A stretch of DNA of 64,000 bases from assembly GCA_000091205.1 (NCBI GenBank), contig AP006492.2. One strand, written 5' to 3'. The translations under genes were made by a program, and so were the position numbers. This DNA comes from Cyanidioschyzon merolae (lineage: Eukaryota). Of the stretch, positions 1-64,000 are shown piece by piece; the stretch's first letter is position 1; each line of letters starts with the position of its first letter. The notes beneath the pieces are model-generated. The model worked only from the letters and a program-made list of their open reading frames with translations. It did not search any database and was not told the origin of the DNA.

Positions 1-3000
1 GTTTCGTTGTGCAGAGGGTCACGAGTTCTGGGCGAACCCGAATAACATACGGCGAGGGATTCGTGGCCATGGAACGCAGCGCAAGCCGAGCTGGTGCCCG
101 CACTGCGCGCGTGAGCGCCGCCAAAAGTCTTGAGTCCAGCACGCTGTGCACAGTGCTCGAGAGCCTGCACACAACCAACGACATTCGTCGCTGGTTTGAT
201 GGACTCCGAGCATTTCAAAGCAGCAAGAGTGTCGTGCGGCAGCTCTAAGGGTCATCATGGCGTCGATTGCGCGCATGAAGGGTACGGAAGTTCGATTGTC
301 GAGGCCGGAACGCTAGCCTGGTGGCGGATGACACGGATCACGACGCAGCGCATCGTCGGCTTGAGACCGCCCGGAACGGCAGTTCCTCAGTCTGGGTACA
401 CCTGCATCATCAACACGCTTCGTTGACGCTGGAGAAGAGACTGATGGCGATTGTTGGTAACGTTGTGCGGTGGATGTGGCGCTCGCCCTACAGTTTAAAG
501 TTTTCGGGATTGCATTTTTTGTGCTTAAGGTTGTTTTTAGAAATCGCATCACTTTAGGACTCGAATACGCAACAGTGGGCCGGTACGCTAGATTTTGCGA
601 GCTAGAACTTTGGACACGAGCGCGTCGTAGGGACCCCGTATGGTCGTAAAGGTATGGCGTGCACCCCGTACGGAAACGGAAACGAGACACCGCGCGGTGT
701 GTTGTTATCACGATTGTCAGGTTCTATCATACGTTGTACATAAAGGTCAAATCATGGGACGTCATGGTCGTTCGCCATGTACCGAAAGGAACTGGTCTTA
801 GCGTACATGACCTGCGCTGCAGCCTCGCTGGATTGCTGAACCGCATCACGCCGGGGCATCGCTCCAGACAAGAATCCAATGTAATGAGGCGTACCCACTG
901 GTTTCATGATCCCAAGTGAGCAGCGTTTCAGCACAATGCCCTCACTGAATACGAAATGAATCCCTCAAGGGCTCGCCTGAAAGCAAGAAGCTGGACGCTC
1001 GGGAAGCTCGAACGATTTTCCGGAATTTTGATCGAGCATACGGCGTCTCGATATAGAAGGTGCTTCCGCGCATCGCTGCTGCTAGAATGATACCCAAGTT
1101 AGCCGCGCATCCGCGATTGCCTCGGCATCTGCTCTTCGATCAGCGTACCGTGCGCCATCTCGTGCGTCCGCCTCTGTTCCACGTTCGTCTGTTCTATCTG
1201 TTCCAGCGTGCACCTACGCTAGTGATTTGTTGATTTCGTCCGGATCGCATCGATGAGAATCGAGAACGATGGCGTCCTGGAAGCGTTGTACACTTACGTC
1301 AGTGGAGCATGCGTACAGCGTTTGAGCGCTGCAGCATGCCGAGCGCAATGGATACCCACAACTCAATGCGACATAGCGGCCATTTCCTCATCCAACTCTT
1401 TGAACAAGTTGCCGAATGCAAGTTTTTCGTCAAAGTACAAGTGAAACAATTGGCGGCCCAACACGTTTTCATATATTCCTGCGAAAAATCGTCGACGTGC
1501 GCCGTTTCAACGCCCATTTACGCGCTTGATCAAGCGTACGAAACATCCACCTCTGCTCTATACGGTGCTGAGGACGTCGATATCAAAATCCTGGCGTCGT
1601 CACGCGCCATGCTGATATGCTTCCTGGCATTCAGTGTGCCCGTCCCTCGATAAATTCGGAACCGCGCATACGTTGAGCAGGTTCATCTGCTTTCCAATCA
1701 AGTTTCTGGCGTTGTGCTCTTGGTTTCGAGGCACGACGATCTCCTTGGTGACCGTCGCTCCAGGAAACACGCTCATCACAAAGTGCTTCTCTTCATTGAC
1801 ATAATTCCGTTGAAATTGTGTCCCGTTGCTCCACGCAGGCCTGAGCTTCACTGCGTGCATATAGATCGGTGTTCCGTCGCTCTCCATCGTACTCATATAT
1901 TACGCTTCACGTACTCCTCGTAAACATGAAACATTGAACGAGCTCCGCCGGTGCACTCTGCCATGGTGTTTGAATGCTTCATACTTGCTCGCAGAAACGA
2001 TCTCCTTATCCGCTTCCACCATTGCGTGGGCGGATGGCATGCATGTGATCTTCATTCTCTAAATCCACTTTTTCCATGGTTTCAGACATAATCGGGGACG
2101 ATGGCGCTCGAGCTCGCCTCTTCGATATATGGGTCGAGTATTCCGCAGGTACTTTGCGTCACCTTCTCTGGAGCGGGCACGCCTATGGGCCGCAGCGCGA
2201 CTTTCCGCCCCGCCCTGCGTACGAGCAGGAGTTCCTTAGCTCGCTTCAGGGCTAGCACAGCGAAAGAATGGTTCGTAAACGAACATTGCCACGGATGCGA
2301 ACGACTCGTCTATTGATCTGTGAGCATCAAATTGGTGTTGGATAACAGAAAAGACGCCTTCGACTGGACTGAATCAGAAACAATAGACTGCACCGGAGTG
2401 CAGCGCAAAGTCGAACTATGCTGTGAAATATTGCACGGTTTTTGGGCGATAAAAAGTGACCTCGACATAGCGCATGACAGACGAGCATCGGACGGCGACG
2501 GCACGAAGCATGCATCGACAAAACGTCATATGATGAACGATCTTTTCTGTTGGACGCTTCATAGGCAAGCGCGCGACTGAGTCGGCTACGAGGCCCATGA
2601 TTTCGAAATGCTTGCTCGTCGCTTCTTCATGATGAGCAGATTTTCCCGCTTTGAGTACCCCGAGAAAGGTCTACGATTTCTCCCGAATGAAGTTTCATTG
2701 AGCAAGACGAACACCTGCCGCTCCTGTAATACGCGTTCACGTTTCAGTGCGAAATCAATCGGTTGTTGTTCGATGCACGACGCTCTCGAGCAGAAGCAAG
2801 CCTTATCGCGTTGTCCATCGGTTTCTTTTCTTCACCTTTCATAGCACCGGTAGAGACGCATCATATCGCGTGGCTCGTTTCGACTTCATTTCATCATAGA
2901 TTGTATGAAAAAGAAAGGATTGGCGAAGAGACATTCGCGCGGCAAGCGTTTGATAATTTCTGATTCAGTTGCACAACGTTCAGGGTATTGACTACCAGAA

Positions 3001-3443
3001 CGGTGGTTCATCCATCTGGTTCATGTGAAATAACTGACTTAAGCAATAAATCCCGTTTTTCGCGAGAGACCAGTGACACCATCGATTCCTTCCTCAACCA
3101 TTCCCCAATCTACAGGATACGTTTCTTCTGTTGAATTCCTGTAAGAAAAACAAACAAAAGCGGAAAAGCGTGCACTGATAAGAGCATTATGCAAGTCACT
3201 ACGCTTCCCCTAACGCTAGGCTCCGAACACGACCGCGACGGTGTATTCGCCTCGGTGGTCTTCGCTCTGACCCCAATCCATGGAAGCGAGCCGAATGCAT
3301 GTACATCGAGACGCAGCGCGTTCACGTGGTCAGCATATCCAGAGAAGCAAACCTGATGTGCGTAGACAGCTGAGGAGGCGTCGCTGCATCGGCTGCTGGG
3401 GCGCAGATTTTGCCCATTGTTGCAGCGCGGACAAGTGTTCCGA

Positions 3444-4035
3444 ATTCTCGAAAATTTACCTTCTAGGTGGAAGGTCTCGCGAGCCGGACGAGCCTGCCGG
3501 GCATACGCCCTGTGCGCCTCTGCAGCGACCGATGCTGTAGGGAGATCTCCGCTGCCCCTCGGCAACGTAATCAATCTGGGGCTCGCAGCGAGTATGCTGC
3601 GTTTCCGCGTCGCGCAGGTCGCAGAGGACTCCGAGCATATCGCTTCGCGCTATCGCAGGCAATACGTCTGTATGCGCATCTTGCAGGCTCCCTGAATGAC
3701 AATGAATCCCGAATCCATATCGTGCAGAACACGCCTCGAGCCGACGCCCTCTGTGGTATAGAAAAGCCGTCCTACGTCCGTGATGCATCCGTACCAAAGG
3801 TAAAGACGCCACTGCGGACTATCAGGGCAGGCATTAGGTGTCCGATAGAACGTAGGAAACGACCAGAATATCCGAGAAAAAGTATAGGTAATGTAACATG
3901 GAAGTAGGGCGTTTGAAGGATACTTCACCTCGCACTAAAAAAACACAAAAAAAAAGTAAGAAAAGAAAAATGCGCGTGATCGGAGAACGCTGGCACAAGT
4001 ACACCTTTTGTCCATGAAAAAAAAATCGGTGCTTC
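3444..4035 (+). repeat. Solo copy R1 of interspersed 'H+T' repeat family: head module (attctcgaaa..ggaaggtctcgcgagccggacgag) plus A-rich tail (cactaaaaaaacacaaaaaaaaag..atcggagaacgctgg..gtccatgaaaaaaaaa)
   Basis: Nucleotide similarity read directly to copies at 9033-9650, 13230-13700, 19176-20020, 41290-41660(rc), 51300-51730(rc); shared head 'ttctcgaaa.t.tacctt.taggtg.aaggtc.cgcgagccggacga' and shared tail 'atcggagaacgctggc..gttttgtccatgaaa'. No ORF. SINE-like (A-rich 3' end). Confidence 0.6.
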
Positions 4036-4435
4036 CAATTCTGGACACAGGTGGTGCTGGCGCAGCATCGCACAGCGCGCTCCATCAGCATGCCGCGGCA
4101 CACCGCGCGCCGTGGGCGCCACACACGCGAGCGTCTGCTCAGCGCGCTGCGCGGCACAGGAATCCAGATGCATGCGGTCTGTTGTTTTTTTTGATTGTTC
4201 GTTGCTGGTGGTCGCGTCTCGGCTGCAAGTTGCATATTCTTCGTGTCGGCGTGGTTGTGGGGTGCGTTCTTCCACTGGTACTAGAGGACAGGTTGTCAAT
4301 CTTGGTCGCTGACGACGAAAGCGCTCTTTAAGGGTTAGGCGCTGCGCTACTAACGCGGCACGCGTTTGACGGCAAGCTCTCTGCACCAGATAGGACGCTG
4401 CGGCTGCACCGACGCGTTCGCTTCGGCGTTCGTGT

Positions 4436-6151
4436 ATGAGTGAGGAGCGTGTGCATCAAAGCTCACCGCCTGCCTGCTTTAGAGGACCAGAATCAACGCC
4501 GTCTGTTTCGTCCACCGACGAACTCGCTGGTACGAAGCGTGAGCACCTTGTAGACTCGGAAAGGAGTTACCTGCAGCTGCCGGCGCTGACGGATCACTCC
4601 GATCTTTCGCTTGCCAGTTTACCCCTATTAGTGCAAGTCTCGGACACCCAGTCAGGGGATAGCGCGAAATCTGACTCGGAGCGAGCTTATGCACTAGTGC
4701 ACGTGTCACCTATTGCGACGGTTCGGGAGGTAAAGCAAGAGCTCGTGAAACAGGGTATAATCCCTGTCGAAGATCTACCTTCGGTGCAGCTGATATTTGG
4801 AGAAGAGACGTTATCGGAAAACTCCCCTTTAACAGAGTACTTCCTTCCGGAACTCTACGACTATTCGGAGGCATTGCTGCGAATGATTGATCAAGGAGGA
4901 CTCGACGTGGAGCAGAAACATGAAGCCATGGAGCGCGCGCTCCAAGTGATAGGGAGTATGCGCGATGGAATCTCCTCGGGCCGCGAGTCCAGCAGCACGA
5001 AGCCATCTGTGGCAAGTGCGGTTCAGCGCGCGGCAGCGCCTGGTAGCGAGCGACTTCAGCTGCCCGGAATCGACATGCTACCGCGGCCGTTAGGAACGAG
5101 CGCCGTCCATCTCGAGAACGAGGGCGCTACCGACGTTGTGGCAACTAGAAACGTTTCACCCGGGAAGGGCGTGACAGCAGCGCCTCTATGGTCGCCTATG
5201 CTGCCGTCTTTGTCGCCCACAGGAGCCAGCGTCATCGCAACCGAACCGTATGCGCTCTGGACGCCAATGCAGCTGAGCACGCCGATGGATATGGCCGAAA
5301 GGTTACACATGCTGGAGCCGAGACTTTTCACACCTGAGGGTGTTTCTGCTGTGGGGGCGTTCGTGCCGCTTTCAGCACGTCTGCGGCAGCAGAACGGGGG
5401 CCATTCCGCCCGTCTTATCGCGCAAGAGCCGGCTCTTCAACCAGGCGGTGGAGCGATAAGTGGCACCTCCTCCTTCGTCGACGCTAGAACACGCTCGCTG
5501 GCAGAAGCAGGACCGCTCGAATCCTCAGTAATACGGGGATCAGAAGCTCCTTGTGACATACCCAAGAAACGTGCAAAATACGCGAGGGCCGCGTCCGGAG
5601 CGCGAACCAGCACAGCGGGTAGCTCGTACTCGAGCGATATGACTGGACAATCACGCTGCGATCAGGACTGCGAATCTCCGCAACCTGGCGACGCAAGCTC
5701 CCTAGCGAGGAGCGGACCCCATGAACACACGGCGTCCGTTCAGAGCGCCGCGAACCAGCGTCTTGTTTCGAATTTGAAAAATTTACCGGATCGATGGGTC
5801 ATGGAAGGCGCCCACGAGGGCCAGGTCCCTGTTCGCGGTCGTAGCCAGGCGAGTCAGGGAACAGAGGCGTCTTCGAGCGACAGCCGCCCAGTACGGCTTG
5901 CGAGCCTGTCGCCCGAAGAGCGCCGCCGGCGCCGCATGGAGCAGAACCGCAAAAGCGCGGAACGCTCGCGCTTGCGCAAAAAGGAACTCGAACAGCGATA
6001 TCGTGCGGCGGTCCGTCAGCTTAGTGAAGAGAATGCTGAGCTGCGTCGACAGCTCGACTCGTTTCGCGAACAAATTCAACGAATGCAGCAGCTACTCGCG
6101 GTGCAGATGCGAGCGACATCCGCACCGCTGGACACACCGTCGCAACAGTAA
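4436..6151 (+). CDS. bZIP transcription factor (basic region-leucine zipper at C-terminus)
   Basis: ATG verified at 4436; C-terminal 'RRRRRMEQNRKSAERSRLRKKELEQRYRAAVRQLSEENAELRRQLDSFREQIQRMQQLL' = basic region (N-x7-R) followed by heptad Leu zipper; rest low complexity Ser/Ala/Pro-rich. Confidence 0.7.
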   Translation: MSEERVHQSSPPACFRGPESTPSVSSTDELAGTKREHLVDSERSYLQLPALTDHSDLSLASLPLLVQVSDTQSGDSAKSDSERAYALVHVSPIATVREVKQELVKQGIIPVEDLPSVQLIFGEETLSENSPLTEYFLPELYDYSEALLRMIDQGGLDVEQKHEAMERALQVIGSMRDGISSGRESSSTKPSVASAVQRAAAPGSERLQLPGIDMLPRPLGTSAVHLENEGATDVVATRNVSPGKGVTAAPLWSPMLPSLSPTGASVIATEPYALWTPMQLSTPMDMAERLHMLEPRLFTPEGVSAVGAFVPLSARLRQQNGGHSARLIAQEPALQPGGGAISGTSSFVDARTRSLAEAGPLESSVIRGSEAPCDIPKKRAKYARAASGARTSTAGSSYSSDMTGQSRCDQDCESPQPGDASSLARSGPHEHTASVQSAANQRLVSNLKNLPDRWVMEGAHEGQVPVRGRSQASQGTEASSSDSRPVRLASLSPEERRRRRMEQNRKSAERSRLRKKELEQRYRAAVRQLSEENAELRRQLDSFREQIQRMQQLLAVQMRATSAPLDTPSQQ

Positions 6152-6398
6152 TCCATTGAGGTCCCTACGCTTTACTTAGAGCTTTTCGTTCGCTTTTAAG
6201 CCGAGACGGCAGGTTGCGCAACGTCATCGAGTTGTAGACGCGCACGAATAGCGAGTGCTTATTTCTCGACACGATGAAACTGGATTCGGAAAATAGATTC
6301 ATGAACTAAAGAGTGAACTGATTCCCGATGGAGGCCGAACGCCGTTCGAAAGTCGAACGACGGCAGTGCACCGTAGTGGCGAGAAGGCCGCCCTAGAC

Positions 6399-8674
6399 TT
6401 AACGACTCCAACTGGCGTACTGACGCTTCCTAGGCTTTCTGGACCGGCCACCCACTACTGATTCCAACTTCTTCTCATATAAATCAACTTTGAGAGGTTG
6501 TCCAATAAAGTTCTCTCGTGTCCGCTCTGGAGGTCTTTTCTCCAGCACCGCGCATCTCCTGATATTGATAGCGGCGTTGAAGTCTCGGTTAACGAACTCC
6601 ATACGCTTCTTGCCATCATTGGTTGTACATACTAATGCAATGAGTCCACGAACTTTTGCCTTCCGTTCCATTTGCTCTCCCGTCAGCGGTCCGTACTTTG
6701 CAATTTCCTCAGGACTCCTCTGGCACTTTTCCATCTCCAGGCTCTGGAGTGTGCACCCCAGTTCATGATGTGTATAAAATGTTCGAAACTCATGGATCGG
6801 TATTGTGACAAAACGCCGTGCACACTCCTTGTACGTTCTTGTCGTCGGAGCTGGCAGAGTTCCTTTTTGGGTGTTCCATCGCCCTGCTCCGTACGCTACT
6901 ACAAGCCTCTGTCTTTCATCCTTCTTCGAGGCGCTCAACTCATTGAAAAAATTCGCGAACGCCCGCTACCTCCCACCATATAGATTCGTACGCAGACGAG
7001 CCCACCGGGGCTCTGTATACTCCTCCCACAGCGCCTCCCAATGGGCAACAAGAACTTCCATGAAATTCCGAAAAGCTGTAAAGTCCGCTCCTCGGCTCGT
7101 CACCTCGCTCATAGCTTCAAGGTGATCCTTCATTCCTGCGTTCCACGTAACGATTTTCTTCCTTGCATTCATTATACCGGATTCTCGGTAGTATCTTGCT
7201 CTGGAGAACCTCCAAAGGCGCATGTCTTTCTGACGTAATTTGCCGTCAGTACCATATTCCGCACGCTTCGGTGCTGTGATGGTTATGATATTCGTGTTCC
7301 CAGGGTCTGCGCCGACGACAAAGTCGTTATCTTGGACTCTCTCCGTCGCAGGACCCGCCTCCTTCTTTTCTTCATGTTTCGCCGCGCCAACGACAAGGTC
7401 GTTATCCCGCACCTCCTGCATTGCAGGACCCGCCTTCTTCTCATCTTCATCCTTCGTGACGGGCGCAGCCAAAGGCGGACCAGCACGATCTTTCTACAAC
7501 CGCCGATAGTGTACACACAAGGCTACTCCATCGGTTTCGATCAACCCAGTGAACCACTTTTGCTCGCTCATTTTGAGACGTTTGAAATTGAAGATATTCT
7601 TCCAGTACGTTTCCCGGTTTTCATCGGAGAACTCCTCCCTGTTACCATTGAACTCCGGACTGATCCCCTTCATGATGCCGTAAAGGACTCTGGAGTCGGT
7701 ACTCACGAAATGTGACTTGATGTTGCACATTGGAACGACGTTGAAGCGCTTCCCCATTGGGACAGCCTTCCGTCTCTCCCACTCTTCATTTTTTTTCCCC
7801 ACTCAGCTTCATCTCTGCTTTGCGCTCGAGTTCTCGGTCCATGAACACGAAATACCGTACGACGAGGCGATCGTATCTTTCCTTATCTTTTTTCATGTCT
7901 GATATCTTGTCTGTTGGATTCGCCAACCCAGTACCGCACGATGCTCTTGAATAGCCGCACGGATTACAGAAGCTTCATTCGTGCTCTCGTTTGACGCCTT
8001 CTCGTCGACAAATTCGACCTCATCTTCACGCTTGCGATCTTTCACGATGTCGTTGATAATCGCCCATTTCCCATGGCGAGAGATGCCCTGGTACAGCGCA
8101 AACACGGCGCGTATCATGAAACGTTCGGGGTTCACTGTCAAATGGTTCTTCAGATTCGTGAAGTACTTCATTGCCCCGTCTGTGTAAATATCCCCGTCAC
8201 CCTTGTATCGAGTACCCTCGAGGCTGTAAAAGGGATGTTTTTCGTGGAGAGCATGCACTAGCTCATTTTGCCTCCTCGTTTCCCCTGTACCAAGCATCAG
8301 GTAACGAATAAAGTCTTATCGAAAAACTCGTCCGGAATCTCGACCGTTTCCGTGTGCGTCACGTCTCCGTACATCTCCCTCGCCAAATGAATCAATCCTG
8401 ACGACACCTCGACAACACGCTTGGAGTACGAGTCGACACGTTTTGCTGATACCCTCTCGCAACTTTTCCCTCTAGGGATCCTTGATATGTCCAAGACGAA
8501 AAGGTTTTCACCATAATATCGTCGTGCTGTCGTCTTTCCTGCAGCTTCTGACGTTGGACCTCTCCGTTTTGCCTCTTCGTCTTGTATTGTGGCTCCGGGC
8601 TTGGTACTTTTGTTCGTTTTTTTTCTGGCAGCCGGCGACACCTGTCTTCCAGGATCCTTCATTTCCATGTCCAT
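6399..8674 (-). pseudogene. Disrupted Fanzor/TnpB-like nuclease ORF (copy A): frameshift at ~8297, frame break 7802-7893, in-frame stop 7494-7496, ~69-bp tandem duplication at 7290-7450, frameshift 6938-6966
   Basis: Pieces align colinearly to copy B, but sit in different frames or are separated by stops. Start ATG 'MDMEMKD' at 8674; stop TAA at 6399-6401. Confidence 0.65.
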
Positions 8675-8900
8675 AGCTTTCCTTTGTTATTTTTTTGAAG
8701 AAGAGCGCACATGAAACGCGTTTGCTGTACACCGCGGGAAAGCACTTGAGTACACGCATTTGAGGGTTGAAACACGGTTGCACTGACAGACTATACGCTG
8801 CTAGGGCTTTAATGCAAATACAACTCGTACGTTATAGCAATACGCTCATATTAAGGATCGCGTTTCCCAGTTACGGCAAGATGCGCTTTGCGTCTCATGC
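6399..8900 (-). mobile_element. Fanzor/TnpB-like (IS605 OrfB family, RuvC nuclease) element, copy A, including conserved 5' noncoding region (8675-8900) and 3' region
   Basis: Conceptual minus-strand protein assembled from ORFs 8297-8674, 7893-8297, 7494-7802, 6966-7472, 6399-6938: RuvC-I '[13 protein letters not shown]' (Asp ~7306-7308), 'TSRGADF', 'RLVVAYGAGRW', Zn-finger region 'EFRTFYTHHELGC..LVC', RuvC-III 'VNRDFNAAINI' (6571-6597). ~50-60% aa identity to copy B at 41969-44094. Confidence 0.75.
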
Positions 8901-9032
8901 ATGCCAGATATGGAGATGCGCGTCTTGACTGCGCTCTAAAATAAAGAGCGGATAGGAACCTCTAAATACCAACTATATAACAATTTCTGGCCCCGCCTGC
9001 GATAAACGTTGAAAAAGGGAAAAGCTTACGGT

Positions 9033-9650
9033 ATTCTCGAAAGTATACCTTTTAGGTGCAAGGTCCCGCGAGCCGGACGATTCTGCCAGGGTTGTGCCTC
9101 ATGGTCGCCGCAGTGCTTCGTGCTGTAGTAAGATCTGAGCAGTTCGTCCGAAACGCAGTTGATTCTGGTACTCGTAGCGGGTATGCTGCACGTGGGCGTC
9201 GCTCTGGTCGCAGTGGACTCCTCGAATATCGTTTCGCGCTGCCACCGGCACTACGTCCGTCTCTACTGTTTCCACGCTCCCGGAATAATAATGTACTCCA
9301 GACCACGTGTCGGATGCATCATAATTCGATCCGACGCCCTCAGAAGCATGGAAAACCCGCCCTGACTTCGTGCTGCATCTGCCGCAGCGGTCTGACCGCA
9401 GACGCGGGTGCCCCAGACAGGCAAGACCCCCGATAGAACGTAAAAGAACGATCAGTATTTTCGAAAGCAAGTCTGAATGATAGACCTTGGTACACCAGCA
9501 TGACGAACGCTTTGTTTCGATTACCAGTACGCATCCCGCAATCTGGGATCCTTCGTCAATGGAACCGGTTTATCAAGAGTAGAGAAGATCACAAGCAGCG
9601 TGGCCGCCGCCTGCCTGACACAGCGGCTACACGGCCTACAGCATTGCTGT
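9033..9650 (+). repeat. Copy R2 of the H-module repeat (no A-rich tail), abutting the 5' end of Fanzor copy A in divergent orientation
   Basis: 'attctcgaaagtataccttttaggtgcaaggtcccgcgagccggacgat..gctgtagtaagatctgagcagttcgtccgaaacgcag' matches R1/R4/R5; downstream 'gcatcccgcaatctgggatcc' matches internal part of R4 (19690). Confidence 0.55.
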
Positions 9651-10445
9651 TTATCGACGCGCTGCCAAACGGACGCGCAGGGACTCGTCGTACGCGTTAC
9701 ACTCTCTCGGTGGAAGCACACGTTTCCAATGGCAACACGACACATGCTTTGGATGCTTGGACGTTATATTCGAAAGGTGCCTTTAGGGCGTTTGGGTGAC
9801 TCGGCACGGGCGCGAGCGCTGTCAAGCAGCGCGGCGCGCGGGCATGCCTCCTCTTCGCACGTCGCTGGCTCGGAAGGTGCACACGCGAACGCTACGTTTG
9901 AACGCTGGCGACTGATGAGCGCACTCGGAGCACTACCCGTTCTGATCTACGGTGTATGGCTGTTCCGGCAGCCGCACGAGCACGCAGAGCCGCCGCCTCC
10001 GTACCCGTATCTGCGGAGGCGGGTGCGCGATCCAGCTTTTCCCTGGGGCAACCACGAGCTGCTGGGCACGCCCTGGGATCATGAGTCGCCCCACGCTCAC
10101 ACAGACTCTGAGTGAGCATCACGGACTGAGGGGACGCGTTGGTTTTCTAGTCTGGCAATATGCCCGAGCATCGCGTGTAACGGCTTCGATCGCGGATACA
10201 TCCTAATCATCAGGCTTATCGTCACGGAAGCTTTTCATGGAAATCCTATCTCGAACTCAGGTAATGCTGCGGATGTGGACGGGTGCTCGCGTGGTCTCTT
10301 GGGTCTCGTCACCTCTCGCCCGGCATACAGAGCATGCTACGGACGGGCGCGTGCCCATCAGGAACACAACGTGCCTGTGATCTCCCGTTCCCGTACGCGA
10401 TGCTCGTTTCTGTAGCGCGCTGGATGCAGCCTCCACCCTGGTAAC

Positions 10446-11876
10446 ATGCGTAAAATGCTCGACACGATGTTGAAGAACGCTCCCGAGCGTCCCGCGGCCT
10501 CCGATATCCGCATCCCCGGTGAGCCAGGAGGCACCGGCACCAGCCGCGCGCGCGCACATGCACCCCGAATCCGCGCCCCTGAGCATGGCTCGCTGTCGAC
10601 GAGCGGGCCTCTTCCTTCCAGTGCCTTGGCAAAGCTGGGTTTCTCAACGAAGGTTTCCGGGTTGCGGGCGCTTGTGCTGCGCGCTGTCGCAGGCAGAGGC
10701 GGGCCCGGGTGCGTTTCGTTTGCTCGGGCGCGCTTTCGCCGTGTAGGTCCGCCGGACGGTGGCACCGGTGGCGACGGCGGGAACGTCATCGTTCAGGTCA
10801 GTGCGTCCGTGAGCTGCTTGCCTTCTCATCGGCACGTGGTCGTCGTGCGTGCAGAGAATGGTGCTCCAGGCCAACGCTGGGAACGGAGTGGACGTCGCGG
10901 CAAGGACGTGCGCTTCGTGGTGCCTCCAGGCACCTGGCTGCGCTGGCTGCGTGATCCAAGCACCATCGACAGTAGTCGCCCGCATGTGTTTCTGAATCTG
11001 AACGATACCGAGGATGACCAGCGCATGAACGACGCGGTACAAGCTCTTTCGGCCTTGGAGCCGTCTTGCTTTGCGCGAAACGATGCGTCTGATTCTGTTA
11101 AATTTGATGTGGACGACGGAGCGGCAACGTCGGCGTCCTCGGATTTCCCGGCGTCCGTCAAGTCCGCACCCGCCCATGTTTTGGTGAAGAGCAGCGTTGT
11201 TGCTGCCGCAGGCGGTAAGGGAGGACACGGAAACACCTTTTATCAGTCGTCGGTGAATCGCTCACCAAAGCAAGCGCAGGCGGGTCTTGAGGGCGCCGAA
11301 CAGCTCGTGCTGCTCGAGCGGCTCCCAGTCGCTGATATCGCCATCGTCGGTGCCCCGAATGCCGGCAAGTCGAGTTTGTTGGCAACATTGACGCGTGCGC
11401 GGCCTGAGATTGCGCCAACCCCATACACCACGACGGAGCCGATGCTGGGCGTACTCGAAGATCACCAGACCTGGATGCGGTCGATCCTGGTGGAGATTCC
11501 CTCCAAGACCCTGGAAGACGCCCAGCAAAGCCCGGAACTTGTGTGGCACTTATTTCGCGCGTGCCGTCATGTGGTTGCAGTGGTCGACCACCAGCGTACC
11601 GCGGGCAATACGCGACTGCTGCGGGAGCAGGTTCGTGCTCTGCAACGCATGGTCGCACCTCGAGTCCTCGCTGGTTGCGTCGTGCGTTCGCATTTGCTCC
11701 AGGGCCAGCCACAAAAGGACCAAGCGATGCCGCAACACATGGAAGGCGTGGCGTTGCTTACGCGTTTAGCGGATGTGCGCCAGGCTTTACTCAAACTAAC
11801 CACAGAGCCACCCTGGGTGCTTCACACGGACAATGAACAGGGAACGCGGCATTCGCAACGGATGCTTGGGCGTTGA
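10446..11876 (+). CDS. Obg/CgtA-family GTPase-like protein (Obg glycine-rich N-domain + P-loop); probably organellar
   Basis: ATG at 10446. 'FRRVGPPDGGTGGDGGNVIVQV..RAENGAPGQRWERSGRRGKDVRFVVPPGTW' = Obg fold; G1 'IVGAPNAGKSSLLATL', G2 Thr 'YTTTEPMLGV'. Canonical G3 DxxG and G4 NKxD not evident. Confidence 0.55.
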   Translation: MRKMLDTMLKNAPERPAASDIRIPGEPGGTGTSRARAHAPRIRAPEHGSLSTSGPLPSSALAKLGFSTKVSGLRALVLRAVAGRGGPGCVSFARARFRRVGPPDGGTGGDGGNVIVQVSASVSCLPSHRHVVVVRAENGAPGQRWERSGRRGKDVRFVVPPGTWLRWLRDPSTIDSSRPHVFLNLNDTEDDQRMNDAVQALSALEPSCFARNDASDSVKFDVDDGAATSASSDFPASVKSAPAHVLVKSSVVAAAGGKGGHGNTFYQSSVNRSPKQAQAGLEGAEQLVLLERLPVADIAIVGAPNAGKSSLLATLTRARPEIAPTPYTTTEPMLGVLEDHQTWMRSILVEIPSKTLEDAQQSPELVWHLFRACRHVVAVVDHQRTAGNTRLLREQVRALQRMVAPRVLAGCVVRSHLLQGQPQKDQAMPQHMEGVALLTRLADVRQALLKLTTEPPWVLHTDNEQGTRHSQRMLGR

Positions 11877-11900
11877 CCACGAGGCGAAAGCGCCGACCGT

Positions 11901-13073
11901 TTAGCCGCTCTGTGGTGTACGCAGGTCAAACTCAAAGTATGCGCTACATAGCTCGGTGATAGTATCGTTGAGCCGTCTAAAATCCTCTTGCCGTTCCAGC
12001 GCATGATCGCCATGCTTCACGAGAGTGACGGTGACGTCACGGGAGCGCAGCAGCTGGGCGAGCAGAATTGAGCGCTCCGCTGGTACTTCTTCATCATTTA
12101 AGCCGTGGATGAGGCGAACTGGAACGTCGATGGGTAGCGACCCGGGTTCGCCGCGCAGGAGAAGATGCGAACGAGCGTCCTCGACGAGCGCGCGTGAGAT
12201 GGGATACTCCTCGAAACCGTGTTTCCACATGATACTGCCTTTTTCCACGACCTGCCGCTGTTGCTCTGGCGTCATTCGCGGCCAGACCAGGTCTTCGGTA
12301 AAGTCCGGATCCGCTGCTAGCCCAATGATGCCGCTGATGCGCTCCGGACGTCTCATGGCGAGCAGCAGCGCAATCCAGCCGCCGATACCTTCGCCAACCA
12401 ACAGCACTCGACCGCAAGCGCCGAGCACCTTCTCCAGCAGCGCCTCCGCGTGCGAGGTCCATAAAGACAAGGTTCCGATCTCAGTGAAGACTCCAGAGGA
12501 TCGGCCGGTACCGGCGTAGTCGGCACAGAACATGCCCTGCCCGGTCTGACGGCAGAACACCTCCAGTTCAGACGCTTTCGAGTGCATGCGCGATTTCGCT
12601 AAACCCGGCAGGAAGAACACAAACGGACGCACCGTACCCAATTGAAAGTCATAGTATATTGAAAAACCCTCAATGTCCACCACTTTGTTCCGTCCAGCCA
12701 CTGGCGTCAACCGCTTCAGCGCCGACGTAGGCAGCGTCGTCGTCGCCCGCAGGCCACCGAGGTGAACGCTGGGCTTCCGCACGCGACGCGTTTCCGCCCC
12801 GAGTCCTGGTCTAGGGCTCACACTTTCGCATCTAGACTCGTGACAACTACGAAACGTGGAATTGAACCCTTTGAAAGGAACACTGAGGAACGCCATACCA
12901 AACGCTATCGCAACTGCGGAACAAGTACACTGCACGCAACGTGCATGCATGCGTGTGCCTGCGTTCATGCGGGACGCGAGATGTCGATCGCTTCTGCGCG
13001 CTGCGTGTGTTCTCAGGCGTGCGTCCCGCGGGCATCTGGCGCAGGGCGCGGTGTCCGTGCGCTGGCGCGCCAA
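11901..13073 (-). CDS. Alpha/beta-hydrolase fold protein (ABHD-like); N-terminus probably over-extended or a targeting peptide
   Basis: 'VFFLPGLAKS..LLVGEGIGGWIALLLAM..HGLNDEEVP..KHGDHAL' matches a/b-hydrolase topology (nucleophile elbow, acid, His); elbow reads GEGIG rather than GxSxG. Confidence 0.5.
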   Translation of the reverse strand: MARQRTDTAPCARCPRDARLRTHAARRSDRHLASRMNAGTRMHARCVQCTCSAVAIAFGMAFLSVPFKGFNSTFRSCHESRCESVSPRPGLGAETRRVRKPSVHLGGLRATTTLPTSALKRLTPVAGRNKVVDIEGFSIYYDFQLGTVRPFVFFLPGLAKSRMHSKASELEVFCRQTGQGMFCADYAGTGRSSGVFTEIGTLSLWTSHAEALLEKVLGACGRVLLVGEGIGGWIALLLAMRRPERISGIIGLAADPDFTEDLVWPRMTPEQQRQVVEKGSIMWKHGFEEYPISRALVEDARSHLLLRGEPGSLPIDVPVRLIHGLNDEEVPAERSILLAQLLRSRDVTVTLVKHGDHALERQEDFRRLNDTITELCSAYFEFDLRTPQSG

Positions 13074-13229
13074 TCGCCAAGCCCTGTATGCCCAGCGACA
13101 CGCTGATCGATGCTCTTGTCATCAACAGAGCGACTATAGAAAAGACCGGGGATATGCGATTTCATGCCTGGTATCAGCAAATGGAAAAGCGTTCATCGAT
13201 CCAGAGCCTATATCCGAGTCCCATGTACG

Positions 13230-13700
13230 CGTCAATCAATCGCCGGCTTCGCGTACCGCGTTGCACCCGAGCGCTAGCATCTTGCGTGCGTTGGGGTGCG
13301 CGCGCCGGCACGCACCTCTCGATGCGTGCCGGCGCATTCGGGCGGGCGATGCTGCGAGTAACGCCTCTGCTGCTGCCGAGCATGCAACAGGCGATGCGTC
13401 CTCGAGCCGACGCCCTCTGTATGGTACGGCAACGCCGTTCTGTCTCCGTGCAGGGACCGCACCGGCGCTATAGGCGCTATTGCGGTCGCCGCTTTCGGCA
13501 GGCACTAGGCACACACGATAGGACGTATGAGATGACCAGAATATCCGAGATGAAGGATAGGTAATGTAACGTGGGAGTAGGGGATTCGGTGGATACTTGA
13601 CCGCGCACTGAAAAAATAACACAAAAAAGTAGGAATAGAAAAATACGCATTATCGGAGAACGCTGGCCTAAGTAAACGTTTTGTCAATGAAAGAAAAACT
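13230..13700 (+). repeat. Solo copy R3 of the H+T repeat family (5' part diverged or truncated)
   Basis: 13395-13700 aligns with R1 3735-4035 ('cctcgagccgacgccctctgt..agaatatccgagat..ggtaatgtaac..cactgaaaaaataacacaaaaaagtagg..atcggagaacgctggcc..gttttgtcaatgaaag'); weaker match back to ~13230. Confidence 0.5.
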
Positions 13701-14761
13701 GGCAACACGTATGATGCAGAATGACACGGTGGGCGTGCTTGCCCCGATGGTATCTCGCGTTTGGCGTCGAGCCCTGGCGTGCGTCTGTGCGTGCCACGCG
13801 CGTCACGTAAGCGATACATGATGCTGGTGTGTGCCTCTGCCCACGGGACGCTCCCGTGTCGAACGGCGGGCCGCCTTCACGAAGCGTCTGCGCGGAGCCA
13901 ACACCCAGGTGCCTCCAGAAGGGTACGCAGAGACCAGTTGACCTGAGGCAGCGCTTGCGCCAGTACGGACGCGTTTCTGGTGCATGACCGCAGCGCTACC
14001 CCTATCGGATACTTGTCGTTGGTGTTGGTCGGCACAGCGAGCCGTACGAGTGTGCGTTCCGGCGCCTGTCGCGCTCAAGAGAACCCTGTATGGATAGCGC
14101 CAAGCGTGCGATACCCGGTTCCGAGGCCAGCTTCCATGACGCCGTATAGCCGTCCCGCCTCTCCGTCAGGCAACAGCAGCAGCGCACCCGGCTGCACAAC
14201 AAGTATCTACGATAGGCTCTGCATTCGTGAGGTCGATGGATCGCTCGAACCCCTATATCCCAGATAATGCCTTTTCCATACGTCGTGCTGTACATCCATC
14301 TATGGACAAGAAGTGTACTCGATTCCGCACCTGCCTGCGGAAAGCGCCGCCAGCACCAGCAGCTCGCGCGCCCTTGTTATCATGGTGAAAGTTCAATGAA
14401 ACGTTCCACGGCATCCGCCAAGCAAAGTCGTTCTCAGCATGACGCAAGACGTGCACCAAGCTGCACCAGCAAAAATTACCGCTCATGCTTGCCTGTGGAC
14501 GTCTCATCTTGGTGTCGCGCTGGATCATGATACCGGTTACCTGGCGCGCGAGATGCGCCAGTGCCACACAGCGGCGCGCGTGTGGCCAGCACGACGCCCC
14601 GCTCCGCCTCCCTGCCCTGAACGTATCGTGTGTCGAGGGGCAGGCATCGCTGCGTACTAGCACTGGTACCAGGTGCGAGCAGTCCGGTGTGACTTCGCTT
14701 TCCAGGCGTACGGGTGTTGTGTCTGTGACGATACGCACGGTGGTTTGCAAAAAATCGCAAA

Positions 14762-17700
14762 ATGGGACTGGTCTCTTTTCGGCAGCGGTCGTACCGCTGG
14801 TTTGACCGTTTCTCGGTGATGCTGACGCGGAACCTACGTCTCGTGTACCGCGACACCTTTGCGCTCGTGCTGGTGTTGCTCGTTCCGTTCCTCTTCACGT
14901 TCTTTGTCTTTATCGCGCACTTGTCGTACAATGACGATGCGATTTTCTCTCGAACGACGGGGCCGAAACCGGACCCGCCGGCAATTCCTTTATCCAGCTA
15001 CGTGGAGCCGTGTCGTGCAGTTGTCAGTGATCGTTGCTACAACTTTGCGGTGGTTCCTGGCTCCAACAGCACCGTGGTCGGCTGGGTACAGGAGGTCTCC
15101 AGGCGCCTTGGGCTGTCCACCGCAGTGAACGAGTCGGGAGGTATCATTACATTCGAAACCTCTGATGCGTTGAACGAGTTCATGGTTGCCAACCCGAACG
15201 TGACCCAGGCTGCGTACGTGTTCGAGCCCGAGCAGCTGCGCGCTATCGACGCTGGACGCATTAGTTTCACGGTTCAGTACAACCAGTCTTGCCAACAGAC
15301 GTTTCCTGGTTTTATTTGTAGATACCAGGAGGTGTATTTGGTCCCTGGAATGATTGCGGCGATGAACGACGTCCTGCTGGGGACCAGGCTGAACCTGAGC
15401 AGCGCCTTCATGCCGCATCCGAAACTGCAGTCTGCATTGGACGCTTTTGAAGAATTCGGTCCCTTTATGATGTTTGGATCGCTGGTTATTGTTTTTGTTT
15501 ATTATCTGATGGTCTTGGTGGGTGAGAAAGAGTTGAAACTGCGAGAGGCGTTGAAAATGATCGGTTTGTCGCAGTCGCTGTACTTTCTGAGCGAGGGCGT
15601 TGTTTTCATCCTCGTTTCGACGCTATCAGTATTTCTGCTGTATGCGTTCGGAGCCCTTTTCCAATTTCAGTTCTATCTTAAGAACGCCTTTGGATGCGTG
15701 TTTTTCACGTACTGGATTTTCTCTCTGAGTTTGATATGCTGGGCGTTTTTCTTCCACGTTTTCCTAACCCGATCGAATCAGGTTTCATCGGCTGCGTTCG
15801 TTTTCTTCATCCTGAGTTACCTGTTGGGGTCCTCCGGCGCCTACCTCTACTACGACAAACCCTCGGGAGGTCCATTCGTATCGAGGTCGCTTCTATTTCT
15901 GCGATATGTATTCGCGCTTTTGAGCCCAGTGATGTTTTACAAATGCGTTACCGACCTGAGTATTTACTCGGCTGTGTTCACTGGTCTAAGATGGAGCGAT
16001 CGCGCCAGCTACACGAACTTGTGGCCGCTGACGCAGTGCTGGAGCTGGATGATCTGGACGGGCATCGTCGTTCTGGTGCTCGCCATCTACCTCGACAACG
16101 TGCTTCCGAACGTCTATGGTGTCAGCCTGCCCTGGTGGTACCCGTTCTCTGCTGCCTACTGGCGAGGAGACGCACTGCATCTCCAGCAGCAAAAGCGAAA
16201 AGCATGGCGCCTTTTCCGCCGCCACCGCCGCCAGCGTAGCCAAACAGACACCACCGGCGATGCAGACGACGCGGAAGCGGACGAGGCAGTCAGCGCTGCG
16301 ATCGCAGCGCTCACTGCCCAGCAGCGACATGTGGACGCTGACGACGCGGTCAACGGCAAGGAGGGATACGAGCCGAAAGACGCTGCTGCGGCCGCTGCAC
16401 TGACGAAGTCGTGGGCGGCCTCTGCGCTCGAACACAATGGTGACATGCCCGCTATCGACGCCAGCGATCACGAGGGTATCATTGTGGCTCCGGAAACAGA
16501 CGCCAAGGCAGCGTCAGCGCCGTTGATATTGGCATCATCATCATCATCACCAATGTCGTCGTCGACGGAGTTGGAGTCTGCCAGGGAGCCCGATACGACG
16601 GCGTCGTTCCTGGAACGGCTCCAGTCCATGGTGGAGGTCGCACGCGAGCCTTCACATCGTCACAGCGATGACACGCCAGAAGCGAAGACGGCGGACGCAG
16701 CAGTCGACGCAGACGTGGCAGCGGAGCGCGAGGCCGTTCTCAGCGGTAGAGGGCTCTCGCCGGCGAGCGCTCTGGTGATCCGCCGTCTCACGAAGCATTT
16801 CCGCAAGCAGCTTGCCGTCGACGATCTGTGTTTGTCGGCCGACCATGGAGCACTGACCTGTCTTCTGGGTCCGAATGGAAGCGGGAAGACAACCACCTTT
16901 AATATGCTCACCGGTGTGTTTCGTCCTACCGCTGGAGACGCCTGGGTCTACGGTTACTCGATCACGCAGGAACAGCAGCTGTTACGCCCACTCATGGGGG
17001 TGTGTCCGCAGCACGATATTCAGTGGGCGAATCTCACGGCCGCTGAACATGTGTACTTGTTTGCGACGTTGAAAGGCATCCCCCGATCGAAGCGGCACGA
17101 TGAAGTGAGCCGACGTCTCGAGCAGGTGGATCTGCTGCGTGTTAGCCACAAGTACCCGCGTCAGATGTCCGGTGGCATGCGGCGGCGGCTCTCGGTGGCC
17201 ATGGCCCTGGTCGGAGATCCGCTCATTGTCTACCTCGATGAACCGACGACAGGCATGGACCCGAGCATGCGGAGAGCAGTCTGGAACATGATTGCCGCTG
17301 CGAAACCAGGTCGAACAATCGTGCACACGACGCATTCTATGGAGGAGGCTGACGTGCTGGGTGACCGCATCGCGATCATGTATCGCGGGCGACTGTCGGT
17401 ACTCGGAACACCGCTTCGTCTGAAACACAAGTTTGGTACCGGGTATCGACTGAGCGTCACAGTGCAGGCAACGCAGAGCGAGGCTTTGCACGATCGCCTG
17501 CGGGCGCTCTACCCACGAGTCAAGCGCCTGAGCATCAGCACGCTCGCAGACCAGCGGTATGTGCTGTGTGAATACGAGCTGGTGCCGCTGGAGTCCACGA
17601 ATCTCTTCCGCACCAGTGATGGCGGTGGCACGAACCAGTATCGCTCAGTGCAAGCGCAGCGACGCCTCTTCCAAGAGATGGAGAACAATGCCAGCGGCTG

Positions 17701-17929
17701 GGGAATTGCCGACTTTTCGGTGAGTGGCACCTCCCTCGAGAGCGTGTTTATTCGTGTATTTGAGCTTAACGAGCAGCTTCAGCATACGGCGGAAGCGAGC
17801 GCTAGGGCGGCAGCCGCTGAACCTAAGCGGCGGACCTGGCCTTGGCTGCGTTGGCCTTGGGTCAAATCTCGTCGAGGCGAGCTCCAGTCGCAGCCGATGC
17901 AAACCGCAGAGACGGAGACTCGTCGCTAG
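14762..17929 (+). CDS. ABC transporter, subfamily A half-transporter (one TMD with large loop after TM1 + one NBD)
   Basis: ATG at 14762. TM1 'LVLVLLVPFLFTFFVFIA', then ~200-aa loop, then TM cluster; Walker A 'LLGPNGSGKTTTFNMLTG', signature/Walker B 'MSGGMRRRLSVAMALVGDPLIVYLDEPTTGMDP', H-loop 'TTHSMEEA' (ABCA-type). Ser-rich low-complexity insert before the NBD. Confidence 0.85.
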   Translation: MGLVSFRQRSYRWFDRFSVMLTRNLRLVYRDTFALVLVLLVPFLFTFFVFIAHLSYNDDAIFSRTTGPKPDPPAIPLSSYVEPCRAVVSDRCYNFAVVPGSNSTVVGWVQEVSRRLGLSTAVNESGGIITFETSDALNEFMVANPNVTQAAYVFEPEQLRAIDAGRISFTVQYNQSCQQTFPGFICRYQEVYLVPGMIAAMNDVLLGTRLNLSSAFMPHPKLQSALDAFEEFGPFMMFGSLVIVFVYYLMVLVGEKELKLREALKMIGLSQSLYFLSEGVVFILVSTLSVFLLYAFGALFQFQFYLKNAFGCVFFTYWIFSLSLICWAFFFHVFLTRSNQVSSAAFVFFILSYLLGSSGAYLYYDKPSGGPFVSRSLLFLRYVFALLSPVMFYKCVTDLSIYSAVFTGLRWSDRASYTNLWPLTQCWSWMIWTGIVVLVLAIYLDNVLPNVYGVSLPWWYPFSAAYWRGDALHLQQQKRKAWRLFRRHRRQRSQTDTTGDADDAEADEAVSAAIAALTAQQRHVDADDAVNGKEGYEPKDAAAAAALTKSWAASALEHNGDMPAIDASDHEGIIVAPETDAKAASAPLILASSSSSPMSSSTELESAREPDTTASFLERLQSMVEVAREPSHRHSDDTPEAKTADAAVDADVAAEREAVLSGRGLSPASALVIRRLTKHFRKQLAVDDLCLSADHGALTCLLGPNGSGKTTTFNMLTGVFRPTAGDAWVYGYSITQEQQLLRPLMGVCPQHDIQWANLTAAEHVYLFATLKGIPRSKRHDEVSRRLEQVDLLRVSHKYPRQMSGGMRRRLSVAMALVGDPLIVYLDEPTTGMDPSMRRAVWNMIAAAKPGRTIVHTTHSMEEADVLGDRIAIMYRGRLSVLGTPLRLKHKFGTGYRLSVTVQATQSEALHDRLRALYPRVKRLSISTLADQRYVLCEYELVPLESTNLFRTSDGGGTNQYRSVQAQRRLFQEMENNASGWGIADFSVSGTSLESVFIRVFELNEQLQHTAEASARAAAAEPKRRTWPWLRWPWVKSRRGELQSQPMQTAETETRR

Positions 17930-18494
17930 GTAGCGTTTCGCGAACAATTCAGCACGCGACTCCCGCATGATATTGAACCAGCAAGATGTCGCGATACCTG
18001 AACAAGGAACGAGTGCGGGCATTTCCTCAAGCGTTCCGCAGATGGCAAAGGTGAAGCACAACTCGAACGCTCCATGCTGCAGTGTCGGTAACCAGATATC
18101 AAAGTGGCGACGCATGCTTCATGAGCTGGACAAGCGATATCGTCTCAGCTTGACTTGGTGCGTTGGCGTCTGTAAAGATCGGCATATACGGCCAGCAGAG
18201 CTACAGTTTGGACATGACTTTGCTGTTCAGCGACGCAGTCGTCGCAAGCGTCGTCTACCAGTCACGTCGGTGGTCGTAGCACATCGCCGATGCCTAGCTG
18301 TTGCCTCCGCGTTTGGCACTAGGATGTTCGGCGCACTGCAGCAGCGAGAACAGCAGCAGTGCGCGCTGAGGTCTGTCTGCCAAATGGGGAACCCTGCGCG
18401 GTCTGTGCAGCGTGCCGGTCGCAGCAGGTACTGGACTAGACGCCGACGGTACGGCGGTACAGGGTATTTTGCCTATGCTCGAATGCAGCAGGCG

Positions 18495-18545
18495 CTCTTC
18501 CGTATTCACACACAAACACACAGACACACAGACAAACATAGATCA
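18495..18545. repeat. CA-rich microsatellite (cacacacaaacacacagacacacagacaaaca)
   Basis: Read directly in sequence. Confidence 0.6.
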
Positions 18546-19175
18546 ACAAGGAGTGCCCGATGTCGCTGCTCAAGGAACGTGTCGATGACGCCCTATGCAA
18601 ATACACGCGGGTACATTGGACACGATTTCGCGTGCGCCGCTCTTCAAACATACACTCTTGGGAAAAACCTTTTTCACGCAGGCGCCGCTGCTTGGTAACC
18701 TATCGCGCAGCAGTGATCCAGCGTGTCTCGACCTGACACCTTCATTCATGAACCCGCGCTTCATACCAAGCAGCAGAGCATGGAGCCAGAATCTCTGTTA
18801 TCCGACGCTGTCTGCATAGAGGAGTGCTCGCATGCAACCTGCTGGCGCATGTGGATACGCGTTCTTCACAGCTTTCTGCCCTTGGACTAGTCTACGGGCG
18901 TGCGCGCTCACTTTCCCCGAAAGTCGATAGAGCAATCACTCGACGGCACCAAGCGTCGTCATTCTTCGCGGGAAACGTCGTCTTCGCTTCGATGGTTGTC
19001 GACAACAGTCGCGCATCCAGGGGATACTGGTACCATGCATCAGTCGCATGCAATCAGTGAACACACTGAACGAGATACCAGAAACAAAACGAGAGAAACC
19101 AAATTCTAACTAGCGTCTAGATAAGAATGTCGTTCAAACTTCACGGTAAGCATTGACAGGGAGACGTTTTCCGCG

Positions 19176-20020
19176 TATTCGAGTGTTACGCTTCTGGGGG
19201 CAGGAGGCCCCGCGAACCGGACGAGTCTACCGGGCTTGCGCTCCGTGTGCCTCTGCATTGCCGGGCTCAGGAGCAAGACGCAAGGAACTCGTTCGCCACG
19301 CAGTTCATTCTGGGACTAGGAGCGGTTGGGCTGTCTCTGGGCGTCGACCTGGTCACGGAAGTCTCCAAGCATATCGCTCCACGCTGCCGCAAGCTGAAGA
19401 GCTGGCTGCGCAACTCGCACGCTCCCAGCAGGACGAAGAGGCCGGATTCCTTGTTCAATGAACCACGCCTCGAGCCGACACCCCCAGTGGTGTGGCAAAG
19501 CCGTTCTGACTGGGTGCTCCATTCGCACCGGCGGTACAGACGTTACGGTGGGTGCTCACTGGATGCGCTCAGTCCACGACAGATCGTATCGAGCGACCAG
19601 TCCATCCGAGAGCAAGGATCGGAGATGGAACTTGAAGGTACACTGAAGAATAATGGACGCTTTTCTTAATCTCAATATGCATCCCGCAGTCTAGGATCCA
19701 CGCTCCAAGTAAACGTTCTGGATGAACAAACGCAATCCACAAGGGTCGTCTGCGCCGCTGTGCCGCTCCGGGAACGCGGCAGCGATCCATGCAATCGCCC
19801 AGCTCGCTTGCAACGCATGGCGATCGTCCCGGAGGCGCGGCCGGAGCGGCAGCTCAAGGCAACGAAGGGCGAGGCGAGGCAGCGCGGTGCGGCAGGCGCC
19901 ACCGGCGGCGATCGCATCGATCACATGCACCGCGCACTGAAAAACCCCCCAAAAAGAAAGGCAAAATGCGCATCATCGGAGAACGCTGGCCTGAGTGAAC
20001 GTTTTGTCCATGAAAAAGAA
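19176..20020 (+). repeat. Solo copy R4 of the H+T repeat family (longest copy, ~845 bp, extra internal segment)
   Basis: Head 'ggaggccccgcgaaccggacgagtctaccgggc', body 'cacgcctcgagccgacaccc', tail 'cactgaaaaaccccccaaaaagaaaggcaaaatgcgcatcatcggagaacgctggcctgagtgaacgttttgtccatgaaaaag' match R1/R3. Confidence 0.6.
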
Positions 20021-20249
20021 AATCGATCGCATGCGCGCCAGCTGCGCGCACACGCACGTCGCTGCCGGCAGTTCAAAATCATTCGCCGCTGCGCAACGCA
20101 CAACGCGATCCTGGACAGTTGCCGCATTCCCAGGGCGCACGCGCGTGGCGCCCTTCGTGCATCCGACGGTTGCGGAGGTACTGGTGCTGGTACCCGCGAG
20201 CGTGGACATTGCTTTCCACCAAGTGCTGGGTTGGCGACAGGCCCCTTGG

Positions 20250-21818
20250 ATGAATGAACCTCCAACGTTTGGATCAGCGTCAGCGCTGACGGATCCGCGA
20301 AGTCAAAACGGGGTACCTGAGCGTGCTGACGCTTTTCCTGGGCGCTACGAACAGCGTGTCCCGTTTACGGTGCGATGCGTGCGTACCGGTAGCGAGCGCA
20401 CGCAGGTTCCGCTGCGTGTTCAGCTGCGTGCAGACGGCGCTGATCAGGAGGCTGGGGATGATGATGCATCTGCACCTCCTTGGGAGTCCTCGGAGCGGTA
20501 TGCTCGTGGAATGGGTGTGTCTGCGGCCTCAGCGAGCGAACTGTCGACTGGCCGACGCGTCGCGCACGTCGGACCGCTGGCGCTGCGAACTTTGCGACTG
20601 CGTATCACTGACCCCGCAGACCCGATCTTTCTATACGAGTGGCGCATGACAGAGGAAGAGTATCCACGGTTCAAGGCAGACCAGTGTCTCTTTGTTGATT
20701 TTGGCCGCTTTCCGCGAACACTGGTGGACCTCTTCGAACAGTGTCGTCGGGAGGGAAGCGGTTTTCACGCCTTGCTCCGCCTGGAAGACGGGGCAGCACG
20801 ACTTTCGGTCTTCGAAACGACAGCGTTCCGAAACTTGCCGCACTTGGCATTGGAATTGCAGGCAGCGAGCGGGGAACGGCTACAGCGCTACCTCGTCTCG
20901 AGTCTGCACAGCGCGGAACGGAGAGCTACCCGTTTGGAGGAGTCCATGGAGCAGATGCGCCGATCACTAGACGAGCGCACGGCTCGAGTCCAGGAGCTCA
21001 TGGGACAGGTGGCGCAACTCCAACAAGAGCGCTCTCAGGCAGCGGAGGCAGCACGGGCCCAGCATCAGGCCGAGCTCGCCGAGGTCCGCGAGCAAGCCCT
21101 CAAAGAGGCGCTCCAGAGACAGGAGCAGTGGCAGCAGGAGCGTCGTGCACTCGAAGAACGATATCGGGAGGAGATAGCCACGCTCTCGGAGCGAATACGA
21201 CAGAACGAAACGGACATGCAGCGGCTCACCGACGAACGATACGCCCGTGAGCAACAGATTCGGCAGCTCGAGCTACGCCTGAGCGCCCAGCAGAGCGAGC
21301 ACGAAACCATGCGGTCGGAGCTGGACAGAGTGCGCCAGGATCTTCGGGAGCGCGCCCGTGCGGTGCACGAGCTTGAGCGACAACTGGACGCAGTGAACGC
21401 CCAGATCCAGGGACTGGAGCGGGCCCTGCAAGACAAAGACGCCTGGATAGAACGCATGCGCCAGATGCTAGAGCTTGCGAACGCTCAAAAGAGCACACTG
21501 GAAGAGACAATTTTAGCCCATCGGGAGGCTCGGGCACGCCTCGAACGACAGCTCGAGGCAGCAGCTGCCGAAATAGAGCGCGGCAATAGTCTCCTGGAGC
21601 GATTACAGTCAGCGCTCCGCGAGGCCAAGACGAAGGCGCGACTCAAGGCTGCGGTTGCGGAGCAGCAGGAGGCGCTGCTGCGAGAGCGCCAGCGCGAGAT
21701 CGACGCTCTGAGAGAGCAGCTCACCGCGCTGACGACGCACACACGACCATGGCGTGCCCCTGGGGCTCCCCCGGAGCCGACCTCGGCATCAGCAAGCTCA
21801 GAAATTTCCGCCCCCTGA
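20250..21818 (+). CDS. SAS6: SAS-6 centriole cartwheel protein homolog (N-terminal head/PISA domain + long coiled coil)
   Basis: 'LRLRITDPADPIFLYEWRMTEEEYPRFKADQCLFVDFGRFPRTLVDLFEQC' matches the conserved SAS-6 PISA region (DPFFLY..EEDFQ.LK..QGLLVDF..FP...I.LL..C); followed by ~350 aa of heptad coiled coil. ORF-track start 19995 is GTG inside repeat R4; first post-repeat ATG 20250 used (20031 alternative). Confidence 0.7.
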   Translation: MNEPPTFGSASALTDPRSQNGVPERADAFPGRYEQRVPFTVRCVRTGSERTQVPLRVQLRADGADQEAGDDDASAPPWESSERYARGMGVSAASASELSTGRRVAHVGPLALRTLRLRITDPADPIFLYEWRMTEEEYPRFKADQCLFVDFGRFPRTLVDLFEQCRREGSGFHALLRLEDGAARLSVFETTAFRNLPHLALELQAASGERLQRYLVSSLHSAERRATRLEESMEQMRRSLDERTARVQELMGQVAQLQQERSQAAEAARAQHQAELAEVREQALKEALQRQEQWQQERRALEERYREEIATLSERIRQNETDMQRLTDERYAREQQIRQLELRLSAQQSEHETMRSELDRVRQDLRERARAVHELERQLDAVNAQIQGLERALQDKDAWIERMRQMLELANAQKSTLEETILAHREARARLERQLEAAAAEIERGNSLLERLQSALREAKTKARLKAAVAEQQEALLRERQREIDALREQLTALTTHTRPWRAPGAPPEPTSASASSEISAP

Positions 21819-21957
21819 TCGTCACCGACCAGACTCGCTGGAGCGAGTCTGCCCAGACAGCTGACCGCCAAGTCGCCAACACAGCAACGGCGTCTGCGCG
21901 GTCCCGCTCCAGACCAGGACATATGAGGTACTCGTTGCGGCCTTGTCTTGGCGACAC

Positions 21958-23187
21958 TCATTGAAAAGGCGGCTCCAGTGGTGTGGATCTCGGGCCGGTC
22001 TCTGCTTTTGGACGTCGACGCTTCCCCGTTGCCGGCCACTGATGATGTTTGTAATGGCGGTAGCTTCCTTGTTGTTGTTGTTGTTGTTGTTGTTGTTGAA
22101 GCGCCTCGGCGGCATGCCTGCCGTCGCTCGATGTGTGGCGAGGCTTGCGAATCAGCGGGCCGGATGATGGCGACGGCTCTTTGCGCATTGCCTCCGCTTG
22201 CTGATGCTTTCCAACGGCGTGCGGTGGCGGAGCTCGGCTTGCTCCTGCCAGCTGACGCGATGTCGTCTCCTGCGCTGTATCAGCGACAATCTCGACAGCG
22301 CATTCGGCAAGCGTTGCTCCGGATGGCGCCCCGAGCGCCCGGGCTGACGCTGGGAGTCGCTGCCAGGCGGCGGCATCGGCCGCGCGACGCTGCGCTCTGC
22401 AGAGCCGCGCAAAATAGTCCGCGCGGAAACGATCAAGCGCAGACGCCAAGGTTGGTGCGTCGATATGACACTCACGTAGCCATTGCGCAATATCCTCGCC
22501 GGCACGCAAACGACACAGGCACATGGCCACACAAAGCGCAGCAGCGGCTAACTCCTCCTTCGGATACAGACACGCGCAGACTGTGCGGTGAGCTTCGTTT
22601 AGAAACGAGCACGCAACCTGCAGCATTGTTCGCACGCTCGTCTCAGACCAGGGCACAGTATCGCCGTTTCGGGCGCGAATGAGCTTTTCCAACAAAGCCC
22701 ACTGATGAAACATTGTTCGGTGGACGCTTTCGCCCACATCTAAATCCCAGTTCAGGGTTTGTAGCACATCTCGCTCCGCTTGGGCAATACGCTCACGGCA
22801 GCGGACGTAGAGGTCTTGATGGAGCTGCTCGTCGAGCAGCAGGCACCCGCCTGTGCGGAGGGCGTAGCTCTGGCGAACGAGATCTCGCATGCGAACCACA
22901 TTCTCAGTTGCTTTACAGGCAATCGAAACACAAGCGGTTGCGATATCGAGCTCATCAAACGTCGCATCAAAGCGCTCGAGCAGGAAGAAGCGATGAAAGA
23001 GCAGGCGCGCTGCGATCAGTGTCGTTATCGGTAGCCGCAGACTCGCACGAAGCCGCTCACCTACACCACTACGCTCTGCGCGGTGCGATCCAGCAGCCGT
23101 TTCAGCGTCGAGCGTCGTTGTCGACGGCGACGACGACGTTGTCACCGGTTCACCTATTCTCTGACACAGACGGTCCATGAACGCCAT
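21958..23187 (-). CDS. Cyclin, transcription-type (cyclin L/K/T/C family) with C-terminal polyQ tract
   Basis: Cyclin box 'IAARLLFHRFFLLERFDATFDELDIATACVSIACKATEN..DVLQTLNWDLDV'. ATG 'MAFMDRL' verified at 23187 (ORF-track start 23364 lies upstream). (CAA)n polyQ encoded at ~22060-22095. Confidence 0.65.
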   Translation of the reverse strand: MAFMDRLCQRIGEPVTTSSSPSTTTLDAETAAGSHRAERSGVGERLRASLRLPITTLIAARLLFHRFFLLERFDATFDELDIATACVSIACKATENVVRMRDLVRQSYALRTGGCLLLDEQLHQDLYVRCRERIAQAERDVLQTLNWDLDVGESVHRTMFHQWALLEKLIRARNGDTVPWSETSVRTMLQVACSFLNEAHRTVCACLYPKEELAAAALCVAMCLCRLRAGEDIAQWLRECHIDAPTLASALDRFRADYFARLCRAQRRAADAAAWQRLPASARALGAPSGATLAECAVEIVADTAQETTSRQLAGASRAPPPHAVGKHQQAEAMRKEPSPSSGPLIRKPRHTSSDGRHAAEALQQQQQQQQQQGSYRHYKHHQWPATGKRRRPKAETGPRSTPLEPPFQ

Positions 23188-23794
23188 CACAAGGCGACGT
23201 CGTCGCTCGTCTTCGCGAAGGGCACCAGCATCAGGCGCCGTCGTCTCGGACGCACGCGTTGCCTTAGTTGCCGTCCCGCGAGAGACCGCCTCGCGTGCCG
23301 TAAACACCCACAGCGAGTCCAGCTGTCGCAGCGGCGGACGCTGACGCTGACCTGCAGCCGCCATGCCAGCTGCAGTGTCCGCGGATGCCGCAACCTCAAC
23401 CGCTCGGTGCCGGAGTTCCGAAACTGACCCCTCTCCGAGTCTTGTTTACGAGTCGTTCCAGGGCTCCCGCCAGTCGGTCGCTGCTGCGGAGCCTCGTCAA
23501 CGAGCGCTGGGTGCGCGGCCCCAGCGACTACGCACGAGACACCGCGAAACGCTGCACGCAACGAGTCAACCAGCTTCACTGCAGCCGCAAGCGCCTTGAG
23601 CCCTTGCTCACTGGTGATAAACCGGGCTTGACAAACGGAACACTCGTTGACGGGTACGCAACGCACACGCAGCAGCAGAGGCACACGCCTACCGCCGTTC
23701 CATCGCAGCGACACGGCGGCGTGCCGGGCGAGGCGGCGCCTTCGATCGACTGCCGCGCGATGCGTAGGCGCGCCGCCTCGCCCGGCACGCCGCT

Positions 23795-23995
23795 GAGAGT
23801 GTGTGTGCTTGTGTATCTGCGTCTGCGTCTGTGTGCTTGTGTATCTGTGTGTCTGTGTGCTTGTGTGTCTGTGTCTGTGTCTGTGAGTGTGTGTGCTTGT
23901 GTGTCTGTGTCTGCGTCTGTGTGCGTCTGCGTCTGTGTGTCTGTGTGCTTGTGTGTCTGTGTCTGTGTCTGTGTGTCTGTGTCGGGATACAGGAA
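23795..23995. repeat. Compound GT/CA-rich microsatellite (gtgtgtctgtgtgcttgtgt..)
   Basis: Read directly; intergenic between the cyclin start and the GAPDH 3' end. Produces spurious poly-HT/CV ORFs on both strands. Confidence 0.7.
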
Positions 23996-24539
23996 GCGTC
24001 CAGCGAGTCGCTGCTGACTGCACGTGTTCCGCAAAGCCCAGAGCGTGCCAGTCTCGGACGATAACTGGACCGTATTGCGTCATCGGGATCGTGCTTTCGC
24101 CGCCTTACCGACGACGAGCTTCGCTTGCAATGAAGTACGCACCATCGAAGCATCCTTGAGGCAGCATGCGCTGGATGCGCGCTACCATCAGGGTAGCATC
24201 CATCGCTGCCCTCTCTTTCACCGTCTCACTCTACATCAGAAGACGTTCGACGCGCCTCAGACCCGCCTTGATATCGGGATCGGGTGCTCGGTGCGTCACG
24301 CGCTGCTCAAGGTGCCACGGGGCATCTGGCAGGTGCTTGCGATACCACCAGGGCTGGTGGTGTGAAACCGGAGCCCGCCCGGAGCAAATGCACCCGCGTC
24401 GGATGATCGGATGCAGATGCGTGGTGTCCGCTGGAGAGTATTTTCGGTTCTTCCGGTCGCTTTACCTGGGATGAACATTCGGATACGCGTCTGTGCTGCT
24501 CGTTCGATCGAGTCCGTTTACCACTTGCTTGCTCCGTGT

Positions 24540-25751
24540 CTAGAAATGCTGCGCTATGTAGTTGGCCAAGTCCACAACCCGTTGACTGTAGCCATACTCG
24601 TTGTCGTACCAGGCTACCACTTTGACGAGCGTATCACCCATCACCGTCGTCAGCGCTGCATCCACAATGCTTGAGTTGACGTTCATCCGATAATCCGATG
24701 AGACGAGCGGCTCATCGCTCACCGCCAGGATACCCTTCATTGGCCCTTCCGCTGCTCGTACGAAAGCTGCATTCACTTCCTCCTTGAACGTTGGTTTCTT
24801 CACCGTGCAGACAAAGTCGACGATAGAAACGTTCGGGGTCGGCACTCGCAGGGCAATGCCGGTGAGCTTGCCCTTCACTGGTGGATACACCAGCGCAACC
24901 GCCTGCGCGGCACCCGTCGAGGTCGGCACGATGTTCAACGCGGCCGCACGGGCGCGACGCAGGTCGCGATGCGATGCATCCAGCAGACGCTGGTCCCCGG
25001 TATACGAATGCGTCGTGGTCATCATGCCGGAAACGATGCCGAATTCCTCGTCGAGCACCTTCACGAACGGTGCCATGCCGTTGGTGGTGCACGACGCGTT
25101 GCTCACCACATGGTCGGTGGCGTGGTTATACTGGGTGTTGTTCAGACCCATGACAAAGGTCGGGACGCCTTCGCCTTTCGCTGGCGCTGTGATGACCACC
25201 TTTTTGGCACCCGCTTCGATGTGCTTGCCTGCCCCGTCCCTTGAGATAAAGACACCCGTTGCCTCGATGACGATGTCGACGTTGAGGTCCCTCCAAGGCA
25301 GCTGGGTCGGATCGCGGTTGCTGACAACGGTAACCGGCTTCCCGTCAATGAGCATGGTACTCTCCCCGCTAACCTTCACGTCAAACGGTGCAATTCCCAG
25401 AATAGAGTCGTACTTCAGCAGATGAGCGGCAGTTTTGATGCCAGCCGTATCGTTGATCCCCACCAGCTCCAGGTTCGCGTTCGGGGTCGCTTGCAGGCAG
25501 CGCACAAAGTTGCGTCCGATGCGACCGAACCCGGAAACCGCTACCCGCACCTTCATCACAAGATTCGAGTGCGCAGCACGTTGCCGGCTCCGCGTCAGCG
25601 GCACACCTAAGCTTCGCGTACGTGCAGTGAAGGCACCAGGCTGGTCACCAGCCTGCAGCCGGGGTCCGACGGCCTCGCGGCTCGTAGCGCGCACCGCCGT
25701 GCCGCGAAAACCACCAACTGGAGCTACGAAAGCAGCACACGTAAACACCAT
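24540..25751 (-). CDS. GAPA: Glyceraldehyde-3-phosphate dehydrogenase, GapA/Gap2 (plastid, NADP-dependent) type, with N-terminal transit-like peptide
   Basis: '[19 protein letters not shown]', '[12 protein letters not shown]', and the GapA-specific '[39 protein letters not shown]'. ~65-aa Arg/Ala/Ser/Thr-rich presequence. First ATG 'MVFTC' verified at 25751 (ORF-track start 25781 is TTG). Confidence 0.85.
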
Positions 25752-25914
25752 TCTCCAAAAAGAGAGCGTTTTTCTTGTCAATTCACTGGTTACAACGACC
25801 GCAGAAGACCTAAAGGCGCCGACGTCGTCCTACAATGAGACAGCGAACGCGATAACACGTACGAGTTTGCGAATGCAGCAGCCGCGAGCGCAGCGCCCAG
25901 TCTCGCCGCGTCGC

Positions 25915-26060
25915 CAGAAGATCAGCTGGTGGACGAAGCCGCTGCTGCTGCGGCTCCTGCGGCTGCTGCGGCTGCTGCTGCGGCTGCCGCGGCTGCGGTC
26001 TATCGCGTCGACGTCGATGTCGCCGCCGCCGCCGCCGCCGCCGCCGCGAGGCATCGACGA
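25915..26060. repeat. GCN/CCG trinucleotide repeat (gctgctgcggct..gccgccgccgccgcc) in divergent intergenic region between GAPDH(-) and the J-protein(+)
   Basis: Read directly. Confidence 0.6.
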
Positions 26061-26307
26061 CGCCCACGAACGCATCGAGGCGCAGCGCGAATCGTATCGG
26101 GTATAAAATGTATAACTAGGTTTTATATGGAACATGTTTGTATACAATTATATTAAAATGAATATATGGACATAGATCGGGCGAGCTGGCACTTTCCGCA
26201 TCCCAGGTCTGCTCAGTACCTGCGTGGCATTGACGACAGGTCTGGATGGCTGGGTTCGGTCGGTGCGAGACCATCGCGGGTTACACGTTGTCGCTCCGTC
26301 AGCTTCC

Positions 26308-27858
26308 ATGTTTCTATCACTAGCAGACATTCGAAGGTGTTCTCTGCGCGACCGTCGGTGGTCGGGGCGGCGGCGCGCGCAACCCAGGTCAGTGTGCTGG
26401 CAGTGTGCGCAGCGCAACGCGAGCACGCGTCGCCAAGGCGTTGCACGCGAGGACCTGTACCGAGTTCTGGGGGCAACGCGGGACTCGAGCCCGGCGGAGA
26501 TCCGGCGCGCGTTCCTTGAACAGAGCCAGCGGTGGCATCCTGATCGCAACCCGGGTGACGAGCGCGCGAGCGAGCGTTTTGAGGCTGTCAAAACCGCTTA
26601 CCAGGTGCTCCGCGATGCAACCCTCCGAGCAGCGTACGACGAAGCCGGATTTGCCGGCCTGGACGCTGTTATCTCGGTTGAGTCTCGACACGAGCGAATG
26701 AAAGACGCTTTAAAGGAGGTGCAGCAGCTCGAACGTGATAACGCGAGCACTGAAGAACTCGCGTTCTGGGGACTCGACGGCAGCAACCTGGCCCTACTCG
26801 AAGGCGCCGAGCCCGTAGTACCCTCGGACGGGGGCGCATCCAGCGCTGTGGACCAACCGACCGACGCTCGGCCGCGTTCTGTTGCCGAAGCAATAGCGAA
26901 TTTGAATCATCCCGATGAGGGCTATCGCTACTATGCCGTCTGGTGGTTGTCGCGGTTTCGTGTTCGAGAGGCAGCCGATGCCCTCGTGGCGGTGTTACGT
27001 CATTCCACGGACCGAACGGCGCTTGGCGGGTACCCGCTCCGACGACGCGCTGCCTTGGCGCTCGGCAACCTTGGTGCATTAGAGGCGTTAACATTCCTTC
27101 AGGAGGCGCTCGGCAATGACGAGGACTGGCATCTGCGCCACAGAGCCGCTGAGGCTATCGCCAAAATTCTCATGCAGCAACCGAGCTACATGCCGAACTC
27201 CCAGTTGACAGAAGCGCTCCTGTCTCGACTGGAAACGTTTCAGAGCGAGGCGCACAACGAAACCGAATCGGTGACGCTGCCACCAGGCTTCGACCTCTCG
27301 ACGCTGGACGAGGCGAAGCGAGCGCGTCTGCTCGAGATCTTTGCTAAGCGACGCGCCGATGAGGCGCGAGCTCGTCGCAGCACCCAGACACCAACACTGG
27401 GTGTCGATCTCCAATCAGCGATGATGCAGGAACCGTACGAATGGCTCCTGAAAGCACTTGGATACGTAGCTGGACGCATGCGCTCGGATCCGGCCGTCTG
27501 GGCGCGTTACGAAGACCGTTTCGTCTCAGCGATGCGACCCCTGACGAAACATCCAGTGCCGCTCGTACAGTACGCAGCGCACAAGGCCATGTACCAAGCG
27601 ACCGGCAAAGTGGAACATTTGCATGCACTTCATGGTGCTCTCGAATTCGGTGCCGAACATCACTTTTCCCAGCGCGTCCTCGTACGAGATCTCGGAGAGC
27701 TCGGGCAGCTTGAGTCGGCATCGGCCATTGCGAACTGTGCGATGGTCGAAAATAGCTTCAAAGTTTTCGCCATTCGCCAGATCATTCAGCGTTGCAACTT
27801 GGAGCTCACGCACTCGGCCCTCGACCCGCTCTTTCACCTCTTGGACGACCTGCTCTAA
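26308..27858 (+). CDS. J-domain (DnaJ) protein with C-terminal PBS-lyase/E-Z-type HEAT repeats; probably organellar
   Basis: J domain 'DLYRVLGATRDSSPAEIRRAFLEQSQRWHPDRNPGDERASERFEAVKTAYQVLRD' (HPD motif). HEAT-like 'YRYYAVWWLSRF..EAADALVAVL..RRRAALALGNLGALEALTFL..WHLRHRAAEAIAKI'. ORF-track start 26224 is GTG; first ATG 26308. Confidence 0.7.
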   Translation: MFLSLADIRRCSLRDRRWSGRRRAQPRSVCWQCAQRNASTRRQGVAREDLYRVLGATRDSSPAEIRRAFLEQSQRWHPDRNPGDERASERFEAVKTAYQVLRDATLRAAYDEAGFAGLDAVISVESRHERMKDALKEVQQLERDNASTEELAFWGLDGSNLALLEGAEPVVPSDGGASSAVDQPTDARPRSVAEAIANLNHPDEGYRYYAVWWLSRFRVREAADALVAVLRHSTDRTALGGYPLRRRAALALGNLGALEALTFLQEALGNDEDWHLRHRAAEAIAKILMQQPSYMPNSQLTEALLSRLETFQSEAHNETESVTLPPGFDLSTLDEAKRARLLEIFAKRRADEARARRSTQTPTLGVDLQSAMMQEPYEWLLKALGYVAGRMRSDPAVWARYEDRFVSAMRPLTKHPVPLVQYAAHKAMYQATGKVEHLHALHGALEFGAEHHFSQRVLVRDLGELGQLESASAIANCAMVENSFKVFAIRQIIQRCNLELTHSALDPLFHLLDDLL

Positions 27859-28248
27859 TGCCTAGGAGCATCTATGATGCACGTGTCTAACGACGTTCAC
27901 GAGCGGGAGCAGTTTTATTTTGACACGATTTCGATGGACGCGGAGGCACAGATGAGTAGACCGCTCACACGTAGTCTGCCTCCGTTCGTACAGGCGACTT
28001 TTGTGTGTGTGCGTGTCTGTCGCTGATGCACCTCTTGGCGGCAGCAGCAGGATTCGTTCATTACTTCGTTCGTCGGGGATGGCATCGGCAACATCTGCCA
28101 ACGCACGCACCATTCCACCACCCGCACTTCCATCCGATTTAAATGATCCGAAACCACAAATTCCCGTCCCGATCGGCAAGGGAGTATCGAAGGAGTAGCG
28201 TCGACGCGTGAGCACGTCCCAGCAGGCACGGCGGGCTATGCGCTCACT

Positions 28249-29019
28249 TCAGGTATCGGCAGCGTGGACGCAGCGCGCCGTGCTGGAGGCTGGGGATGAT
28301 GTTGCCTCATTGAACTGAGCAAGTGCGCGCTGCGCTCGAGCTCGTACCACCACATCTGCATCCTGGTTTGCAATGTGAGCCAAAATATTGGTTATTTCTG
28401 GCTTTTCGATAAACTTGCGATGCAGTAAATGCGATAGCGACCAAACCAACGCATAACGTATTGTCCAGTCGGGGTCACCCACGAGCGACGACAGCGATGC
28501 GACTGCATCCTCACAACGCGCTCTCCCGTTTGCCGACTCTTCGTATTTCAGCTGAGCGAGGCAGCGCACCGCAGCACGCCGTACGTTAGGAATGGGTCCA
28601 CGAAGCGCACACTGCTTTGCAACCGTGAAGACCGCGTCTGCGTCGCCTATTGCACCCAGTGCTCGCAGCGCGTACGCGTTAACGGCATAGTTCAGAGCGC
28701 CAACGCCCTGTAGCAGTACCGGGACGGCGCCCTTTCCATAAAGTCGCACGAGAAGATCCAGCGCTATTCGCGCTGCAACCGGATTATTGTAGCCGAGCGA
28801 GTCCACAAGAAAAGGAATGAGCGTATCCGGCGGTCTGGTGCCTCTGTCATTGGCAGACTGCTGCTGTTGCCAAAGCCAGTCGGCTATGCGTTCCATAGCG
28901 TCGATGAATGCAGCTGGTGAGTCAGGACCGCGAACAATCATCTGGACCAAGGGTTTGATCTGATCCGGAAGCTGTTGCTCATCAATGTCGTACGCAAGGC
29001 CCCCATTGACACCAGACAT
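28249..29019 (-). CDS. HEAT-repeat (PBS-lyase HEAT-like) protein; ORF could extend to 29442
   Basis: 'VAARIALDLLVRLYGKGAVPVLLQGVGALNYAVNAYALRALGAIGDADAV..NVRRAAVRCLAQL..DWTIRYALVWSLSHL' repeated HEAT_PBS-like units. ATG 'MSGVNGG' verified at 29019. Confidence 0.5.
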   Translation of the reverse strand: MSGVNGGLAYDIDEQQLPDQIKPLVQMIVRGPDSPAAFIDAMERIADWLWQQQQSANDRGTRPPDTLIPFLVDSLGYNNPVAARIALDLLVRLYGKGAVPVLLQGVGALNYAVNAYALRALGAIGDADAVFTVAKQCALRGPIPNVRRAAVRCLAQLKYEESANGRARCEDAVASLSSLVGDPDWTIRYALVWSLSHLLHRKFIEKPEITNILAHIANQDADVVVRARAQRALAQFNEATSSPASSTARCVHAADT

Positions 29020-30606
29020 TCGTGGTTCGGTGCGTGCTGGGCCTTGGAGCCGCTGCGCAGGGCGATAGCGCCGGCTTGCAACTGCCCATGTGCGAGCGGT
29101 TGGAGCGCTCAGACACCTCGGTGCACGGGCAGCCGCTGCTGAGCGTCTCCATCGCTGTACACAGTGCGCTGTCCAGGTCGTGAACATGAGGCGTCTGTGA
29201 CACTCTGGAAACCCAGAGTACGTGCTCGTGCTCCGGCACGAACGAGTGTCGACACAGCACCGTTTGTGCGTCGCCTCAGCGGCAACGAACTTGCTGCGCT
29301 CGCGTGCTTTGAGAAGAGAAACTGGATTAATATGTACATTTATGGACTCGGTACATCGAGGGAATTTTGTTTGATCGCTGGTAAGTGCTGCTGTAGTGCG
29401 GCGGCAGCAGCGCCTTCTGCCCCGCCTTCGAATCGGCGACATAGCAAACTTGTGTCGCCTGCTTCGGTATCCAACGCTGCACGTGATCTGAGCTTGGCGG
29501 GAAAAGCTGTGAGCAAAAGCATCCAGTCACTACGTTCGAACTCGCGATAGATCGAGCGAGTCGAAGCAAACAATCTGCTGTCGTGGAGGACTTGGAGGCG
29601 TTGCACGCTCACCACGCATCCCATCGGCACGGCAATGGCGTTCGCAACGACGCTTCCGACGCTGCTGCTACTGCTACTGGCACATGCGCTCAGCTCGGCA
29701 TCCGGAGAACCGCTCGAACGAAGCGTGATACCGCATTGCAGGTCTGGTCTGTAATCCATGAAACGGATGACATCTAGGTCTGGTGAGCGGTCTCGTTCCT
29801 GACTGCCGACAACAGTCCCGCATCCGATGGACATACAGAACGCCTCATCGCTTCCGTACCCGCGATGACGACAACAGCAACAACAAATGGCGTTCGCCAC
29901 GCGTGGCGGAGCGATGCCCTGCACCATCCGCGAGTGCGTTCGTGACTCGCGGGCGCCAAAAGAGGTACACTTGGCAGGGCGCGCCAAGCGCACGCTCGCT
30001 GTATCATACCGTACTCTAAACGGGAATTCAGGTCGGGAGCGTTCTGGATGGGGAAGCGCATGTCGTGGATTTGCGGTATCCTGTCCGGCGACCCACAGCT
30101 GTTGTGCTCCCGGATACCTGATGTGCGATGCTGCAACGCGATGTACTTGAGAACTGGGTGTGCGGCCAAGGCATGGGACCCCTAACCTGTGTCCTATAAA
30201 TACAGGAATATACAGCTTCCAACTAAGGTCTTTGGCGGGTCGCACCCCGCGGTGCACCACTGCTGCACTAGCGCTGCTTTAACGTGCTCGGTACTAGTCC
30301 GTGCTCAGTGTGGACGTTTCGCTGCTCGGTGCGGCCTTGTTCTGGGTACAGAACGTATGGTTGTACGGAGTCGTTGCGTGCAGCACGAAAGCCGAATCTG
30401 GTGCTCGCCACTGCGGTTCAGAACGTGCGCTAGAGTGTCGCGAGGTGTTCGCCGCGACCCCGCAGAGCCACCATTCGAGCGCAGTGTCGCACCAGGGGAG
30501 CGACCAAGGCGCCTTAACGTTGTAAGAAGCAGTGCGCGGGAATATTGGACCTGCTGCTGCGCAGCACGAAGGAACCAGGGACGAACGCGAACTGCCCGGT
30601 AGTCAC

Positions 30607-33600
30607 ATGTCGTGCGCGGACGGAGCGCTAGCGTCTTTGATGACCACAGTGCATAACGCGATTGCAAACACGGCGACTTGTTTGCAGCAGTGTCTAGAGA
30701 CACTGACTGAGGACTTGAGGTCGCAGTTGTGCTCTGGGCAGCAACAGCAGGTCGTACCGCAGCGGCGCCGCGAGCTCTTCTTTCGTCTGCGTGCATGGGC
30801 TGCGGCCACTGCACGAAGCAAAGTTCGCATACTAGAGTTTGCGACGTCTGGTGCCAACGCGTTACGACAAAATGGCGTCATCAGTTTCGACGAACAGCTT
30901 TTAGAGTGGTTTGCTACGCAGCTTGCGCATGTTCAGCCTGAGGATAGAAACGGAAACTCTATCGTTTCTCCTCCAGAGACACACCATCTGGCAGCCTTGT
31001 TCGTGCTCGTGGAAGCGCTTCGAAGTTGGATTCAGGTCCAGACCAAGCTTGTCAACTTGCAGCGGACAGGTCAACACACGAAAAAGCGTGTGCAGGAGTT
31101 GGAAACTTTGGAGGAGTGGTATGAATGGTGGCGATCGAAGGGTCTAGCAGCCTTGTGGCGCATCGTAAGTGAGGCTTTCTTGAAGCTCCTTTACGGACTC
31201 GCTTCGGAGCGGGGACTGCTCGAGTTTCCAGCATCCAACCTCCGGAGCACAGCAGAAGCACATCTGGGCATGCGACTGTGGCTCATTTCAGTGTTAGAGC
31301 GTATGATGCTGCTTTGGATGGAGGTTTTTCTGCAAAATACTGTCGATCCTGCAGTGGAAATCAGCGACACCGACTCCTCGACAGAAAGCGAGCAGAGTAT
31401 TCACCTGCCGCCGAGTGGCTGGCCAGAAGCGCTCGCGCTCTACAGTGTTCGGCTTGTGCAGGGCGTTGCAGCCGTGTTCGCGTTCGCCTCCAGGGAGGCG
31501 TCCAGGTCATCACCATCATTATCATCATCATTACCGACGCCGTCGTCGCCGTATTTGAACCTTGCGCTAACCACCATGGAGGCTACACGCATCCTGAGTC
31601 GAGTACATTGCACCTGCTGGGCATCTCCAGAGCAAGCCAAACAGTTTCTGATCTCCCTCATGCGCGCACTCTTCAAAAGTACGGACCCGGCGCTCCGGAC
31701 GACATCAGCGGTCACCTTCGAGGAAGTCGCCCGCGACGCGCTTCACTTTGATGTTATGCGACTTGTGGTGCGGTCGCACGGTCTCGACGCCGTGTGCCTT
31801 GCGATGGAGCAGATAGCCGCGGGCGAGGTATCCAGCCCCAGCGGCTTATGGATGGCTCTCTGTCACTGCGGCTCAGCGTGGATGGAGTCGCCCGATGTAG
31901 TGAACGCTTTGGTCGCTGCGGATCTGCAGGAAGCAGAACAAACCGACGAGCGCATGGTTGACCTTGTTGATGGCTTCCTCAACATGTGGGACAGCACCCT
32001 CTGGCATGCGTCGCAGCGACAGGCCGCGCGAACCTTCACCGATGAATCGCCTGGACGTCCGCAGCAAGCAGCGGCCAGAGGCCTCGATTCGATACCCGAA
32101 GTTGCTCCAGACCATGAGCATTACGCTGGATTTTTCCTAGACTGTACGTACCAAATCATCGAAAGCTTTCTTGTGAGCTTCTTGCCACGGTACGTTTCGG
32201 CACTTGTTGCTCGCCAGTGTCCGCCAACATTGGACTGGTTCCCTGAGTCACAATGCAGCGCACGCCTTGCTGTAGTTGCATCATTGCTACGCTGGGCGAC
32301 GCGGCCTCGCCTTGCTGCAGAAACTAGTAGCTCAGGTGCGCCGATCTTACCCCATGGCCTACAACTTGTTGGAATCCTGGAACGGTTGGTGAATCAGACA
32401 CTCGCTCACTGGCAAGAAGCCGCGAATTCGACGAGCACCCCGGCCGGTGTATTGCTTGTGCTGCTTCTAACGCTTCTGGGCGAGTTGATAGGTGACGAAA
32501 ATCTCCACGACATGGACGCTTCAGCTTCAATGCATGTGCCCGCCGCCGTAATGCTGCAGACGTGCGCATCGCTGGGGATCGAGCATTGGTGCCCGTGGCT
32601 GGAGGCAGTGCTGCACCCGCCGGTTCGCATGCTGGCGGCAGTAGCGCAGCAGGCGCCGGCGCTGGCTACCTGTGCCTCCGGAACTCGCTCTGACGTCGAC
32701 CTGGCTGTGATGGCAACGTTATTCGATACGCTGCGTCGCTGGAGTGTTATCACTGGTCCGGGCCCAGATCCGCAGGCCGCCGTGCATCGCCTCTGTGCGA
32801 ACTGGCTGCTTCCCGCAGAAACCGCGGTGCATCTGAGGTCGCTCCTAGCGAGCAACCGTTTCGTTGAGCTGCTAGGATTCAGTGATGAAGCGCAAACATC
32901 GTGGCGCTTTCTCTGGCTCGACCGAATACGCCAAACACTGGATACGGTGTGCGTTCTTCACGCAACGAATGGAGCAGCAGCAGCAGCAGCAGCGCTGAAT
33001 CTGTTACTGCAGGCCTCACGTTCGTGGCCGTCACCTGCTAGCCTTGCGGCGGAGACTGCCTGGTGGGAGCAACTTGTAGCTCTAGCTTTGCCGCCCCAGG
33101 AGGAGCCCTGGTGTGAGCGAGGGTATCCATGGCGGCCCTCAGAGCTGATCCGCCTGGGTGAGTGCCTAGGCTGGGCAGCCACGAAGCTCCTTGCAGTGGA
33201 TGAAGTGCACACCATGGGCCCGCTCTCGTTGTGGTCCGCATGCGTGACCTGGTGGCTGCAGTGGATCCACCCGCGTGTAGCGACCCTGTCCAACGGCAAT
33301 GCAATTGACCACGTTCGCTCGGGTATGGCGGGAGCGGTGTCGCTCAGCCCTAGGGATGTTTCTCAGGTCGAAGAACGCGCATTGCATACACTTTGCTTGC
33401 TACGTGGCCTAAGCCGAGTCCTCCAGCGAATATCCATGCCAGACATCGTCGATCCGATGGATATTCTCGCCATAGCTCAGCAGGCGTTGTGCACCTTCTT
33501 TGCGATTTCGAGAAGCTGTTCGGGCGTGCTTCGGGCTGTGTTCTACTGGCTGGCTGATCTGGTGCGCGCGCGCGTTCTTTCGTTGCAGCGCCTGCTGGAG

Positions 33601-34653
33601 GCGCTCGGCGAGCCGCTTTTCCAGACCGCGCTGGAGACCTGGCTTGAGCCCATGGCGCGCGCAGATCGGTGGTGCACGCCCTCGAGCGATTTCGCCGGAT
33701 CCGTCGTCGACCACACGACTGAGAATCTGATCAGCTGGCTGGCGTTCTGGCGAGCAATCTGCGATCGTTGTCCGGTGCCTGCCTCGCAGCGATATGTGAG
33801 ATCAGGATCGGCACCGCACGCTGCAGGTGCGTCATCAGGTGCGCTCGCGCCAGCGGTGTACCAGCGTCTCTGGCAGATGGGACTGGGGCAGTTTCTAACA
33901 CTCTTGCACCGTGCCGATGCTCTCTGGCAGATACTGCAGGTACCCTGTCTGCAGTCAGAACTCGCCGCTGCGATTGCAGCAGCTGCCTGGTTGAGTATCC
34001 CATACGATACGTGCCTCTCTGTACATGATCGAAATGAATTGCGGAACGTGCTCTATGTGCTTTTGACTCGGGCGCATTCAGCATCTGTGGTATCCTCTGC
34101 CGCCGAGGCCGTCGCGGATATCTGGACACACCGAGAGGCGAGCGCTTACCAGATTAGCGAGGCGGTCTTGAATCCGCCCGATGGCGTGCCGAAGTCGGCA
34201 GCGGACGATCTCGACAGCGAGCGCGACGCCTGGATACGATTTGTGCCAGTTGTGCTGCAGCTTCTATTGACTGCTTTCGGAAGTTTCAGGACGCAGGAAG
34301 CCCTGGAGGACGCGCTTTTCCATATGCTGCTTGGAATGCGCTGTCCACCAGCTGTGCTTCATGCCCAGTTCATGCTTGTGGACTGGTTTGCGGTCCGCGC
34401 CGCGCTACTCGAACCAATCGGCACAGATCAGCATCTCGAGTGCAGTGCTGGCGGTGCCGCCAACGCAGTAGCCACCGAGCCTGTCGCGCGCTGCTGTCGA
34501 CTGGCGAGCGAAGCGCTCTGTGCTGTTGGATGTCGAGATCCGCACGATGCTACCAATGGTACAAGTGTTCAGGCATGCTTCCGCCGAGAATGGCGTCGCT
34601 GGCTACAAGCACTTCGCGTCCAGGTATTTCTAGAACAAGTTGCAGAGACCTAA
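30607..34653 (+). CDS. Large (~1348 aa) Leu/Ala-rich alpha-helical protein of unknown function
   Basis: Single uninterrupted ORF of 4.1 kb; ATG at 30607 (ORF-track GTG at 30532). No motif I can assign with confidence. Confidence 0.5.
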   Translation: MSCADGALASLMTTVHNAIANTATCLQQCLETLTEDLRSQLCSGQQQQVVPQRRRELFFRLRAWAAATARSKVRILEFATSGANALRQNGVISFDEQLLEWFATQLAHVQPEDRNGNSIVSPPETHHLAALFVLVEALRSWIQVQTKLVNLQRTGQHTKKRVQELETLEEWYEWWRSKGLAALWRIVSEAFLKLLYGLASERGLLEFPASNLRSTAEAHLGMRLWLISVLERMMLLWMEVFLQNTVDPAVEISDTDSSTESEQSIHLPPSGWPEALALYSVRLVQGVAAVFAFASREASRSSPSLSSSLPTPSSPYLNLALTTMEATRILSRVHCTCWASPEQAKQFLISLMRALFKSTDPALRTTSAVTFEEVARDALHFDVMRLVVRSHGLDAVCLAMEQIAAGEVSSPSGLWMALCHCGSAWMESPDVVNALVAADLQEAEQTDERMVDLVDGFLNMWDSTLWHASQRQAARTFTDESPGRPQQAAARGLDSIPEVAPDHEHYAGFFLDCTYQIIESFLVSFLPRYVSALVARQCPPTLDWFPESQCSARLAVVASLLRWATRPRLAAETSSSGAPILPHGLQLVGILERLVNQTLAHWQEAANSTSTPAGVLLVLLLTLLGELIGDENLHDMDASASMHVPAAVMLQTCASLGIEHWCPWLEAVLHPPVRMLAAVAQQAPALATCASGTRSDVDLAVMATLFDTLRRWSVITGPGPDPQAAVHRLCANWLLPAETAVHLRSLLASNRFVELLGFSDEAQTSWRFLWLDRIRQTLDTVCVLHATNGAAAAAAALNLLLQASRSWPSPASLAAETAWWEQLVALALPPQEEPWCERGYPWRPSELIRLGECLGWAATKLLAVDEVHTMGPLSLWSACVTWWLQWIHPRVATLSNGNAIDHVRSGMAGAVSLSPRDVSQVEERALHTLCLLRGLSRVLQRISMPDIVDPMDILAIAQQALCTFFAISRSCSGVLRAVFYWLADLVRARVLSLQRLLEALGEPLFQTALETWLEPMARADRWCTPSSDFAGSVVDHTTENLISWLAFWRAICDRCPVPASQRYVRSGSAPHAAGASSGALAPAVYQRLWQMGLGQFLTLLHRADALWQILQVPCLQSELAAAIAAAAWLSIPYDTCLSVHDRNELRNVLYVLLTRAHSASVVSSAAEAVADIWTHREASAYQISEAVLNPPDGVPKSAADDLDSERDAWIRFVPVVLQLLLTAFGSFRTQEALEDALFHMLLGMRCPPAVLHAQFMLVDWFAVRAALLEPIGTDQHLECSAGGAANAVATEPVARCCRLASEALCAVGCRDPHDATNGTSVQACFRREWRRWLQALRVQVFLEQVAET

Positions 34654-35799
34654 TGTTATAAATGCAAAGTCAGCGTAGCCGCGCTGGGTACCAGCTGCCG
34701 TTCACGTTGCAAGCGCTGCCGTCGGAGGCAGTATCAGGAACAGCAGCACGAGACGCTTCGCTGCCGGTGCCATCTCGGGGGTGCTCATTCGGCTCGCTCG
34801 GAACCGCTGGATATCGTGACGCAAACACGCCTGAGCGCAGAGGCACTGCACGTGACCCGGGCATCTATTCAATGCCGCAGTTGGCGCATTGCATGAAGAA
34901 AGCGCTTGTGACTTGCTGCTGCTTCGCGCTGGGCAATCTGCACTGGGTAAGCAAGGCATGCAATTCAAAGGCCCTGGGTTGTTCGCGAAATGCTTTCATC
35001 AGCGCGATGCGGCGTGTGCCTAAGACGTAAAGAACGCCGACCAGGCTGCGTCAACGGCATTTCAAGTTGTACAGCATCTGGTGGAGCGCGGCGAGTCGTT
35101 GTGGCCCATTGGGATGCGGTTGGCGGTTTCCGGCTCCAGGGTGCCGCCGATTCCCGCTGGATACGACGCAGGCGAACAGCTTCGGTTTGCCGCATCAAAG
35201 GCCGGCATACATGCAAACACCCGCGCGTTGTGCATTGAGTCTGTTTCCGAAAGGACATGCGTGCTATGGGGTGCGCGTGTCCATGTGCCACTGCTAGTGT
35301 TCCCGCCTCAGCGTTGCTGGTGTTGGCGAGAAAGGTAAAAGCGCCAAGCCCTCTGGCTGCGGATCCCGTTGATGCGCAGCCGCCCTGTGACAACTATGAG
35401 CACAAACCGCCATGCACGGCGGGCAGCTCTTCGTCGCATCGACGCCACATTCGTCAAGTCGGGGCACCGCAGCTTGCCCGCAGTGGACGGTACGGAATCC
35501 ATGCGGCACACACGAGGCCGTGCCAAAATTGTTCCTGGTGCGCACAGTCCAACATACGCTGCCAGTGTGCTGTGATCCCGTTTGGAGAAGTAGTCCAAGC
35601 TGAACGGTTCAGTGATCTCTGGCGCGAGAGGCAATCGTTCGGGGAGCAGCAGCGAGCTTCTATGCCGCCTCAGGTGCGACGCACGGAAGTCGTCATAAAC
35701 ACGAACGACGTCCAACGCGATCGCGTGTCACTCTAAAAGTCAGCAACACAAGTTCCTGTAGACGCCTCGGAACGCAAGGTCACCTCACCGCACGTAGTA

Positions 35800-35980
35800 G
35801 TTGCATGCATGCGCTTGCACACGTGTCCATGCATGCGTGACCATGCATGCGTGTGCATTCAATGCATGATCGCTGTACGCGTGTCCATGCATGCATGCGC
35901 TTGCACACGTGTCCATGCATGCGTGTGCATTCGATGCATGATCGCTGTATGCGTGCTTGCGTGCGTGCGCGTGCACGAAG
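35800..35980. repeat. Tandem repeat (~70-80 bp unit x2-3) rich in palindromic CATGCATG / GCATGC motifs
   Basis: 'gcttgcacacgtgtccatgcatgcgtg..catgcatgcgtgtgcattc[a/g]atgcatgatcgctgta[c/t]gcgtg' repeated; read directly. Confidence 0.6.
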
Positions 35981-36594
35981 GAATTCTTGGCCGAGAATCG
36001 ATGCATATAGTGTGCTCCGTGCATACTCTGACGCGCAGGAAAGGATAAAACACAATGCATACGAGCCGTAAGGTGGACCATTCATGATCCAGCATTTCCG
36101 AAACACCGTTCAGAGAGATTCCGCCGGAAACCCCATCGTGCGGGCACGCTACCGTTCGGCGCGCTCTGCGCATACGCGCCACTGATGCCCAGATATCATC
36201 CAGCTCTGGAAAAAGCGGTTTCGGGGACGCCTTGTGCGCTCCGCCGCCGACGTCGCACGGAGACGGTGCGGCTACGGTGCAGAGATCAGCGGCGAGTCGT
36301 GGCTCGGGATGCGCTGGCGCGCGGATGCGCTCGCGCGAATCGATGCTTATGGAAAGGATGGATATTCTGTACCTAAATATTCTATATTGTCACACGAAGT
36401 CCGGAATGCAGTGCCTCGCTCGATCGACTGTGGGGTGTTCGCGGGGCGCAGCGATCGCATCCGCAGATCGCAAGCCTTGCGGGCTCGCACATCGTGCGCT
36501 CGCAGCTGAGCTTTGCTCGTGAAGGCTCCGGGACCTGGGCGCACCACCGGACTCGGGCGGTGTATTTCCCGTTTCAGGGAAAATTGTTTCGCTT

Positions 36595-39072
36595 ATGCTG
36601 GAAGCGCACTGCTCGCTTCTGTTTGTGAACGCAAGTCGTCTAACTGCACCTGAAAGTCCGTTCGAATGGACCTCTTCAGTACAACGAGGTCGCAGGCTGT
36701 GCTCCTCTCGCGTTGCTGTTCAAGAGCGCTTTCAGCTGATTGCAGCAGCTGATGACAAAAGTGCGAACTCGAGCTCATCTCAGAAGCCTAAAAAGGAGGT
36801 TGGCCATGGCGGCTCTTCGTCGAGCGTAGGGCAGTCACCGGCGAACGGGGCAAGTGTCCCGCGGACGGAAGCAAAACCCAGCGGTTTCGCTGCCGCAGCG
36901 GACGGGGCGCGCGAAGCGCACAGCGCAGAGAAGCCTGATCAAAGCGCTGACGAAAGCGTGGAGCGCACTCCTGCCAGGAAGACCCCTGCTCGAGGGCAGC
37001 GACAGAGGCAGCTGACAGAGAACCTGGTACGTCTTGCCGATGCTGCCGGCAAGCCGATTGCTGCACTAGGCGGCGGAGCGAGGGCTCGTCTGGACGCCGC
37101 GATCGATGAAATTCTAAAAAACACCGATCCGCAGCAGGCGTCAAAACGACGAGCAGTAAGCGTACTGAAAGGCGCGGCGGACACGACCTGGACTTGGTGG
37201 CGGACGCAGGCGATTCCACGTTTCATTCGACCACGTCTACCGGAACCGCTCGCGTTGCGTAGCGACGAAGCCGTTGCAGCCGGGCTACATGCGTTATTTT
37301 TCGTCGTTTTCTTCGCGCTTCCAGGCCTCTTTCATGGCTCTCCTGGCACCGAGAAGGAAGCGCTAATCAAACGCCACGAACTCGAATCGCAGACGAGCCG
37401 CCTCGAGCAGCGACTCAGCCGTCCATCTGATGGTACCCAAGCACCAGAGAAGAAACCCAGAGACCAGGGAACGCAAATGAATGGCTCCAGGTCGGCACCG
37501 AAATCATTCGCCACGAAGGGTGGTGTTCCATCGGAGCTGTCGACTAGGGGTAGCGGGCGTGAGCCGTCCGCGGCAGTGCCGCCCAGAGCGCCTGCGCCCG
37601 AACCAAGTACACTGCCACCACGAGCGCTCGGAAATGTTGTCGCTGCACTGCGGGATGCACTCCCAGCAGAGCAGCGCGACTGGATCTCGGAGGCCTCTTA
37701 TGACAGCCTGTCTGCGGAGCCGCTCATTGTGGTTGAAGTTCGCCCGTCTACATTCTTCAAATCAACGCCCTCAGACCAAATCGCATTTACGACGAAGCTG
37801 CTCGATGCAGCGCAGAAACTGGGTGTCAATGCTCTACGCCTGGTGGACGGTGAGGGTAATACTGTTGCATCCGCCGGTGGACGTACAGTCGCCCTGTCTG
37901 GCACCGAGCGTCGTTTACAGACAGAAATCCGAGCGCTGCGCAAAGAGCTCGAGCGTGCTGGAGCGGAGACTGCAGCCGCGAGAAGTGAGACTGCCGCTGC
38001 GCGGGAAGAGCTTGCTATGGCAAAGGAAACGTACGCGAAGGAACGAGCCGAGCTGGAGCGAAACCTGCAAGCGATAAAGGCGGAGAATGTGCGCCTCGCT
38101 GCAGATCTGCAGGACGCACAGCGAGAACTTGAACAGCAGCCCGAACGAGAGGCGTTACTGGCTCGTGCAGAGCACGCCGAAGAGGAGCGCCAAAAATATG
38201 CAGTTGCTGTGGAATCCCTTGGTGAACAGGTTGCTGAAGCGCGCAGCGCTCAACAGAAAGCAGAGCAGGAAGCAGCGCAGGCTCGCTCCAAGGAGGCGGA
38301 GGCCAAAGAGCAACTGCGCTCAGCACTAAATGACATAGAGGCCAAGTTGGAAGGCCAACGAGCGCAGTTCGCGGCTGAACAGCAACAGCTGAAGGCCCAA
38401 CATGAAAAGGAACTGGCCGCGGCTCGTGAGGAAGCTCAGGCCGAGATACGGCGCCTTCGGGATGCGCTGGCTCACGCGGAGCAGAGCAAAGCCGAGGCCG
38501 TTTCGCAGGCACGCAGTGAAACTCAAGCCGAAATAGAGCAACTTAGGAAGCGACTTGCGGAAGCGGCCAAGGAGCGTGAAACGGCGGTAGCAGCGGCGAA
38601 GCAGGAAGCGGCCCAAAGCATGCAGGCGCTGGAAAAGAGGTTGCAGGAGGCAGCTGCCGAACAACAGCGACAGCTCGCGCAACTGGAAAAGCAATCACAA
38701 GAGCAAGTACGTGCACTCGAATCGCAGCTGGAAAAAGCAAAGTCGAATACCGAGACCGCAGTGCGAGAGGCCACGGCACGTCTCGAGAAAGAGACAGAGC
38801 GTTTGCTGCAGGCAAAGGAACAGGAGCTGGTAGCATCTCGCGCAGCTGTGGCCTCGCTCGAAGCAGATTCGGAGAAACAGATGAAGCGCCTACGGCAGGA
38901 GAGCGCCAGACAGATCGCCTCGCTTGAAAAGCAGATATCTAATGAAAGGAAAACGGCAGAGCAACTGCGCAAGCGCTTGCAGACTCTGGAGCAGCGGCTG
39001 CGTAGCCGACCAGGAGCGCCAGCAGAGTCAGAGACGCCAGCATCTTCGACGGCAACGCCAGCTACCAGTTGA
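36595..39072 (+). CDS. Coiled-coil protein (long E/Q/A/K-rich coiled coil, one hydrophobic segment), function unknown
   Basis: ATG at 36595. Hydrophobic 'AVAAGLHALFFVVFFALPGLF'; residues ~430-790 are a continuous heptad-like 'AELERNLQAIKAENVRLAADLQDAQRELEQQ..' coiled coil. Confidence 0.55.
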   Translation: MLEAHCSLLFVNASRLTAPESPFEWTSSVQRGRRLCSSRVAVQERFQLIAAADDKSANSSSSQKPKKEVGHGGSSSSVGQSPANGASVPRTEAKPSGFAAAADGAREAHSAEKPDQSADESVERTPARKTPARGQRQRQLTENLVRLADAAGKPIAALGGGARARLDAAIDEILKNTDPQQASKRRAVSVLKGAADTTWTWWRTQAIPRFIRPRLPEPLALRSDEAVAAGLHALFFVVFFALPGLFHGSPGTEKEALIKRHELESQTSRLEQRLSRPSDGTQAPEKKPRDQGTQMNGSRSAPKSFATKGGVPSELSTRGSGREPSAAVPPRAPAPEPSTLPPRALGNVVAALRDALPAEQRDWISEASYDSLSAEPLIVVEVRPSTFFKSTPSDQIAFTTKLLDAAQKLGVNALRLVDGEGNTVASAGGRTVALSGTERRLQTEIRALRKELERAGAETAAARSETAAAREELAMAKETYAKERAELERNLQAIKAENVRLAADLQDAQRELEQQPEREALLARAEHAEEERQKYAVAVESLGEQVAEARSAQQKAEQEAAQARSKEAEAKEQLRSALNDIEAKLEGQRAQFAAEQQQLKAQHEKELAAAREEAQAEIRRLRDALAHAEQSKAEAVSQARSETQAEIEQLRKRLAEAAKERETAVAAAKQEAAQSMQALEKRLQEAAAEQQRQLAQLEKQSQEQVRALESQLEKAKSNTETAVREATARLEKETERLLQAKEQELVASRAAVASLEADSEKQMKRLRQESARQIASLEKQISNERKTAEQLRKRLQTLEQRLRSRPGAPAESETPASSTATPATS

Positions 39073-39314
39073 TGCTGTTTTGGTGTCGCCGACTAGTCTT
39101 TACGGACTGATTCGCAAGATGCACCATAGCGATGCCGCGGCTATATCATGACAAGCGCGCGGCCAAACAGCGCTGCTTGAGGCGCTGCGCATGTGCACGT
39201 TTCGTTCTGCCAGCAACAGCACTAGTGGTGTAGGCCATACGCCGACAGTTTCAGGTGAAACGCGAACCGACGCTCAGCATCTGAACGCGCAGACGCCTCA
39301 GCTGTGTTGCTTGT

Positions 39315-40817
39315 TCAGTTTGCGCCAGGCGTCGTAGCTGTCGGATCTCGAACTGATGCCACGGGTTCTGGACGACAATTACCGTCACGATCTACAGACT
39401 CCTGTCCCGCTTCTTGGTTGCTTTCCGATGCAAGCCAGTCACGAATAGCCTGAACCAGGGGCGGGCCCCGTTGCATCTGGATTTGCTCCTGCGTCGACAG
39501 CCTTTTGAGGCCGACCACGCCGGCTGCGAGTTCGTCTTCACCGAGAATGGCGAGCACCGGGATGCCGCGTTCCAATGCATACTGCAGCTGTCGAGCCATC
39601 TTGGGTCGTTCAGCGTACAAACATTCCGCCGCTAGATGAGCGCGCCATAGCTCATCACATAATTTCAGACGCTGCACGAGATCTACCTTGCCAATGCCCA
39701 CCACAAGCACCTGCGTCTTGCTTGCGCGAATGACGCGGCCAGTGGCTTGGGCAAGTTCACGTTCAGCCTCCTCCATTAGGGAAAAGATTCTCTCTATACC
39801 GATTGAAGTGCCTACGCAGGGTACGGGTTTCCCGGCAAAGTCCTCCACCAAACGATCATAGCGTCCACCGGCACCGATAGAGCCCAGCGGTGTTGAACCG
39901 TCCGTGAGCACGGCCTCGAAAATGAGACCCGTGTAGTAGTCTAGGCCGCGGGCGAGGGCAAGGTTCAGCGTACAACGTTCCAGGACATTGCCCATCGCCT
40001 CCAGGTACGAAAACAAGCGCTCGAGATCGGCCAGTGCTTCCTCGGCTCCAAACTTGCCGCAACAGAGGCTGTGGTCGGCCTGGAGCTCGCGGAGCAGCTC
40101 CCTGGGCTTGCCCGCTCGCGTCACAAACTGGCCAATCCGATCCGCACATGGTGCGGTTAGGCCTTTCACGTCGATCATTTCCTTTCGTACAACATCCCAA
40201 GGCTCCTTGTCGAGTTTGTCAATCGATGAGCAAATGGGTCGCAGAAGCTCCTTCGGCACGCCACATAGCTGCAGAATCGCATCCAGTAGACCTCGGTGGC
40301 TCAGTTTTACCTGATAGGATCCCAGTCTCTGGCGATGATACGGGCTCAAAGCCGCAAACTCGTCCAACACTTCAATGAGGACTCGAAGGACCTCAGCATC
40401 CGGTACCATCGGAGGATGCTGACCAGCAATATCGAAGTCGCACTGGTAAAACTCGCGAAAGCGACCACGAGCGATCGCCGGCTGGTCTCGTCGGTACACC
40501 CGACCCAGTTGGTATCGCTTGAGGCTCACAATGCCGTGCGTCGCAAGAAAGCGCGCGAAAGGCACCGTCAAATCGTAGCGGAGGGAAAGCAACTCGCCGC
40601 CCTGATCGGCAATGTCGTAGATGAGCTTGCTCTCCTCACCGTACTGACCCAGAAGCGTCTCTTTCAACTCGAAAACAGGCGTTTCGATAGTCACTGCGCC
40701 GTGGCGTTCAAAAACAGAGGTCACGAGCGCGAAAACGCGTTGACGTATGGCCATCTGCTCGGGTAGGAAGTCGCGGGTGCCCTTGGGCACCTTGCAGACT
40801 CGTCTCCCCGTCGACAT
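39315..40817 (-). CDS. HARS: Histidyl-tRNA synthetase (class II aaRS, eukaryotic type)
   Basis: 'CKVPKGTRDFLPEQMAIRQRVFALVTSVFERHGAVTIETPVFELKETL..LRYDLTVPFARFLATHG..RRDQPAIARGRFREFYQCDFDIAG' = HisRS motif 1/2 regions. ATG 'MSTGRR' verified at 40817 (ORF-track start 41132 lies upstream). Confidence 0.85.
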   Translation of the reverse strand: MSTGRRVCKVPKGTRDFLPEQMAIRQRVFALVTSVFERHGAVTIETPVFELKETLLGQYGEESKLIYDIADQGGELLSLRYDLTVPFARFLATHGIVSLKRYQLGRVYRRDQPAIARGRFREFYQCDFDIAGQHPPMVPDAEVLRVLIEVLDEFAALSPYHRQRLGSYQVKLSHRGLLDAILQLCGVPKELLRPICSSIDKLDKEPWDVVRKEMIDVKGLTAPCADRIGQFVTRAGKPRELLRELQADHSLCCGKFGAEEALADLERLFSYLEAMGNVLERCTLNLALARGLDYYTGLIFEAVLTDGSTPLGSIGAGGRYDRLVEDFAGKPVPCVGTSIGIERIFSLMEEAERELAQATGRVIRASKTQVLVVGIGKVDLVQRLKLCDELWRAHLAAECLYAERPKMARQLQYALERGIPVLAILGEDELAAGVVGLKRLSTQEQIQMQRGPPLVQAIRDWLASESNQEAGQESVDRDGNCRPEPVASVRDPTATTPGAN

Positions 40818-41289
40818 CGCACACGTCCTCTCAAGCGCTCTCGTTCGTCGAGGTACTCGGGCACTGCACGAGCGAATGTGTGCAGTAGTTGACTGCGCCA
40901 GGAACGCACTACGAAACGACTTGCTCAAGGCGGCAGTCCGTAACGTTACTGCACAGAACATGAGTAATAAGCGTCGTCCCGAGGGTACGAAGTCGTCTGC
41001 GGCAGTCGACGACTGGCGGCGACGCGGCGATTGCGGCGCTTCTGGTTGACGATTTCTCTTTGTCTTGACAAAACGTTTACGTTGACCACGGATCACAGAC
41101 TGCGGGATGGATATCGGTTGTCGACAAAGCATCTGTCATACTGCGCCCTACCTCCAAACTCCATTTCGCATATCTCCTTTCGGATATACTGGCTGTTTCG
41201 CACGTTCCATCGTGCGGCGGTTTCTGGCTTTGAGCACCCGCCGCCGCGCCCCAACCATTTACACGGATGCATCACGGAGGCAGACTGAC

Positions 41290-41660
41290 ATTGCCATACC
41301 GTATGAGGCATCGGCTCGAGGCGCCGTTCCTTCAACACAGACTCCACGTGCATAGTCATTCTGGGAGCCTGCAAGTTCCGCACCCAGACGTACTGTCTGC
41401 TGCAGCGCGAAGCGAAATACCAGGAGTCTACTGCTACCAGGGCGACGCCCAAACACAGCCTAACTGCCCCTAATCCCAGAATGATTTGCGTTTCGGACGA
41501 GCTGCTCAGACCTCACTACAGCACCAGCTACTGGGTAGCGTACGGAGCGCCTGACCCGCGGACTCGTCCGGCTCGCAGGACCTTCCGCCGAAAAAGTAAA
41601 CGTTCCGCAGTATGGAAAACTTTTCCTCCTTTTATCGTTCATCGTAGAGAGGGAATGAAA
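41290..41660 (-). repeat. Copy R5 of the H-module repeat (no tail), abutting the 5' end of Fanzor copy B in divergent orientation
   Basis: Reverse complement reads 'gaacgtttactttttcggcggaaggtcctgcgagccggacgagtccgcggg..gctgtagtgaggtctgagcagctcgtccgaaacgcaaatcattctgg..acgtctgggtgcggaacttgcaggctccc..cctcgagccgatgcc', matching R1/R2/R4. Confidence 0.55.
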
Positions 41661-41759
41661 TATATATTTGCTGGTAAATCGAGAGTCTCTGTACAATTTT
41701 TTCATATAGCGCGTTCCATACGCGCACCCGGGAGATCAGGCCGTCACATGACACGACGG

Positions 41760-44160
41760 GCATGACGCCGCTGAAGAGAAACGTAATATGGACTTGTTGA
41801 CCTGTTCCTCGAACGTATGCGTTGTAACGGTGTTGAAGTCAGAGCAAAATACAGTGTTTGATCTCAATACTATTTCAACCCTCAATTGGTTGTTCCCAAA
41901 AGCTTTTTCGCGGTTTACAGCACAAGCGTTCAAAGTGCGTTCGTTTTCGAGAATAAAAAAGGAAAGTTATGGACAAGAGAGTCGAGGCCTGCGGAGGCCA
42001 CGTGTCACCAGGTTCGACAAAACACTGGAAAACAGTGCGGGGCCCAGAGCGACAGGAGAAGGGGAAAGAGCAAAACTGGGAGCTCGCACATCAACTGCAA
42101 CTCGAAAGACGATACAATGACGAGAACGTAGAGAGAGCCTGTCTTCCAGGCCATCTCAGGGCTCCTTACAGAGAAAAGATGCAGGAGGGCATCAGAAACC
42201 GCGTCCTATCGTAATCCAGGAGTATTTGAAAAGCTTCTCTTTGATTGATGCATTTGGTGAGGGACCTTTACCATGACGTTACGGACATCAAAACAGTCGA
42301 GGTTCCGGAGGAGTTTTTCAGTGTGACCTTCATCCGCCAACTGATGCTTGGCCCAGAGCGAACCTCGACGATAGACGATCGAGTGCGAGCCCTACACCAA
42401 ACATATGCCTTCTACCGCTTCAACGGTTCTCGATACAAGGGTGACTTGGGCATTGACACCTACAGGGCGATGAAGTATCTCGAAGACTTGAAGAGCCACC
42501 TGATCGAAAACCTCGAAAGCTTCATGAACTGCTCCGTCTTCGCGCTCTACGATGGCCTCTCTGTCCGCGGGAGATGGGCGATCATCAATGGCATCACGAA
42601 CGATCACCAGGATGAAGCGGAGATAGAATGCTTCGGTGCGAAAACATCGTACAGGTGTACGTATGAGAATTCTGTGATCTGTGCAGCCATTCAGGAGCAC
42701 CTTGCGGTACCGGGGCTTGTCAACCCTGCAGAAAAGGTATCAGAGATGAAAAGAGATACGAAAAGATTCATCCCCTCATTCTGCGCTATTTCGTGTACCT
42801 GAACCGAGAGCTCGAACGCAAGGCGGAGATGCAGCTGGGTGAAAAACGAAATGGAGCGCCGGAAAAACGGAAGGCTGCGCTTCTGAAGAAGCGCTTTCAC
42901 GTCGTTCCGATACGCAACACCATGTTGCACTTCGTGACCATCGACTCCAGCGTCCTTTACGGCATGATGCAGGAGATCAGTCCGAAGTTCGACGTCAGCT
43001 CGGAGGAGTTCACGGGGATAGACTGGGAGACTCATTGGAAAAATGTCTTCGATTTCAAAGGTATCAGGAAGAGCAACACAGAAGCATTCGCAGGCAAGAT
43101 CGAAACCGATGGGGTATGCATATGTGTACACTCCAGGCGCTTGAGCAGGCATCGTCATATCCTGTCATCGTTTTCGCCCTGGACGAAGCATCAAAAGAGA
43201 GAGGCGATCCATATGCTGTACGAGCCGCAGAAGAGCGACTTTGTCGTCGGCGTGGACCCTGGAAAGAAGGATATCATGGCCGTCGCTGTGCCATAGTATG
43301 CAAAAGACGGTATCAATGCCAACTTACGCCAAATGGACATGCGTATGTTGAGGTTCTCGACGGCTAGATTCAACAGAGAGTCGGGGATGATAGGTGCCTT
43401 GAGGCAAACCGAGGCTTGGAACTCAAGATTGAAGGAGCACCTGGAAGCGGTCAGCAAAGTGACGAGCTGCGGAGCGGACTTTCGGACCTATCTGGAATTC
43501 ATGGAAACGCACGCTGCGCATGATGGGGACCTGTGGAAGGAGTACATAAAGCCCCGATGGGTTCGTCTGCCTATGGACCTGTACGGAGGGGAGCAGCGTG
43601 CATTCGCCAATTTCTTCAATGAGTTCTGCGCCCTCAAAGAAGGCAAGAGTCAAAGGCTCGTAATAGCGTACGGAGCAGGGAGCTCGTTGCCCGAAAACGG
43701 GAGCACACCGGCACCGTCGACACAAGCGTTCATCGAGTGCGCAAAGCGTTTTGTCACTGTCGTAATAGTCGAGTTCCGAACGACCTGCGTGCACCATGAG
43801 CTGGGCTGTACACTCCAGAAGGTCAGGATGGGGACACAGCCGCCGAGCTCTTCGGGGAAAGAAAATCACGGGGAGCGAACAGAGCGGCCGATGCCACAGA
43901 GGGCGCTAGTTCGAGGACGCCTTCTGTTGGACACTACAGTCAGCGCCATGAAACGCAGGGAGTTCGTGAACCGAGACTTCAACGCCGCCATGAACATCAG
44001 GCGATGTGCTCTGCTGAAGACGAGACCCCCGGAGCTTACGCGAGCGAACTTCGAGGGTAGCTTCCCGGGCTCGACGTGTGCTGGGGGAAACTGAATCCGA
44101 CAGCAGTCGACCGGTCAGAAAAGGATGGGAAGCGTCTGCGAGTGGGGAGATATATATTAA
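41760..44160 (+). mobile_element. Fanzor/TnpB-like (OrfB family, RuvC nuclease) element, copy B, with conserved 5' leader and 3' noncoding region
   Basis: ORFs 41969-42214 / 42245-42802 / 42793-43296 / 43333-44094 are colinear with copy A. RuvC-I 'DFVVGVDPGKKDIMAV' (43247-43293), 'TSCGADF', 'RLVIAYGAGSS' (43666-43680), 'EFRTTCVHHELGC', RuvC-III 'VNRDFNAAMNI' (43969-43995). Upstream 41810-41968 is ~80% nt-identical to 8675-8860(rc). Confidence 0.75.
41969..44094 (+). pseudogene. Fanzor/TnpB-like nuclease ORF (copy B), nearly intact: one frameshift near 42748-42795 and one in-frame TAG at 43297-43299
   Basis: '..IMAVAVP*YAKDGINANLRQMDMRMLRFSTARFNRESG' aligns to copy A '..[36 protein letters not shown]' across the TAG, so the stop replaces a sense codon. 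Start 'MDKRVEAC' ATG at 41969. Confidence 0.6.
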
Positions 44161-45099
44161 CCCTCCACTGTTGTGAGACATTTTTCGTTTTTTTTACGGT
44201 ACGGAAAGAATGAGCATAAAACAGACTGGAAGCTGCGCGATTCGGTTTAGCGGCAGGAAGTGCTGCGCAGATGACTCGCCATTGCCCATGCAGTGGCAAT
44301 ATTCTTGCTACCAATGACCATTTTGCGTGTTCAGGTGGTGTCCATCGAGGAAGGACCCCAATATTCCGTTTTGGTGTCGTGCCTTTGGTGGCACCCATCG
44401 CCTCCTTCGCAACATCCTCTTTAAACTCAACATACAAGCCCGGATAACCGGCAGCGTGCACACATCCGGGAAGGCTTGCTAGGTCCATCGTCCATGCACC
44501 AACAAAATTGTGCCTGGAGACACCCTCTGCCAAGAAGTCGCTGCGCAACTCGCGCCAACAATTCTACGCAGGAGTCTGAGCAGTCTCCGAGCAGTCACCA
44601 GCCGTAGCTGCAGCCACGGATTTTCGCGACACACGCTCAAATGCTTTCCTGGCGCCTGGAAGTTTACTCAATCAGCGCAATGCGGTACATGCCTCTGGTA
44701 TTTCGCAGCACGCATTGTCGTCGTGCATGGACGCTGAAACGCTGTCTATCAAAGAATCCTCTACTCGTATTGTGACGCTGAACACAGCCGCGACTTCACC
44801 GAAATGCGTGCCCCAGTGTGTGGACGATGCGTAGCGCCGTACGACATCAACGCTTCTCCAGTGCCTATGCGAGGTTCATACGGAGCTCTGAACTGCGGGC
44901 TCTGTTCCGGACTTGCGCATTTTCCCGGACTTGGTTTCAGAAATGTAGTCTAGACGTTTGAAGTGCAGCAGTAGGGTCTTGGAGATTCATGCGTTGCTTT
45001 AGGATTCTTGGTCGTCTTTTCGATCTGGCGCTTTCGATTCGCTGCCGACGGAGCTCGTAACTTTACGGGAATCAGGATGATTCGCGGCAGCTTCGAACG

Positions 45100-45812
45100 A
45101 TGGTTCATAAACTAACCGATACCAATATGCAATGCAGACCCACAAGCCTTCAGGGTTCTTGTTTCCTAGCGTGCAGCATGCGCACACCGTGCATACTTCA
45201 AGTTTTCGATTTTTCAGGCACTGGGAAAACAGTGAGTGCAGTGATTCGCGCCAGCGGACTGAGGTGGAAAAGTAGTCGACACCGTTTCTTGATGGCATTC
45301 GCACAAGCTCATTCCATAAGCTTACTGAACCTGGTCAAGCCCAGTAATCAGTTCCGCTCGAAAAACAAGTCATCCCCTATTTGGGGCCATCATCCCCAAG
45401 AGAAACCCGTCATCGTAGTGGGCGTTCACGAACGCGGAAACCGGGGTCGTCATCGAGGATGGCCCCAGGTACCCCCCAGACGACGTGTACTGAGCGTTGC
45501 AACAATCGTGTACGCAATGCAAAGTAGCCTTCGGACGAGCGTGTATGCTGGACGTACGGGAAGACCTGTCCAGTGTCAAGTGTGACCGCTGCGAAGCGGA
45601 CACCGACGCTGTATACGAATGAGCTGACTGTAGCGAGCGACGTGTAGGTGGCAACTCGCGCTTGTGCATGAAATGCGTCAACAGCGGCTGCGGGTGGCGA
45701 AACCGACACTTTCTACATTGCCATGAACGTCCATTGATTGCCAACAAGGGAGCTGGAGAGACAGATGAGACCGACATTGTTACAGCCGCGGATACGAGAC
45801 AGGAATGGAAGC
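45100..45812 (-). repeat. Left copy of an inverted repeat pair (~0.7 kb); core 45250-45812 is ~97% identical to the reverse complement of 59224-59790
   Basis: The reverse complement of 'acaatgtcggtctcatctgtctctccagctcccttgttggcaatcaatggacgttcatgg' (59264-59323) is 45721-45780 exactly; ~8 mismatches per 320 bp in the compared core. Outer ~150 bp more diverged. No long credible ORF. Confidence 0.75.
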
Positions 45813-45948
45813 AGTCGGAGAAAAAGCCTGTATAGGCTGCTACTCAGGACAATGGAGTAAATCACACTTTAGGGCGTATGCCCGATGTAGCTCTGTGAAC
45901 CCGTTCCGTTTCGTACTGACACGAGCGTGTCGCGGCCGCCTTTGCTTT

Positions 45949-48291
45949 TCAACACATGACCCGTTCATCTTCATCCGCGCTATCTGATGGTGACTGCTCG
46001 GAGCTCGGAAACTCTGACCGCTCCTCCCCGTGAGGCTGTCTCTTGTCCAGTGAATCCGAAATCCTGAGGTATTCGTCAGACTTGTGTAAAACTTCCGCAC
46101 TGTGGCTCCGCCGCGGAGGCGATCTGCAGGTCATGGACGAGGAGGCCGGCTTCCAATGTAAAGCGCGAATGTCGGGACTCGCTCGTCGGACGTGAAAGGA
46201 CTCGTCGCAGGCGCTTTCCTCACCTGCCTCCGTGTCGGGAATGGTCTCCAGCGTGGCATCAGTTGCGTGTCGCTGACCGTGCCCTAGCGATATGCGGTGT
46301 ACACGGCGTTCACCGCGAGTTTTCGGACTCGCCGGCGGTGACCGATTAGCAGAACCGCCACCGAAGCTGCCAAAATCAGCCCAGAGCCAGCTTGGCACTC
46401 GGGGAAACAAACGGCTGGTGCTGGATGTCTCTGCGGATGATCTGGGCGTAACCACTGCAGTGGCAGCATCCTGGAAACGGCGTCCGATGTACTCAATACA
46501 ATCATCGATAGTGAACTCTATCAAGCAGTTGTGATGGATTTCGTCCAGCTTCGTATAGGCGAGCCGCTGCCCGCGGGCAACCGCGGCCCGAATGTCTTGA
46601 AGCGTGGGATTCCGAAAGAGTTTGCGGAGATCTGCCAGACTGAGATCCCGCAGAACAGTGACGTCGCCTTCGAAAGGCTGCGTCAGAATCGAAATCGTCA
46701 TGCGAAAAATTCGAGGCACAAGCCCAAGGCCCTCCAGCTGGCTGTATCGAAACTTTAACTCCGCTTTGATGGCCTGCATGAGGCGAGCCTTCATCAGCAT
46801 ACTCCCTCTCGGAATGAAATGCGGGTTTGCCTGGCTGACGATAAAATGATTCACGTTAAACATTTCGCCAATGCGCTGTAACGGTATATCTGCGCTGATA
46901 CTTCCATCCGACCACTGGAATCCCTCCGGGTGATACGGAATAATGCTGCCCCTTTCATCTTTCGCGAAAAGCTCCACCGGAGCGAATATCAACGGCAACG
47001 CCGCCGAAGCACAAGCAGCACTCCATACGAGAACGTTTGGCGCCGTCAAGTAGTTCAGTAGCACTGGTGGACCGTACGCCGGCGTCACGGTCATATTGAT
47101 GATACGTTTGGTGCGATTGTACGCTTCCTGGAAAGTAAGATCACCCAGATTCTCACGCATGCACCCTTGAAGACGCCGGATGTCGAAGAGTACGCCTCGT
47201 TTGGCAAATCGCCGCATGGCTCGGTACCAAGACAGCGACGGATCAAATATTTCGAAGCGCAATGGTCGACCAGTCCACGGGTTTCGGAAGCTCTCCAAGC
47301 ACTCGATGAGCTCCTCGTCCGAGAATACACCAGCGAACGCGACGACCAAAGCTCCAGCGCTCGCACCTGAGAGAATTCGTGGCAAAAGCCGAAGCTCCTG
47401 GAGCGCCTTCAGGACGCCAAAATGGCTCAGACCCATGGTGCTTCCACCCGAAAGCAACAGTGCCGACTTGCCGTACGCATGACGAACCTGGTTGAAGAAT
47501 TCCAGTCGTTCCCGCCAGGAAACTGTTGGATCTTCGGTGGTCGCGATATACTCCAACAGCCAACTAACAACGTACACAAAGTCTTCCACTTCACGTTTCG
47601 TTCCAACTCGACATCTCCTGTGAAGCTCCGCCCGGTGAATACCACAAAAATCTCGAGTCAAGCAGCCTCGCAAGTTGAACATGAGTCGCTGGATGTCGCC
47701 CTGTCGATATAGTGCACTTAGTTGGGATAATTGCCGCATGAGACCCTTCCGATCGTACAACTGGAATGCATCGGTAAGCGATGTTTTCCACCTGCTGCGA
47801 CCTTCGAGCCAGTCAAGTTGAGCCGCTGTTTCATAGTATGAGGAGTACGAATCTGCCTGACCAAGGCGTTCCAGTAGACGCTGCCGCTCAAGCCTTGTTT
47901 GCCTCCTGCGCAACGCCGCTTGCGCTGCCGTGCTGGTTGAGGACACGAGACGCGCACCAAGCAGGACACGTAGCAAGATCGCATCTGCTATCCAGATTAC
48001 ACCAGCAGAAAGAGCGACGAAAATATCCCATACGACGCTGGTTACTCGACACAGAAAAGAAACTCGCGGAGGCGGCTCTTCCAGTGTCCGCCACGGCTCT
48101 TTGAAAACGGCGTTCAATGTGTTCTGCAAGCTACTGTGACTTGGTGCTGGCGGCTCAGAGAGCCAACGTTCCAGTGCGAGCCGCCTCCTACCCTCGTAGA
48201 TGCCGATACGTGGCTCAGCAACGAGGTTTCGTGCCTCCGCTCTCGCCTCGGGTGTCGCCTCCGATCGCTGACCTGCACGTTTTGTGGACAT
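45949..48291 (-). CDS. Patatin-like phospholipase domain protein, SDP1/TGL4-type triacylglycerol lipase
   Basis: ATG at 48291. 'LLLSGGSTMGLSHFGVLKAL' (oxyanion hole), nucleophile elbow 'SGASAGALVVA', 'WSDGSISADIP' (Asp dyad); N-terminal DUF3336-like region typical of SDP1/TGL3-5. Confidence 0.8.
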   Translation of the reverse strand: MSTKRAGQRSEATPEARAEARNLVAEPRIGIYEGRRRLALERWLSEPPAPSHSSLQNTLNAVFKEPWRTLEEPPPRVSFLCRVTSVVWDIFVALSAGVIWIADAILLRVLLGARLVSSTSTAAQAALRRRQTRLERQRLLERLGQADSYSSYYETAAQLDWLEGRSRWKTSLTDAFQLYDRKGLMRQLSQLSALYRQGDIQRLMFNLRGCLTRDFCGIHRAELHRRCRVGTKREVEDFVYVVSWLLEYIATTEDPTVSWRERLEFFNQVRHAYGKSALLLSGGSTMGLSHFGVLKALQELRLLPRILSGASAGALVVAFAGVFSDEELIECLESFRNPWTGRPLRFEIFDPSLSWYRAMRRFAKRGVLFDIRRLQGCMRENLGDLTFQEAYNRTKRIINMTVTPAYGPPVLLNYLTAPNVLVWSAACASAALPLIFAPVELFAKDERGSIIPYHPEGFQWSDGSISADIPLQRIGEMFNVNHFIVSQANPHFIPRGSMLMKARLMQAIKAELKFRYSQLEGLGLVPRIFRMTISILTQPFEGDVTVLRDLSLADLRKLFRNPTLQDIRAAVARGQRLAYTKLDEIHHNCLIEFTIDDCIEYIGRRFQDAATAVVTPRSSAETSSTSRLFPRVPSWLWADFGSFGGGSANRSPPASPKTRGERRVHRISLGHGQRHATDATLETIPDTEAGEESACDESFHVRRASPDIRALHWKPASSSMTCRSPPRRSHSAEVLHKSDEYLRISDSLDKRQPHGEERSEFPSSEQSPSDSADEDERVMC

Positions 48292-49093
48292 GGCCTCTTA
48301 AGCAGCTACGGTTCGCCTTGTTTTCGCGAGAACTGAGGGTGCCACCTATAGACGCCTTAACGAACAGCAGTGGTCACAACTTTGACACGTCTAGCGTCTC
48401 TCAGTCCCTGAGGTACGGTTCGGCCCCATGCGCTGACAAAGAGCAGTCGGCGACGCCGTCGAGAGCAGCAATGACTTGCTCGCGTCCCACAGCGCACCAG
48501 CTCTTGGAGCAATCTATGGACTCGAGCGAAAACCAGGAACACAAAACCGGTCAGTCGGAACCGCAGTGAAGGCACTTTCGCAGCACTACTACGAAAACAG
48601 GCGGGCCGGAGCCGTGTGAAGCTGCGTTTCCAAGTCGGTAGCAGCCTCCGTGCTATTGCCAATAACCAGTAAAGTCAGCGTAACCCTCTCGTCGTACGAG
48701 AAAGGGAAAATCCTCACAAACGTTCCGTGCTTTCGTCGAGACTCCAAAGCGTGCAGATTTCCAGCAACGACCTAATACGCGACCTGCGGCGTCTCTTTCA
48801 AGCGACTGCGCTGGGCAAGTCGCCTCTACCACCAGAAGGCGTGCTGGAACTTGCGTTCTGAGTCTCTATTGGCGTAGAACATGGGTTTTCTTATTGGTTG
48901 TGGAACTCGTTAGCTAGCTTTCAGAAGGTTCCGAGTAGAACTGCGAGTCGGCAACGGCACCGCACGGGTAACGCTTTCCAGACGCCGGAGCAGCTCAGAG
49001 CGCTGAGGGCACGAAGAGGGTCTACGAACTGTTTATGTAGGTTTCATTATTCGGGCAGGCTTGGAAGCGCAGGCTCTGATCACGAGGACCAGC

Positions 49094-50632
49094 ATGAGTG
49101 CACCAGCGCTGTCTCGAGTAACTCCGAGTCAACTGGACGGTGCCTGTAACTGGAGTGCAGGAACAGCGTGTGCAGCACTACTGGCACACGGACGCAGCCA
49201 ACGGAGACCGCTTCCTCAGCACCGTGCTTGGGTGCGCAGAATTCGTGGGGAAAGACGATTTCTGAGCACATTAAAGCGTCCCAGTACCCAAGAGTCCCTC
49301 GAGGCCGTATACTTGGACTACGTGAAGCTCCACGGTCTCCAGAGGGACTTGGAACAGCTCAGGGCTGTCCAGGTTCTGCAAAAAGTTCGCGACGACCTTG
49401 TCGCCTACTCGCAGGTGTCAGTTGCCCAGCAGGGAGCGGCGAGACAGCCTCCAAAAGGAGCGTATCTCTGGTCAACATTGCCTGGAACTGGCAAGACGAT
49501 GCTTATGGAACTCTTCTACAACAATGTACCGCTGTCAAATAAGAAACGGGTCCACTTTAGCGCGTTCATGTTGGAGATCCACGATCGTCTCCATAACTTT
49601 CGAAAGCGTGTGCATAATTGGGATAATGAACCCCGAACTAAGCACCAAAGTAACTATGGTCTTTTCCGAATAGTTTTGAGAGCGCTTCTGGGAAGACCAG
49701 AAGAAGCAGCACGGGCAGAGCAGCACGACCTATCAACGAACCCAATCGATATAGTGGCGGGCGATATGGCAAACGTCTGTCAACTCCTGTGCCTCGATGA
49801 AATGCAGGTCACTGACATTGCGGATGCCATGGTACTGCGTCGCTTCTACGATGTGTTTCGATCACGGGGTGGTACGCTGGTGGCAACTTCGAATCGTGCG
49901 CCAGCAAACCTGTATGAAAACGGCCTTCAGCGGGATCTTTTCATTCCTTTTATTGATGCTGTACAGCGGGATTGCCATGTCGTGAAACTCGATTCCCGAG
50001 TAGACTACCGCCTACAAGCGCTTTTAGAAGAGAGTGCGGACACCTCCCAACTTCCTCTGTTCATCTACCCGCAAACACCCGCAAATCGCGAACGCTTTGA
50101 ACAGCTCCTGGATAAGCTCGCCAAGCGCTCGGAAGGCTCGGTGCGAGGCAGCGTCTCCCCAGTTAGGTATGAAACAGTCGTGGTGCGAACGCTTGGCCGA
50201 GCGCTACGAGTAGAGCGCGCTTTTCCGCGGGCCTCGATCGCACGATTCTATTTCGACGAACTCTGTGATCGACCGCTTGCCGCTGTGGATTACATTGCGC
50301 TTGCGGAACGCTTCCAAACTTTCTTTCTAGAGAATATCCCGAGCCAAATTGAAGATCGCAATATAGCTCGTCGCTTTATTACGCTAGTGGATATCCTTTA
50401 CGATCGCCGTGCACGACTCATCTGTTTGGCAGGGGGTTCACCTGAGCAGATCTTTCATCTTCCAGATGAAAAGAGTGACGAGGCTTTTGCGGCTCAACGG
50501 TGCATCTCTCGCCTCTTAGATATGCAGACTAAGACCTACATCAAAGCAACATCCGATCCTACTGAGCATTTGCGCGAGTCAGAGAAACCACGTGTTGCTA
50601 CGATAGAAGCAACTTCGTCGCTGATCTACTGA
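49094..50632 (+). CDS. AFG1: AFG1/LACE1-family ATPase (mitochondrial AAA-like)
   Basis: Walker A 'LWSTLPGTGKTMLMELF', Walker B 'CLDEMQVTDIADAM'. First ATG 49094 (ORF-track TTG 49061); Arg-rich N-terminus consistent with mitochondrial targeting. Confidence 0.75.
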   Translation: MSAPALSRVTPSQLDGACNWSAGTACAALLAHGRSQRRPLPQHRAWVRRIRGERRFLSTLKRPSTQESLEAVYLDYVKLHGLQRDLEQLRAVQVLQKVRDDLVAYSQVSVAQQGAARQPPKGAYLWSTLPGTGKTMLMELFYNNVPLSNKKRVHFSAFMLEIHDRLHNFRKRVHNWDNEPRTKHQSNYGLFRIVLRALLGRPEEAARAEQHDLSTNPIDIVAGDMANVCQLLCLDEMQVTDIADAMVLRRFYDVFRSRGGTLVATSNRAPANLYENGLQRDLFIPFIDAVQRDCHVVKLDSRVDYRLQALLEESADTSQLPLFIYPQTPANRERFEQLLDKLAKRSEGSVRGSVSPVRYETVVVRTLGRALRVERAFPRASIARFYFDELCDRPLAAVDYIALAERFQTFFLENIPSQIEDRNIARRFITLVDILYDRRARLICLAGGSPEQIFHLPDEKSDEAFAAQRCISRLLDMQTKTYIKATSDPTEHLRESEKPRVATIEATSSLIY

Positions 50633-51299
50633 GGTGCCCTGGTTGTATACTCAGATAAATAAATACTTGAACACCTGTACCAGCACGGCTTTCTTTGCTA
50701 TACCTTTCTTACCTCGCGAATATTCAACAAAAGGTTGTATCCCGTAGGTGGGAGAACGGTCGCGGGAACACTTCCTGCCGTCTGTGCTAGCTTGCCAAGA
50801 AAACGGTCTTTATTGTCCATGTCAGGTATTCTCTGGTCGGCAGGTAGATCAGCCGCTGTTCTCGTGGTCCTTTTGCTGCAAGTCGTACTCACCAGACAGA
50901 GCACATTTGGCTCTGTCTGCACTGCATTCCCGACATGAATGCGTTCCACTCCACATATATTATCTGCGAAATAGCATCTAAGAGACACAAGGTGTGCAAT
51001 CTCCGCACAGTTGAAACGGACGGTGATAAAGGGACGCACACGGACACAGGAAAAAACGCGCCTCTGTGCGAGAACGTTCCGCGCTGAGCTCCGTGCTGCC
51101 AGTTTCGCGGGGGCATGCGAACGCTTATCGTGCAGATGGCAGATGTTCGTCACACTCGATGAGACCTCGTTCGGGAGAAACGGGAGACATGTGTACGGGC
51201 ACCCAGAGCGGGAGCAACAAGTGTTCACAGAGAAGCGACACACGCGCATTCCGAGAGTATCTGCCCAGACGGCGACTGAGTCGTATGTTTTGCTTTGCG

Positions 51300-51730
51300 T
51301 CGGAAAACGGGTCGAAGTCTTGAACGCCTCATGCTTGTTCTTCGCAGCATTCCACGGCGTCTCGTTCTTACACGGCTCCGTGCGGCTCTGCGTCAACGTC
51401 GCTTTCCATCACCCTGAAGAGGTCAACGAGCACGCAGGTGACATTGGCGCTGCGCTGTTCCTCGTACCAGCCTATTCGCCCCGGTCGAGTTCAGTCGAAC
51501 GCATCTGCTCTGTTGGCGAACGCCATTTCCATGGGCACCAATGCGCAGGCGAGTCTTTTACATCCGCGACTCGGTTCGATGGCGAATCGTTCTTCGACAA
51601 TGCGTTGTCTGCTATTGGTGCACAGGAACTGCTGTGTTGCTGCTCGGCTCGTGGGCGGAAACGAGCGGAAACGAGCTCTCCGGTCGGTTGGGGCTCCCAG
51701 TTCGAGAAAGGTGAGGAATGGATCCTCAAG
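51300..51730 (-). repeat. Copy R6 of the H-module repeat (diverged), abutting the 5' end of the Fanzor copy C remnant in divergent orientation
   Basis: Reverse complement 'cacctttctcgaactgggagccccaaccgaccggagagctcg..gagcagcaacacagcagttcctg' parallels R2/R4 head 'taccttttaggtgcaaggtcccgcgagccggacga..gagcagttcgtccgaaacgcagttgattctgg'. Weaker than the other copies. Confidence 0.4.
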
Positions 51731-51849
51731 TAGAACGAGACGTATATATAGGAGGGAGCGAGTTTCTGTATCAACGCCTGTCCATCGCGTCTGTATTTCG
51801 AGAGAAAACCGGGCATGGAGTGTTGCCACCGCATCCATGCCACCTCGCA

Positions 51850-52750
51850 TAGTTAAGGGGCACAAGAAGAAGGAACTGGTATATATAAGCATCAACGTTG
51901 CGTTCGAACTACTTTGCAAAGCGCGGTGGCGGCGCTCGGACAAGGTTTCTCGATAACAGGAAAGAAATACCGGAAACGTTTATCCGGACGATGGAGACCG
52001 ACGGGATGCCAACCAGCATGCACCTTGCAGCACGTATGCCAGAGTCGAGCAGCCAGACTCATTTCCAACCGTTCAAGGTTGATGAACAAACAGAGACTTT
52101 GTGGTCGGGGTCGATCCGTGTCACTCGGCATCATAGCCGTCTCCGTACCCCTGCATCAAGAGGGCAGTGCTAAAGACCTACAAGGAGAGCAGATAAAGCA
52201 GCTCGAATTTTCCAGTGCTCGATATGATCGGCAGTCGGGCATGGTAGACGCCAGGCGGCATACCGTCCAGAGGAATGGTTGCTCGAGAGCCCATCTCGAC
52301 GCCCTGAGGACGGTGGCGCGCAGAGGGTAACGCTTTGTGCGCCTCATGCAGAGGGGGAGCTCATGAGCGTCAAACTGGCTCCAGCGGACGATCTTTGACA
52401 AGAACGCGTGGTGCCGAGCAGGGCACGCACATGGTGCTGGCTCCGCAGAGGCGAGAAGCTCGTGTTCGCAGACTTTGTGGTTGATGTGGGAAACGAAGTG
52501 ACCGCCCAGTCGGGTCGATTGACGGTAGCCTATAGCGCTGGACCTACTCCAGCTCACAAAGTCTGCAGTGATGCTCGCTCCCGTCGAGAGCTTGCTACAA
52601 GTTCAGGGATTGATTCTGCACGATTTCGACCGACGCATTCACACCGTCATGCACGCAGCACGATCTCGGGTACAGGCTGAAACTTGTCGAGAAGAGGCGA
52701 TTGAATTAGAGACCGTTGCACGAGATGGTGTGCGATACGCTGCTTGAACG
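51850..52750 (+). pseudogene. Degenerate remnant of a third Fanzor/TnpB-like copy (C)
   Basis: Frame-hopping matches to copies A/B: 'FLDNRKEIPETFIRTMETDG' (51930-51990) ~ 'FDFKGIRKSNTEAFAGKIETDG'; 'DFVVGVDP' at 52097-52120; 'LEFSSARYDRQSGMVDARRH' ~ 'LRFSTARFNRESGMIGALRQ'; 'RLTVAYSAGPTP' ~ 'RLVVAYGAGRW'; 'SARFRPTHSHRHARS' ~ 'HEFRTFYTHHELGC'. Confidence 0.55.
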
Positions 52751-54008
52751 CCCGACGGCGAGGCAATCGGAGATGCAGAGACTGCTGTGGTGTGCTTTCA
52801 CCAGCCACAATGTGCTCAGGTTCTTTCTGCATCGCGAGTTGATCGCCTCGATACACATCTGGCAATGTCTCGTGGTTCCGAAGCGCACAGCGGCTGTGTC
52901 GAGCGAACTTTCGGGAAAATCGTCTAGTTCTGCTTGTTGGCATTGCACTGACTGCCTGCAAGCTGTCGGTAAAAGCGCATCGGTGTTCAAGAACTGTCCG
53001 ACTGAATGCCCGCTCGGAGCATAGCGCTGGTACGGTATGGGTGAGCAATCGAGCGAGGCTGAAGCGGCCTGCTCATACAACGGGATCGGTTTCTCGGGGC
53101 AGAGGATGATTGGTAATGGTGTTCGAGTATTCGATCCTATTGGGCATAGGTTGTTGAGAAAATCCATGGGTCGCCCTAATGATCGACGGCAGTTCATGTG
53201 TCTACCTGAAGAAATATTCTGTTAACGCCAAATCTCAGGTGTTCGGTGAACGAAAACTGTTAGCTCTAGCGTGCCCTATAAAAAATGCAGTTTCGAAGTT
53301 TGGCTGAAAGGTTTTGATGCTCCCCCAATTTTCAGGCGTTTGGTGAACCAGAGCTTGTAACTCTTGACATACCCATAGAAAGCAGTGTCTACGGCAGCGT
53401 TATGAGGCAGCGCTTCGGGGACGCATGCGAACGTGCTGTCCCCAGTAGTTACGTAACAAAACGCTCCTGATCGACGTCTACGCGTCAGCACTCGTGCTGA
53501 CGCGACTACCGTCTGCGGCAAGTTTCGGACGACATGCGCATCCTGGATGCCAGCTTGCGAAATCGTTTATCTGCAAGACGTTTAGTTTTCTGAAAGCATC
53601 AGACCGTTTAGGAAGAAAGTGCTGTCACCGAAAGGCGGCGATCATCATGCCTTGCTTTTCGAGCGCGAAAGACTCGGCTCGTTTCGCTCGCCGGACGCGG
53701 GCGACCGTGAGAGGCTCCTCAAACGCATTAAAGCCGCATCACGAAACGTACGTGCGCTTTCGTGCAGGCTCCATGTCTTGGTATTCCAATCAATGCAGCA
53801 CCAACTACACCATCGCTGTCCTTTAAAGTGTAGGGTCGGGGTGAGCGTGACATTCAGCGCAGTATATTCGAATCCCCGACGGATCACCCAGCTTTGAATG
53901 GGGTATCCCGCTGGTGTCAGTTTTCCATAGGTCGCCCTCATCTAGACCCCTGCGAGCGCACGCAAGTAAACCTGCTCTACAAAGAACGTCTACATAGAGT
54001 CGTGAGCC

Positions 54009-55796
54009 CTAGTAAGCAGGATCGTACTGGAGTGCATACGCGTCCGCTGGCGTAAACTGCCCCTGGGACCCAGAGCCCCGCCTGGTGGCCACTCCGGTAC
54101 GCGCTGCCTCATTGGCGATCGCCACCGCAATGTGGGCACTTACGTCGCGTATTTTGCTTAGCGGCGGAAATACGCAACCCTGACGCAGGTCGCTCTCATC
54201 CACAAGTGCAGCCACTGCACTGGCAGCCTCGATAAACATTTCATCTGTGAATCGCGTCGCACCCGCCAGATGGATACCGAATCCGCAGCCAGGAAAGCAA
54301 TAAACGTTATTCGCCTGTCCCGGGACGAAACAGCGCTCCTGAGCATCCCCTCCAGTCTGGATTTTTACCGGGTCAAAGGGCGACCCCGAAGCGAATACAG
54401 CCCGTCCGCCGGTGAACTCGTAGGCCTCACGCGCAGTACATTCACTTTTCGACGTTGGATTTGAGAGCGCAAACACGATCGGCCTTTCATGATTGGCAGC
54501 CATCTGAGCGAGAATATCGGCATCGAAGGCTTTCGGAATGGTGCTCACACCAATCAGCGCAGTTGGTTTCAGCAGTCGAACCGCATCCGCAAGGCCGATC
54601 CGCCGCTGCGGCACCTGCTGCGAAGCCGCTGCGTCAGCGTCTGGCTTGGATGCAGTGGCATCAGAGACACCTTCCATGGCCTCGCCTAACGTCGCCAGCG
54701 TCTCCGTGGCAATGTCCTGCGCATAGCGTTGTTTTTCTTTCGTCACCAGAGCTCGCCCACGGTAGAGTAGACCTTTCGAATCGATGAACCAGCAGCGTTT
54801 CCGCGCTTCCTCCACGGTACCGACAAGGCCCTGTTTCACCATATATAGCGAGATGAGGTCTGCGATTCCGATCCCGGCAGATCCAGCCCCCAGGAAGAGG
54901 AAAACATGTTCAGAAAGGTTGCTCTTGACACCGGGCATCTTCAATGCACCGAGGAGGCCGGCCAAGGCTACTGCAGCAGTGCCCTGGATATCATCGTTGA
55001 AGGAGCAATGGCGGCCACGCCATCGTTCTAGAATTCGAAAAGCATTAGCATTACCAAAGTCCTCCCACTGGATAAGGCAGTTTTCACCCCACTTGTTCTG
55101 CACAGCCTCTACGAATTCGTCGACGAAGGCGTCGTAGTCAGCACCGCGCACGCGTCGACGCAAGAGTCCCGGATACAGGGGATCCTGCAACAGTTCCAAA
55201 TTTTCAGTGCCCACATCAAGCACCACAGGAAGCGTGCGCTGGGGCTCAACGCCACCGCAGGCTACATAAAGGAGTAGTTTTCCGACAGGAATGCCCGCTC
55301 CCGAGGCCCCGAGGTCTCCCAGGCCCAGGATCCGTTCCCCGTCCGTGACAACAATAACCCGAACGTCTTTCTCGGGCCAGTTATCCAGAATCTTCCTAAT
55401 CTTTCCGCGATCCTCGAAGGAAATAAAAAGGCCGCGAGGCGTTTTGAAGATGTGCCCGAAACGTTGACACGCCTCGCCAACTGTTGGGGTGTACACGTAC
55501 GGCATCAGCTCGGTCACGTGATCGATCAACAGACGGAAAAAAAGCGTTTCGTTCCGCTGTAACAGCCAAATGAGTTGCAGGTATCGATCAAGATCAGTCG
55601 CGCAGCGCCCCAGGCTTTCCATGATGCGCTTTTTCTGCGTCTCGATGGTGAGCACGCGAGGCGGTAGGAGACCCTGGAGACCCAGCTCCTCCCGTTCCTG
55701 CAAAGTAAACGCCATACCCCGGTTGTAACGTGGATTCCGAAGCAAATCCAACCCTCTGAGGTGTGTCTGCTCCGCTATTGATGGTGACTTTTTCAT
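54009..55796 (-). CDS. ME: NAD(P)-dependent malic enzyme
   Basis: 'LRNPRYNRGMAFTLQEREELGLQGLLPP', 'VVTDGERILGLGDLGASGAGIPVGKLLLY', 'VFLFLGAGSAGIGIA', 'FALSNPT'. ATG 'MKKSPSI' at 55796 (alternative ATG 55844; ORF-track GTG 55889). Confidence 0.85.
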   Translation of the reverse strand: MKKSPSIAEQTHLRGLDLLRNPRYNRGMAFTLQEREELGLQGLLPPRVLTIETQKKRIMESLGRCATDLDRYLQLIWLLQRNETLFFRLLIDHVTELMPYVYTPTVGEACQRFGHIFKTPRGLFISFEDRGKIRKILDNWPEKDVRVIVVTDGERILGLGDLGASGAGIPVGKLLLYVACGGVEPQRTLPVVLDVGTENLELLQDPLYPGLLRRRVRGADYDAFVDEFVEAVQNKWGENCLIQWEDFGNANAFRILERWRGRHCSFNDDIQGTAAVALAGLLGALKMPGVKSNLSEHVFLFLGAGSAGIGIADLISLYMVKQGLVGTVEEARKRCWFIDSKGLLYRGRALVTKEKQRYAQDIATETLATLGEAMEGVSDATASKPDADAAASQQVPQRRIGLADAVRLLKPTALIGVSTIPKAFDADILAQMAANHERPIVFALSNPTSKSECTAREAYEFTGGRAVFASGSPFDPVKIQTGGDAQERCFVPGQANNVYCFPGCGFGIHLAGATRFTDEMFIEAASAVAALVDESDLRQGCVFPPLSKIRDVSAHIAVAIANEAARTGVATRRGSGSQGQFTPADAYALQYDPAY

Positions 55797-56812
55797 CTGT
55801 TGCGTGAACGTGCGTACAAGGTGGCGTATCCTGAAACCAACCATACGCAGATCCTCAACGAAGGAATGCCCGGCGCGGTTAGTCTGCACCAGCTTACCTA
55901 CGGCAGCCGCTGCAGTAGCTTAGAGAGACGTTGCGTTCTTAACTTGAACGAGGTTCTGCTTCTGTTGCCTGGCAACTTGTCAACCGAATATTCTAGCGAG
56001 GCGCTTGAATTGTTGTTGAGCACTGCACGGAGAGTGGCGGCTTCTTACTGGTGGCGAAGCAGCGCACTTACCTGGACGCTCTTTTGGGACGGTGTCCTAG
56101 ATCAATGCTGAAGCAAGTACCTTGAGTGGGCTGGACTCGCGCACTTGTTGAACGGTACAGTTCGTGACGAGCCTGCTCATTTGGTTGCTACGCTCTGCTG
56201 ACGCCAACGTGCAGCAGGGCTTCGGTCGAGTGCTGCTGGGAAACAAGTGCCTCATTTCGCGGTCTTTTGAGCTGGGTGCTTCGGAAAAAGAACTTGATTC
56301 CGAATACCGTCGACTGCTGGAGAGAAGTTGCTGCTTCGTTTTGCTGTCGTTTGGGAATAGGGCCTAGGAAAGGCGCTTGTTTTCGAAGCCGGTCGACTGC
56401 CTTAAGCAGCGACTGGGCTAGCCCCTGGTTCGAGGCGTGCTTCACTTGGTATACAGGGGCAGCGCCTCAGTGCAGTGCCGTTTTACAAGGTTGGCTGCGT
56501 GTTGCCACGGGCTCGCCCGTACGCAGGACGAGCGCCCTCGTGAGCTCGGCGTGTAGCAAAGTGCTGCGAGTTCGAACAGCAGAGGGGCTGCACCAGCGGG
56601 AGACTCCCGGTAACCAGCTCTAGCGTCGTTTCATTTCTCGAATCTTCTGCCTTCGCACTTGATACTTTTCGATGGGTATAGAAAACGCAAAAGTCAAGCC
56701 AGTGTGAATATTTGAATCGTATTTCGTGGAGTTTTCCTGTCACAGTTCACAGTTTTACGCAGCCCACAAGGCCACGAGGTCGATCGCCTGGCGGCACATC
56801 GCCCTGAGTTTT

Positions 56813-59008
56813 ATGGCTGACATAAGAACGGCATTCCAGCGGGCAAAGCAGGCAGCGGAACTGCAAAATGACAGAGGAGAGCAGCGACAGCTGCTGGTAG
56901 AACAACAACAATGGCGAAACTATAACGGTGCACCGAATACAGTTGTCGCTTGTCCTGTGTGCTCAGAGTTACGCTTTGCCTCATCGATCGAGTCACATCT
57001 AACAGTATGTCTGGAAAGAGCTGTCTCACCTGGGGATGATGCATTGCAGGTCACGCTCGATCGATGCACTCGTCGCCTAAATTGCTCCACAGAGCCGCAT
57101 ATGAGCCAGGTGACAAACACTGTAACGAACCGAGCACTGGAGCACTCAGTGCTGAGAACACTAACAAAGGGACCCTACACGTATCGTCTACTTGCGCTCA
57201 GTGTGCACTGGTGTCTCCAGTTCGAGCGACATCTCTTTTCCGCGGCGGAGTTAGATTACTTATCAGCATTCGTTTCGCTTGCAACTGCTTCACAATGGCT
57301 CTATTCGTGGTTGTTTTTTCGCAAAGGTTTCTCGACGGGCCGCTGGTTTCGAGCCTGCTCACTGCAGACTCGCTACCGAGAGGTTGACGTTGCGAAGGCC
57401 AGCCGAGAACTCATCCAGCATGGCTTCTTGAAGGATAGGCCAGCGTGTACCGATGATTACTTCAGGCTGCTAAAGTCGCTCACGCAAGCAGAGGTCACCA
57501 CTTTGTGCCGAGATCTCGGCCTGCAAAGTGCCTGTATGCTCAAGACGTGCGTCGCTGGGGCCTTGTTTCAAACGAATAAGCAGAAAATTACGCCAGCAAG
57601 GCGGAAGCTAGAAGAAACGATCCTACCTGCAGTTTGCAGTTGCCCCGAGGCCTTGCAGGCGTTGTTGGCCGCGTGGGCAGCGCTGGCACCATTAGGTCTT
57701 GAAAACATGCTGCGCGACGGCCTTGAACTCAAGGATCCATTGCCGCCATGCCTCGTTGAACGGCCGCTCTTTTCATCACGAAGCGCACTCGAGGCTTTTC
57801 AAAGCGCTCGGGAGCTAGAACAATCTTTCGAGCAGATGCTCGGCACCTCGGAGCCGGCTGCACTCGAAATATCCATGACTGCCGAACAGCGGCTTCGTGA
57901 AGCACTGAAAACCAGCGATGAGGCGCTTATCGCGACGCGCGTGACCCGGTATGATCAACTGTGCGACCTACAGCGTCTCTACAGGGAGCCCTACACCACT
58001 GTAGGCGTCTTGGCGAATATTTTGTGGCATTCAGTTTCGGTTGCAGAGTCGCATGGACACTACTTGGATTCAGTTCGCCGCCTCGAACTTCTTCTCAACG
58101 CCAATCTCTGCCTGCGACGTCGCGGCAAGTTCTATGATCGCCTCTCGCTGATCCTCGCGCAGCGCTTAGCTGACCGAGCAGGTGCGTTCCGCGTGTGTCT
58201 TGATTCGCTCTCGGATGCCTTTGTCCGGGATGCGGAGCGCAGCGTTCTCTGGAAACGCGCATCACGCCTTTGTAGGGAACTAGGAGTTGACGTGAGACTT
58301 CCCAACGATCCCGCCTTGTCCATACCTATCCCAGAGCGAGTCCTCCGGGGGCGAGCGCTGCCTGGATCGGGTCGTCGTGGTGGTAGCGTCAAGTTCGCCG
58401 GTTTGGATAACACGCTAGCCATTACTGTGGAGAACCTTGCTTTGCAGTTCTATGAAGCAGAACTCGGCTACACTGGTGCGCACCTCGAAGGTCGCACATT
58501 CGAGGCCTTATTCTTCATCTTCTTCGAAGATATGCTGCGCCTACCGGTTGTCGATGCTTTTCACGTTCCTTGTCAGGCACAGCCTCTTGACTTTGGCACG
58601 GAGATGTTCTACGTGAATCGAGCTGATAACATCCGCAAACGTCTTTTGGAACTGAGTATGCTTTCTGAAAGCGAACTCTCGCAATGGACACGCGAGCAGC
58701 TTCAGCGCAGCGCTATCGAGTCTCGTCGTTGGACGCCAACACAAGCACCGGTTCCCTGGGATGTGATCGTTGCGGGTCTTGGTGCTCAGGGGCTAGTGCA
58801 AATTCTCACACGTCTTGTGACAGACTTGTATTACTGGCGCTCAGGGGCGCCAGACTTGCTATTATGGCGTTCTAGTGGCAAAAGCAGCTGCAAACTTGTC
58901 GAAGTGAAGAGCACCAACGATACGCTTGCACCCAAACAACGCCGCTGGCTACAGGAACTGATTGCTGCCGGCATAGATGTAGAGCTTTGCTTGGTACGTA
59001 ACCACTAA
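56813..59008 (+). CDS. FAN1: FAN1 (Fanconi-associated nuclease 1) homolog: N-terminal UBZ4-type zinc finger + C-terminal VRR-NUC nuclease domain
   Basis: UBZ 'CPVCSELRFASSIESHLTVC' (C-x2-C-x11-H-x3-C). VRR-NUC 'PDLLLWRSSGKSSCKLVEVKSTNDTLAPKQRRWLQELIAAGIDVELCLV' matches the FAN1 nuclease core. First ATG 56813 (ORF-track GTG 56726). Confidence 0.8.
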   Translation: MADIRTAFQRAKQAAELQNDRGEQRQLLVEQQQWRNYNGAPNTVVACPVCSELRFASSIESHLTVCLERAVSPGDDALQVTLDRCTRRLNCSTEPHMSQVTNTVTNRALEHSVLRTLTKGPYTYRLLALSVHWCLQFERHLFSAAELDYLSAFVSLATASQWLYSWLFFRKGFSTGRWFRACSLQTRYREVDVAKASRELIQHGFLKDRPACTDDYFRLLKSLTQAEVTTLCRDLGLQSACMLKTCVAGALFQTNKQKITPARRKLEETILPAVCSCPEALQALLAAWAALAPLGLENMLRDGLELKDPLPPCLVERPLFSSRSALEAFQSARELEQSFEQMLGTSEPAALEISMTAEQRLREALKTSDEALIATRVTRYDQLCDLQRLYREPYTTVGVLANILWHSVSVAESHGHYLDSVRRLELLLNANLCLRRRGKFYDRLSLILAQRLADRAGAFRVCLDSLSDAFVRDAERSVLWKRASRLCRELGVDVRLPNDPALSIPIPERVLRGRALPGSGRRGGSVKFAGLDNTLAITVENLALQFYEAELGYTGAHLEGRTFEALFFIFFEDMLRLPVVDAFHVPCQAQPLDFGTEMFYVNRADNIRKRLLELSMLSESELSQWTREQLQRSAIESRRWTPTQAPVPWDVIVAGLGAQGLVQILTRLVTDLYYWRSGAPDLLLWRSSGKSSCKLVEVKSTNDTLAPKQRRWLQELIAAGIDVELCLVRNH

Positions 59009-59223
59009 AAGCACCATCCATACGCCCAACTGACGCTGCCAATGACAACGATCAAGTTTGCAACGAGGAGAAACGACGACGTAGTGAGCGGATTTTTCGA
59101 CATGTTTGGGAACCTTCACCAATGTCAGCATAAAAAGGCACGGTTCTTCGAACTCGGGCGGGTACACAGATCTTCAGATCTCGCCCTAAATTACATAAAA
59201 AACATCCCTTGTCTGCCCTGGAA

Positions 59224-59940
59224 CGACTGCTTCCATTCCTGTCTCGTATCCGCGGCTGTAACAATGTCGGTCTCATCTGTCTCTCCAGCTCCCTTGTTGG
59301 CAATCAATGGACGTTCATGGCAATGTAGAAAGTGTCGGTTTCGCCACTCGCAGCCGCTGTTGACGCATTTCATGCACAAGCGCGAGTTGCCACCTACACG
59401 TCGCTCGCTACAGTCAGCTCATTCGTATACAGCGTCGGTGTGCGCTTTGCAGCGGTCACACTTGACACTGGACAGGTCTTCCCTTACGTCCAGCATACAC
59501 GCTCGTCCGAAGGCTACTTTGCAGTGCGTACACGATTGTTGCAACGCTCAGTACACGTCGTCCGGGGGTACCTGGGGCCATCCTCGATGACGACCCCGGT
59601 TTCCGTGTTCGTGAACGCCCACTACGATGACGGGTTTCTCTTGGGGATGATGGCCCCAAATAGGGGATGACTTTTTTTTTCGAGCGGAACTGATTACTGG
59701 GCTTGACCAGGTTCAGTAAGCTTATGGAATGAGCTTGTGCGAATGCCATCAAGAAACGGTGTCGACTACTTTTCCACCTCAGTCCGCTGGCGCGAATCAC
59801 TGCACCCACGGGTGCCTTGAAACAGAAACATCGAAAACATGCAAGACGCGTGATGCGAGCATGCACTATGTGACAAAACAAAAATAATGCATTCTTTTGC
59901 GTATGAATTCGATGGTCGCGGCTGTTATTTCATGAACCTT
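59224..59940 (+). repeat. Right copy of the inverted repeat pair (see 45100-45812)
   Basis: ~97% identical to reverse complement of 45250-45812; 216 bp downstream of the FAN1 stop. Confidence 0.75.
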
Positions 59941-60570
59941 GCCCTAGAGCGCAGCGAACCATATCGATTTCGATTACGTACCGAGTTCCTGTAACAAAGC
60001 GTCAAAGGAGTGACTCCGAAAAGGCAACTCAGCACCAGGAAACTACGTATGAATCCTGAAGCGCTTCTTGCCATCGTTCGAGTGCCGGGGCTGCACATCT
60101 AGAAAACGGTCGGAAAAGCATGCAAAGTACGATCACAGCAGGAAGGTCAGAGTTTCATTTCAATCAAACATGGTTGCAGCTCGAAAGTCCAGGTGCTTCG
60201 CCGAACCCAGCTCGGCTCTTTGGCACAGACTGCTGGGGAGAGAGCTTCGCTTAACGACACCTGGTCAGGCTCTGGATCGAGGATATTGTTGTCTTCAGCG
60301 ATCCCATGTTTCTAGACAACTTCCCGTTTACGTCTGTTCTTTGCGATCCTCTCATGTACCTTTATAATCGAAAATCATCATGTTTAGGATGTGTGCCTTG
60401 CCGCAAGCGAGCCTACAGCATCAATGCCAACATCGGGTGCGTGTCAACGCGTTCGCTGCTTTTGTATGCGGCGCCGAGTCAACTTCGACAAAGCCTTAGC
60501 GTTCTGTGATCGCTAGATAGACACCCGTCCCCAAATGTTCTTGGCCTGCTTGTTCGTTCGCGACAAAATA

Positions 60571-62964
60571 TCACGCGGTCTCTCCATTGGCGTGCATGGT
60601 CTCTGGGGTGGAGCTCTGGTCAGAACTCGTCGTCAGCAGCAGTGGCTGTGGTGGTAACGGTGGCTTTCCATAGGGTGACGCGCGAAGATCCGCAACCTCA
60701 GCTCGGGCATTCCCAAGTGGACGACCAGCGTGCATCATGAGGAGACCCTCGATGCAGTCATGCTCATCCGGTAAAGAATGCGCCATAGAACTATAGTCTG
60801 CTTGTCCTGCAGCGACGGCGCATCGGCTCCCTGGTAGACGATCACTTCTCGTGCGTATCTCCGCCAGAGCGGTTTCAAAGCCGCTGACTGAGGCTGGAAA
60901 CGGACTTGAGGAACAAGGAATGCCCAGTTCACGAGCTCGCTTGTGTTTCGATCGTCTAGAGGCGCTCAGTTCATCTTCAGGTTTGACACACCAGCCCGGA
61001 TGCTCTTTCATCCAAATTTCAAGGTTTCGCCAACATGGAGCCGCGTTGCCGGAGATGGTTTTCCCAGTCGTAGGGTCCCAGACCGTGACCCGCACATCAC
61101 GGAACATACTACGCGGTGTTCCATTGCTCTCCGTCGGAGCGCTGCAGCTCAGCCCTGTCGCTGGTGACACTGAAGGCGAGTGCGCATGGAGCCCCAGGCT
61201 TGCAAAGCCAGCGAGCTGCTCGGCACCGTACGATGAATCGTGACTCGATGAAAGCGCACGGTTCAAGTGCTCGAGATGCGTTCTCCCCAAGCTTGTGGAA
61301 CTTGTCGGTGACGGGCTCTGTATAAGATTGGTCAGCGTACCGCGATGTGCAGCTGCTAGGAGCACCTGCGAAAACAAAATATGGGTGCGAAGAATCACGG
61401 AGCTCGGGTGTTTTGAGGGCAGCGCCTCAAAAATTTTTCTCCAAGCCGAATTTGTATCAGTCGAATGGGGATGAATTTCGCACGGCGTCTCGTTACGTAC
61501 AGGTGAAGGCACGAACTGTATATCATCCATGTCAAGCGGGACAAGCTGGCCACCGCCGCTGCCGCTGCCGCCGCCAACTCCACCACCACTTCCAGGGGCA
61601 ACTTCTCTTTGTGCGGCACACGTGCGTAGAGGCATCGCAACTGAGCACGGACCTCGCGAACGATGCTTTCGACAATTCAGAAAACTTTCTGTAATGTTCG
61701 CCTCGATCGAGCCGTGCTCCGCCAGCTCAGCAAGATCACAGCATTCGTCGTCTGAATCGACTCCATGCCCCAAATGGGCCAGCTCTTCACTGCAGCGCAC
61801 GATCAATTCCACCAGGCGAACGACTTCATCTGATGTCCAGTCTTTCAACACATAATTCATAACAGTCGTGGTGAACGAGTCTTGGAATGAGGCCTCAGAG
61901 GCGATGGGTACTGTTTCAGCAACCATCATCGCTTCCTCTGGAGTGCCTGTGCGTCTTCTCTCCCGAAGTGCTTCACGCACTTTCTGGTCTACCTCTTTGA
62001 GGATATCGCGAACGTGGTCGTTGGCAGTAGATAAGGATGAAAATGCCGCCATCGCCGCTCGCGAGCGCCGGGACGCTCGTCGGCGCTTGGAGCTCTTCTC
62101 CTCAAACGATTTTTCGACCCATCCGGGATTCTTCTCTAGCCAGGCATCCAGATTGCGACGATACGGTGCGGCATTTCCGGCTACCGTTCGGCCTGTGGCT
62201 GGATGCCATACCGTAACATGCTCGTCTTCAGGTGACTGCTCCAGCAGCGATTCCAACTGCCCGGAAGCTATCAGTTTTCCAGTCAATTGAATCGCTACTC
62301 GATTTCGATCATAATAATCAGTTAGGCAACCAGGCTCTATACTTTCCTGCTTCAAAGGCGAGGCGGTGTGTCCCAGTTTTTGCACCCCATGAATGGGTAT
62401 GGCGTTCGAGTGCCCAGGCGACAGTCCTCGGCCCAAGCTACGAGAAAAATAACGGCCATCGGCACTATTGGCCCATGCGGCCGGATTGCGATGTGGATAG
62501 GTATAAACTGCTCCTGCTACCGTCTGCGCTGGTGCTGCTGTCCATGTGCGTGCGCACGGTGCCCACTCCGGAGCGAACGCACCCGGCGGCCCTTGCTGGT
62601 TCGAATTTCGAGAACTCGGAATAAAGATACCAGATGGATGGAACTCAAATGCGACACCGTCGTTCGCATGCGAAGCCGTAACTAGTGGTCCAAAATTGCC
62701 TCCATTCAGCTGGCTGATGCCGTTTTGCACTGGTGGCGACCCCACATGGATATGCTCGTCAAAAGCATGTGCCGTCGAACGCCCGTGGACCTGATTTTGG
62801 ACAAGAGGCGTTGCCTGTGCGACCTTCCTGTTCGCGCTGAGGTACCCATTCAATTCAGTCTCTTCTACTGGACCGCCTATCTCGCCTGGTGTTGTTGCTT
62901 CTGCGATATGTGAAGCACCAGGATAAGCGGAGCTGGGTCTCCCTATGGTGCTACCGTTCAACAT
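60571..62964 (-). CDS. Hypothetical protein with two copies of a ~35-aa Trp-rich motif (VTVW.P.TG.T..GNAAP..RNL..W....PGW.[EV]K) and an acidic/Cys-rich region
   Basis: 'VTVWHPATGRTVAGNAAPYRRNLDAWLEKNPGWVEK' and 'VTVWDPTTGKTISGNAAPCWRNLEIWMKEHPGWCVK' within one 2.4-kb ORF, each followed by a basic 'KRRRASRRSR' / 'RRSKHKRAR' stretch. First ATG 62964 (ORF-track GTG 63039). Confidence 0.5.
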   Translation of the reverse strand: MLNGSTIGRPSSAYPGASHIAEATTPGEIGGPVEETELNGYLSANRKVAQATPLVQNQVHGRSTAHAFDEHIHVGSPPVQNGISQLNGGNFGPLVTASHANDGVAFEFHPSGIFIPSSRNSNQQGPPGAFAPEWAPCARTWTAAPAQTVAGAVYTYPHRNPAAWANSADGRYFSRSLGRGLSPGHSNAIPIHGVQKLGHTASPLKQESIEPGCLTDYYDRNRVAIQLTGKLIASGQLESLLEQSPEDEHVTVWHPATGRTVAGNAAPYRRNLDAWLEKNPGWVEKSFEEKSSKRRRASRRSRAAMAAFSSLSTANDHVRDILKEVDQKVREALRERRRTGTPEEAMMVAETVPIASEASFQDSFTTTVMNYVLKDWTSDEVVRLVELIVRCSEELAHLGHGVDSDDECCDLAELAEHGSIEANITESFLNCRKHRSRGPCSVAMPLRTCAAQREVAPGSGGGVGGGSGSGGGQLVPLDMDDIQFVPSPVRNETPCEIHPHSTDTNSAWRKIFEALPSKHPSSVILRTHILFSQVLLAAAHRGTLTNLIQSPSPTSSTSLGRTHLEHLNRALSSSHDSSYGAEQLAGFASLGLHAHSPSVSPATGLSCSAPTESNGTPRSMFRDVRVTVWDPTTGKTISGNAAPCWRNLEIWMKEHPGWCVKPEDELSASRRSKHKRARELGIPCSSSPFPASVSGFETALAEIRTRSDRLPGSRCAVAAGQADYSSMAHSLPDEHDCIEGLLMMHAGRPLGNARAEVADLRASPYGKPPLPPQPLLLTTSSDQSSTPETMHANGETA

Positions 62965-63259
62965 GGAACGGAAACTCACGAAAAAAGCTTCTATTGCACA
63001 GACACCTACTCGCACACAGCAGGGACAAGTACCCCACACCTAGGCCCTCTAAGTCACAGCGGGCGCCCTAGTTGCTCCAGGAACACGGCCCGAGTTTCGC
63101 GCGCTCGCCAGCGCTTGACGACACCGACGGTTGCCGGCGTAACGACGGTACGCCGCTCGACCTTTCACACGCGGCAAGACGGCGTCAGCCCGCACCACAA
63201 TCCAGACACACCGTGCTGAGCCGAACAAGTTGCCGATAGGCACAGCAACTTAGCCTTGA

Positions 63260-63931
63260 TCAAACTAAAGGCGCAATTTCCGACACCCCCTGTACCAACC
63301 AAAACTCCCTGATGGACGCACTGGCACACAAACCAATTCTAGACCTACTCCTTGCTGGGCAATGCTGCAGCATTACCGCGCCGCATGACGATGCACCCGC
63401 GGCGTGTTCGCGCGCTGGACACCCGTTGCGTCGCACCTGACGACGCCGGTGTCCCCGAGCCGCGCGCATCATGCCGTGCTCCCAAAACTGGAGGCTAGCA
63501 GACAGCGCATCGCGGGCGATTCCGAGAAGGACGCTCTCCAGAGATTCGACGGCAGCGCGGGATGCGCGGCAGCGCCCGGGAGCGCATCGGGTCGATGGCA
63601 GCGAGGCGCGCAAGATTCGGGGCTGCGGTACGCTGTGCACTGCGGTGTACGAAATGTCCAGGTAATGGAGCGCACCCGAATGAGGCCGCGAGGTACCGCA
63701 GCGCATCAAGAGGCCGGCGCGCTCGCGCTCGGCGTCGAGCGCAGCGTCTGTTGGTAGGTTTCGTGCTGTACGCTCAGGTGTGTCTGAGAAGCTATTTGCG
63801 CTTCGCGGAGCACTTGTGCAGGCCGAAGGCCTCTTCGAGGCAGCGCGGGCAGACTCTTGGTATATAAGAGGTGCGTGTTCTGTCGTCGTATCTTTACGCT
63901 GTGTGGACGCAGGACGCCGAAACTGGTTCAA
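63260..63931 (-). CDS. Hypothetical ORF (223 aa), no recognisable domain; may be spurious in GC-rich sequence
   Basis: Longest ORF in the terminal 0.9 kb only. Confidence 0.2.
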   Translation of the reverse strand: MNQFRRPASTQRKDTTTEHAPLIYQESARAASKRPSACTSAPRSANSFSDTPERTARNLPTDAALDAERERAGLLMRCGTSRPHSGALHYLDISYTAVHSVPQPRILRASLPSTRCAPGRCRASRAAVESLESVLLGIARDALSASLQFWEHGMMRAARGHRRRQVRRNGCPAREHAAGASSCGAVMLQHCPARSRSRIGLCASASIREFWLVQGVSEIAPLV

Positions 63932-64000
63932 TAGGGAAGGTTTTTTAGCTTCACCTTCTAGGCATGGAGGGGTTGACTGCGTTTGTAGCGTGTGCTGGGG

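Follow-up and report, generated by a model that had tools for sequence, protein, structure and literature searches.

The stretch B 41810-41968, part of a window of 64,000 nt from the nuclear genome of Cyanidioschyzon merolae 10D, is non-coding and is not a separate island of conservation, being one slice of ~3.1-3.3 kb of homology between two dead Fanzor pseudogene copies (named A and B). Probably, a ~2.67-kb Fanzor1 core, fused to an upstream head in both A and B, opens with 260 nt of non-coding sequence, and the stretch is the portion of this segment closest to the ATG; the segment would have supplied the left end, promoter and 5'UTR of the ancestral element. For annotation, the stretch is best labeled as internal non-coding sequence from the 5' portion of a CMe-1A-type repeat, and it is wrongly labeled if called a conserved regulatory element or a repeat end. 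As a discovery it carries little weight, since both copies are dead and the repeat family and its Fanzor gene, described in 2013, are already known; the finding is an ordinary one. The core start, the interchangeable upstream modules, the end hairpins, the TATA-like box and the start context are nevertheless useful for reviving a C. merolae Fanzor or finding its guide RNA, the host being an alga that is transformable and almost intron-free. The coordinates of the features are collected in Table 1.

Table 1 Features of Fanzor units A and B and of the TE-N2_CMe-like repeats in the window.
Feature	Position	Strand	Basis or remark
Full non-coding leader, copy B (5' segment of the Fanzor core)	41709..41968	+	Core start; stops in all frames
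ATG-proximal 159 nt of the leader, copy B	41810..41968	+	68% to A 8835-8675; proximal 96 nt 76%
5'-terminal GC hairpin of core B, GCGCGTTCCATACGCGC	41709..41725	+	DNA fold -8 kcal/mol, z -2.7
Decayed TATA-like box, copy B, GCGGTTTACAGCAC (family consensus GCAGTATATAACAG)	41910..41923	+	44-copy alignment; ~57 nt before ATG
Fanzor1 pseudogene, copy B	41969..44094	+	Several frame changes, one in-frame stop; DPG, NRDFNAAMNI
TE-N2_CMe-like ~650-bp non-coding head on core B	41055..41708	+	HMM positions ~228-890
Non-coding leader, copy A	8675..8934	-	Hairpin 8934-8918; decayed TATA-like box 8734-8721
Fanzor1 pseudogene, copy A	6399..8674	-	Four or more in-frame stops; frameshifted
3' tail of core A, two hairpins (6393-6378; terminal 6361-6338)	6338..6398	-	Expected site of the omega-RNA 3' end
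TE-N2_CMe-like head on core A	8935..9608	-	Joined to core A
Solo TE-N2_CMe-like copy, no Fanzor core	19062..19781	-	nhmmer HMM 186-905, E 3e-122
TE-N2_CMe-like copy beside an older DDE_3 + Fanzor relic	3419..4042	-	nhmmer HMM 217-816, E 2e-115

The source of the DNA was identified from four ORFs of the window, which are exactly the C. merolae 10D proteins BAM80178, BAM80182, BAM80189, and BAM80191 (839,707-bp record). For comparison, 44 more distinct copies of the element were taken from near-identical strains, and the intactness of the ORF was counted over 74 sampled copies. In the part of the published description drawn on here, CMe-1A is a Fanzor1 repeat of C. merolae with ~150 copies of ~3 kb each, ~80% identical to their consensus and without terminal inverted repeats (TIRs), some of them intact; its 5' 635 bp is TE-N2_CMe, a separate repeat with ~70 copies (Bao & Jurka 2013, Mobile DNA 4:12, PMC3627910). 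A and B match CMe-1A-type repeats by this description rather than by comparison with the Repbase consensus sequences. Both share with it the genome, a unit of ~3 kb, a 5' portion of ~635-650 bp that is also a separate repeat, a Fanzor1 gene, the lack of TIRs and ~80% identity to the consensus; the agreement extends to every point that could be tested, and nothing in that part of the description contradicts the membership. The paper mentions some intact copies, whereas 0 of the 74 copies sampled here are intact. The sharp core start, at least four upstream modules and putative hairpins at both ends add to the description as far as it was available.

The protein of A and B is assigned to the Fanzor1 family based on its DPG/NRDFNAA motifs and the predicted fold of the relative P0047. 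The RuvC-I DPG lies in VVGVDPGKK and the RuvC-III RD in NRDFNAAMNI of B and NRDFNAAINI of A, and both motifs are invariant in the alignment of relatives. In the region expected to hold the RuvC-II glutamate and, a few residues further on, a C4 zinc finger, DEFRT[ST]YTHHE is conserved, but CxxC pairs of the usual kind are hard to recognize (THHE..GC...EKC). No Pfam match at E<0.01 was obtained for the C. merolae Fanzor proteins, PF07282 being detected only in the distant relative P0096, and a sequence-only profile search of PDB sequences gave no match, so the membership was shown by fold instead. The predicted model of P0047 (40% identity to B, pLDDT 78.8) matches the structures of SpuFz (8GKH/9CEU), GtFz (9CER) and PpFz (9CF1) with E values of 1e-13 to 1e-15 and TM scores of 0.54-0.69. 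All ORFs among the 74 sampled copies are broken, the longest one from the ATG reaching 283 codons, and core B runs on, rearranged, to about 44300. Without any intact ORF in the sample, the integrity of the leader cannot be tied to activity.

Upstream of the start codons, B 41810-41968 aligns to A 8835-8675 with 68.3% identity (110/161 columns), and the ~80% claimed in the earlier note is too high, since even ~76% is reached in the proximal 96 nt only (B 41873-41968, 75.5%). Against the whole window, blastn returned a significant alignment of this stretch to A 8772-8677 (E = 3e-14; 96 nt with 76.0% identity). In local alignment the pair scores 76, compared with 17.3 +/- 2.5 in 1000 approximately dinucleotide-preserving shuffles (z = 23), and the match is therefore far above chance. 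The shared strings quoted in the note do exist: tttcaaccctcaa occurs at B 41874-41886 and A 8772-8760, and the block 'gcttt..cgcggt.tacagca' and 'aaaggaaag.tatgga' directly precede the start codons (B 41969, A 8674). In 100-column steps, A/B identity fluctuates between 55 and 77% upstream (B 41015-41809) and between 54 and 77% across the aligned ORF columns, with the exception of one indel-rich ORF block that reflects a tandem-repeat length difference. [quoted passage not shown] The two leaders are thus alike because of the shared ancestry of both copies and not because of selection; A and B would descend from source copies of the family, and subsequent neutral decay of both would yield the identity observed. 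The A versus B substitutions (556 transitions and 485 transversions) give no strong signature of a RIP-like mutation bias.

The family alignment bears on whether the leaders of A and B are under purifying selection, as a cis-regulatory element or a structured RNA still in use, a reading of the proposed 'non-coding constraint' that we consider very unlikely. Across the 44 copies, identity to the consensus is 0.82 for the whole leader, 0.78-0.81 for its distal and 0.85-0.88 for its proximal portion, versus 0.89, 0.90 and 0.84 for codon positions 1, 2 and 3; the mean pairwise distance among copies is 0.21. Between subfamily consensuses, the distal leader diverges by 0.10-0.18, the proximal leader by 0.025-0.115 and third positions by 0.06-0.10. 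The leader is conserved no better than third codon positions, except weakly in its last ~80 nt, which contain the TATA-like box, followed by A-rich leader sequence and the start context. These ~80 nt provide what there is in favor of selection, being slightly better conserved than third positions across copies and diverging in some subfamily comparisons by 0.025-0.06 versus 0.07-0.10. Against this, A and B are pseudogenes whose leader identity is that of their ORFs, divergence in the distal 180 nt outpaces that of third positions, and a scan of the window with Rfam (gathering thresholds) gave no match. A tRNA scan of the window was also negative. Orthologous copies in near-identical strains likewise exhibit no extra conservation of the leader; that of A differs by 0.8-1.9% between such strains, versus 0.2-0.7% for host genes and spacers. 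Unsupervised subfamily clustering returned a single star-like cluster with B as an outlier, and the copies were grouped by upstream module instead.

A second candidate function is that of a gene or promoter for the guide (omega) RNA, with the conservation of the leader reflecting a 5' RNA scaffold as with IscB. Two points agree with this possibility: the leader opens with ~80 nt of GC-rich sequence that could form hairpins, and omega RNAs come from transposon end regions (PMC10432273). In characterized Fanzor loci, however, the omega RNA maps to the right (3') end, where it overlaps the stop codon or follows it closely (PMC10432273), and at exactly that place two conserved hairpins with some compensatory changes are found here. 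The 3' tail, after which homology among copies ends at ...TCGAACGGCGTT, has a consensus fold of -14.2 kcal/mol (z -3.4) and a pairing of 74% versus 35-58% in slid controls, with 11 pairs changed on both sides, a modest level of covariation. Furthermore, conservation of the leader is lowest where it is structured, and the last 159 nt, which had been flagged, have almost no fold potential beyond one small hairpin. A leader-encoded omega RNA is therefore highly improbable.

The earlier suggestion of a conserved transposon left end or promoter fares better, as the stretch lies in the 5' (left) end and the probable promoter region of a Fanzor element. Based on motif and position, the segment likely combines left end, promoter and 5'UTR. 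TATATAA/TTTATAG, an A-run and the start context are common to most of the 44 copies, and the TATA-like box, which may represent a promoter element, is mutated in both A and B. Hairpin potential occurs at the same place at the 5' end of most copies, in two sequence variants that pair in different registers, with modest support (z -1.8 to -2.7, folding energies of -5.4 to -8 kcal/mol). When the ancestor was active, the first ~17 nt probably formed a terminal hairpin of the left end of the element, the TATA-type box ~57 nt before the ATG and the T-rich and A-rich tracts after it would have made up a compact promoter, and the last ~25 nt, with the conserved start context AAAAAGGAAAGYT-ATG at their end, would have served as a short, A-rich 5'UTR. 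Hairpin, promoter and 5'UTR would jointly have led to expression of the Fanzor nuclease.

The start of the core is sharp across the 44 copies and lies 260 nt ahead of the ATG, at B 41709 and A 8934. Of 41 distinct loci, 25 show homology from HMM position 891-909 onward, in most cases from 893, again about 260 nt from the start codon, and one more locus does so from position 874. Copies without the TE-N2-like head have this start, two of them at 874. At least four different sequences occur upstream of the core start among the 44 copies, and the sequence just 5' of the core ends in CAT in the heads V and W and in L012 and differs elsewhere. The boundary placed by the earlier note at ~41760 / ~8900 thus corresponds to a real module boundary nearby, although its true place is 35-50 nt away. 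It is not the end of the A/B homology, which continues for ~650 nt to B ~41015-41055 and A ~9608-9619, as the TE-N2_CMe-like head is present in A and B alike. With its head, unit A spans 6338-9608 (3.27 kb). No inverted repeats joining the ends of unit A or of unit B were found, and TIRs are absent there. No uninserted (empty) sites for A and B were found in the strains examined, since related strains carry orthologous A and B insertions with 98-100% identity.

The head family has four members within the window, and solo heads are also present in L018, L055, and L058; in the solo copy of the window, homology fades around HMM ~870-890. The head (a ~600-bp family) was rejected as a gene, as all six frames are equally conserved in tblastx. 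RNAalifold of four copies gave no indication of a structured RNA, the covariation term being positive (unfavorable) on both strands. TE-N2 was also rejected as a 'ghost' that shares its ends with the Fanzor core, since the two have nothing in common beyond 8-10-mers expected by chance.

The similarity of A and B could also be attributed to a segmental duplication of host DNA, in which case A and B would not be copies of a mobile element and their shared upstream sequence would be uninformative about it. C. merolae does have duplicated blocks, and several groups of copies share long upstream modules (V and W), similar to a secondary duplication of composites. Nevertheless, at least 44 distinct copies lie in unrelated flanks with a common 5' start and a common 3' end that are both sharp, the neighbors of A and B differ, and the copy number in the available description is ~150 (Bao & Jurka 2013, PMC3627910), which makes a host duplication extremely improbable. 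There is next to no chance that the stretch is coding, as an upstream exon or a frameshifted extension of the Fanzor N-terminus. Although an ORF at 41788-42120 spans the ATG in B and a few copies are open in frame for up to 87 codons upstream, the median open extension is just 10.5 codons, the ATG frame of the consensus leader is interrupted by 7 stops (the nearest 4 codons upstream) and the other two frames also contain stops, the variability of the leader by codon phase lacks a clear 3-periodicity (0.165/0.183/0.201 versus, as an example, 0.185/0.094/0.075 in the ORF), the A-run changes length by non-multiples of 3, and the ATG context is kept as a start. The remark that no single reading frame stands out is correct.

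With the segment read as the 5' end of a Fanzor1 element, several known systems can be compared. The SpuFz1 loci of Spizellomyces punctatus (Saito et al. 2023) are likewise multi-copy Fanzor1 loci in which a short 5' segment is non-coding and the bases flanking the left end on its outer side are conserved (CA in SpuFz1, often CAT in the present family), and the folds are similar (TM 0.6-0.69, from the predicted model of a family member). In contrast, SpuFz1 loci are bounded by 30-nt inverted repeats, which the A and B units lack, and SpuFz1 'ghost' elements share the ends and the omega-RNA region, whereas the ~650-bp companion repeat here has no terminal similarity to the core. The IS200/IS605 elements with TnpB (ISDra2, IS608) resemble the units in a TnpB-family nuclease gene, the lack of TIRs, putative hairpins near both ends and a 3' structure kept where the guide RNA would end. 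They differ in that the host here is eukaryotic, no Y1 transposase ORF lies inside the A and B units, and the protein, unlike IS200/IS605 TnpB, is extended at its N-terminus by a long segment that carries NLS-like basic runs. To our knowledge, no Y1 transposase is known for the C. merolae Fanzor element. It is possible, though rather unlikely, that the Fanzor core (leader, ORF and tail, ~2.67 kb) was once independently mobile as an IS200/IS605-like element in a eukaryotic nucleus, with no TIRs and a hairpin at each end, inserting site-specifically against the ends of TE-N2 (in both orientations), V and W; the first ~20 nt might then be the left-end recognition hairpin and the outer CAT the target/TAM.

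An association of Tc1/mariner (DDE_3) with Fanzor1 also exists, as the intact P0047, 40% identical, lies directly downstream of a DDE_3 transposase gene on four contigs. A and B differ from this arrangement in their 5' region and in lacking both TIRs and a transposase gene; no DDE_3 similarity was found inside A or B, and what their 5' region has in common with the DDE_3-linked copy L059 is limited to the ~40 nt directly upstream of the ATG. Two decayed DDE_3 + Fanzor relics, at whose ends no TIRs were found, are also present in the window, with DDE_3 at 50987-51634 and 2263-3119 beside other, older Fanzor relics.

The similarity between the two Fanzor copies A (minus strand) and B (plus strand) upstream of their start codons is real, yet it was overstated by the earlier note. 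The strings quoted there are found in the window, and a blastn search with B 41810-41968 recovered A 8772-8677 from the window (76% over 96 nt, E 3e-14), with a local score against A 23 SD above shuffles. An identity of about 80% had been claimed, which is too high: 68.3% was measured across the whole of B 41810-41968, and 75.5% over the 96 ATG-proximal nt. Furthermore, the interval is no island. In the window self-comparison, A 7497-9257 and B 43143-41387 align continuously at 69%, and A 6508-7326 aligns with B 44051-43236. In a global A/B alignment read in blocks of 100 columns, identity stays at 54-77% between B ~41015 and ~44120, except in one indel-rich block where the length of an internal tandem repeat differs, and falls to 24-42% beyond. 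Both copies are pseudogenes, with several frame changes needed for translation of each and in-frame stops in A (at least 4) and B (1). The A/B differences are near-even across codon positions, except in the C-terminal third (0.27/0.30/0.44), and therefore the upstream stretch (68%) is as similar as decaying coding sequence (65-70%).

The flagged feature belongs to a repeat family already described. According to Bao & Jurka 2013 (PMC3627910), CMe-1A is a Fanzor1 element of C. merolae with ~150 copies, each ~80% identical to a consensus of ~3 kb, without terminal inverted repeats (TIRs). TE-N2_CMe, a repeat in its own right with ~70 copies, shares 95% identity with the 5'-most 635 bp of CMe-1A. 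A and B match CMe-1A in all respects that could be tested against this published description.

Further copies were collected by a protein search with the C-terminal 447 residues of B, which gave 96 relatives, and by a scan of metagenome contigs, which gave 80 loci (L numbers below). Where the contigs are orthologous to the window, the A and B insertions included, their strains match it at 98-100% identity, so the contig loci amount to further genomic copies of this family. When near-identical strains are compared (A and B versus L084 and L090-L093), the repeats vary more than host DNA; the Fanzor ORFs differ by 0.9-1.3%, and the B leader is identical.

The start of the Fanzor core was located with an HMM that covers the 1150 nt ahead of the ATG and was built from copies carrying the TE-N2-like head. 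The model fits head-bearing copies end to end, including two left out of its building, and the alignment starts at HMM 891-909 in 25 of 41 distinct loci, mostly at exactly 893, and at 874 in one more. Different sequences precede this point in different copies. The TE-N2-like head is direct in A, B, L001, L019, L023 and others, and inverted in L046, L058, L011 and L079, so that it adjoins the core by either end. A variably truncated module V precedes the core in 11 loci (including L020, L044, L017 and L074), sometimes with a ~115-150-nt fragment of another core's 3' region ahead of it. Module W (>890 nt; 6 loci, including L002/L003) holds a reverse-transcriptase ORF (RVT_1) that runs on the opposite strand, and unique sequence is found in L005, L012 and L013. 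The boundary guessed earlier (B ~41760, A ~8900) is thus approximately right for the core, being 50 and 34 nt off, but the A/B repeat continues past it.

Positions of the Fanzor copies and of associated features in the window
Feature	Position	Strand	Remark
Core start, B	41709	+	260 nt upstream of ATG
Core start, A	8934	-	260 nt upstream of ATG
Fanzor ATG, B	41969	+
Fanzor ATG, A	8674	-
Fold peak after ATG, B	~41985-42015	+
Fold peak after ATG, A	~8658-8628	-
75-nt tandem repeat, A	7309-7456	-	25-aa unit
Zinc-finger region, A	~6700-6800	-	RuvC-II to RuvC-III
Zinc-finger region, B	~43700-43800	+	RuvC-II to RuvC-III
DDE_3 relic with Fanzor relic	50987-51634 with 51946-52466	+	heavily decayed, older
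DDE_3 relic with Fanzor relic	3119-2263 with 1956-1024	-	heavily decayed, older
TE-N2-like copy	3419-4042		next to bZIP 4436
TE-N2-like copy	~8935-9608		upstream of leader A; next to ORF 9600, then OBG 10446
TE-N2-like copy	19062-19781		next to SAS-6 19995
TE-N2-like copy	~41055-41708		upstream of leader B; next to HisRS 41132
TE-N2-like fragment	13399-13705
Inverted repeat arms	45176-45817 and 59864-59224		643 bp, 95% identical
Short tandem duplications	23793-23982; 35802-35976		~88-nt period

Among 44 distinct full-length copies, the core consists of a leader of 260-262 nt, a Fanzor ORF of ~720-790 codons with a variable 25-aa tandem repeat just ahead of the DPG motif, and a 3' tail of ~50 nt, with inter-copy homology ending after ...GTCGTTCGACTTTCGAACGGCGTT. 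A probable GC hairpin occupies nt 1-17 and comes in either of two sequences, GCGCTCAGTGAGCGC or GCGCGGTCGATACGCGC; its fold energy ranges from -5.4 to -8 kcal/mol and its z from -1.8 to -2.7. Two probable hairpins are identified in the 3' tail, with 74% of cells paired versus 35-58% with the partner slid, 11 pairs changed on both sides (a value reached in 2 of 500 shuffles) and a consensus fold of -14.2 kcal/mol (z -3.4). The TIRs looked for at the inferred ends did not appear; none join the core ends. Characterised Fanzor loci encode their omega RNA at the right end, and immediately beyond the left end they have conserved bases, CA (PMC10432273). In the present family the place matching that of the omega RNA is taken by the two 3' hairpins, and CAT often stands just before the core.

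The leader had been proposed to be under non-coding constraint or to be a frameshifted N-terminal extension. The extension is contradicted by 7 stops in the ATG frame of the consensus, the nearest 4 codons upstream, by a median open in-frame extension of 10.5 codons and by the lack of clear codon-type periodicity in leader variability; with 2-3 stops in the other frames as well, the leader is non-coding. Special constraint is not borne out either. Identity to the family consensus is 0.776 at leader nt 1-60, 0.80-0.81 at 61-180, 0.848 at 181-220 and 0.877 at 221-262, and 0.890, 0.904 and 0.836 at codon positions 1, 2 and 3. Divergence between copy-group consensus sequences, which approximates the change in active lineages, is 0.10-0.18 for leader 0-180, 0.025-0.115 for leader 180-262, 0.017-0.047 for codon positions 1/2 and 0.063-0.098 for position 3. 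These sequence comparisons indicate purifying selection on the Fanzor protein, but not on the distal leader, in the source lineages; the final ~80 nt of the leader appear weakly constrained at most. The comparison of near-identical strains gave no sign of present-day constraint on the leader (A leader 0.8-1.9% different, A ORF 1.1-1.3%, host genes and spacers 0.1-0.7%).

The remaining proposal, that the stretch is the Fanzor module's left end or promoter, appears right. Most copies share the proximal motif TTTTTTCGCAG-TATATAA-CAGAAGCGTTCAAAGAGCGTTC-T(5)-C-A(7)..AAAAAGGAAAGYT-ATG-AAAAAGCAA, with TTTATAG replacing TATATAA in one subfamily and decayed boxes in A (GTGTACAG) and B (GTTTACAG). With its box ~57 nt upstream of the ATG and its A-rich tract, this arrangement would suit a compact TATA promoter followed by a 5'UTR of ~25 nt. 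We infer a left-end hairpin and a promoter as the best-supported functions of the leader. The strongest local fold potential of the 5' region lies inside the ORF, at core ~277-308 (codons ~5-16), not in the leader (mean -10 kcal/mol, 26-nt windows, 43 copies).

DPG and NRDFNAA motifs are present in the Fanzor copies, and Pfam and PDB sequence searches gave no match for the protein. The AlphaFold model (pLDDT 78.8) of P0047, an intact relative 40% identical, matches the SpuFz, GtFz and PpFz structures (E 1e-13 to 1e-15, TM 0.54-0.69) and Cas12f far more weakly; the protein is a Fanzor1. The 75-nt tandem repeat (core consensus ~1470-1690) immediately precedes the RuvC-I DPG motif and varies from ~1 copy (B) to 6. 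The zinc-finger region, VDEFRTSYTHHELGCTLQ..EKCQR, shows no obvious CxxC pairs of the usual kind, and a distant relative, P0096, is the sole match to the Pfam TNB/zinc-ribbon model.

In each of two decayed window elements, a Fanzor relic directly follows the relic of a DDE_3 (Tc1/mariner-type) transposase, the latter matching a DDE_3 protein in tblastn at E 5.5e-27 and 2e-14. The same layout recurs with P0047, which follows a DDE_3 gene in 4 contigs (L095-L098). Unlike these DDE_3-linked elements, A and B are without a transposase.

Four copies and one fragment of the ~600-650-bp TE-N2-like family lie in the window. The family is non-coding, because all six frames are equally conserved, and RNAalifold gave no covariation support. 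Each of the four copies adjoins the 5' side of a host gene and turns the same end towards it. Preferential insertion into 5' gene flanks, or donation of promoters, may explain this, but four examples are not enough to decide.

Long, unbroken host ORFs of the window include bZIP, ABCA, HisRS, patatin, malic enzyme, FAN1 and SAS-6, and four window ORFs are exact Cyanidioschyzon merolae 10D proteins (chromosome record 839,707 bp). Rfam and tRNA scans found no Rfam families or tRNAs in the window. ORFs inside the 643-bp inverted repeat had no Pfam match; its arms, ~13.4 kb apart, flank patatin, AFG1, malic enzyme and FAN1 on both sides. The short tandem duplications lie within host ORF regions and are 79-91% identical in the self-comparison.

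Follow-up and report, generated by a model that had tools for sequence, protein, structure and literature searches.

The omegaRNAs of Fanzor and TnpB nucleases are encoded at the 3′ end of the nuclease gene, in a region that finishes at the right end of the element (PMC10432273, PMC10530073). The source of Fanzor RNAs is the 3′ non-coding region next to this end, and conservation extends from there into the open reading frame (ORF) (PMC10530073). In ISDra2 TnpB, with its omegaRNA (reRNA), and in GtFz1 of Guillardia theta, the template reaches into the nuclease ORF at its 3′ end, stops at the right end and takes its guide from the flank, the overlap in GtFz1 being 17 codons (PMC10432273). The scaffold of SpuFz1, the Fanzor1 of Spizellomyces punctatus (Saito et al. 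2023; PDB 8gkh), in contrast, is 75 nt long and lies entirely downstream of the stop codon (PMC10432273), and SpuFz1 elements carry 30-nt inverted repeats. The locus considered here belongs to CMe-1A, a known Fanzor1-bearing element (Bao & Jurka 2013, Mob DNA 4:12) with ~150 copies of ~3 kb, ~80% identity to the consensus and some intact members, in which TIRs and TSDs are absent (PMC3627910). This account precedes the discovery of RNA guidance and leaves the ends and TSDs of the element undefined. None of the papers in the literature searched connects a Fanzor omegaRNA with C. merolae.

The window analysed here, a stretch of 64,000 nucleotides from Cyanidioschyzon merolae, is nuclear DNA of strain 10D; its bZIP ORF at 4436-6151 is identical to BAM80178.1 of C. 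merolae 10D. It contains two decayed CMe-1A copies, referred to as A and B (Table 1). Attention had been drawn to the DNA immediately 3′ of the last open fragment of copy B, which a preliminary description regarded as a candidate omegaRNA scaffold. We argue that this interval begins as the disguised end of a coding sequence and that, at the level of the family, the end of the element is a plausible omegaRNA template. To this reading as a whole, a coding tail with a 1-nt deletion in B together with a scaffold template in the family, we assign a probability of about 0.6.

Two decayed copies of a Fanzor1 element

The copies in the window resemble published CMe-1A in organism, family, length (~3 kb), lack of TIRs and the shared 5′ ~600 bp, and the family likewise consists of copies that are ~70-80% identical and mix intact with decayed ORFs (Bao & Jurka 2013). 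Searched against the PDB, the single stitched protein of copy A gave only noise (phmmer), whereas a profile built from 8 family members matched one solved structure and no other, that of Spu Fanzor1 from S. punctatus (8gkh, E 7.4e-10), with profile positions 274-642 aligned to chain residues 654-1027, the RuvC half. The Fanzor1 series of RuvC motifs, D ... [TS][TS] ... RD (Bao & Jurka 2013), is present in A, in B and in the consensus. Copy A reads DPGNTNI (RuvC-I), HEFRT (RuvC-II) and NRDFNAAINI (RuvC-III, 6590-6561), copy B reads GVDPGKKDI, VEFRTTCVHH and NRDFNAAMNI (RuvC-III, 43969-43998), and RuvC-II of the family consensus is VDEFRTSYTHH. Pfam and NCBIfam matched nothing among the ORF fragments of the window, and no Pfam model matched the close homologs; for the zinc-ribbon/TNB domain between RuvC-II and RuvC-III, the one match came from P0032, a distant homolog (PF07282, Cas12f1-like TNB, E 1e-6), and precomputed annotation gives DUF8286.

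Stops and frameshifts interrupt both copies, and no intact, potentially active Fanzor1 ORF was found in the window. The frame of copy A changes at least three times and is broken by in-frame TAGs at 7496-7494 and 6968-6966; the copy terminates with TAA at 6401-6399, the family consensus stop being TAG at 6395-6393. Copy B has an in-frame TAG at 43294-43296 in addition to frame changes, and it represents an outlier lineage with at most 60% protein identity to every other copy. A search for its relatives yielded no close paralogs, but only a 97% ortholog (P0045) and one degenerate, B-like paralog (L048/L058). The bounds given for its right end are the point at which homology to L048/L058 stops and the point that the structure-model match reaches. 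Neither copy is likely to function.

Table 1. Coordinates of the element copies and their parts in the window.
Feature	Position	Strand	Basis
Copy A, CMe-1A Fanzor1 element, pseudogene	~9578 to ~6333-6331	minus	left-end homology and collapse of conservation
Fanzor1 coding remnants of A	6399..8674	minus	homologs 60-76% identical; family profile match to 8gkh
String of the preliminary description in A, part of the C-terminal tail, codes ESVVGGRSRKPRKRQY	6416..6463	minus	frame analysis and relatives
Structured 3′ module of A, candidate omegaRNA scaffold template	6331..6472	minus	covariance model R1, 131 bits, E 1.6e-27
Long-range helix of A	5′ strand 6461-6452, 3′ strand 6379-6370	minus	predicted
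GC hairpin core of A	6392-6378	minus	predicted
Terminal hairpin of A	6362-6340, extended by linker and 6339-6333	minus	predicted
Copy B, divergent decayed CMe-1-type element	~41063 to between ~44191 and 44219	plus	homology and model match
Last open fragment of the B Fanzor pseudogene	43333..44094	plus	ends at TGA 44092-44094
Interval of the preliminary description in B: coding-tail remnant NPTAVDRSEKDGKRLRVGRYI, then start of the degraded 3′ non-coding region	44095..44160	plus	shifted frame
3′ module of B, a degenerate trace	44086..44219	plus	17.5 bits, E 1.6e-4 over 501 nt, filters off

The coding tail behind the A/B similarity

The preliminary description held that the DNA of A and B still aligns at ~75% identity after the proteins diverge, with A open and B stopped, and took this as constraint independent of reading frame. 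The strings on which it relied lie at 44094-44141 on the plus strand of B and at the minus-strand position listed for A. The BLAST alignment of the copies ends at B 44051 and A 6508, and the tail match follows 59 and 60 nt further on, respectively. Globally aligned, 34 of 51 positions are identical (67%), against 50 ± 4% in 2000 shuffles, none of which was as high, and the local score of 25 (shuffles 17 ± 2.1) was reached by 1 of 500. The continued alignment is thus real, above shuffles and colinear with the upstream ORF. Its identity, on the other hand, is lower than reported and not raised, as it equals the 68.5% found over the whole ORF; in a long gapped alignment the same stretch gives 32/52 (62%), and windows of 48 columns there range from 0.48 to 0.65, compared with up to 0.88 at the RuvC-III motif.

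The statement that A stays open beyond the stop of B is correct to the letter, and yet it misleads. A net loss of 1 nt, somewhere from ~44047 to ~44090, creates the frame that leads B into its terminal TGA. In the alternative frame B reads G, a stop (TAG at 44058-44060) and LPGLDVCWGKLNPTAVDRSEKDGKRLRVGRY, which aligns with GQPLKVDLYEKKLESVVGGRSRKPRKRQYASWSR and the following stop of A, and the tail that B encodes in this shifted frame, KLNPTAVDRSEKDGKRLRVGR, is homologous to KLESVVGGRSRKPRKRQY of A. The Fanzor1 coding sequence ends with this stretch, which specifies a basic C-terminal tail whose consensus ends in KKLEAVVGGRSKKTGRRLHVSWRRFV followed by the stop codon. Intact relatives translate this tail (P0005, P0008), distant homologs at 31-51% identity retain its LE..GR motif, and the Arg is invariant across homologs at 31-74%. 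Among 65 copies, diversity in the stretch is 0.23 at third codon positions and 0.15 at the first two, and this periodicity spans A 6467-6420 and is gone after ~6419; the modal stop is codon 70, used by 21 of 67 copies.

Since the tail is coding in intact relatives and shows codon periodicity, the argument from frame-independent constraint fails. A and B are pseudogenes, so that similarity outlasting the open frame is expected from shared ancestry alone, and the DNA of B still resembles that of A because both descend from one element, not because of selection on these two copies. As first noticed, the observation is therefore an ordinary one: two dead transposon copies, with a frameshift that disguises coding DNA.

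The 3′ module of the family

The scaffold proposal itself is a different matter: the reasoning that led to it does not hold, and yet the kind of feature may have been named correctly, given the fold, the compensatory changes and the location seen at the family level. Column conservation across the family stays at 0.8-0.9 until ~270 nt past the M of MEFVNRD and then falls to 0.3-0.4. The conserved stretch thereby extends ~65-70 nt beyond the consensus stop before it collapses abruptly (in A, past ~6333, with 68 copies compared), and this collapse marks the right end of CMe-1A, which had not been defined before. A right-end profile (nhmmer) matches 6398-6335 and nothing else in the window. Together, the terminal ~65 nt of the ORF and the ~65-70 nt of 3′ non-coding DNA constitute a module of ~140 nt, which, like omegaRNA templates, lies where the nuclease gene ends and extends to the right end. 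Some 65 other copies share this structured module of tail and following ~70 nt. At 0.27-0.30, the mean diversity of the 3′ non-coding segment is about as high as at third codon positions (0.21-0.33), which gives no obvious sign of overall constraint beyond neutral; near-invariance is confined to sub-motifs of the segment. In the tail, third-position diversity is only ~15% below that upstream.

The module is stably folded in consensus-like copies, which reach z scores of -6.95, -6.76 and -5.94 and share one two-domain architecture. Averaged over 30 copies, its z is -2.6, compared with -0.2 to -0.85 in six control windows of the ORF. The rod formed by tail and UTR has a mean z of -2.24, with 60% of copies below -2, and the terminal hairpin one of -2.95, whereas the coding part alone has a z of only -0.67, so that the stability can be attributed to the tail and the UTR pairing with each other. 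These helices are found again in 40-64% of the MFE folds computed copy by copy. The rod is closed by a long-range helix of 10 bp, in which GCAGTAGTGG of the coding tail, lying within the stretch first noticed, is the 5′ strand and pairs with the near-invariant UTR motif CCACTACTGT, with compensatory changes that include copy B. An alternative, local fold of the stretch (AGTTGG/CCAGTT and a G:U-rich 7-bp helix) is well paired, but none of its pairs is changed on both sides and it does not exceed shuffles; the long-range helix is therefore preferred. The three helices contain G:U far more often than A:C (63:18 in the long-range helix, 90:20 and 74:23), which places the structure on the sense strand.

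Covariation across copies shows a strong excess only on an alignment fitted to the structure model; on the unfitted alignment the excess is modest. In the sequence-only alignment, 85.4% of cells are paired compared with 84.6% in shuffles (1/500), and 15 cells are changed on both sides compared with 7.6 (7/500); such values are reached by null trials of the tool in 5-25% of unconstrained alignments. The stronger counts, 17 pairs versus 9.3 and 47 cells versus 16.7 changed on both sides (0/500), come from the structure-fitted alignment, on which slid controls give at most 12 pairs and 24 cells. The terminal hairpin covaries: its own halves fold at -16.5 kcal/mol and chimeras at -14.4 kcal/mol, and none of 2000 permutations was as low. 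The stop-codon hairpin and the GC hairpin H1 are conserved with practically no covariation. RNAalifold predicted just 3 pairs from a 50-copy alignment and next to nothing from MAFFT alignments, in which linker and hairpin are register-shifted between two hairpin classes. Rfam gave no match for A or B, and the distant homologs P0029 and P0031 showed no significant 3′ fold stability in windows placed arbitrarily with respect to the ends of their elements, a result that carries no information on the model.

In the two copies of the window this module is degraded. Copy A has kept its sequence, as scored by the covariance model, and lost its fold stability, being no more stable than shuffles (z -0.09). 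In copy B the model detects only a weak trace. Folding B does yield a z of -2.6, but from a different fold that contains many A/U runs. The long-range helix of B pairs CGACAG (44098-44103) with CTGTTG (44168-44173), where the family consensus has CAGTAG/CTACTG, and is thus retained through two compensatory double substitutions.

These data bear directly on an alternative, which is that the similarity is inherited coding similarity and nothing else, that the tail has no role in RNA and its complementarity to the UTR is fortuitous, and that any omegaRNA scaffold is limited to the ~65-70 nt past the stop, as in SpuFz1, with its 75-nt scaffold outside the ORF. The codon periodicity and the translated tails, the unelevated A/B identity and the lack of structure in the coding part by itself all suit this explanation. 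Moreover, in the unfitted alignment the long-range helix amounts to 1 double-change pair with 5-7 unpaired cells per pair, and by our own estimate chance alone would place an inverted repeat of 9-10 nt within 150 nt in only a few per cent of cases, still too often to be neglected. We nevertheless regard it as unlikely, in view of the stability of the rod, of the UTR arm CCACTACTG (helix partner also given as CCACUACUG), which is the most conserved non-coding motif, of the double substitutions by which B, L032/L036 and L008, the lineages that diverge most, keep the pairing, and of the predominance of G:U over A:C in the long-range helix.

The end of the element and a proposed omegaRNA model

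A structure on one strand could also act as DNA. The module might be a transposition signal, a sub-terminal hairpin in single-stranded DNA recognised by a trans-acting transposase of the IS200/IS605 or Helitron type. The omegaRNA template of bacterial IS200/IS605 elements coincides with their right-end hairpin. The boundary of CMe-1A is sharp at the hairpin base, TIRs and TSDs are absent (PMC3627910), and the left end, too, has an imperfect palindrome, CAATGACAAAACGTTTACATTG, ~10 nt inside (seen in only about 12 junctions); the right-end hairpin is robust, and the asymmetry between G:U and A:C fits top-strand single-stranded DNA equally well. This function is compatible with an omegaRNA and not exclusive of it, but it leaves unexplained why pairing extends 65 nt into the ORF, and we know of no Y1/Y2 transposase (TnpA) for CMe-1A. 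As the explanation of the module, it appears rather improbable to us. A role as an mRNA element of the Fanzor transcript (3′-end formation, stability or a termination hairpin at the stop) and not as a guide RNA would agree with a stop codon lying within the predicted helices AGACG-UUU-CGUCU and UAG/CUA and with sense-strand specificity, but is very improbable, as the stop-proximal helices are nearly without covariation, the structure runs to the exact end of the element, which a generic UTR element would not need, and characterised Fanzor loci have their omegaRNA in this region (PMC10530073, PMC10432273).

Under the omegaRNA reading, the scaffold of a Fanzor guide RNA would be templated by the final ~140 nt of an active element. 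In the sense orientation, GCAGUAGUGG of the coding tail and CCACUACUGU, the near-invariant UTR motif, would close a rod of ~90 nt with the stop codon inside it. This rod would be followed by a terminal hairpin of 10-19 bp, with its base coinciding with the right end of the element. If CMe-1A behaves as TnpB and Fanzor loci do, the transcript would extend ~15-20 nt into the flank and thereby provide the guide. This gives a concrete model that combines a rod with a terminal hairpin and predicts the start of the guide at the level of coordinates.

The sharp right end, the terminal hairpin and the rod of tail and UTR are new here and absent from the earlier account of the element (Bao & Jurka 2013). 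Compared with SpuFz1, CMe-1A has no inverted repeats, and its predicted rod takes up ~21 codons of an additional C-terminal tail, which SpuFz1 lacks (the alignment with 8gkh stops at RP..FSR), whereas no part of the SpuFz1 scaffold overlaps its ORF. The candidate layout is like that of ISDra2 and GtFz1, which share the hairpin ends without TIRs in the style of IS200/IS605, and there is no similarity to them in sequence or at the level of Rfam.

C. merolae is a thermoacidophilic red alga living at ~42-45 °C and low pH, genetically tractable and nearly intron-less. If confirmed, the model would add a red-algal, thermotolerant pair of Fanzor1 and omegaRNA and an overlap between ORF and guide RNA that is unusually deep for a eukaryote, and Fanzor mechanism as currently understood would stay unchanged. 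A further-reaching and improbable version of the model would make CMe-1A a nuclear element of a eukaryote that is still organised like a bacterial IS200/IS605 insertion sequence, with a hairpin at each end and no TIRs or TSDs, an omegaRNA of ~140 nt in which the last ~21 codons supply the 5′ half and pair with the near-invariant UTR motif, active intact copies and an RNA-guided nuclease naturally adapted to heat and acid.

The opposite end of the family can be described more briefly. The 5′ ~600 bp of CMe-1A is common to solo TE-N2_CMe copies, which occur within the window at 3429-4025, 13400-13698 and 19199-19720. The leftmost points of homology between copy A and the other copies cluster at 9575-9578. 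The left junctions read ...YG/ATTTT, the slash marking the junction.

Identity and decay of the two Fanzor1 copies

CMe-1A, one Fanzor1 family of C. merolae, comprises about 150 copies of about 3 kb, about 80% identical to the consensus and in some cases intact, which are without TIRs, were assigned no TSDs there and share their 5' 635 bp with the solo element TE-N2_CMe (Bao and Jurka, 2013; PMC3627910). The extent of copy A (about 9578-6331, minus strand) and the solo 5' copies of the window agree with this description; a profile search of the window found the A-type right-end module in none of the three solo copies. In the PDB, a profile of eight family proteins matched a sole family, the S. 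punctatus Fanzor1 (8gkh, E 7.4e-10), and the distant member P0032 matches the Pfam Cas12f1-like TNB domain. Copies A and B (B about 41063-44219, plus strand) both retain the RuvC-III motif NRDFNAA(I/M)NI. Both are pseudogenes, and the nuclease is encoded by neither window copy.

The duplication in copy A codes for QDNDxVVG-type units that directly precede RuvC-I (DPGNTN). Between 2 and 5 of these units occur in homologs (P0001, P0007), so that the length of the linker varies within the family. The exact 605-aa histidyl-tRNA synthetase sequence is absent from the protein collection, so that the true start of this ORF probably lies further downstream.

Coordinates and composition of features in the window and in the non-coding part of the family 3' end
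Feature	Position	Remark
A/B alignment, 3' half of gene	A 7326-6508 (-); B 43236-44051 (+)	68.5% identity
A/B alignment, upstream part	B 41387-43143; A 9257-7497	69% identity
Lesions, copy A	TAG 7496-7494, 6968-6966; 8674 to 7790	In-frame stops; at least 3 frame changes
Lesions, copy B	TAG 43294-43296	Also several frame changes
48-mers of the preliminary description	B 44094-44141 (+); A 6463-6416 (-)	Located in window
3' module, copy A	6331-6472	131 bits
Degenerate trace of 3' module, copy B	44086-44219	17.5 bits
Solo 5' copies, ~600 bp (TE-N2_CMe)	3429-4025; 13400-13698; 19199-19720	Homologous to A 9033-9379, B 41069-41626
Non-coding part, first		GC hairpin GGCGGG-UUU-CUCGCC
Non-coding part, second		Near-invariant motif GCCACUACUGUACAC
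Non-coding part, third		Variable linker
Non-coding part, fourth		Terminal hairpin CGUCGUUCGA-CUU-UCGAACGGCG, or register-shifted class CGUUUUUC-UUUU-GAAAGGCG
Tandem duplication, copy A, 73 nt	7309-7381 / 7384-7456 (minus-strand gene)	78% identical
bZIP ORF	4436-6151	Exact match to BAM80178.1 (C. merolae 10D)
Histidyl-tRNA synthetase ORF, from first ATG	39315-41132 (-)	~70-nt overlap with copy B left end (about 41063-41143)
Inverted repeat, 643 bp	45176-45817 / 59224-59864	95% identical, about 13.4 kb apart; unrelated to Fanzor element
Short tandem/direct repeat	35802-35906 vs 35888-35976	79% identical

The stretch 3' of the RuvC-III motif of copy B

At 44095-44160 of copy B, the preliminary description saw similarity to copy A persisting beyond the stop codon of B, and proposed an omegaRNA scaffold. 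The similarity is real, with 34/51 identities between the 48-mers (67%; shuffled 50 +/- 4%, 0/2000 reach it) in a match colinear with the ORF alignment. It falls short of the ~75% first reported and does not exceed the ORF-wide 68.5%, and is therefore unremarkable: the stretch is 62% identical in the long gapped A/B alignment, and its 48-column windows give 0.48-0.65 against 0.88 at the RuvC-III motif.

Copy B does stop, as described, at TGA 44092-44094, but across the 60 nt following ...CGAG(A/C)GAACTT it lacks one base relative to A, so that this TGA is not in the ancestral frame. The other frame of B reads G, a stop and then LPGLDVCWGKLNPTAVDRSEKDGKRLRVGRY, whose counterpart in A is GQPLKVDLYEKKLESVVGGRSRKPRKRQYASWSR followed by a stop. 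Metagenome relatives translate the tail too (P0005 ...LEAVVDGRSKRTRRRLHLGWRRF..., P0008 ...LEAVGGGRSKKARRHLHVSWRLLL), and a terminal LE..GR motif, its Arg invariant, is kept in homologs at just 31-51% identity. The stop most often used by the 67 distinct copies is codon 70 counted from the M of MEFVNRD (...HVSWRRFV before it), which corresponds to TAG within GTCTAG (A 6395-6393). Throughout A 6467-6420, third codon positions are more variable than the first two (0.23 versus 0.15; 65 A-type copies), and this periodicity is lost only past about A 6419. Frame analysis, translated tails and codon periodicity together identify the stretch as coding sequence read through a frameshift, and the argument from constraint independent of reading frame consequently fails.

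Conservation and predicted fold of the family 3' end

A metagenome scan gave 389 relatives, found in samples carrying a closely related alga; 80 loci were kept, among them L003 and L004, which both correspond to the copy A locus (98%). Across 68 distinct 3' ends, column conservation stays at 0.8-0.9 between the RuvC-III motif and a point about 65-70 nt past the stop codon, where it drops abruptly to 0.3-0.4 (about 6333 in A coordinates). The drop marks the right end of the element, which the 2013 description had left undefined. The terminal hairpin is lengthened by pairing of the linker with the last 7-9 nt, and GGUG is often final.

Near-consensus copies share one common architecture (fold z -6.95, -6.76 and -5.94), in which a predicted rod of ~90 nt, closed by coding-tail GCAGUAGUGG and UTR CCACUACUGU with the stop codon inside, is followed by the terminal hairpin. 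The last 142 nt of 30 copies picked at random gave a mean z of -2.6 (67% under -2), compared with -0.2 to -0.85 for six size-matched ORF control windows, and the rod and hairpin helices were found in 40-64% of per-copy MFE folds. Mean z is -2.24 for the rod, -2.95 for the hairpin and only -0.67 for the coding part by itself, which indicates that the tail adds stability via UTR pairing.

Covariation is modest on A2, the sequence-only alignment of copies, where 85.4% of cells are paired (shuffled 84.6%, 1/500) and 15 are changed on both sides (shuffled 7.6, 7/500); RNAalifold returned just 3 pairs. It is clear on the alignment fitted to R1, the covariance model of the module, which is biased to the structure by construction and yields 17 pairs versus 9.3, 47 cells versus 16.7 and 54 further pair types versus 39.6 (each 0/500; 64 distinct copies), with slid controls not exceeding 12 pairs and 24 cells and both-side changes at 10/10 terminal-hairpin pairs. 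The most divergent lineages maintain the long-range helix between coding tail and UTR by double substitutions: the consensus CAGUAG/CUACUG is CGACAG (44098-44103) with CUGUUG (44168-44173) in B, and A:U becomes C:G in L032/L036 and U:A in L008. Hairpin halves from the same copy pair at -16.5 kcal/mol versus -14.4 for chimeras (0/2000 permutations). G:U is commoner than A:C in the three helices (63:18, 90:20, 74:23), which places the structure in the sense strand. An imperfect palindrome, CAATGACAAAACGTTTACATTG, seen in about 12 junctions some 10 nt inside the left end, gives the TIR-less element hairpin-like sequence at both ends.

In the window, copy A is the sole match to R1 at E <= 0.01, and its fold stability is at shuffled level (z -0.09). 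Copy B matches only with filters off, on a 501-nt stretch; a search for its relatives gave a 97% ortholog and a single degenerate one, with no close paralogs.

Comparison with guide-RNA systems

In Fanzor and TnpB systems, the omegaRNA template sits at the 3' terminus of the nuclease gene and extends to the right end of the element; the flank supplies the guide (PMC10432273; PMC10530073). The GtFz1 omegaRNA overlaps its ORF by 17 codons and the ISDra2 overlap is larger (PMC10432273), and in viral and algal Fanzors conservation extends into the ORF (PMC10530073). The CMe-1A module matches this pattern: its conserved non-coding part measures ~65-70 nt, and it may overlap the ORF by ~21 codons. 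No Rfam family matching it was found. The scaffold proposal is partly supported: the stretch belongs to the coding sequence of a dead gene, and the last ~140 nt of the family, this stretch included, are a credible omegaRNA template. Less probably, the scaffold would lie wholly beyond the stop codon, or the terminal hairpin would act purely at the DNA level. With no TIRs and a palindrome near the left end, the CMe-1A ends look closer to those of IS200/IS605 than to those of SpuFz1.

In L083 (2100-2240; homolog P0029, 37% identical), the MFE fold joins coding-tail ACAACGG to a CCGUUGU of the 3' UTR, about 95 nt further downstream, around a 13-bp hairpin; this resembles the CMe-1A rod, at a fold z of only -0.5. 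Left junctions read ...YG|AT(T)TTT (about 9578 in A, about 41063 in B; also L034, L072, L039, L023 and others), and right ends in many copies read ...GGCG-TTGATGG-TG, similar to the left junction ...GTTG|AT. Loci L048 and L058 (about 200-3900) hold three Fanzor copies inside 4 kb; one of A type faces the only B-like paralog tail to tail, with right ends about 22 nt apart.
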